64,000 nt of DNA, from assembly GCA_002104945.1 (NCBI GenBank), contig MCFH01000017.1, positions 62,001-126,000 of the forward strand, given 5' to 3'. Below the pieces are notes generated by a model. That model was given only the letters and a program-made list of their open reading frames with translations, was not told the DNA's origin and searched no databases. The position numbers and the translations under genes are program-made. This DNA is from Piromyces finnis finn (Eukaryota; Fungi; Neocallimastigomycota). How positions within the stretch are numbered: the stretch's first letter is position 1; the number at the start of each line of letters is the position of its first letter. This document shows, in pieces, positions 1 through 64,000 of the stretch.

Positions 1-2869
1 TATAATTTAATTATAGGTTTTACTTTTATTATATATACAATATAATGATATATGATAATCTAATTTCATTAATTATTAAAAATAATAATAATAAATAATT
101 ATAATAATAAATGTTAATATTCATTATTAATATAGAATATAGTGTGTTATGGTTATTTTATCAGTTCAAAATTATTTTATTCATTTTTATACTGACATTT
201 TATTTTATTTAAAATATTAAGTTGATTTATTTTACAAGTTTATTCTTTATAAAGAAAAAAATTATTTCCTTCTAGAGACTATTTTTTTACCCAATATTAT
301 AAAAAAAAAAATAGTTGTGTGTTGCGTGTGTGCGTGTGTATATGTGTCGTTGTATTTTTATATATAAATATTAATACAATATTTATTTACACTACTATTA
401 TTATATAATAATAGTATTTTTTACTTTTTTTTTTTTTTTTTTTTTTTAATTATATATATATAAATATATATATATATAGTTTTTTTTTTTTTTTTAATTA
501 TGCCTATATTCCAATTAGAAAAAAAAAGCCTTTAACAATAAAATGGAAAACTATTCCTATTTATATTAATTTTATTATTTAATTTTATTTTATATTAAAA
601 TTTTATTTACTCTTTTTTTTTTAAATTTTCAAAAGATATTATTAGTAGTATTTTTTATTAGTGTAAATTACTTATTAATCAATATATATAATTATTATTT
701 TTTTATAATCTATAATAATAGCTCTTATTGATTGTTTAACTATTCATTGTATGGTTATTATTTCATTATATTTCAATGTAATTATTTTGTTGTAAATTTT
801 ATGTTATTCTATATCATGTTGTTTTATTGTGTCATATTTTTCAATGATTTAATTTTTTTATTTTATAAACTAAATATTATATATTATACTATTTATATTA
901 TATTATTGATAATAATAATATTAAATATTATACCATTCCATTATTACTAACTTAAACCGATATTTAAAAAAAAAAAAAACTATTATTAAAAGACCTTTTA
1001 CATAAACTATTTATAAAATGCTTTCTTTTTTAGTTTGAGTTGTTACTCTTTATTTTTAATATTAATTCATTATAAAAGGTAAATTAATTTAATTAAAATT
1101 AAAGAATTATTAATTAAAATTTAATATAAATAATTATGATTTAATAAATTAATTCCACATTAAATTCCAACATATAAACTTTAATAATTAATAAAATTAA
1201 TCATTTTTTAGATGAAATTACAAACTTTAATTAATAATAAATTTAAAATTGATCATTGATAGTATAAATTGACCATTTAGATAGGAATAAAAAAAAAAAA
1301 CTCTAAAAAAAAATAATTTTATATATTATTAATACTATTCAATATATATAAATTATATTGATTTAATTAAATTAATCTATTCTATTTTAATTAAAAATAT
1401 TTTAAAGTTTTGAATTGTACTACCAACATCAAAAAAAAAAAAAAAAAAAGGTAGGATAAACTAACAAGTTTCTATATAATAAATGATGCTAATAATCAAT
1501 GGATGTTAGTTATTCTTAGAGTAGGTTATTTAAATAATCACATGCATTTTTTTTTAAAATTGATAAAAGAAAAATTATGTCGTTTACTTGATAATAATAA
1601 AAAAAGGGTCAAAATATGTTAATATGAATATATTTATGTATATCTATATTTATATATACACCCTATCTACCTACCTTTTAAAAAGAAAAATAAGGTAAGT
1701 AGATATGGTATGGTATGTATATATAAATAAATAAATAAATAAATAAATATGATTTAGAAAGAAATGAACTGTATCAAAATGTTGAGATGATAAATAAATA
1801 GACTATTATAATACTTTATTTTTTCTATTGAATTAAAAAATGTGACATCATGTAACAAAGTTAAATATTCAAACATTCTCTTATAAAGATATATTAAAAA
1901 CTATTAGAAAAAAAGTAGCTGAAAAAGAATATAAAGGAAATTCTAAATTCTATTATAATTTTATAAATTTCAATATTAATATTATTTATTTAAAACTATG
2001 AACTATAAGCTATTTGATTACCATCACTTTTTTCATCTATCTGAAATCTTGAAATTTTAATTTACATTTTCATTATTTATCATATGTTATATTCTTTTAA
2101 GGTACTTATATTTGATAATCCACTCACGAATATTCCGATATTATTAAATAAACATTCATAATCAAAAGTATTTTTAAAACTTTTTTTAATAATTATTATT
2201 TTACTAATTTTAGTAACACTTTATATTATAATAATTATTAATTAGATTAAAATAATATTTCATTTTATAATATAAATGAGGTATTATTATTATAATTGCA
2301 TTACTACATTATTACTTTAATAATTTAATGATTATTAAAAGATACTAATTTTTTTTTCTTATATTAATTTTTAATTAAATAAAATGGAATAATAATAAAT
2401 AATAATAAAAACATGCCTTTTTACTTTATATTGATAAAGACAAAACAAAACAATCTTTTCCTTTTTAATAAATATTTCTTATTTATTTCCATATTTACGT
2501 TTTGATGAATTGTAAAAAAGGTTTATAAGCAAAAAAAACAAAATTTATTACTTTATCATTATTATTTTTTTTTATAGTATGGTATGATATATAAAATAAG
2601 GTATTACTTTAAAGTTTACACATTATATATATATATATATATATTATTTTTATTTTATTTTTTTTTTTTTTAATAAAGGATAGTATAGATATTTATAATT
2701 TATAATTTTTTTTATGCTTATTATTACAATGGCTTATTATAAATATTTGAAAATGTTGAAAAAACATATATTAAACTAATAATATTACTATTATTAAAAT
2801 TTGGGGTATCCAAAAAAGTGTGTGCTTTATTTTTTTTTATTAAAAATTATTAAAATAATTATTATTGTT

Positions 2870-5800
2870 TTATGGAGTTGAGTCTGGTTTAGAACTTGGG
2901 AAATTAACATCCCAATATTCTTCTGGTGTGTTTTTGGGTATATTATTATAACGATGTCTAGATATTTCTTGAATATGATTATGATTATCTACACCTGCAA
3001 AGAACTATTATAAAAAAAAGGAAGAAAAATTATAGATAAAAATTAATATATATAAATATATATATATTTTACAAATAATTTTTAATCTATACTATATATA
3101 TATATCAATTTTTTTTGAAGATACTATTACTATTTATTTATTAATATTATACTAATATCTAGTATATATAATAAGAAAAAAAAAAAACTTTTATATTTAC
3201 ATCTTGACAACAAGGACAAGTAGTTCCATGAAGTTGTTTCCGTTTATACTTTTGACGAACCGTTTCATTATATAAGACTTCTGACTTTTTTTTTCTTAGT
3301 TTTAGGTTTTTTGACGGGGTCAGTTGTACTGTTTTTATCAAGGAGACCGCTTCTTCATTTGAACTATTATTATTATTAAAATTAAATACAATAGTTAATT
3401 AATTAAAAAAAAAAAAAAAAAAGGTGGAGAAAAAGATTAACATTGAAAGGATTAAAAAATTAATTAAAAATAACGAAGCAATAAAGACAACAATGCAATA
3501 ATAATAATGATAATAAAATAAATAAATAAAAAGATAAAATTCAGTACCATTTATTATTATATAAATTATCATTATTATCATTATTATCATTATTTATATT
3601 TCATATTATTTATATACAAAAAAAAAAAAATTTTTTAATAGATGTTAGTTTTTTTTTTATTATTATTTTTCCTTTTTTTAAATTTTTATATTTACCTTTT
3701 TGTTGGAGAGGATGGATCTTCATTTCTGATGGCATTGGTATAATTAAATAGGGTTTGTTGTTTTGTCTTTTTAAATTTCATTATATTACTGGTATCGATA
3801 GTATTGCCATTTTTGTGGGCAGCAGTAACCACTTCAATGCTATCATTATCACTATTCTCATCCGTGAGCCTATCATGGTCTTTTACAATTTCATTTTCTT
3901 GTTTTTTACCATTATTTATTAATTCTTTATTTTCATTGAATTCATTGTCAATCTCATTTTGCTCTTCTTCTCTTTCTCTATCCATATCTTTATCCTTATT
4001 ATTACTATCATTGATTTTTTTCATTTCTTTTGATATATCAAGATCATCATTATCATCATCAAATATAAAAGATGAATTTTGAGGTTCACCATTCTCTTCT
4101 TCTTCCTCCATATTTTTATTATTTTGATAATTTGTTTTCCAAATATACACTTTTTTTTCTTCGGAAGGAATATCATCCTTATTTTTTAAATAACTTTTTT
4201 CAAGACCCGAGGAGGAATCCGAATGAATTGCTGATGGTGTTTCTGGAATAATAGTTTCACGACGACGTTTGGTTTTCTTTTTTTCTTTATTTTTCTTTTT
4301 TCTATCGGATTCGGAATTTTTAGAATCGGTTGTGGTTGGCGTTGCCGCTGTCGGTTTATTTAATTTTGTAGAATATTGATGACTTCTTTCTAATTTTTCT
4401 ATATTTTCTTCATTTTGAGGTGGATTTCCAGGATTTATTACCATTTGATTTAAACGAATTGTACTGATATTCTTAACAATTTCTTCGGATCTTTGACTTG
4501 AATTTAACTGATTACCATAGGTTTCTTCATCGTCTTCTTCATCTTCTTTTCCTTTATACTTTTGATTACCTTCATTACTGACATCATCGTCATCATCATC
4601 ATCATCATCATCATCGTCATCATCTGAATCCATTTCCATTTCCGAATTATCATTTAATTCAATATCACTCGACTCACACAATTCTTTTAATATTCGATCA
4701 CTAGGAGATAAAAGGATATTTTTCTTTTTCTTTTTATTTTTTTTCGTTTTTTTAGTTGCATTTTCTGAGGGATGCGTCGTATTTTCATTAAGGTTGATGA
4801 TTTCAATATCACTACTACTTTTATTGGAATCTGTTTCTTGAATCATGATACTTTTTAAATTTTTATCATCACTTTCTTTTTTTTTTAATGCTTTATTCAT
4901 TCCTTCCGAACTTTTAATTTGAATTTTTTCTTTTTCTTTTGTCATTTGTTTCAATTGTTCCCTCGATAATACCATGGAATTTTGACGTTGTAGATGCGTT
5001 ACACTATTGTCAGCATCCTCATCTTTATTGATATCATTATTATCGTCTTTTCTTTTAATTTCATTTTCTGGAGTAGTGGCTACATATTCTATGTCATCCT
5101 TCTTTTTTAAAACTTCTTGATAGTTATTTACATTTTCTTTTAGTGGTGTATTTATATTTTTGGCTAATGGATTTCTTAAAGAAAAGCTTGATTTCTTTGG
5201 TGTAGAAGTAAGATTATTTGTTAAGAGGAAAGAGGGTTTATTTTGGTTTTCTTGGGATGCTGTTGGAGAAGATAATATTCTAATATTATTATCTCCTTCA
5301 TCATATACTGTGGTACATGATGAAGGGTGAATCTCCGATGGATTATTTATTGTTCCTTGTCTTGTATAACCTATATTTTTATTATTAAAATTGATTATTT
5401 TTTTCCTTTGAGCCAGATATTCTTTCTTTGGGGTTATTAGGTGTGAATTATCCATAACGGTTTCTTCATCCTCAAATTCTTTTTTTATTTCAGCTAATTT
5501 ATTATTTGCATTTTTAATATTTAAATTTTCAATTATTTTTGAACTAGGAGTTTTAATGACTGGGGATGATATTATTTCTTGATCGTTATTATTATTACTA
5601 TATATAGAATTTAACATATTAATTTAAAATTTGATTTTAATAACATATTATTTGTACTTTATTTTCGTATTATAATATACGATATATATATATATCATAA
5701 AGCCTATCCATCCACCAATATTAATAAAAGTAATATTTATATATACATATATATATAAAATACAAAATAATAATAACTATTCATATTTACCTATCAGAAT

Positions 5801-6904
5801 ATTTCCTTTTTTTAGAAGGCTGAAAAATATTTGATGAAGTGTTTATGTAATCTTCAATTTTAATTTTTTTTTTATTATTATTATTTTTTGGAATTGCAAA
5901 ATTCTTTTCTATTAGTTATATAATTATAAAGTATTAGTGCGCCATACATAACAGTTTTAAGTATTGGAGAGTTTTTTTTTTTTCCTCAAGGAAAATAAAA
6001 AATACAACTATAAAAGTTTTAATTTATGAATTTAAAAAAAATAGTCAACTACCTTTTTCATTATTGGATATTTCCATTAACATTGAAACATCAATATTAT
6101 TTTTACTTATATCTGGAAGTTTTGACATGATATCATTTTGTAATTTTTGATTTTCGAGTTTAATGTATTCCGAGTATTTTTTCCATTGTTCAATTCTTTC
6201 TTTTGCTTTTACCTGATAATTTTTAAAATGTTTTTTTAGAACGTGATATTGTTGTTGCCAATGTTTTAACTCTTTTTCAAAAACAATTTTCATTTCATTA
6301 TTTTTTTGCATATTACTATAGTTTTTTTTTTTTTTTAACAATATTTTAAATATTATATAAATTATTTAATAAATTTTTATTTTAATATATGATTTTATCA
6401 AGTTATAAAAAAAAAAATCAATAAATATTTATTATCACTAATATCAATATTTACTATTTCAAGGGTTCTTCATTATTATATTGAATTTGCTTTTCAAGTT
6501 GTTCAATTTTTAATTTCAATTTTTTATTGTCTAGTTCCGCTTGTTGAATGTTATATTCTGTAATACGATTTTGGTAACTTAATTTATGATCATATTTTAT
6601 TTTAAGTTCTTATTGTATATAATAAAATTAAGCATGTTATTTCATAGTAAAGGCAATATAAATGTTTATATTAATAACTTTTTTTTTTTTTTTTATTAAA
6701 TATATATACATATAAAATGAATATATTTAAGTTTAGTTACATACCATTAACATATTTTACGTGAATTGAATATAATAAGGTTAAAGCTTCTTCAAATGTT
6801 TTCCCTTCATTTTCTTTATCTATTTCATTATCTTGAATGGCTTGGGTATAATTGTCAATATCAATATCGTCATTTTTATATATATTTGAAATTGGGGGAT
6901 TCAT
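2870..6904 (-). CDS. CTP1: CtIP/Ctp1/Sae2-family DNA end-resection protein (7 exons; N-terminal coiled coil, long acidic disordered middle)
   Basis: Spliced with GT-AG introns from ATG at 6904 (MNPPISNIY...) through a coiled-coil region and the large exon inside ORF 3692-5617. The C-terminal exons read LYNETVRQKYKRKQLHGTTCPCCQD / FFAG...EISRHRYNNIPKNTPEEYWDVNFP, stop at 2870-2872. The VR..KR..L.G..CxxC, RHR and P.TP..YW...FP motifs are the Sae2/CtIP C-terminal signature. Confidence 0.9.
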
Positions 6905-7924
6905 TTATTATATATAAATGATTATAATAATTGTATATTGTGTGTATGCGTTTTCTTTATATATATGTGAATATTTCTATATATTTAATATGATAGTATT
7001 ATTAAAAAGACATAGACATATAAAAAGGTATTATAACCGTTTTTTTTTTTTAAAAAAAAAAAGAAATTAATTGAGTTACAAAGTAATTTTTTATTAATTT
7101 TTATTATATTTAATTTGTGAAGTCAAAAATTTTATTACTATATTTTTTTTTTTTGAAATTTTTTAGCAAATAAAATTGAGTAAAAAAAGTTGTCACCTAA
7201 TTTAAAAAATATATTTTAAATTTTTTAAATAATTAAATTTTAAAATAAATAAATAAATAAATAAATAAATAAATAGATAAAAATGTTAATTAAATGAATA
7301 GATACGTTATTAATTAAATAAATAGCCAAATTAGTGCTACCTTTTTTTTTTTTTTTTGTATTGGAATAAAACAAGAAAACAAAAAAGGTTTTAAGAAAAA
7401 GTGCACTTGCCAAACAAACGAATAAAGAAGAAAACAAGTATATTTGTTATAATTTTTAATATAATTATTTAATTGTTTAATAATAAATTTTATTATTTAT
7501 TATTACTTTTTGGATGTTTTTTTTTTTACTCTATTAAAATAATAGATCTATTATAATATTTAATTATTCTTTGTAAAGTTTTATAAATATAATATTTTAA
7601 TTATTATTTTGGGTATTTATTAAAAATTAAAACGGTTTGAAAAGTAACAATATTCATAATAATATTAATATTATTGTGTTATCCTTTGTTAAATTATTAT
7701 TATTGTTATTATATAATTATTATTAGTGTTAATTGTTATATAAATACTTTTTTTTGTTCATTGACGCTTTAATTTTTTTTTTTAATATTATATCTATTTT
7801 TAAATTAATAATAAAAAGTGTAAGGCGATAAAATATATTATTATTTTTAGAATTATACAAACATTTGAAATAAATATAATTTTTTTAATTTATATTTACA
7901 ATAGTTGAAATAATAAAATGTCTG

Positions 7925-7957
<33 letters not shown>

Positions 7958-8119
7958 TTAATAAAGATGTAAAGGATATTAATGAAAAAAAAAAAAAAAA
8001 GAAATTTTTTATTTTTCTTTATAAAAGATTAATAGGAAAATAAATTAAAATCAATCAATCAATATATATATATATAGATTATAGATTTAGCGTTAGTGTT
8101 AGAAAAGTAAAGTTTCTAT

Positions 8120-9114
8120 TTAGCTACAGCATTTTAATTTTGAATTTCTTTCGTTATTAATATCGTTCCAATCAATAACATCACCTTCAATCAAAAATTC
8201 AAATTGTGGTAATTGTACATTTTTGGCAATATAGTTGAAAGCCTCTTCTATGTTATCACCATATTTTGCTGATACTTCAAAGTAGGGTATTCTATATCTT
8301 TTAAGATCATCATAATCTTCATAATCAATACTATCATCATCGTCATCTTCGTATTGATGTGGATGATGATGAAGAGGACTTAACATTTCATAAGTATTGT
8401 ATTGTTTTCGTTTATTATTATTTGAAATAATATATGGAACTTCTGCTTCAACGTTTTCTGTATTTAAATAATTTTGATTGGTATAAGTTATGTTGGATTT
8501 AGTATTTATTGATAGATCATTTTTACTATTTTGATGTTCCTTTTTTAGGGCATTACTGTATCTTTTATATGAAGATGATCTTTGGTATATTGCTAATAAA
8601 CTATCATTATAACTTTGCATTGTATTTTCACTGGGTGCATATTTTGATTGATGAATGTAGCCATAATGAGGTGCTGTTTTAATGGATTGCTCTCTCATTT
8701 TTATAGCCATTCGTCTTCCTTGACTTTTAGTAATAACACGCTCATCTTCAATATCTGTTTTATTACCAACAAGAATAAATGGGTAAGTTGAAGGATCTTT
8801 TAAATCAGCTTTATTAATAAATTCTTCTTCCCAAGATAAAACATTTTTAAAAGAATCGGGATTTGTAACATCATACACAATACTTTATAAGAAAATATGA
8901 ATATATGCATATTAATTATTTAATATTACGCCTATAGATATTAAATTATTTATTAAATAAATTATATATATAATTACATGCATGCGTCAGCACCTCTATA
9001 ATAAGCAATTCCTAAACTTTGAAATCTTTCTTGACCTATATATAATTATATGTTATTTTTGTAAAAAAAAATTATTATACTTTTTGCACATATGATAAAA
9101 AGTATTATAATAAC

Positions 9115-9157
<43 letters not shown>

Positions 9158-9581
9158 TATTAAATAATATATTACCTGCAGTATCCCATATTTGCATTGA
9201 TACTCTTTTTCCGTCTTCGGTTTGAACTTCTTTTGTAATAAAATCAGCACCAATAGTTGCTTTATAATTATTGGTAAATCTATTATGGATATACTTTTTT
9301 TTTTTTTTAAAAAAAAAATAATAATAGGAAAAAAAAATAAATATTAATACTAATAATTATCACTTATAATATATATGCCTTTTTTTTTTACTTACTTGGA
9401 CTCTGATAGCTGTTTTACCAACACCACCATCTCCAATTAATACAACCTTTGAAAAATATTAATTTTTGAGAATGTTAAAAAAAAAATAAATAAATATGGA
9501 ATACATTAATATCATGACCTAGTCTTTATTTTATAAAATTGAATATTATTTAAAATATACCTTTAAAATACCCTTTTTCAT
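8120..9581 (-). CDS. Rab7/Ypt7-like small GTPase with a long internal insertion (5 exons)
   Basis: Exons give [47 protein letters not shown]...[31 protein letters not shown]...LVGNKTD...YFEVSAK...KCCS. G1-G5 boxes, the Rab7-type YKATIGADF effector loop and a CCX prenylation end are all present. Confidence 0.88.
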
Positions 9582-12031
9582 TTTTATTTATTTATTTTTT
9601 TTGTTAAATTAATATTTAATGTTTTTGAAAATTAAATTTTGTTTGATATTCCAATTTCTATATGTGGAAATATAAAGTTCTTTGGTTATATATATATATA
9701 TTTTAAATAACTTGAAAAAAAATGAACGTTGTATAAATCGAAGGTTGGAAATTATGATTATGTACCCTTTTAAATTCTAATTCATGTAACAATTATTAAA
9801 TGATATTTATAAATATTATTAATAAATAAATATGAATATGTACGATTCTTTCTTTTATTCGTTCAAGTGAATTATTATACTTGATAATTTCTGTTTTTTA
9901 GAAATATCAAAAAGAATGTAAATATATATAATTCATATATAATAAAAAAATATAAAATATATTAATTAGTTATTAAATCTCATAATTATAAAGGATATAA
10001 ATACTACTTTTAAAACTACTTTTAAAACCACTATTTATTATTCTTATTCTTATTCTTATTATTCTTATTCTTATTATTATTATTATTGTTGTTGTTGGTG
10101 GTGGTATTGTTGCTTTTATTGTTATTATATAACAAATATAAATGACTTTTTTTTTTTTTTAAATATATTTCAATTTTAAGGGAATACTAAATCCTTTTAA
10201 ATAAACTTTTTTATTGTGGTCTCATAAAATAATATTTATAATTTTACTGTTGCTATTGTTGCTTTTTCTATGTAAATCTTCTCTTTTTGCTTGCTTGACT
10301 TACCCTTTTCCTTCTTTTTTTTTTTAAATTCCCACTTTTTTTTTTATTTAAAAAGAATTGCTTTTTTTTTTTTTTTTAAAAATAATATTAAAAACTGTTT
10401 TTTTAAATAAATTAAACTATTTAATAGCATATATATTGTATTATATTGTAATATATAATGTTGAGAATTGTTTTAATTTTATAATTAAAATTATAATTTT
10501 TTAATCTATTTAATACAATGAAATACAATTATTCCATATATTAAAATAAATTATAATATATATCCAATTTAAATTTTTTATTTTTTTTTGTGATATGGAA
10601 TTTAATTTTTTTGAAATTAAAATTTAATAAAAAAATTATTATCAATAAATAAATGAATGAATGAATTAATAACTAAATAAATTTTATGATAATGAAAAAA
10701 AATAGTGCGATAAAAAAAATAAACAATTCCACCAAAAAAAAAAAAATTTGAAATATTATTAAATAATAAAAATTATTATTAATAAAGAAAATAACAACAG
10801 CAGCAGAAATAGCAACAACAACAGCAGAAGTAACAGCAGTAACAGCAGCATCTTTCCTTTTAATGTTCTATGTTTTATTAAAAACTTATCTTTTTTTTTT
10901 TTATCAAATAATTCCATCATCTTTTTTTTTCTGATAATTTTTTTATACAAAAAGATAAACTAATTTTTTTTATTCCACATCGATTCATCCATATATTATT
11001 TTAATATTAAAAAAAAAAAAAGGCATAAATTTTTTTAAAGATAACAAAATCCACAAATAAATAAATGAATAGTTAAATAAATAAAAAAGACTTTATAAAA
11101 TAAAAAAAAGCACTTTTAGCTTGTTATAACCATCCTCATTCTCATTCTTACCATTCATTCTGGTGTTTTTTTTTTTTTTTTTTTTACTTTTCATTCTCTA
11201 TACTTTTAATTAAAAAAAAAAAGTAAAAAAATTTAAAGTTTTTAAGATTTGTGGCTTAAAAATTTAAATCAATGAATTTTATTAAGAATTTAAATTATTA
11301 TTTATTTTACTTTTTTTCTTTTTCAGGTATTAGTATTAGTATTATACCTATTAAAAAAGTAATAATTAAAAAAAGTAATAAATATATTGAATAGGTAAAA
11401 GTATTAGTGATGACAAGGTAAAGCATCAATGTTCCCTTTGGCATTGATACATTGAAATGTCAAAGTGTAAAAAAAAAAAGATTCTGTTGATGAATAATTA
11501 TTAATAAAATACGCCACAATTCCAATGTTTTTGGTTTTTGTTTACCTTTTAAATATGGAAACATTTTTTTAATTTGACGTCGTACAATTTTTTTTTAAAT
11601 GTGGATGATAATTATTTTGATAGTGGAGGTAAAGAAGGCACACACAAAAAAGATAATAATAATGGAGTATATGGAATATAAGAAATATTAAAAGATGTTG
11701 ATACAAGTAGAGTATATGGAATAAATACTAAATATAAAAAAAATGAATAATTCAAAGATATATATATATGTTATATGTATGTTTTATTTTGTTTTTATTT
11801 CATTTATGATGATATAAAGATGTATTTATAATTTACATAAAATTCTATATATTATAAAAATTTATTTAATATTTATGACATTGGTATATCAAAATCATTT
11901 ATTTCTTTTTGTAACAGTTGAAAATAAAATAAAAAAAAAAAGATTATTAAAATAATTAATAAAGTAACAAAAAAATCTATTGTATAATTACGGAATTAAA
12001 TTATAGTTGTATTTGGGATGATATTACTGAT

Positions 12032-24094
<12,063 letters not shown>

Positions 24095-24914
24095 ATTATT
24101 ATTATTGTAACTATTTCTTTTTTCTTGTAATCTTTCTGTATTATTATTTTACAATGCTTTTTTTATTTATTATTAAATAGGAAAAATGAAAAATCAATTA
24201 AAATAATAAAGTTTTTTTTTTTTTTTGTTTGTTGCTTTGTTTTGGATAATTAAGATGAAATATGAAATTTTATTTAATTAGAGATAAAACTAATTTATTT
24301 TTTTTTTGTTTGTTTGTTTTTTTTTTTACTATAACTCTTTTACAATTTTATTTTATACAATGAATATTAAAGATTAATTATTTTATTTTTTTTAATGTAT
24401 TCTTTATGTGTGTAGATAAACTATATATATACATTAAAAATTTTAATAATTATGAAAATATTGAAGATAAATACAAAATAGTAAAATATATATTAAATTT
24501 TTTTATGAAATAGTATACAATTTCTTTTTATAAAGTAAGTGAATGAATGAATTATTATAATAATTATTTACATATTAATATTCATTAATGTGAAATATCA
24601 TATTAAAAAAAAAAAAAACTTTTAATATTAATAATAATTAAAAGTCCGCCGAATGTTTGGTGGTTAAAATAATAAAAAAAAATTAAATTTTGAAATTTTA
24701 ATAATAAATATAATTTTTATATTAAAACTTTCAAATTAAAGATTAGCCAATAAACAGCCAGATTCGAAATTAATCCAAGTATTTTTTTTATATACAAAAA
24801 AATATAACTTTTTTAAAAGATAGTAAACTATATATATTTTTAAAATAAAGTATTATTGATAAAGGTATTATTTCTCTTTTAAAAACAAACAAATAAGCAT
24901 GTTCATTAAATAAA

Positions 24915-25074
24915 TTAAATAGCTTTCTTATTTCCATCTTCTTCAGTAAACCAAGTGTAAATTCTTTTAGATATACTTTTTCCTATTTTTCTTACATTGC
25001 CAGTACTTGATACAACCTATAAATAAAAATTGAAATAAAAAAATATTTATTTTTCTATTAATCGATTAAGAAAA

Positions 25075-25129
<55 letters not shown>

Positions 25130-27914
25130 TCTATACAGATATTGAAATAATATTAATAAATAAATATTAATATAATAAATTACTTCTAAATCTTCAAGTA
25201 ATGCTTCACCGGTTTTTTCATCCACTTGTTGATACTTTTCGTAAAGGGAGAACACTGTAGGATATTCTTTTATAATTCTTTCAATAATAGTTGGAGAAAT
25301 TCGATAGACTTCTTCCAACATTCGATACCATATTTTTGAATAGTCTGCTTCAGTTTTTATTTTGTTGTATGTACAATAATTATTAGACTGTTCAATTTTT
25401 TCTCTAGTATAGAGAAATAAAAAAAAAAATTAATATTAATAATGAATTTATTAAAATTACATAAAAAAAAAAACGGGTATAGCTTTCATCCCATCATCAC
25501 TAATACACCATAATAATAGGGAAGAAGGAAAAAAAAAAAAAAAAAAAAAAAACTTACTTGAATGGAGTAATCGAAATTTCTTTTGTAAAAGTACAAATCC
25601 ATTCGACCGTTTTATCCCATCCTGAACTAAAAATGACCAAACATTCCCCAGTCATTTGTAACCATAAAAAAGCTTCTTCTAACACTTGTGGACTTGGATA
25701 GTTTGAAAGGGATCCTTTTAATTTAAAATATTTTCCCATATCAACACCACAAAAACTTCTAGGATCTATTGGCATTTCTTCTTCATTAATTGTTTCTTTT
25801 CTGTGTCTTTTAGGTCGATTTGGAGTGAGTTGGGATTTCATAATTTCTCTCATTTTTCTATTTTCCAATGTACTTCTTTTCCTGTAATAATCATTTAATC
25901 CTTCTATCAAAAATATCCAGCGTTTCTTTTTTAACCCATTCCAAGGATTACTGGAAAGACGAAGTAACTTATCCTCCAAAGGTGTATTTTTTAATCGATA
26001 TTGAAATTTCTTTTTAAACTCATTATAGAAGGCCTCGACCTCTTCTAGTGAATTAGCTTTACTAGCAAATTCTAATGCCGAAATTCGAAGTAATACATAT
26101 TCTTCATGAACCACATAATCCTTTTTTGTTCCCCTATAAATATTTAAATTTTCATCATAAATATAGTTTATCTTTCTTTTCCAAGTGATCGTATTAGCCA
26201 CTGGATAATCTTTATACTCTACCTCAACATTTAAACTATTTAGCTTTTGTTCTAGCATTTCCCCAGAAGGAACTTTTTCCTCAACTTTATTTTGTTCTTG
26301 TGTTGAATGTGTGGTAGAATCTTCCTCTTCATTTTCAGCAACTTGACTAGGACTCATTAAAATATTCTCTGCATATTCAAGGTCTTTAGACATGTGAAAT
26401 CCATCATCCAAACAAACAATCATTTCTTTACAAGCCTCTAATTTTGTTTTGAGTTTATTTAACTTTTCATTTTTAAGTTGTTCTTTTCGTTTTAAAAGTT
26501 TTTCCTCCTTTTCCAATTTTTTTAATTGCTTTTGTAATTCACGATGACGTTTTTTTTCTAATTTAAGTTCTTCCTGAATCTTTTTCTTTCTTTCTTTTTC
26601 AAGTTCTTTTTGTTGACGATTTGCATTATTAACATTACGTTTTCGTTTTTTAGGCTTAGTTTCTTTAGATTGTTGGGTTTGACCTTCATCCACCGTCGTT
26701 ACTTGCGAACTAATAAGAGAAGAAGCATCATCTTTTTCATCCACATTTTCATCGATATTTGTTAATTCAGAATTTAGTAATGGTGATGATGAAATGTCGT
26801 TTGTACCGGTTATTCCATCGGTTCCGGTATTTGTTAAAGAAAAATGATCGGTAGTGGAACGATTTAGAATATCTAATGCGTCCAATATATTATCATTTAA
26901 AAAAGATGGTTGTTGAGAAGATCTTGGACTATCATCTAATTTTTCTTTTTGATATGCTTTACCAGACAAAGGACTTGAACTTATGCTATTTTCATCATGG
27001 GTATTTAATTCAATATTTTTATCAGAAGTTACACAAATAATGTCCTCTGATGTCTTTAAATCGTCATTCAATCTACTATCTTCATTACCTAATGATTTGA
27101 TAGTTTTTCCATTTTTACAAGTTCTACTTTTATCCTTTTTGAGAGGAGAAGGTTGTTTGTGATCATCAATTTCCGTTTTTTTCACATTACCATTATCACA
27201 CCCACTTTTTTTCTTTTCAATTTCTTTATTTAAAAGTGCATTTAAATTTTTAATTCTTTCAAAACTAGAATTTAATTGATTTTCAATGCTAAATATGGAA
27301 TATTTTTCAAATTTGTTAGAATCAACCTTGAAATTTGAAATGTTAATATTTTCTTTGGGTGAGGTGGTACAATTCGTTTTTTTATTAGGTTGTGTTTTTT
27401 TGGATTTGGGTGTGGTATTTTGACTAGAATTTAAGATCTCATCATCTATATTTAAATCGAGAGCATCGACATCGATTGGAGGTTTTTTAACAATTTTGAA
27501 TCCGGGTTGTGATGGTGGTGACAAAAGAAATTCGTTTTCATTTTTTAATATATTATCATTTGTTGGTAGGGTATCATCGTCATCATCAATGGTTATTTTA
27601 ATAGGTGATTTCTTGATTTTATTAACTTTTTTACATTGTTTTTTTGAAGAATTTAGGGTTTTGGGGATAGGAGTTGAAAAGAATAGTTGTGAATCACCTT
27701 CAACAATAGCATTTCCTGAAGTATTTGATAAATTAATATCATTTTCCAACAAATCTGTTGGTTCCTCACTAAGTTTTATGGAACTTGAAAAATCATTTTC
27801 TTTATCACTATTAAAACAATTTTTAAAAATTTCTTTGTCACTTGTTATATTATTAGAAAAATAATTATTGATGTTTTTATCGGTTTTTGTTATAACTAAA
27901 TTATCGTCTTTCAT
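24915..27914 (-). CDS. EME1: Crossover-junction endonuclease non-catalytic subunit EME1/Mms4 (3 exons)
   Basis: Large exon (ORF 25554-27914) has a disordered N-terminus, a coiled coil and an inactive ERCC4 domain (VANTITWKRK, IFLIEGLNDYYRK, LEEAFLWLQM, WICTFTKEISITPFK). Then KIWYRMLEEVYRISPTIIERIIKEYPTVFSLYEKY and VRKIGKSISKRIYTWFT (HhH region), stop at 24915-24917. Confidence 0.9.
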
Positions 27915-30899
27915 TATAAAAATAGAACATAAATTCTTTTTTTTTAAAAAAAAATTTAAACTATTAAATACTCCAATATAATAATACTTGAATAAGAATA
28001 TTAAATCCTTTACAATATTTGAAAAAACCTTTACAACACAATACTTGAATAAGAATATTAAAAAATATTTATTTTTATTTTATATTTTATACAATGTATA
28101 TAGATATATATATTTATTAATTATTAATTAATTCAATTCAATTTCAAAAATACAATTTTCATTTCAATTCAAGTTGAAAGTAAAATTATTAAGGTCATGA
28201 ATGATTTGAAAAATTAAAAATGGATTTCTTTTTTTTTTTCTCTATTCCATTTAATTATAATATCCCTTTTATCTTTTTTATATTTACAGTATGATCAAGA
28301 GAAACTCTTTAAATCCTTTTTTTTTTTTTTTTATTTCAATAAAACAATATAAAAATAAATAATTATTAATAAATATTAATAAATATAAATTAATTATTAT
28401 TAATAATTGTTTTTTATTATTATTGGGTAAATCTTTACCACTACTACTACAACCATTACCATCACTTACCCACCACTACAAAATAAATTCTATTTTATAA
28501 AAAAATTTTAATTAGTAAAAAAAGTCTTAACCTTTTTAATTTGTCCTATTTATTTATTGTAAAAAGGTTAAATAAAAACTGAATAATAAAAAGTGTCCAT
28601 TGAAATAAAATAAAACAAGTAAAACTGTTTAATATTATTTATATTAATATTTCTATTTTTCTTTTTTATTGTATAATTAATATTAGAATGATACGACGAC
28701 AAAAAGAATATAATATACAAAGTTTTTAATTTGAATACTAAAAGTAATACTTAGTGATAAGCCTTTTCTTCTTTATTTAAAACTATTTAACTTGTGAGGA
28801 TGTCTTTATATTATGAATTATATCATCTTTATTTCATAGAAATCATAACTCAAATAATAATAAACATAGATTTCTTTTTTTTTTCATATGCATCTAAATA
28901 TATATATACATATATATATATTTAATCACCTTTAATAAATATATAAGACAATTCTATCAATAATACTTTTTGGTAAATGTGGACTAACTTTTTAGTATTA
29001 GATTAGTTAATTTGAATCTATATATTAGAATAACTCTATTCTTTAAAAAAGGAATTATTATTGCTCTTTTATGTATAGAACAACAACACTTTTATTAAAT
29101 AATAAACTATTCAAAATTATCAGTAATAATAAATATAATAATTAAAAAAAAAAAAAAAACAATAAGTATCAGAATAGCTTTCTTTATTAACACTGAAAGC
29201 TTAGAAATGGTTTTTGTTTTACATTAGATTTAAAAAAGTTCGTAAAGAAGCATAAAAAATATTTCAATGTTTTTAATATTTTAGTGTGTTTTAATAATTG
29301 AAATCTATTCTCATTAGAATATAAAAGATAAAATAAATAGGTATGATATACTAAGAGCAAGGTAACTTTAAGGTTATGGATTAGAATATGGGATTATAGA
29401 TAATTAAAAACCATTAGATATATAATAATAGTTATATATAAATATTAACTATATATAACTATATATAAATAAAAGGAGTATATAATAAATATTTACATCT
29501 TGCACTCATTACAGTTTCTTTAAATGTTTTAGTAATATATATATTCATATATTCTATCCTATTGTAAAAGTATTAGTGAATGTATATAAAGAAATGAAAA
29601 GTATTTATTTAAGTATTACTTTGTTATATATAAAAAAAAAAATAAATTTCGATGAATTTTTTTGAGTGGATAGATAAGTGCGGATGTGTATGAAATGTGA
29701 GAATGGCTAAGATTTTGTACCTTTTTTTTTTTATTAAAACAATTCCGCAGCTTTTGAAACTTTTTATTTTTAGTAACTGTAACTTTATTGGTTTGTAACC
29801 AGAAAATTAAAAAATCCGTAGTATTATTAAAAAAAAAAGATGCTTCTATTAAATATATTTAAAACGATCATATTTTATTTTTGCTAGAATATAATTATTT
29901 ATTTCAAGATACTTTTTTTTCAAAAAAAAAAAAAAGGTTCAATATACCATTCTCTTTTTAAAAAAGAGTAATTCTTATGTAATTCTTATATTCAAATAAA
30001 TGGTGCTTTTAGTTTATAAAAACTTTTAATAAAAAAATCCGAAGAGAATAAAAACTTTATTTAATAATATTTAAATAATTAATAAATTTAAAGTTAATGT
30101 TTACATTATGCAATTACATTATTTTATCGATTTCATTATTCAATACTACATTTAATAATATAAGCCACATAATGTTTAATTTTTAATACAAGAAGACTTT
30201 TAAAAGGTAGAAAGAAAAAATGAAGTATAATATAATTTTTTTTATTAAAGTATAATATAATTTTTAAAGAAGAAGAAGAAGTAATAGTATTATATTTATT
30301 TCATAGAACAATAAAAAAGTTTTTAATTACTAAAAATACATGATTATTTTTGTCGGTGTGATTATGCTATTACTTTATAAGTATAATCCAATAAAGATTA
30401 TTAATAATGGATTAGGTTATTTTTTTACTTTTTATGTTTTTCAACTCTTTTTTTTTTTTGTAATTTCTTTTATTTTTTTTAATATTTATATTTTTAATAT
30501 TTATTTATTCTTTGTTTTTTTTGCTTTTATTTTATGTATATACTCATTTTATTTTTAAACTTTTTTCTTTTCATCATTTTTTTAACTTTATATTAAATTA
30601 TACCATTTCAAAGTGATTCATTTAAATAAAAGCAAATAAAAAAAAAAGTTTAATAATAATAAAAATGCATTTTATTTATTAATAAATAAATAAATGGTAA
30701 TTTGAAGGCTAAAAAAAATGGATGTTGACTCATTACAATGAAAAACATTATATATCAATTTCAATTTTATTAATAAACTACCATTTATATAAATAATAGT
30801 AATAACAACTATTCTAACTCTATAACTACAATTGTCATCTCTAATAGTAATAAAACTCTATATAACCATAATAATGTCACAAATATTACTGCATAACTA

Positions 30900-31046
30900 T
30901 TAGTATTAGTATTAGTAGTAGTATTAGTATTAGTATTAGTAGTATTAGTATTAGTATTAGTATTAGTATTAGTATTAGTATTAGTATTAGTATTAGTATT
31001 AGTATTAGTAGTAGTAGTAGTAGTATTAGTATTAGTATTAGTATTA
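30900..31046. repeat. (TAGTAT)n hexanucleotide microsatellite, intergenic
   Basis: Direct reading, with occasional TAG-only units. Confidence 0.93.
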
Positions 31047-34000
31047 TTATCAATTAACTATTACTATTATTATAACTATATCCTATAGGACTATGATTAT
31101 CTTTTTTATTAACCTTATCCACTTTAAAAAATTTTTAACCTTCTTTTGGAGATGTTTTCGTGTAACATACACTAAATGATTGATGTACTATTTATAAACT
31201 TTAAATTTTAATAATATAAATTAAAGTTTGTTTGTTCAATGCTTTTTTTTTATTGGTTATTTATTAATGATAAATTTAATTTTAACTCAATTTAGGTAAA
31301 AATATGTTTTAATTAAAAAATTTACACAAAAAGTTATGGCAATTATTACCGTAGATTTATTAATTTTAATATATTAATAATATACTATAATAATATATTA
31401 ATTCAATAATTAATAATACAATCTTTAAAAATAAATTAAATTTATTGAAATAATGCTACACGTGTATAAAAATAGTATTTAATAAAGTTTGTATTCAAAT
31501 CAATTCATAAAATTAAAAAAAAAGATGCTTTTTCTATTATTAAAGATTTGCAATTTTATTATATTAAATATCATGGTAGTCGTGATTTTTATTTATCATT
31601 GTATGATGTGTAAATAGTAAAGGAAGAAATATACTCTATTTAAAGCTCTAAAATGACTATAGTTTTATTAATAATGATTATTCAAAATATAAAAAACAAA
31701 GTAACTCTTGTATACATACTATATATTTTGTAATTGATTGATTCTCTTCCTTAATCTACAATATAAGAGAGTATACAAAATTGTCATCACATAATAAAAT
31801 TTCATTTTTTTCGTGCTTATTATGTTTATACTTTATCAAACCTTAAAAAATAATATTTTATTAGTTTCTATTATTTAAATAATTATATAAATTATATTAT
31901 TATTATTATTATTATTCTATTTATTCTATTTATAATATTTTATTCAATTATGGCTCATTTAATTTCTTTATATTCAATTTATAATACTTTATTCGATTGA
32001 TATTTCAATCAATTCCTATTTATTCAATTATAACATATTTTTTATTGTTCTATTCATCTTTTATTCAGATCCTATTTTAGTTTGATCGATGTTTATTCGG
32101 TAGACTGAATAATATAGAATTATTTTTTCTTTTCATTGTTTTTAATCCATCCATTCTAATACCTTTCAATAAACAATATTTATTTTTTTTATTCTTTTAT
32201 TATAGATTGAAAATGTCTCAGTTTTTAATTTTGTTACCCAACAATTTTGTTTGTGTTTTTTTTTTTTCACCATAATATCAGGGATAATACAAATAATTGA
32301 ATAGAATAATAATTAGATTAGCGGTAAAAAAAAGTCAACCTAATAAATTTGCCTGAATATTGAAAAGTATTGGTAGAGTAACGCCTGAAATTTTAATTTC
32401 CAATAAAAATTAAATTTTTCATTCTTTTTTGTTTTTGTCCTACCTCAACCAAAATTAATTAATTAAAATAATAATAAATAAAGTTTATAGTCCATTTTTA
32501 ATTTATAATCCATTATTAGCTAATAATAATATAATAAATATTATAGTTAGGATTATAGTTTATAATAATAATAACCAATAGCAAATAATAATAGTTATTA
32601 TGAATGATCAATATAATAAACATGATAAGGCATATTCTTGTCATTTTATCTACCTTGTCTTATTATATCTATTCCATTTACTCTATTACTTGTCTTTATT
32701 ATTTCCCTTGCTTCTACTTTCACTCTTTTATTGCCTTCAATCTCTTTTTCTTGTTACTTTTATGATTAAAAAATTAAAAGAATACATTTATTTAATTTTA
32801 TAATATATTGTATAATATATATTATAATATTCATTCATTAATTGTATAATATATTATTTATACTATTACTATAATATTTATTATAATACTTTATTAAAAA
32901 TTTCATTTCTTTATTTATTATAAAATAAAGTTTGGATGAGCCTAAGCATAATAATAGTAAGATGAAATTTTTCATTTTTTTTTATGGTAAAGTTTTAGGT
33001 AAATTCTTTGTTTATTAATATACAAATAGCCTGTGTAACCTACATTAATATATTATTAACTATATTTAAAACAATTCATTAAATATATTTAAATGATTTA
33101 TACATTTAGTATTTTATTGTATATTAATTTTTAACGAATCATATTTTTTTAAAAATAAATCAAATTTTTTTAGGTAAGAAAAAGGAAAAAAAAAATTTGC
33201 ATTTTTATATATAAACTTTAATTTTTCAGAAAAAGATTAAAAGTTTTTTTCTTCTTCTTTTAACTAATAATAATAAAAAAAAAAAAAAAAAATTTAAAAT
33301 TTGTATTAATTAAATAATGTAAAAAAGTATTTTTTTTTTTTTTTACATTATAGAATTTAATAGTAAAAATAAAATAAATTTATAAAAAAAAAAGAAGAAA
33401 AAAAATATTATTATAAAAAAAAATAAATATTAAATTTCTATATTTCTATGCATTTATAGAAATTTTATTTTCTTATATAAAAAAAAGAGAGATAAAAATT
33501 ATTAAAATTTATAAAGTTTTAATTACATTTTTATCAATACTATAATTTTTTTAATAATAATATAATAAATATAATTAAATTATTATTTAATTGATTTTAA
33601 TTTCAATTTAATATTTATGTTAGATTTAGTTAAATTATTAAATTATTGATTAAATAACAAAGTAAAATAATAATAACAATAGTAATAATAAATAGAATAA
33701 GAAAAAAAAAAAAAAACAATATAAAAACAAAATCTAATATAAATGGTATTAGGTATTATAATACAATTTAAATTCAAATAGTAATAATCATTAATAATAA
33801 TTAAATTCATTACTTCCATTTAATACAAAATAATTAAATAAAGCAATGATATTTTAAAAAATGAAATAAATAAAAATAGTCTATAACAACAATAATAACA
33901 AAAACAATAATAATAGTTAAAAAAGAAAGTAATATATTCAAAAAATTCAATATAAAAGAAATAATATAATATATAAAAAATATCCAATATAAAAAAAAAT

Positions 34001-35049
34001 AATATATATATATATATAAAGTAATTAAAAAAATAATATAAACTATCAATATAAATTTTCAATTTTATATAAAAAGTATCAATAATAATATTTATATGTT
34101 TTAATTTATTTGAAAAAAAAAAGTTTTTCAAAATAATAATTTGTGAAGGTAAAGAAAATAATTTTATTTAATTATAAAAAAATATAATATATTATTAATA
34201 GTTTTAGTTTTATTATAAATAATACTACAAATAAAAAGTTTTTTTTTAATAAGTATTTTCAAGTTATATTTGTAGTAATAATAACATTATTATTTATTTA
34301 TTATTTTTAATTTAAATAGTAATATCTATAAAGAATTTGTATTTTTCTTTTTAATAGTACTAGTATTTTAATTTCTAATATTTATTTTTTTTTAAATTTA
34401 AATAGTAATAACCAGGTTTAATTTAAAATTTTCTTTATAGTTTTTTTTATTTAGAATAGTTATTAGTTGTTTTAATAAATAAAATTATTTAATTTACTTT
34501 TTAATATAAACCAAGTAAAAATTATAAAAAAAATTAATGTCTGGAAACATTAAGAATATACATTAATGTAATTAAAAGAAAAAAAATAATATATATACTC
34601 ATTATTTAAAAATTAATTCATAATTTATCAATATATATTTTAAAGTAATCATTTTTTTTTTGTTGAAAAATAATAATATACATTTTCTTAGAAATATATA
34701 TATATATTTTAAAAGAAATTCTATTATACATATTGACTAGTAAATACCAATAATAATAATTTATATAAAAAGAATACCTATAAACATTAGTGTTAATATA
34801 GAAATAATATTGTATAGAAATAATAATAACAATATTGTAGAGTTGTAGATATTTATAAATATCAAAAGGTAAAAGATAGTAAACATAAAATAGTCTTTGA
34901 ATAGAATCTTTTATTTTATAGAAAATTAAATTTCATAAATATTATTATAATTAAAAAAACAAAAGATACACCCTAAAAATAAGTTTATTAACAAGAGTAA
35001 AAGTAAAAAAAATATAACCAAAAAAAAAAATATTTCTGAATTAGTTGAA

Positions 35050-37852
35050 ATGGAAAACAAAAGTCAAACACCATTAAAAACATTAGAAGAATTAAATTAT
35101 TTCCTTACTAATGCACCAAAAAATTGGAAAGTAGGTGATGTTATTAAACGTTTCCAAATATACGAACATGACTATATATCATGTGTTTTTTGGGAAAACC
35201 AACATTTTATTACTGGAACAGATATTGTAAAAGCATTAACTTACCGTTTTAAAATTCAAGGTCATGAAATTAAAAACGTTAAAAAGTTTGAAGAAGGAAT
35301 CTTTAGTGATTTAAGAAATTTAAAACCAGGAATAGATTCTTCTCTTGAAGAACCAAAATCACCATTTTTAGAATTATTATATAAACACAAATGTATTCGT
35401 ACTCAAAAAAAGCAAAAAGTATTTTTCTGGTACTCTGTTCCTTACGATAGATTATATCAGGTAAGAAAAATAGGAAACTATAGTAACCTATTATATATAT
35501 ATTTATTTTAAAAATGATTTGTCATTTCTTATTAAGTGAAATAAATAAAAAACAATTAAATTGTCATACAATATTATTATAAATGATAAATGATGAATAA
35601 ATAAATGAATAGTATTATTATCGTATAGTGTGAATATAGGATACAATATCATTATAAATAATAAACAGATTTACCTTTTTATATAAGTCCTATGTTCCTT
35701 TTTTTTATTTATCAATGCTAATCAAAATTATTATATTTTATTGTTATGTATTCCATTCTATTAATAGGATGTTTTAAAAAGAGATAAGAAAAGAGAATTA
35801 AATGGTAAAAAATCAAATATTGTAATAGACAAATCTAAATTCCCAGTTGTTAAAAAAGAAGTCAGTAAGTCACCAGAACCGGTTGAAGATACAGAATTAA
35901 CCATGGTTAAAAGTGAAATAGATATGAATGAATCACCATGTCCAAGTATTATATATACCAAATGGGTTGATGAAACACAAAAATTAAGTAGTAATTATGA
36001 AGAAGAAATTAAAGTTAAAAAAGAAGAAAGTACTACAAATCCTCAATTAAAAAAGGTTAAAAAGGGAAAGAAATATATTATTACTAAATATTTTGCCAAG
36101 GGTCAAGTTAATAACTCTTCCTTAAAATTTGTTTGTGATAAAAAGGATTGCAATAAAAAGTTTAAAAAGTTGGAAGAACTTGTTAAGCACAAAAAATTTG
36201 TTCATGGGTAAATATTAAAGTGTTGTAAAAAAAAAAAAACATTAATATAAATGTTAATAAGGCCAATATATATAAATAGATGTTGAAACTTGTAAAAAAT
36301 TTACATTGATTAAACTATATAAATATATATTGAAACTTGTAATAAAAATTTTACATTGATTATATAAAAGCTAACAATATTTTATTATTATTATTATTAT
36401 AGTGCCGATAAAATAGGTTATAATTATAGTAAAGATTTCCTTTATGTTGAAAAGAATTTGTCTTTTGATAAGAATGAAAAGAAAAAAAATTCAGCCTCAT
36501 CAAATAATATCAATAATAACAACAATATATTACCACCTTCAATTGAACTTGAAGATGAAAATAATAATTGGAGTGTTATTCTTTCACCAGATAGTCTTTC
36601 TAGTGAAAATGATGAGTCAATGATTATTAGTAATATATCTACATCTGATGCTGCTAATATGTCATATTGTGACTATAGTCTCAGTAGTATCTCTAATCCA
36701 AATGAAAGTATAAGTAGTATGAAGTGTAATATGAGTCTTGAAGTAAAAAACTTTACTACACCATATCCAGTACTTAACATGCAAAATTCCAACAAGTCAA
36801 GTAACAATAGAAGAGATCATAGACTTTCTATTTCTTCTAATGCTACCTTGAATAATATTAATAACAGTACTATCTATTCTACTAATAATACCACCACTTC
36901 TGATATTGCTGATACCTCTATGAATACTACTTTTTTGTCATCCCAAACATTTAGTAATAACACATCTTTTATTCTTCAACAAAATGATAATTCTGAATCC
37001 TCAATAACAAATGACGATCAAATTAAGACATTTTATACTCAACTTATAAAATCAGAAGAAATAAATTATCCAGATAACCAAAATAAAATATTAACACCAT
37101 TAACTACATCTTCCAATGTTAGTCCAGCTTATACTGTTGAGTCAGCTGTTTCACAATCCCAATATGTTCCATGTAATGTTACTAACGTTTCCGTTGCTCC
37201 AGTTCAACCACAACCTGTGAATAACTATGTCTCTGTGAATAATAATATTCCAAATGTTAATGATGTTGCTATCCCAACTGCTCACTTTATGGCAATTGAT
37301 TCACCTATTCAAACTGATGGTCATTATTTCCAAAATTTACCAGTACAAAATCAAACCCAATATATCACTACAGATCAATACTCTACTAATACAACTTCTA
37401 CCGTTCAGTATGTTTCATCTGTTATTGATCCATCTACCACTACTAGTAGTGGTAACTATGTTTCCTATGAATTATCTTCCATTATTAATCAAGTGACTAA
37501 TCCTCCAATGAATGTTTATGTAACTACTAAAACTTGTCCAGATCCAATTAATTACGTTTCTTCCCCAACAGCACTTGAATATCAAAGAATAAATCAACCA
37601 CAACCACAACCACATACCCCAACCTCTAATATTCCAAATAATAATCAATCCATGTTTTATAATTTATCCAGTGATAATAGTAGTCCTATTAGCCCAACTG
37701 GTTTTAGTCCAGCTAGTATTAGTCCATCTAGTCTTAGTCAAACCTATATTCAACCACAAACTCAATATGTTCAAGTTCAAACCCAACCATCCCAACCCAT
37801 TTATCAAGTTCATGAAAATATGCAACCAGTAGTTCAAATGCAATATCAATAA
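35050..37852 (+). CDS. STE12: Ste12-like transcription factor (STE domain, one C2H2 finger, S/T/N/Q-rich tail; 3 exons)
   Basis: Exon 1 encodes the STE domain: YFLTNAPKNW...ISCVFWENQHFITGTDIVKAL.YRF...KKFEEGIFSDLRNLKPGIDSSLEEPKSPFLELLYKHKCIRTQKKQKVFFWYSVPYDRLYQ. Exon 2 begins DVLKRDKKRE (about 35769) and ends with FVCDKKDCNKKFKKLEELVKHKKFVH. Exon 3 continues in frame into ORF 36458-37852. Confidence 0.93.
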
Positions 37853-39035
37853 ATTGTTCCCACCTACTTCAACATAACATCAATAACACCAAAGACCAAA
37901 AATCAAAAATTAAAAATCAAAAAAAAAAAAAAAAGAAAAAAAAAATAAATGAAATACAAATAATAAATGAAATAGAACAAAACAAAACAAAACAAAATAA
38001 ATCAACCAAAAAAAAAAAAAAAAAATAAAAGTAAAAACCGAAAAAATAATGGATAAATAAATGGTAATAATAGTAATTAAAAACAGATGTTAATAATTAT
38101 TAGTATTATTATTTTTGGCAAAAAATGCTATAAAAAATAAATAATAAAATTAACAATGAATACAATAAAATAAGTAAAGCAAAACAAAACAAAATAAAAT
38201 AGAAAAAGTCAATAAAAAATGACGACAACAACAATAGAAAAAAAAAATTAAATAATAGTTAGTTTTAATATTAATAGAGTTTTATGAAAAGAAACATCTA
38301 TTATATTAAATATAATTAATTTTGATAAAAAAAAAAAAAAAAAATCAACAACATCATATAAAAACAAACAAAACAAAAATAATCATTAATTTATTAATTT
38401 ATTTTATAGACATTAATTACAACATTAATCATTAACCTTTATCTCACATTTCTTTAAACATTAATTTAAAACAACTTCATAATTATTATTATTATTTTTA
38501 TCTTTAAGAAAAAAATAATAAAGACGAAAAATCCTCCTCCTCCTTTACTATAGTTAATATATTTATTTTCATTCTATCAACAAATAGTATTACATACCTA
38601 TTCTTATTTTATGCGATACTATTTAATATAATATATTAATTATTTTATAATCCAATTTTATATTAGAATAAAAAAAACAAACAAAAAATAATAAATAAAA
38701 CTTCTAATAATAATAAAAAAATTATTATTATTTCTAAATAAACAATTTATAGAATTATAAAGAATAATAATAATAATTAAAAAAAAAAAAAAAAAAAAAA
38801 ATGAAATAATAATAATCAAAAGTAATATTGTAATACTTGACAATACTACTTTTGAAATAATTACAAAATATTGTAATGTAATTTATTAATTGTATTTCCA
38901 ATATTTTAATTATAAAACAAATAGAAAAACCAAAAACCAAAAACCAAAAAGAACTAAAAACAAAAACAAAAAACAAAAAACAAAAAAACAAAAATAGAAA
39001 AATTATTAGAAATCTTATTATTTTTACTTTTATTT

Positions 39036-39069
<34 letters not shown>

Positions 39070-40587
39070 AAAATAAAAAAAAAAAAAAATAAAAAAGGAA
39101 AAAGTGTAGTATTTTTCTTTTTTTTTTTGTGAGTGTTGTATTTATATATTTTATTATTATTATTTAATACTTTGGTGTAAAGATGATAATTCTTTTAGTT
39201 TAAATAGCAATTTAGTTTCAAATAATCACAATGCGTATTAAGGTGTATGTATACTATTACTAGAGAATAATTCGTTTATATGCATTATTCATAGTTTTTT
39301 TTTTTTTTTTTGGAATTATAAGAATTACCATGAATTAATTTCCTTCTTGGGGTTGGGAAATTCAAAAGGAAATAGAAAAGAATATTATAAGTGTCAAATT
39401 AAATCAAGGTACATTAAAAGAATCGATTTTAATTTCGATTTTTAATCATTTTTAATGCCTTAGTGTAATTAGCTAATACTAACCAAGGTTCAAAAAAAAA
39501 AAAAAAAAAAAAAAGGGCTTTAAAAGCAACCATGAAGAAAGAGTTAAAGGCAATCAGGCCTAGTAAGGTTAATGTCATCCCATGAAGATCCTAATTTTGT
39601 TCCCATGACAAAATATTATCTTTTGAAATTGTGTTTCAATTAAAAAGTCAACGATAATAATTATATTCAAGTAGAGTAATGTCCTTTTTTTTATTTTTTA
39701 TTTTTTATTACTAGAATACATTATATCTTTTTTTTTTTTTTTTTTTTTTTTATGTGTGTGTGTGTGTGTGTTTAATAAACATATATATATATATTTTTTT
39801 AAATATATACGATATTGTTGTGACTTTAATTAAAATAATAGTAAAATTTTTAAAATATTTGCAGTTGTTTAAAAAAAAAAACTTTGTTGCTTTTATTGCT
39901 GTTAACATCAATCAATTAGTGAAAAAAAAAAAAAAAAAAGTCAAAAGAGTCGTTATACTTATTTATATACATAAATTCTAATTGTTAAATAAATCCTATT
40001 AATAATTCTCAATAAGAAAGAGAATATTATTATAAATATGCATTATATATTAATCATCATTTTCATCATCATAAATCTAATTATGAGTTTATTAACTACA
40101 CACTCTTTTTTTTAAATTATTAATTTTATATTTTATAAAAAATTATATCTTCATAATACTCTTATGTAATGGATGTAACATCTTAATCATTTTACCCAAA
40201 TTTTATCTTTTTTTTTTTTTTATTTTATTTTTATTTTTCGACTCTTCTTTGAATCTTGTATTACACTCTATGATATTTTTTTTTTTTTAAAATATAAAAT
40301 AAAAATTCAATATTATTATTTTATCATTTCTTTCCTAGTTCATTATTTATACAAAAAGGCATTTTTTTTTAAAAAAAAAAGAAAAGTATTTATTATTATT
40401 ATTATTATTATTGTTATTATTTATATATTTATACTTATTTATTGTTTATTAAAAACATATTTATAATAGAGGTTTTTTTTTTTTTTCTTTTTTTAAAAAA
40501 AGAAAACATTTTATTCTTTTTCTATATTGATAAAGATATTTTACATTTTTTTTTTTTTTAGTTTATTCTATGTTATCATAGGTCATT

Positions 40588-42549
40588 TTATGATTTTATA
40601 GTTTTTATTTGAAAAATACCTAAATAATAAAGAAAAACAATATATAATATATATATATATATATATAGATAGAGAAATAAGTTTTTTTATTAATAACATA
40701 TCAACCTTTTTTTTTTTTTTTCTATTCTTTTATATCTAGGGAATAGGTTTATCCTATGAGTATTAACAATATATACACCATAACTACTTACATTGATTAG
40801 GTGGATTTACATCTGCTAAAACTGTACAATTTATACCAAGATTTGAAAGAACACCACGAATAATACCACATGGGAAACTTAAATACTTCAATTTTTAAAT
40901 TTATTATTATTTAAAATGTTATGCATATATGCATATAATATTATTATTTATAAAAAAAAAAAAAATAGAAATTATTTAGTTATTATATATTTTATGGATT
41001 ATATATTGATTTTGGTTCATTCGGTATTTAAACAAAGAGATGAGTGCTTACTGGAAGAACTTCTTTTTTGAAATCTTCTTGATTATTATTAATAGACATT
41101 TTTGAGAACCATTTGAAATTATTATCAGTTAAAACATAAGTACCCTTTTCATTATAATAATAAAATGTTGTGGTGAGAAGAAATATAAACATTAATAAAT
41201 AAACAAATATTAATTAGAATATATGAATATATTAATTTTTAATTCTATTTCATTATTATTATTATTATTATTATTATGATTAATGTTGTTGTTATTGTTA
41301 TTGTTGTTGGTAACATTATTTTTTGATATCCCTGAAAAATATTACTAATTTTATATTACTTTATGATTAGTTTTTAAGTTATCAACTTGTTTCTTGAAAA
41401 TTGTTGACCAGAAATCCTTACAAACAAATTTTATAACATCTAAATTATCAGTGAATCTTGCACGATCTCCTGTTAATCTATGGTTGATGGGATGTCAATT
41501 TTAAATAAATAAAGAAATAAATAATAAAAAAGGTATCCATATATTAAAAGTATATATAGAAAATAATAATAAATTTAGTGTGATGCTTATTATTAATAAA
41601 TATATATGAATTAAACAAGAAAAATTCGAATAAATTAAGTAAATTATTATTGTTATTATTTGTTATTTTTTTTTTTTAATGCTTCGTATTATAAATGGAG
41701 TATAAATTTTCAATTTTGAATATTATATATATAATAATTTCTTGATTTCGGTATTTATGTATATATTAATAAAATTTTATTTCTTTTTAAGTCTTGCTTT
41801 TTTTTTTTTTTTTTAATTGTAAAAAAAGAATTATCAAATGAAATTTCTTTTTTTTTTTTTTTTTTCATAATTTAAAATGTTATAATATAATGAATGAATA
41901 ATATATTTATTTTCAAAATGGTATGTATTTTTGATAAAATGTTTCAATAATTTTCGCTTTTTTCTTAAATTATATATTATATTAGTTGCATAAAATTAAA
42001 ATTTATTTATAGGTGTATTTTAATTGATTTGAAATTTACTGGATGGAAAAGGAATTTCAACATTAAATTATTGTTCCTGTTTATTTCTTTAAAAAAGTTT
42101 TTTTTTTTTTTTTAAAAAAAAAACTGTTTTATAATATTATCAATATATTTAATAATCAGTATTGAATATACCAATGTAGGTATATACGGTATGACTTTTT
42201 TATTTATTCCATAGATTCAAAAATTACTATTTTTTTTTTTTTTTTTTTTACCAAGTTCTTTGTTTTAGTGTGTGTTATTGAGGAATGAATAGTGTTGTAA
42301 TGTAAGGGGAGAGTGAAATAAACAAATAAACAAACAAAATAAATAATAGTTATATAAAAATGAATAAAAACACCTTTCTGCTAATGATTGTCCAGTTAAA
42401 TAACCCATTTGTTCTAATTTAGTATTTTTTAATTCTTTTTCTTTTTCATTGGTATTATCAACATTGTTGAAAAAATGGACCATTTCCATAAATATATAGT
42501 CAAAGCAGCTTTCGCATACTTGAGTTTTTTCAGTCTTATATAAACTCAT
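40588..42549 (-). CDS. TRS33: TRAPP complex subunit Trs33/TRAPPC6 (5 exons)
   Basis: Exons read [67 protein letters not shown].../[18 protein letters not shown].../[10 protein letters not shown]. This is the Bet3-fold TRAPPC6 signature. Confidence 0.93.
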
Positions 42550-43110
42550 TATTATTCTTATTCTTTACTGTTATTCTTATTTATTTATTAATAAATATAT
42601 AAAGAGCGGGAGAGCTTTTTTTTTCCTCTTTTTTTAAAAATAAATATAAAAAAAAAAAAGTATTAAAATGAAGCGTTTTGTTTTTTGAATATTTAAAAAT
42701 ACTTTTTATTTATAAAATAAAAAAAAAAAAATAATAATTTTTTTTTTAAATTTTTTTATAATTAAAAAAATAATTAAATTTAATTAAAAAAAAAAAAAGA
42801 TTTAAAATTTTTAATTATAAAAGAATGTTATAAACGCTTCATTCATAAAAACCATTTTTTTTACTTTTATTTTAATAATAATGTAAAGAATAATAATAGT
42901 ATTATAAAGAATGATCATAATAGAATAAATATAAAAGTAGAAAATAAATATTTCTTTAAAACATTTTTTTTATTGATACTATTAATTAGATAAAAAAAAA
43001 AAAAAGCATGGTAACAAGAATAGAAATCAAAGATATACAGCTATTATATGTATATTGAGTAAAAAAAAAAAAAAGAATAGTATTATTTATTTTTTTGGTA
43101 TGATTTTTTA

Positions 43111-43767
43111 TTAATAAAAATAGTATTGTTGATTAAAAGTAATTTCTTTTGGATTTTTTCCATTATGAAGTTCTTTATTTAATGATAAAGTATTGGATTC
43201 TATAATCAAAAGCGTCAATATTATCATCACCATTATTTTGTATTTTGTATAATAGACAAAATGTTTTTTTTTTTTTTTTTTTTAAATATAGAAAAATATT
43301 ATAGTATATTATTAATTATATCCTTTGATTACATATTGTATTAAAAAATATTTATATAAAGAAAACTTTTTTTTCTATTTATAATTTTTTTTACCTTTTT
43401 TTCTTCTGGTACTATTGACATCTTCATAACCTTTATGAAGATACTATTATATATTTTTCAAAAATTTACATTATTATGATTAGACGGATTATATTTTTAG
43501 TATAGAGATAATTATTATAAAATTGTTTATTTAAATATTTACTGATTTGAGACTAATGGAATCGGATGGTTCATAACTCTTTCTTCTGTGATGTTTATAA
43601 ACATGTTTAATAGGTTTAAATTGATTCTTTTTTATACTTATTCTATCATATTGTTACATTGATATTATTATTAAATATTATTATTTGACATTATTTGAAT
43701 TTAAAAAAAGTATTAAAAGATATTATTAAATATTATTGATGTTTTATGTATGTATACAAAGAATAAT

Positions 43768-43813
<46 letters not shown>

Positions 43814-44934
43814 GTAATAAAAGATTAATAATGGGATAATTATATTTTTTTTATCCTAATAATAATTTATCATTACTCCTACTAATTATAATATATAGAT
43901 AGATAGGTATAGATATATTACTTTATTGGATATTCATCTATTTCATTTCTAGGCTCATGGCAATTATTATTATTAACAATATTTGATTCTTTTTGATTTT
44001 CCATTGAATACAAATAACATTTATTATCATGAACAGGAAACAATCGTTCATTCAAAGAATAATATCCAAAATCTAATAAAAGTTAATTATTAATTTAAAA
44101 TGGACATCATGATATACAAGTTTTTATTTATTTTTATATATAAATATTCATTTTTAATTATATTAATATATAATTTTTCGTATATATCGAATTAAAAAAA
44201 AAAAAAGATTCTATTATTATTACTACTATACTACTTATTATTCTTTATTATTTCTTACATTTTTCATCATCTGCTAAATATCGTTTTTCCATGATATGAT
44301 TTGATTTCATATAATCCTTACAATTTTCTGGTGGAGGTAATTGATTATCATTTTCATGATCTACTTCAAATTTTGTTCCTTCATGACTTTTGGTATATTT
44401 TTCATTATCCTCTCTAAATTGTTGCAAATCTTCAAAAAATGTATCTGGTTTTTGTAAAATTTTTATATTTCTCTTTTTTTTTTTTTTTTTTTAAATATAC
44501 ATTATGCATGAGTAGTTGTTATCATTGTAGTAATAGTAATTATAGAAAATAATTTATTAAATTAATATAAAAAATAGATAGATGATTAGAATATTAATGA
44601 TTAAGACATAACATTTCATAATAAAAGAAAAAAAATAGTTTCTTTTATTTTTCCTTTCTTCTTTTTCTTTTTATTAATATTCTTAGTTTATATTTACCAT
44701 ATATCTATTATTTTTAATACTTGTTATTAAATTGGTAGAATACTTTTCATTTTTCTTTTTTAACAAGGTACAATTGTTTTGTCGTTCAATTAAACGTTGA
44801 GTATCATTTCCTAATTTATCTAATATATTTAAATCATGTTGTTGTTGTTCATAATCTGAACTATACCATGATATTAAATCGGATGAATTTTGATAATCAT
44901 CTTCATAACCAAAACTTTCCCTACTACTATCCAT
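43111..44934 (-). CDS. Hypothetical protein (about 6 exons, no recognised domain)
   Basis: Consecutive coding-composition blocks with GT-AG ends join in frame (MDSSRESFGYEDD..., KILQKPDTFFEDLQQF..., YFGYYSLNERLFPVHDNKCY..., YLHKGYEDVNSTRRKK, ...QQYYFY*). The exon 1-2 junction needs an unusual GAG acceptor, so the model is uncertain. Confidence 0.55.
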
Positions 44935-45694
44935 TTTTCTTTTCTCAATAATTAATTTAAATCTTTACGATTTTTTAGTTTATATAAAAAATAATTATTT
45001 ATTTTTTTTTTTTTGTATTCCTTTTCCTTTTTCTTTCAATAATTAATTATTTTATCAATTGTGTGTGTGTGCGTGCGGCGTGCATGCGTGTATTTTTTTT
45101 AAAGTTTATTAAAAAACTTTAAACATTTATTTTATTTTTATTTTTTTTTTTAATTAACTTTATATAAATTAAATATAAAGTTTTTTGTGGATGAATTTAT
45201 TAAAAATAAAAAGAGGAAATTAAAACAAAACAAAACTAAGACGTTTTAAATAAAAATCTTTTTTTTTTTTTTTTTTATTTTTATTTTTATTTTTATTTTT
45301 ATAAATAATGAATAATAGTATTGTATCTTTGTAGTAAAAAAAAAAAAAGAAAATAAATATTTCAATTATTATTATTTAATCTTTTTTAGGAGAATGTAAA
45401 ATAATAATAATAATAATTATTAATATATATATATATATATATATTTTTAAATGACACTTTTAGTCTTTTTTTTTTTTTTTTTTTTTTAATACATGCAAAC
45501 ATGTTTGGTAGATATTTATTATTAATATTATTATTAGATTTAGTTTTCTTTTTCTTTCTTTTTTTTTTTTTTTCATTTTCTATTTAATTCATTCTTTCTC
45601 TCTCTCTTTTAATATCTTCTTTATGATTTTAATATATTTTGATAAAAAAAAAAAAAAAAAAAAGAAAAAGAAAACCGGAAAAGAGAAAAAGAAA

Positions 45695-48600
45695 TTATAG
45701 TTGATACCATTTTTTCTTTGACATACGTTCATTATATTCTCTTATAGATTTTAAAAACTCGCTAGCTCCTTGATTTAATTCACTCACTTGACGGTCTAAT
45801 TCTTCTAAATGTTCACCTCTTTCTTCTAAATTCTATTTATAAAAAAACAACAACAACAATAATAAAAAATACCAATAATATAATACGATTTAAAAAGAGT
45901 TTTTTTTTTTTTTTTATTTTATGTATATATTATATTAAGATATAAAATTATTAAATATTAAAAATATATATATATATTTTTACAAACCTCTCTGGCTTGA
46001 GCATATATATTACTTGTAGTTTTTGTTTTATCCTCTAAACTATTCATGGGTGGTTCATTTTCTTTTTTGACTTTATCAAAATGGCTATCTGATTTACTTA
46101 AAGCTTTATTTAATCCAATCTTTTGTTTGAAACTAAAAATTGATTTATCTTCAAACATTTTAGTAGATGGTGATTCAATCTATTCGTTATTTTCATTGTA
46201 TTTGTACGCGTGTGTATAAATGTATGTGCGTATTCGTATGTGTGTGTGCGTGCGTGCGTGCGTGTTTTAAAATATTATATACATATCATAATATTTTATA
46301 CATATATACATAAAAAAAAATTTTATTATTATCATTTTTTTTTTTTTTTTTATAATTTTAATTTTTAAATGAATTCTTACATTAATTGGACAAATTTCTT
46401 TGTTTGGCGAACTAATTTCAAGATTTTTCTTTACTAAAGTTTTTTTTTTTTATTAAAAAAAAAAAAAAAAAGATATATATATTTAATATTAATATTAATA
46501 AGAATAGTATTATTATTAATTTAAATATTTTGGTTTTTTCTTTCTTTTTTTTTTTATATATTTTGAAAAAAAAAAAAAATAAAATGAAAATTACAAAAAG
46601 TATCAATTTCTCTAATAGAAGTTCTTCTTGTTTTTGGAATGGTGTAGGATAAAGCTTCATCATAATCAACACTCCATGATTGAGATTTGGCTGAATATGG
46701 TGAGACTAAATCAATTAAACTAGATTGGGAATCTTCTTCTTCTACAGTGATTTCTCGACCCCATACATAAAATTGTTTAAATTCATTACCTTTAAACCTT
46801 TACATTTTCCATCAAAAATAAATATGAAAAAAAAAAAAAAAAAAATAGTTAGATTATATATTATTAAATTTATTCATATATATATTGAGAAATTAGTCTA
46901 ATACCATATAATCATTAAACCGGTCGGAGTAATAGATAACGTTTCAAAACTAATATTCATATAATAAATAGTATTCATAGTATTCATTAAAAATTGTATC
47001 ATCATACATACATATAAAATTATTAAATATATATGGATATTATATATTTATTTATTATATTATTTATTTATTCATTTACCTTGCTAAATCATTTGTAGGA
47101 TATTTAATAACTCTATATAAAGCCAAGTTTGGAATAGAATAAATATTAATATAAAGTTCTAAATTTTCATTTAATATCATACATATACAATATTTTAATC
47201 CTATAAAGATATAAATATATATTAGATAATAAAAAAAAAGGGTAATTAATATTGAATAAAGAACATTATTAAAAAGATAATATAATAAAATAATATATAT
47301 TGAGATATAATATACATAAAATATATATCTAATATATATATATTTTGAAAATAAATTAATATAATTATTATTATCAACTATGAATTTAATTAACTAATTA
47401 AAAAAGAGTTGATAACTATTAATTAATAAAGAAAAATAATAAAAATTAATAATAGTAAAAAAAAAAAAAAAAAATGTACCATCAATTTCTACAACTTCAG
47501 AGAATATAGGTTCGTAATTTAATTTTAAATTATCGTATAAATCAGAAAATTTATTTTTGAATACTTTAATATGAGAGGAAGTTACCACCACATATAACTT
47601 TTCATGTATTTTTATATTCCATTTTTCGGAATTTCCGTTTGGTGAAGCATTATCGTCAGAATCTATTGTTGAATTTGTAACTTCAACAGGTGAGATAGTA
47701 TTTTCAACAATTTCATTAATACTCATGGCTGGAATAGATTTAATAAATAATATTTTTGAAGAGACATTGAATTTGGAATCTTGAACTTTATTAATAAATA
47801 AATAAATGAAAAATGGAAAAAAAAAAAAGTATATATATTTATATATAAAATATATGTATTAATATATATATTTGAAATAAAAGAATGGTATAATGAATAT
47901 CAGCATTTTTATTTTATTTTTATTAATCAATATTATTATATAATATAATGAACCTGGTTGTAATATAAATTCTTTTTCGGTTTGAATAACAGCGTAATTC
48001 ATACATTGACCTTTATTTTTTTTATAGAATTTCATTTATTTATACATAATATTATGATATTCAATAAAAGTTAGGAGGATTTTTGTGTATATAAATTTCT
48101 TTTAGAAAAATAAAATTCGGTATCATTACCTTTTTCATTTCCAATAACAATAATTGGAAAATCTATATTTGATTCTAATAAATCTATGGTAATTGGATTT
48201 TGTAATAATGTTTCTATTTAAATCATGAAAATAATTATAAATATAATATTTAAATGTTTAATATATGTATATATATATATATTTAGGTTTTTTTTTTTTT
48301 TTTTTTTTTAAAAGAATTATACTAATAAAAATTGAAATAGAATAAAAGAAAAAAAAAAAATTTTTTTTTTTTTTTTTTTTATTTACCAGCATCTATAATA
48401 CATTCTCCATTATCGTGATAAATGGAAAAAATAATCAATTGTTTTGATTCTGTTAGGACTGCTGAACTAAATATTAATAATTCAAATGTATATTTTTATA
48501 TATTAGGTTAAATATGTAATTTTCATGTAATAATAATAAATAAAAAAATTTTTTTTTTCATTTATTGTTATCATTATTATAAGAGAGATGATAAGGATTT

Positions 48601-49481
48601 AGAGTATATTTATAGTATGTATGTATTGTATTAATATTTTTAGTTTTCCGACACTTACATTCCCATTTGTTTATAATAACTGAAATTGATTATTTTACTT
48701 TTAAATTCTTTTGTTTTTTGAAGTTTGACAACACCTTTTTTAACAAAAGTTGTTTTTTTAATCGTACTATGAATACTATCAGAGTAAGGGTAAATAGAAT
48801 CACGACAATTTGATTTATCTTTTTCTAAGGAATAGATTTCAAATTTATTATTATATACAATTAATGTTTTATCAAAAGAAACTAAAAAGTCGAAAATTTC
48901 TATATTTTCTGGTAAGGGTAAACTTTCAAGAAATATAAAACCATAAGAGGTTTGAAGCCAATATCTTAAAATATTATCTTTATGATAGGTAACATAACCG
49001 TTAAATAAGATATTTTGAGAACTCTCGTTATACTTTTCTTCGGAAACAAAGGATGTAACGAAATCTTTTGTAAATTGAGTTTGAATGGCCCTGACAATAT
49101 CTGGTAATTTTAACAAGAATAATGAATTGTAGATAGAATCTATTTCTTTACTGTCCGTTAAATTGAAAAATCGGCAATTATTATCACTTAATGTGACTAA
49201 CACCAATTGATTTTCATATGGTATTATATCGAAATTCTTTACTTCTTCGTCAACCACTATTTTTTTCATTGATAATGGCGATCCAAATTCAACATTTTGA
49301 AGAGTAATGATGGTAATGTTACTGGTTGTTGTTTGTAATAAACTTTTCTCACTGCAAATAATTTGTGTTTTATTTTTTTCTATTTGGATCCATTTAATCT
49401 TATCAACTATAATTATAAAATAGACAAATAAATCATATTAAATATATATTATTAATATATAAAATTAAATAAATAAATAAG

Positions 49482-49512
<31 letters not shown>

Positions 49513-51055
49513 CTATTATTCTATCTATCTATCTATTTTCTTCTTTTACACACACAAATATATATATATATATATCAAATATATAAGGGTATATAGACAA
49601 ATAGATAAAGGTTCTTTTTTTTTTTTTTTAAAAAATTTCTAATAAATTTATGATGAATATATAAATATATTTATTATAGTTACTTGGATTGATAAGTTCA
49701 AGAGAAGGTTGGTTTTCACCTTCTTCTTCACCTTCTTCTTTTATATTATTTAATTTTTCGGTTAATTGACTGGTATAATCTCTAACATTTTTAATTACCA
49801 AAGGTTTTATTGTTTTTCCCGTCTTCCAAAAACACAGGGAACCTTTATTTGTTCCTGTAATGAAATGAATACCATCAGGACACCATTGAACACTTGTAAG
49901 TATTTCTTCTTGTTGATATCTTTCTATTATTTTTTGTTTCTTAATATGATATTGAATAATCAGACCGTATTCAAATCCAATTAATATTCTATTTTTAATT
50001 GGGTTCACCGCGATACACTGAACAGAGGAGGGAATAGCTTCACCCGATTTTGTTTTACATAATATATTTTGACTGGATAAAATGCCATTGACTACATCAT
50101 AAATATAAACACAACCATTGTCTGAGCCTAAAAATAACCAGTTGGAATCAGGGTAAAAATCGATACATGTGACATTGATACTTAATTTAACTTGTAAATG
50201 AACTGTTCTTTCATTAACATCCCAAATAACCAATTCTTCATTATCATAAATACTAATTAAATATTCTCCACCTGTTTTAAATTTTAAAAAATTAATTTTT
50301 GATTTTTCTTGAGCTAAATATAAAAATGTTTCTCGAATTTCTTCACTTTCATTTCTTGGAAAACGAATTAAATTAATACCCTTTAATTTAAATATAAAAT
50401 AATAATAATAGCAATAACAATAATAACAATATTAATTAATAATAATATCAACAAAAGAGTAATGTCTGTTAACGTTATTAATACTTTAGTACTAATGTTG
50501 TTAATACTATAATAATAATAATAATAAAATGTATATATATTTAATAATAATAGTAATGATAATAATATAATGTATATCTATTTAATAATGATAATAATAA
50601 TAATAATTACTATATTAGAGCAGCAGCAATAACAACAACAGCAACAACAATAACAACAATAATAATAATATTAACCATTAATAATATTATTATCATTATT
50701 ATCGTAATTTTATTATAATTTTTTATCAACATTTTAATAAAATAAAATAGAATAAAAACACACTATTTATTCAAAATGACTTATTCTATGTAAACAACCA
50801 CCATTCCAATTCAATTCAATACAGTTTAACTAGATTATTTTCTATTTTTTTTTTTTTTTTTTTTTTTTTTTGTAACTATCAATAATTTTCTTATACACAC
50901 ACCTTATTTGTTCCAATAGCAAGTAATTTTTGAGCTATATCAGCGGCAATTAAACCATTTTGATTTGATAACCCATATCTCCATAATTCAGATAATTCAG
51001 CTTTTTGAAAATTCTTTTTACTAAGTTTTCTGGTAAATACTTTTAATAAAGACAT
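45695..51055 (-). CDS. SRO7: Tomosyn/Lgl/Sro7-family WD40 protein with C-terminal R-SNARE helix (about 13 exons). An in-frame TAA at 45734-45736 precedes the last 12 codons.
   Basis: N-terminus LWRYGL...AADIAQKLLAIGTNKG, then WD40 repeats (WLFLGSDNGCVYIYD, RILIGFEYGLIIQY, WCPDGIHFITGTNKGSLCFWK). Final exon is NLEERGEHLEELDRQVSELNQGASEFLKSIRE*YERMSKKKWYQL*. Confidence 0.87.
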
Positions 51056-51725
51056 TTATGATAATAGTTTTTTTTTTTTATAAATGAAATAAAATATATT
51101 AAAATAAAATGTTGAGCGGTTTTTTTTTTTTTTAATAAATTTATATATTTTTAGTTTAAAGAAATGCTTTCTTTTCACTTTTTTTTTTTATTGTTAGTTG
51201 TATTGTTTTATTTTATAAATCTCTTTCTTTCTTTCTTTCTTTCTTTGAAATCTTTGATTATCTTTTTTTTTTTTTTTTAATTCATCGTACTTTTTTTTTT
51301 TTTCTTAAATTTCAACTTTTAACTATAAAAAAATAAAAAAAAAAAATTATAAAAATTATGGTGCAATTTTTTTTTTTTTATTTCTTCTTTATAAATAATT
51401 TTAAAGTTTTAAAAAAAGTAATAAAAATAATCTAATCCACAAAATCAATTTAATTAAAAATTTTATTATGGCTTTTAATTTTTCTAAAATATTAATTAAT
51501 GCTTTTTTCTAATTATTTTATTAAATAAATTGTGGCTTTATATTTTATGTTTCATTCATTCATAAAGAACAAATTATTTTATGTACCCACATGAAAATCA
51601 CGTTCTATATTAGATTTATCATCCATATCCATAAAAAATTTTTTTTTTTTTTTTTTCAACAAGAAGTGAATGAGAATTATTTTATTATTTAGAATTAGTT
51701 AATTATTCACTACAAAAGATACAAA

Positions 51726-52669
51726 ATGTCTTTTACAAATCTAGATAAAAAGAACAAATTTGTTCAAAATGAAGAAGAATATAATAAAAGGTAAAGAAAG
51801 AAGGAAAGAAAGAAAATCACTTTTATTCCTTGCTTAAATTTTTTTATAGTTATGAGACATTAAAAATTACCATCCATTTTCAATGTATATAAAGATTAGA
51901 TACAGAAATAGATCAATTAATTGATAGTTTTCATCATATTGTTAAAGCTTCAAAGGTAAAAATTAAAAATTTTTAATATTTTCAACTTTTTTTTTTTTAT
52001 TATAATAATTTTAAATTGTTATTTTTTTTTTCTTTTGGTATTAAAGATAGGTGATAGTGACAAGTATAAAATATTTCAAGAAGAATACTTGATTAATTGT
52101 ATGTCCTCAAATATTGTAAGTAGTAGTAGAATGTGTTAAAGTTGATATAGTTAAACAACAATGAATAAATAAGTTTATAAATACACAAAGAAAAAGAAAA
52201 TATAAATTTTTATTATTATTGAAATTCTTTTTTTTTTTTTTTTTTTTTCAATTTTATTTATCTTATAAATATTATATGATGTATCATGTATAATATCACA
52301 TATATTATATCATATATTATATTATTATTATATAAAAATTAATATGAAACAAATTTAAAGATAAGATCTGCGCAATCATTATTAACCTTAATATCAGAAT
52401 TAAAGCAATCTATATTAATATTTGATTATAAATCATTAAATTCAGGAATTTTAAGTAGAATAGAAACCATAGAACAAGAAAAAATAAATGTAAGTGACAT
52501 GTTAATGTCATTACAAAGTGATATAAGAAATAATATAAAAGAATTGGAAGATGTTCATTACTCTTCCATTTCATTTGAAATAGAAGACGACGATAAAAGT
52601 GAAAATATAATCAATGACGCCGAAGACAATAAAAATGAAGAAGACAAGGAAATAAGAAATAAAAGTTAA
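51726..52669 (+). CDS. MED22: Mediator subunit 22 (Srb6/SURF5; 4 exons; not in the ORF track)
   Basis: Spliced product MSFTNLDKKNKFVQNEEEYNKRLDTEIDQLIDSFHHIVKASK/IGDSDKYKIFQEEYLINCMSSNI/IRSAQSLLTLISELKQSILIFDYKSLN...*. This matches the Med22 pattern YNKRL..DI..L...F..I and (V/I)RA.ESL..L.S.LKQ.LI..D. Confidence 0.88.
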
Positions 52670-52967
52670 AATATGTATATTATTAGAATGGTCAGAATCG
52701 TCTTTTTTTTTTTTTTTTTTTTCAGTATATATATATATTATTTTTTTTTTAAAAAAGAAAACATGTCAATTTATCCATACAAAAAAAAAGCAAAAACAAT
52801 TCTATAATTATATGTAAAGGAGGAGGAAGACCATTATCTTATTAAAAAAAAAAACCCTCATCAATTCATTTATTTTATCTCATTATCATCATCATCATTA
52901 TCTTTATATTCATTATTTTATTATATATTAGTAATATAAAATTTGTTTAAAAAAAAAAACAGCATTA

Positions 52968-53000
<33 letters not shown>

Positions 53001-53195
53001 AATACCCATAATTTAAATCAATAAATAATAGTGAAATTAAAAACAATATTAAACGATATCTCTAAATCAGTATTTGGTAAGCATCATTATTACACTTTTA
53101 ATAAAACAGCAATGTGATGTTTAGATTTTAAATTTTTTGTAATGCAGGTGCTTTGTTTTTTGATTTTTACCAGTTTTTTTTTTTTTCTTTTTTCC

Positions 53196-53248
<53 letters not shown>

Positions 53249-53854
53249 TTTTATTATTATTAATTATAAAATTCTTTATATTATCATTTAATCTATTTTT
53301 ACTTTTATTTTATTATATTTTGCTTTATTGTTTTTGTTTTCTATACTTTTTTTTTTTAATTAATATTTATTATTATGATTTACTTTTTTTTTTTTTATTT
53401 TAAAAAAATTATAATTTTATTATTATTTTTCTATTTTTTTTATTTTATTTTACTTTTTTCTCCCTTTCTTTCTTTTATATTTTTGTTATTTTTTTTTTTT
53501 TTTAATTACTATCTTATGTCAAAGTCTTATTTAAAAAAAAAAAAAAAAATTAAAACGTTTTAGAAAAAAAGAGAAAAATTAAATAAATACATAGTGGTAT
53601 ATTGCTTTTCTTTTCTTTTTTTTTTTTTTATAGGTTACTGTATCTTTATAAACTTTTATTTTTTATAATTATTAAACTATATAAAATAATGATGATATTA
53701 TCATTTCTACTAAGGTTGATATGATTTAAAAGTAAAATATGAAAAGAGAGAAAAATGGGTTTGATGAAAAAAGGTATGTGATTAAAAAAAAAAAAGATGA
53801 AACTATATAAAAGAAACAAAAAAAAAAAGGTTTATACGATAAATAAATCAAGAT

Positions 53855-55531
<1,677 letters not shown>

Positions 55532-56691
55532 TGCGTTATTATTTGTTATTTTCAAACTTTTTTTTTTTTTTTACTATTATAAATATATAATAATGTTGTT
55601 GCTGTTGTTTTTTTTATATATTATTTTCTTTCTCTCTTTTATTTATTTTTTTTCCCTTCTATTTCTCTCTCTTTTTTATTTTTGTCTTTCTTTAATAATT
55701 ATTATTAAATTGAAGATTTCCAATTAACAATTTTTTTTTGTTGTTGTTATTATTTCCTATAATTTTATTTTATTTATTTTTTTTTTTATTTCTTCTTCTT
55801 CTTTCTTTATTTCCTTTTTGATGTTATTTATGGATGTTGAATTAATTAAAAAAAATTGAAATTTTTGAAATTTTTAAAAAAAAAAAAAAATTCTAAAGAT
55901 AAAAAAAAAAAATAAAAAAAATTTTTTATTATAAAATAAAATAAAATAAAATTTTTAAAATGAAAAAAGATTGGCTAAAAAATTTTTTTTCATTTCTTTT
56001 TATCTTTAGAATTTTTTTTTTTTTTTAAAAAATATAAAAAAAAAGAAATAAAAAAATATTGAAACCTTTTTTTTTAAAGAAAAAACTGTTCTTTTTTTTT
56101 TTTTTCTTTTTAAAAAAAAGAAACTTTTTTTTTTTCATTATTTTTTTTTAAATAAAACTTTTTTTTTTTTTTGGAATTTTTTCAATTAAATTTGACATAT
56201 AAATAGAATTATGGCTGATACTATATAAAATAAATAAATTAATATTTGAATTTGATTTAATAATCGTATTATTGAATATTTTGTAGTGGCTTTATATTTA
56301 ATATGTATATAATAATTAATTTTAAAATTTTAATTTAATAAATTAATAAAAATAAAAATAAAAATAAAAAAAAAAAAAAGAAAAGCGCAGTAAAAAAGAA
56401 AAAAAAGTTAAAGTTTTCTTTCTTTTTTTTTTTTTTTTTTTTTTTATTTTTATTTTTATTTTTATTTTTATTAAAAAAAGGTAATATTAATAATAATAAC
56501 AATGAAAAGTAATTCTTTTTTCTTTTTTAATTAATAATAAAAAATTATTTTTTTTGATTGTAAAAAAAAAAAAAAGTTTTTTAGTTTCAATTAATTAAAA
56601 AAAAAAATTTTTTTTTTTATTAATTAAAAAAAGAAAAATAATTTTTAAAAGATTTCGAATTAAGAAAATTTCAAGAATTAAATAAATAAAA

Positions 56692-57750
56692 ATGATAAGT
56701 ACCATGTCAGGCTTAACTAAACAAGTCGAGCAAATAAAGTTAACTCTTAAAAAAATAGAAACAAATGTTTCATCAGTAACTTATGATGAAGTTATTTCAG
56801 CATTAAATGAAATTTATACTATTATTATAGGTGAATTTTCCATTCCTAAATTTGACCTTTTAATTTTAAAAAAATAATTGACTTTTAAATTACTTTTTTT
56901 TTTTTTTTATGTTTCTGTCAATAACAATTATATAGCTAAAAAGGAAAGAGAAATCAAGGAAATATTTTCTTCTTTATCATTTAATACCATTATTTTATTT
57001 TTACAATATGAAGAAATCGAAGATAAAATTATAAAAATTTTAGAAGAATTTATTCAATTTGTTTCAATTGAAGCTATTGTCGATCAATATGAGGTTGATA
57101 TTTATATATATATTTTAAATAATTTTATTTTACAACAAGAGAAAGAGGAAAAAAAAAAACTAATTATAACTATTGAAAATAAATATATAAAGGATTTCAT
57201 AAATATTGGTTTAACCAACGAAAAAGAAAATATAGTCAAATTAACACTTCAAGAATTAATCAATGGAATTGAAAAAAATAGTCAATTATGTGGTGTTATT
57301 GTAACTTATCCTACCAATTTTTTTTTTTTTTTTTTTAATAATCATTTTAAAATTTTAACAATTTCATTTATTTTATTTTTTTTTTCTTTAAAAAAAGGCT
57401 ACTAAATTTTTAGATAAAATAGTCAATTGTTTCTCTTTACATGTACAATCCATTACAAAATTAGTTTCAAAATTAATGGGAGAGGTAACATTACCTTTAT
57501 TTTTTTTAAGAAAAATAATAATAATAATGAATAATAAATAAAAAGAATATAATATATATATATATATGTATATATACTTTATAAAATTTAAATTTATTAT
57601 AGATATTATCCAAAAATGAAGTTTGTCTCGATTTATTCTTGGAAAAAGATTCATTAAATGCCTTACAAAATCAATGCAACATGTAATTAATAAAATTTTT
57701 TATAATAACATAAATATAACAAAAAAAAAAAAAAGTAGAATAAAATTAGT

Positions 57751-57828
<78 letters not shown>

Positions 57829-58080
57829 GTAATAATAATATTAATTAAACAACGTTTATAAAAATTTTTTTTACTCTATGTAGGAGTGAAGTTGTTAAAT
57901 TTACAATTTATGATTTAATAGTCACCATAAGTTCTGTTAATGATTCCAATTTTGAAAAATGTAAAAAAGCTGGTTTATTTGACTCTATGATAAATGAAAT
58001 CAATTCAAAGGATATTTTAGTTAAACTTAATACCATAGAACTCTACATAAAGGTATATAATAATATAAAATGGTAGTCTT

Positions 58081-58115
<35 letters not shown>

Positions 58116-60187
58116 GAGATATAAAATTCAAGATAAAAAATTATTAGTTTCAACTCTATTTACTAAATTATTATCTTATTTCAATTTTTATTTTATTTTT
58201 TTTTTAAAATAAAATATATATCTCAATTTACTCAATATATACAACCAACCAACAACAACAACACAAACACACACATACACACTAGTTACTCTCCAATAAA
58301 AATCTTTACAACTTTTTTGAAAAATCAGAAATTATGTCAAAATTAATTGAAAAATTAAAAAAAGATCCAAAGGATGAAAATAGTAACTTGGAAGACAAAT
58401 TATTTTTACACGGTATCATAAAATTCTTTGCTAGTCTTGCTGATATTAATGTAAGAATAGAAATTATATATTATTTGTTGTTGTTGTTTTTATACTTGTT
58501 CAAGTGTATAAAGATAGATATTAATTGAATAATCTTTAATAATTTATTGTACTATAAGATGAATTCTTTTATTGATATTCAAAATAAATATGATTTATTA
58601 GCTTCTCTTGAAAATCTTTTTAATGAAGGTGATATTTCTTCAAAGGTAAAATTTCTCTCTTTTTTTTTTTTTTTAATTGGATTCAATGAATTATTTCTCT
58701 AAATGAATTTAAACTCCTTTTTAGTAAAATGAAAAAAAAAAAAAAAAGAAAAAATCTATATTTAATTTATTATCTAACCTCTACATACAACCTCTATCTA
58801 TACAATTTATGTATATATATAATATTTTTATATAATATTTATATAATAACTTTTTTATTTATTTTTTTATCTACCCCAATAAAGGAAATAGTATTGATAA
58901 CTTTAGGAAGTATTGGTTCTAGTTATGAAGGTTTAAAATTAATTTATAATCAAAAAAGTCTTTTAAATACCGTATTAGATTATTATCCATCCTTATCAGG
59001 AAACTTGAAAACTGTATTTTTACAAAATATTTCATGTATCTTAACTCTATGGTAATTTTAATTTTAATGAAATACTAATACTTATTTTAATGATTATGTC
59101 CCTGGTGAAGAATATACTAGACAACATACTATTATTTAATACAAGATAGATACTAATCCAAATTAATATTCTATTTTTTTTTTTTTTTTTTTTTTTTACA
59201 ATGCATATACATACGACGATACGCTTCTACTCTAATGAATGCCATCTTTTTTTTTTTTTTTTTTACAATTTCATTCTATTAAAATTATATTAGTAAATTG
59301 TCAGATGATGTTGAAATAATGACTCAAACTATTTATCAACGTATTCAAGGTAAAATTTAATTTTTTTTTAATATAATAAAATTTGGTAAAAAAAAGTAGA
59401 TCTTTTGGCGGATAAATTTAAAAGTTTATGTCAAACTGGCAAATGCAACTTTTAAGGGAAAAGAAATAATAAAAAAAAAAAAAAAAATATTTATTTACAA
59501 TGACAATATAATCTTATTCTAAATATTTATCTCTTTGGTGATATACGATGTTAATCTTTAACTCTCTTTAAATTTTAAAAGGTAAACCAAATACATTAAA
59601 AGAATTATTACAAATTGGTAATCAAGTTTTTGAAGAATCAAGAATTTCAGTCTATGCTGTTCTTAAAGGAATAGCTGTTCATAACTGGGGATTAAAAGTA
59701 AATCGAATTTTTTTTTTTTTTTTTTGATAATCTCAAACACTATAAATCTATTTAATATTTAATCCTTTTTATTAATAATGATTAATAAATCTTTTTTTTT
59801 TTTTTTTTTTTTACTCATCTCTATACCCATTTATATCTATATACCCATCTATATCATTATACCCATTTATATCTATATACCCATTTATATCTATATACCC
59901 ATCTACATCAATATACTTATCTATATCAATATACCCATTGATATCAACATCAATATCAGGAATTAGACAATTCACCTGAATTTATAAAATTTATTTTAGA
60001 TAGAAGTCAAGAATCCAATCGTTTAGGTCAAGATTGGAAATATTCTATTATTGAAACTATGGTCATTCATCCATCATCATCAAAGTACGTTCGTCCAGAT
60101 ACCCTTGTAAAATTCAAAGTATATTTAAAACAAGGTCCATATTATAAATATATTGAACCAAAAGTTGTTGTTAAAGGTGCCAATTAA
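56692..60187 (+). CDS. PSMD5: 26S proteasome regulatory-particle chaperone PSMD5/Hsm3 (S5b), about 12 exons, ARM/HEAT-like
   Basis: Exons include LFLHGIIKFFASLA, IVLITLGSIGSSYEGLKLI, QVFEESRISVYAVLKGIAVHNWGLK and ELDNSPEFIKFILDRSQESNRLGQDWKYSIIETM...YLKQGPYY...PKVVVKGAN*. The C-terminal DR..E......KY..I and YL..GPYY motifs are typical of PSMD5. Confidence 0.88.
57756..57840. repeat. (AAT)n microsatellite in a PSMD5 intron
   Basis: Direct reading. Confidence 0.93.
59817..59945. repeat. Degenerate 18-bp minisatellite (ATCTATATACCCATTTAT) in the last PSMD5 intron
   Basis: About 7 copies that become progressively more degenerate toward the acceptor at 59959. Confidence 0.85.
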
Positions 60188-60215
60188 GAAAAAAAAATTA
60201 TCTATTAATAGTAAA

Positions 60216-60263
<48 letters not shown>

Positions 60264-60570
60264 CAAATCATTGTCTTTTATTAATAATAAATATATAATT
60301 AATGTAGTATTAATAAAATAAAATAAAAAAAAAAAGTAAATCCCAATCCCATTGTTTCATTTTCTTTAACACCAATACCAATACGAATAAAAAAAAAAAA
60401 AACGGAAATGGAAATGGAAATGGAAATGGAAAAATGACAATTAAAATTTATTAAAAAAAAAAAAAAAATTAATTAAATTCCTGCCTAATCCGTCGATGAC
60501 TAATCGAATTTTAATTTAACAAAGTTTAATAGAAAAAAAAATTTTTTTTTTTTTAAAATTAAACCGTTTA

Positions 60571-60823
60571 TTTTTTAAAGTGTAATTTTTATTTTTTTTT
60601 ATTTTTTTATTTTTTTTTATTTTTTTTTTATTTTTTTATTTTTTTATTTTTTAAAGTGTAATTTTTATTTTTTTTTATTTTTTTTTATTTTTTTATTTTT
60701 TTTTTATTTTTTTATTTTTTTTTATTTTTTTATTTTTATTTTATTTTTATTTTATTTTTTTTTATTTTTTTATTTTTTTTTATTTTTTTATTTTTATTTT
60801 ATTTTTATTTTTTTTTTATTTTT
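60571..60823. repeat. T-rich simple satellite (T5-9A)n with a duplicated TTTTTTAAAGTGTAATTTTT anchor
   Basis: The anchor occurs at about 60571 and about 60647, each followed by TnA units. Confidence 0.85.
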
Positions 60824-61771
60824 GTGTGAAGTGTGCGTATTATTAAATAGAGAGATTTAATTTTTTTTTATAGAAGAGAGAGTGATAGATACCATTTTAA
60901 CCCTTTCTTTTTTTTTTTTTAAAAAAAAAAAACTATGGAATGATGATGCTTTAATTAAATCAAAAGATTAAAAATTCATATTTAGGATGAACTTTATTCA
61001 ATACCACCACTCATTTCTAATAATAAAAAAGGATGATTAAACTTTTCTTAATCTTTTTTATAAAATGTCAAAAAAATTAATTGTTATCCTTAGCATACAT
61101 TCTCAAATTTTCTTTTTTTTTTTTTTATTTTTAAAAAAGAAGGATTATGTTATGTAATTCATTAACAATTCAAAAAAATGAAAATTTTTTTATTTATTAA
61201 ACTTTATAAAAAGAAGGTCAAAAAATAATTTTTTATTTTTTAATAGAAAGGTAATTCACAATTTTTTTTTTTTGGACTTTTTAAAAAAAATAAAAAACAA
61301 TTTTTATTTATTTTAATATTACATTTTTTTAAAAATAATAATTATAATTAGAGTAATCATAACAATTATTCTATTTTTTAAAGAAAGATTAAGGCATGCC
61401 TTTATTTTTTTTAAAAAAAATAAAAATAAAAATAAAAATAAAAATCACTTTATTTTTAAATTTAATTTATTTTGTTACATTTAACATCTTTAAATAGTTA
61501 AATTGAATGATAATTTATTTATTTATTTATGGCATTAGCTACAATGCTGGAACAATGGTACAAATGTGGTAGGATTACTTTTGATGGTTTGTTGTTACGT
61601 TGATTTAATTAAAAAAAAAAAAAAAAAACGGTGCATGACACTTTTTTTAAATTAAAATATTTAATATTATTCTTTTTTTTTTTTTTAAAAAAAAAGATGT
61701 AACAACAACTACAATCTCTTAGTATGCCATACTTTTTTTTTTTTCATCTTACCAAGACATAATTTATATCT

Positions 61772-62009
61772 AAGAGAGGGACAGCATTGTAGTTGTGAAA
61801 TATCGTACAACGACATGCATCTAATGTACATGGATTAAGTGAGCGTCGAAGCTGAAGAAACAGTATGACAGACCAGGAGGGTCACAACCACCTAGCAATA
61901 GGAATGAGCCAACGTTTCTCTAAGAACCACCATTGGAGCTAACTCTGATCGATGGGAGAAATGCACTCGGAAGTTAAAAAAAAAAAAAAAAAAAAAAAAG
62001 AGAGGGACA
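61772..62009 (+). mobile_element. Retroposed insertion (SINE-like or 5'-truncated LINE end): 192-nt body, A24 tail, target-site duplication
   Basis: (AA)GAGAGGGACA at 61772-61783 and at 61998-62009. Body 61784-61975 has 85/192 G+C (44%). Poly(A) runs 61976-61999. Confidence 0.85.
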
Positions 62010-63885
62010 TTTATTATATAATAATATAACTTTTATTATTAGTATTGTTATTATAGCTTACTACTTTTACATTTTATTTATGAAAAGTTTTATAGGATTA
62101 AATGTCATTTTACATTTACTTTTATATATATCAACAAGTCACTTTTTTTCTATTCCTACAAGTCCTATCCAATACGTAAATACGTAGATACGTAAATACG
62201 ATACATTTTTCCTGTTCCCTTTTTTCCTTGTCAATACAATACAAATTTTTTATTCATAAAATTTAATTTATTTTTTAATATAAATATTAATAAAAAAAGT
62301 TACTATTATCCATACCATTTTTATATTTAATTTTTAATTTAAATTTAATATAAACTTTTTTTAACATCATCATCCACAATTTCAAATTTTTCAAATTTTT
62401 TATATAAAAATAGTCATGGTTTGTAACGTAACAAAAAAAAAATTTTTTTTTCTTTTTTGGTGAATAATAACCTTCCTAAATTGGATGTTTCTTTTTGGTA
62501 ATATGACCTTGAAATAAATTAACCAATTTTGATGACTTTATGACCTATTCAAATCTAATAAAATAATACTAATTTAATAGGAATATGAAATCTATAGAAT
62601 ATATTAATGATGCTTATCAGTGGTGGATAAATAGTAAAAAAAAGAGAGAAAAGATTATTATAGAATATTAAGTAAACCCTAAATGATAATGTAATTATTA
62701 TTGTTATATTGATGTTGATATTAAAAAAAAAAAAAAATCCTATAGGAAAATAGAAAAAGAATGAATCAATACATTAGGTCTACGTCATTTAGCCAAATTT
62801 TAATTATAAAAATAGATAGTTATTAAATAGTAGTGGATGACTATAGGCAATTTAAAAAGTATTAATACTAATGATAACCGCCGGAAACACTCCTAACACA
62901 ATGATGATAATAATTGTAGTAATATAATAAAGTAGGAATAAAAGATTTCTTTATTTAAAAATATAACATTAGAAATAAAGAATCACGGAATATTTTTTTG
63001 TTTTATTTTTTATTTTATTTTCCTTTTAAAATACCTTTTTTTTTTTTAAAAAAAAAACAAATTCAAATTTCCCTTTTTTTCATTTTTTATTTCCCATTCA
63101 AAAAAAAAAATTCCTTTGACATTTATTTACCAAAAAAGGAATTTGTCTAATAAAGAATTAAATACAATTATTTTCCTTTTTTGGAAAATTATTTAAGATG
63201 AATAATAAATAAAGTTTATCATTAAATTAAAAATAAATTGACACTTATTATTATTATGGATTTTATTATTTAATTATTTAGTATTCATTTTTTTTAATTT
63301 ATTTATAATATAATTATTATCTATTCATTGTTCTATTTTAATCTTAAAAAAAAATGTTTTGATTATTATTTTTATTGGTCTCCCTTTTTAATAGAAAAAT
63401 TTAATTTATTTTAAATTAAAAAATACACTTTTGAATAGATTAAAATTTTAAATTAAATTTTTAATAGATTAAAAATTAATTATTTATTTATATAGATTAA
63501 AATTTTAATAAAAAAAAAAAAGAGTCAAAACATAAATTAAAATTCTTTTTTTTTTATTATAATGTAATATTAAATAAATTAGAATTTAATGTTTCACCTT
63601 TTAAATTAAAATTAATAATAATAATAATAATAGTAAAAATAAGAAGAAGAAGAAGAATAATAAAAGGAAAGAAAAAAGTACAAATCTTTATATTCTCCTA
63701 AATTGAAAGTGGTAAGTTTTTAATTTATTATCTATTGACTATTTTAGTATGGATTAAAGTTTAAAAAAAAATGGGTAAAAAATAGAATAAATAATAATAA
63801 TAATAATAATTATTATTATTATTATAATAATCAAAGGTGAATGAATAAATAAAGACATTTATTAAAAGACTTTTTATTAATAATA

Positions 63886-64000
63886 AATGACGCTTTGATA
63901 GTCTTTAGAATATATTATCAGGAATGATGCTTTGATAGTCTTTAGAATATATTATCAGGAATGACGCTTTGATAGTCTTTAGAATATATTATCAGGAATG
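63886..64000. repeat. 37-bp tandem minisatellite running off the window end
   Basis: AATGA(C/T)GCTTTGATAGTCTTTAGAATATATTATCAGG starts at 63886, 63923 and 63960, with a partial fourth copy at 63997. The units abut with no spacers. Confidence 0.95.

Follow-up and report, generated by a model that had tools for sequence, protein, structure and literature searches.

The window analyzed here is a 64-kb stretch of Piromyces finnis DNA, and between positions 61772 and 62009 it carries an insertion whose parts all read on the + strand. At its center is a 192-nt body (61784–61975) with a GC content of 44.3%, compared with 17.0% in 4 kb of flanking DNA. Directly 3′ of the body is a pure tail of 24 A residues without interruption (61976–61999), as read directly from the sequence, and body and tail together are bracketed by two copies of GAGAGGGACA, one at 61774–61783 and the other at 62000–62009. 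The 5′ copy of this target-site duplication (TSD) may extend over 61772–61783, in which GAGAGGGACA is certain and the leading AA (61772–61773) is ambiguous because the second copy of GAGAGGGACA comes after the A tail. Thus, the TSD has a minimum length of 10 nt and may reach 12 nt. Within the 64 kb, the decamer is found at the two edges of the insert and nowhere else, and 100 dinucleotide-preserving shuffles contain it 0 times, so the duplication is not a chance repeat. At the 5′ junction there is one base (A) of microhomology. No ORF of at least 70 aa is found within 2.7 kb on either side of the insert. The original prediction, which was made from the sequence alone, had described a TSD on both sides, an A24 tail, a body of 44% GC, and no long ORF, and each of these observations is confirmed.

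A genome search with the 192-nt body returned 839 first-look candidates, and the best 40 of these, which lie on many contigs and include the window's own copy, were scored. All 40 are 100% identical to the body over its full length. Thirty copies were then studied with their flanks; these are best hits, and our figures for divergence within the family reflect these best hits. All of them except the window's own (29 of 30) extend upstream into the same non-coding sequence, and 23 of the 30 start at position 1–2 of a common 5′ end that lies 343 nt upstream of the start of the window copy. The remaining starts are at positions 12, 19, 24, 187, and 344, the last of these being the window copy. From this shared 5′ end, we conclude that the family unit is 535 nt. 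It begins with GTCGTTCCAGTTTTTATCC... (the forms GTCGTTCCAG... and GTCGTTCC are the same 5′ end), and we use as a reference the copy at L001:1158–1692, whose tail is A46 and whose TSD is ATAAGAAAAATAA. The body in the window is 100% identical to positions 344–535 of this reference. Thus, the 192 nt that had been taken for a complete RNA are the 5′-truncated 3′ third of a longer element.

Among the 30 fetched copies, 24 have an exact flanking TSD of 10–16 nt that is different at every site, each copy has a different flanking sequence, and the poly(A) tails are 8–132 nt long with a median of 26.5 nt. We counted copies in the genome with 29-mer probes, allowing up to 2 mismatches, and found 271 tails, 222 mid-sections (SINE positions 299–327), and 208 heads, while reversed-pattern controls gave 0. 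A profile with this 3′ bias, where tails outnumber mid-sections and mid-sections outnumber heads, is typical of target-primed reverse transcription, and about one in five copies of the family is truncated this short. The unit is short, within the range of SINEs (under about 700 nt), its longest ORF is 58 aa, and its copies are many and dispersed. Its poly(A) tails, variable TSDs, and 5′ truncations are those of target-primed insertion, which is the LINE-type mechanism that the poly(A) tail and TSD in the window had originally suggested.

From these results, we conclude that the family is young and SINE-like, with ∼270 near-identical copies in P. finnis, and that the insert in the window is, with high confidence, a recent 5′-truncated insertion of this ∼535-nt non-coding, poly(A)-tailed, non-autonomous retroposon. 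The window copy is without the head of the element and therefore cannot be the source of further copies, i.e., it was dead on arrival, and the locus is an ordinary dead retroposon copy within intergenic DNA. A SINE family and recent activity were both among the original suggestions, and they are borne out by the many full-length copies with distinct TSDs and by the identity of the scored matches, with the qualification that we call the family SINE-like for reasons given below.

Several variants were seen among the copies. The copy in L003 has a deletion of 55 nt at about SINE positions 207–268, between short direct repeats, and the copy in L006 has a deletion of 6 nt at positions 337–342. There is a recurrent head subfamily with GTTGCCTTAGTATACA in place of GTTTCCTTAGCATACA, and some heads are without the tail 29-mer at the expected distance (e.g., C79:532995–533023 and C14:45143–45171), so that family variants carrying another 3′ part probably exist. 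An AT-rich stretch at L001:1290–1342 (SINE positions 133–185) resembles a short fungal intron, with GTAAGT at its start, CTAAT in its middle, and TAG at its end. No spliced copy without this stretch was seen, as all 30 fetched copies keep it, and the deletion in L003 is located elsewhere. At L024:2–2609 a full-length copy lies between two open frames, the product of the upstream one being a subtilase (Peptidase_S8) that also has a chitin-binding domain, and this arrangement may be a gene disruption or an intron insertion.

The head of the full-length element, which the window copy does not have, contains sequences that resemble an internal Pol III promoter. The B-box consensus GGTTCGANNCC is matched by GGTTCGACCCC at SINE positions 59–69, and GTTAAGGCG resembles the D loop of a class II tRNA, with a hairpin of 5 bp and a 7-nt loop between it and GGTTCGACCCC. 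The original prediction had reported no Pol III A or B boxes; this is true of the 192 nt because truncation removed the head, but the full-length head does have a B-box match. ARAGORN found no tRNA in the full element, and Rfam gave no match to tRNA, 5S, 7SL, or snRNA at E values up to 10, either for the whole element or for the 98-nt head alone. When the head was locally aligned to a tRNA-Ser(GCT) from P. finnis, 131 of 1000 shuffles equaled or exceeded the observed score, and its alignment to a P. finnis tRNA-Met was likewise no better than shuffles. The minimum-free-energy fold of the head is not a cloverleaf. Searching by pattern for class II tRNAs that share this D loop and B box gave 173 matches, and only SINE heads were among the 100 of these that were listed. 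A tRNA-derived SINE of the SINE2 type was accordingly considered and rejected, as there is neither a tRNA model match nor a cloverleaf.

Because descent of the head from a tRNA is unsupported by ARAGORN, Rfam, alignment, or fold, we use the term SINE-like for the family and treat its head, with putative Pol III boxes, as unproven in origin. The reference copy also has a run of five T residues at L001:1168–1172 (SINE positions 11–15), inside the presumed promoter head. Such a T5 run is a Pol III terminator in many fungi, and its position fits awkwardly with transcription by Pol III.

To look for an autonomous partner, we considered LINEs of the same genome. The top RVT_1 hits were not useful in this respect, as all five that were fetched are Ty3/gypsy LTR elements. 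At one Ty3/gypsy locus (L065:1129–1295, − strand), genes for tRNA-Met and tRNA-Ser(GCT) lie 9 nt apart and ∼1.3 kb from the end of the pol gene, an arrangement that may have come from targeted insertion next to Pol III genes. When the genome was searched for the APE-type endonuclease family, two LINE lineages were obtained, with open frames of ∼1478 aa and ∼1512 aa. The ∼1512-aa lineage has >60 intact-looking copies, with open frames of at least 1500 aa that include an Exo_endo_phos endonuclease domain. For RT pieces of both lineages, taken from fetched loci, the closest solved structure is human L1 ORF2p (E values of 1e-24 to 1e-31), and R2 proteins are second (1e-15 to 1e-23).

Two further observations concern where insertions lie in relation to these LINEs. 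At L017:32–3192, a SINE copy with the TSD ATATGGTTTCAA sits within a LINE of the second lineage, between the endonuclease part and the RT part. At L071:1540–2320, and also in L069 and L070, a 5′-truncated LINE tail has entered a second LINE tail directly at its poly(A), forming head-to-tail arrays, which suggests that poly(A) tails are themselves favored targets of the LINE endonuclease.

The SINE and the ∼1512-aa LINE have one stretch of sequence in common. SINE positions 401–450, which are positions 61841–61890 in the window, are 83–87% identical to a 53-nt stretch of this lineage. In L068 the match is at 1600–1652, the ORF ends at 1708, and its TGA stop is at 1709–1711; thus, the shared piece falls in the final ∼37 codons of ORF2. 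A 21-mer of the LINE-type module has at least 953 occurrences in the genome. Beyond ORF2, the LINE continues with an AT-rich 3′ UTR of 172 nt, an AATAAA, and then poly(A), and it ends in ...GATGCCGTT(A)n. The rest of the SINE has no match to the LINE 3′ ends that were compared, and this includes its last 85 nt (61891–61975 in the window), a family-specific 3′ end with a predicted CCUA-GCAA-UAGG hairpin and a long terminal hairpin at 61913–61963. The distance from the module to the poly(A) is 85 nt in the SINE and 231 nt in the LINE. The genome therefore holds an autonomous LINE with an intact ∼1512-aa ORF2, an APE-type endonuclease, an RT, and 53 nt in common with the SINE, and, judging from these sequence features, this LINE is the likely driver of the SINE family.

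The predicted RNA fold was compared with shuffled sequences. The minimum-free-energy fold of the 192 nt has an energy of −44.6 kcal/mol, compared with a shuffle mean of −42.0 kcal/mol (z of −0.58), and 50 of 200 shuffles fold as well; the z for the whole 535-nt unit is +0.26. The predicted stability of the 192-nt fold is therefore no more than chance for its composition. All four of the stems that had originally been named by eye are present in the minimum-free-energy fold, but the description of the RNA as highly structured does not hold beyond what shuffles give. Taken alone, the LINE-like module has a z of −2.3 and the terminal 3′ hairpin a z of −3.0, although both values are biased in that the two segments were chosen after the fold was seen. 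A search of Rfam (Rfam 15) with the 192-nt piece and with the whole element returned nothing relevant at E values up to 10. Thus, neither fold energy nor Rfam supports an unusually structured or catalytic RNA.

Within the module, two hairpins are predicted, GUCG..GCUG-AAGAAA-CAGU.UGAC and GACC-AGGAG-GGUC, and the prediction for one LINE variant (of the L064 type) has the same two hairpins as the SINE. The second hairpin reads GGCC/GGCC in the LINE and GACC/GGUC in the SINE, a difference of one compensatory change of G-C to A-U. The SINE copies are too alike for a covariation test of the kind originally proposed, and the comparison of SINE and LINE modules, which has 7 sequences and this one compensatory pair, is underpowered and not significant, as 74 of 500 shuffles do as well.

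The two-hairpin module is suggestive of a handle by which the element would recruit the LINE enzyme, but it lies away from the very 3′ end in both elements, its structural conservation depends on the one compensatory change, and it may equally be no more than a leftover from the assembly of the SINE. The window's 192-nt copy keeps the module, which fits a module that lies inside the minimal retroposed unit. A more specific proposal is that an L1-like, poly(A)-tailed LINE recognizes this module, whose sequence was taken from the final codons of ORF2, as a specific handle, and that the SINE parasitizes the LINE by means of it; we consider this conceivable but rather doubtful. If true, a LINE type that is usually thought to need poly(A) alone would carry a "stringent" RNA signal within its coding sequence.

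We infer steps of transcription, nicking, and priming as follows. A full-length source copy would be transcribed, probably from an internal promoter in the head that includes the B-box-like GGTTCGACCCC. The A tail would be inherited from the source copy; no AATAAA is found near the end of the SINE, and in the LINE this signal is located 22 nt upstream of the tail. The LINE ORF2 protein would then nick the bottom strand of an AT-rich target at CT|AAGAGAGGG (as written on the top strand), and the resulting 3′ end, which ends in T, would prime on the poly(A) so that reverse transcription proceeds from the 3′ end of the RNA. In the event that produced the window copy, copying or 5′ joining would have stopped after 192 nt.

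Three other explanations of the insert were weighed against a truncated SINE-like copy. If the 192 nt were the 3′ UTR of an autonomous LINE, the insert would be a heavily 5′-truncated LINE, and poly(A), TSD, and 5′ truncation are indeed traits of LINE copies; in addition, 50 nt of the body is homologous to the end of a LINE ORF2. However, copies of a LINE 3′ end should run upstream into RT-coding sequence, and the other 29 fetched copies instead extend into the same non-coding sequence, without an ORF, and stop at a common end within 343 nt, most of them at this common 5′ end beside a TSD. The LINE 3′ ends compared also have a different 3′ UTR, the AT-rich one of 172 nt, and only the 53-nt module is in common. 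We therefore regard a LINE 3′ UTR, which had been one of the original alternatives, as very improbable.

A second alternative derives the insert from a functional structured non-coding RNA, cellular or viral (such as a ribozyme or an snRNA-like RNA), that was retrocopied from a single parent gene. The GC content well over background, the predicted hairpins with a GNRA-type loop among them, and the two local hairpins that fold better than shuffles would all be in keeping with such an origin. This explanation, which had likewise been put forward originally, does not account for the ∼270 dispersed copies, which have distinct flanks in each case fetched and mostly their own TSD, and which indicate a self-propagating family. 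Neither the piece nor the whole element is recognized by Rfam, and the whole-sequence folds of the 192 nt and of the 535 nt are no better than those of shuffles, so that we think a retrocopy of this kind highly unlikely. As for an assembly artefact or contamination, the assembly is a long-read one, the same element is present with clean TSDs on dozens of contigs, and a perfect 10–12-nt duplication exactly at both junctions is the signature expected of a biological insertion; the chance of an artefact is accordingly very slight indeed. What remains is the recent, 5′-truncated insertion of a SINE-like retroposon.

Since the studied copies are near-identical, LINE-driven retroposition has probably been active very recently in this anaerobic gut fungus. 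The SINE family is a source of insertional variation, given that fetched copies have landed in other elements and another between the frames of the subtilase-like gene, and it lends itself readily to use as a strain marker. As for the LINE-derived internal module, it suggests, in a form open to testing, how a poly(A) LINE might select its templates. In the library searched, no paper contains both Neocallimastigomycota and SINEs, and none combines anaerobic fungi with SINEs, LINEs, and transposable elements. Two metagenome scans, one with a degenerate pattern for the module and one with a 24-mer from the head, gave no hits in searches from which records of this genome, or of a very close one, were possibly excluded. 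The family is thus one for which no published description was found, yet it is ordinary mobile DNA with an ordinary mechanism.

SINEs with a LINE-derived segment are represented by eel UnaSINE1, which shares its segment with UnaL2, and by tRNA-head SINEs that are paired with LINEs of the CR1, RTE, or L2 type. Like these SINEs, the Piromyces element has a short, non-coding sequence, a defined 5′ end, and a composite structure of head, body, and LINE-homologous piece, and it has hundreds of TSD-flanked copies in a genome with an abundant intact partner LINE. Unlike in them, the piece in common with the LINE corresponds to the final codons of ORF2 and occupies an internal position, with 85 nt between it and the tail, rather than the very 3′ end. 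The Piromyces element also differs from them in that it ends in poly(A) and has a head that is not demonstrably a tRNA.

Alu and B1 are poly(A)-tailed SINEs that are mobilized by L1. The Piromyces family resembles them in its pure A tail without an AATAAA, its TSDs of variable length at AT-rich targets, and its 5′ truncations, and the RT of its putative driver is, among solved structures, closest to L1 ORF2p. In contrast to Alu and B1, it is without a 7SL or other recognizable RNA-gene head, it is long for a SINE at 535 nt, and it carries a LINE-homologous module that both of them lack.

SINE-like elements of fungi include MgSINE of Magnaporthe, Foxy of Fusarium, and Eg-R1 and EGH24 of Blumeria. 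These are likewise fungal non-coding retroposons of a few hundred nt with a head that resembles Pol III boxes and an A-rich tail, and the Piromyces family differs from them in that it comes from a different phylum.
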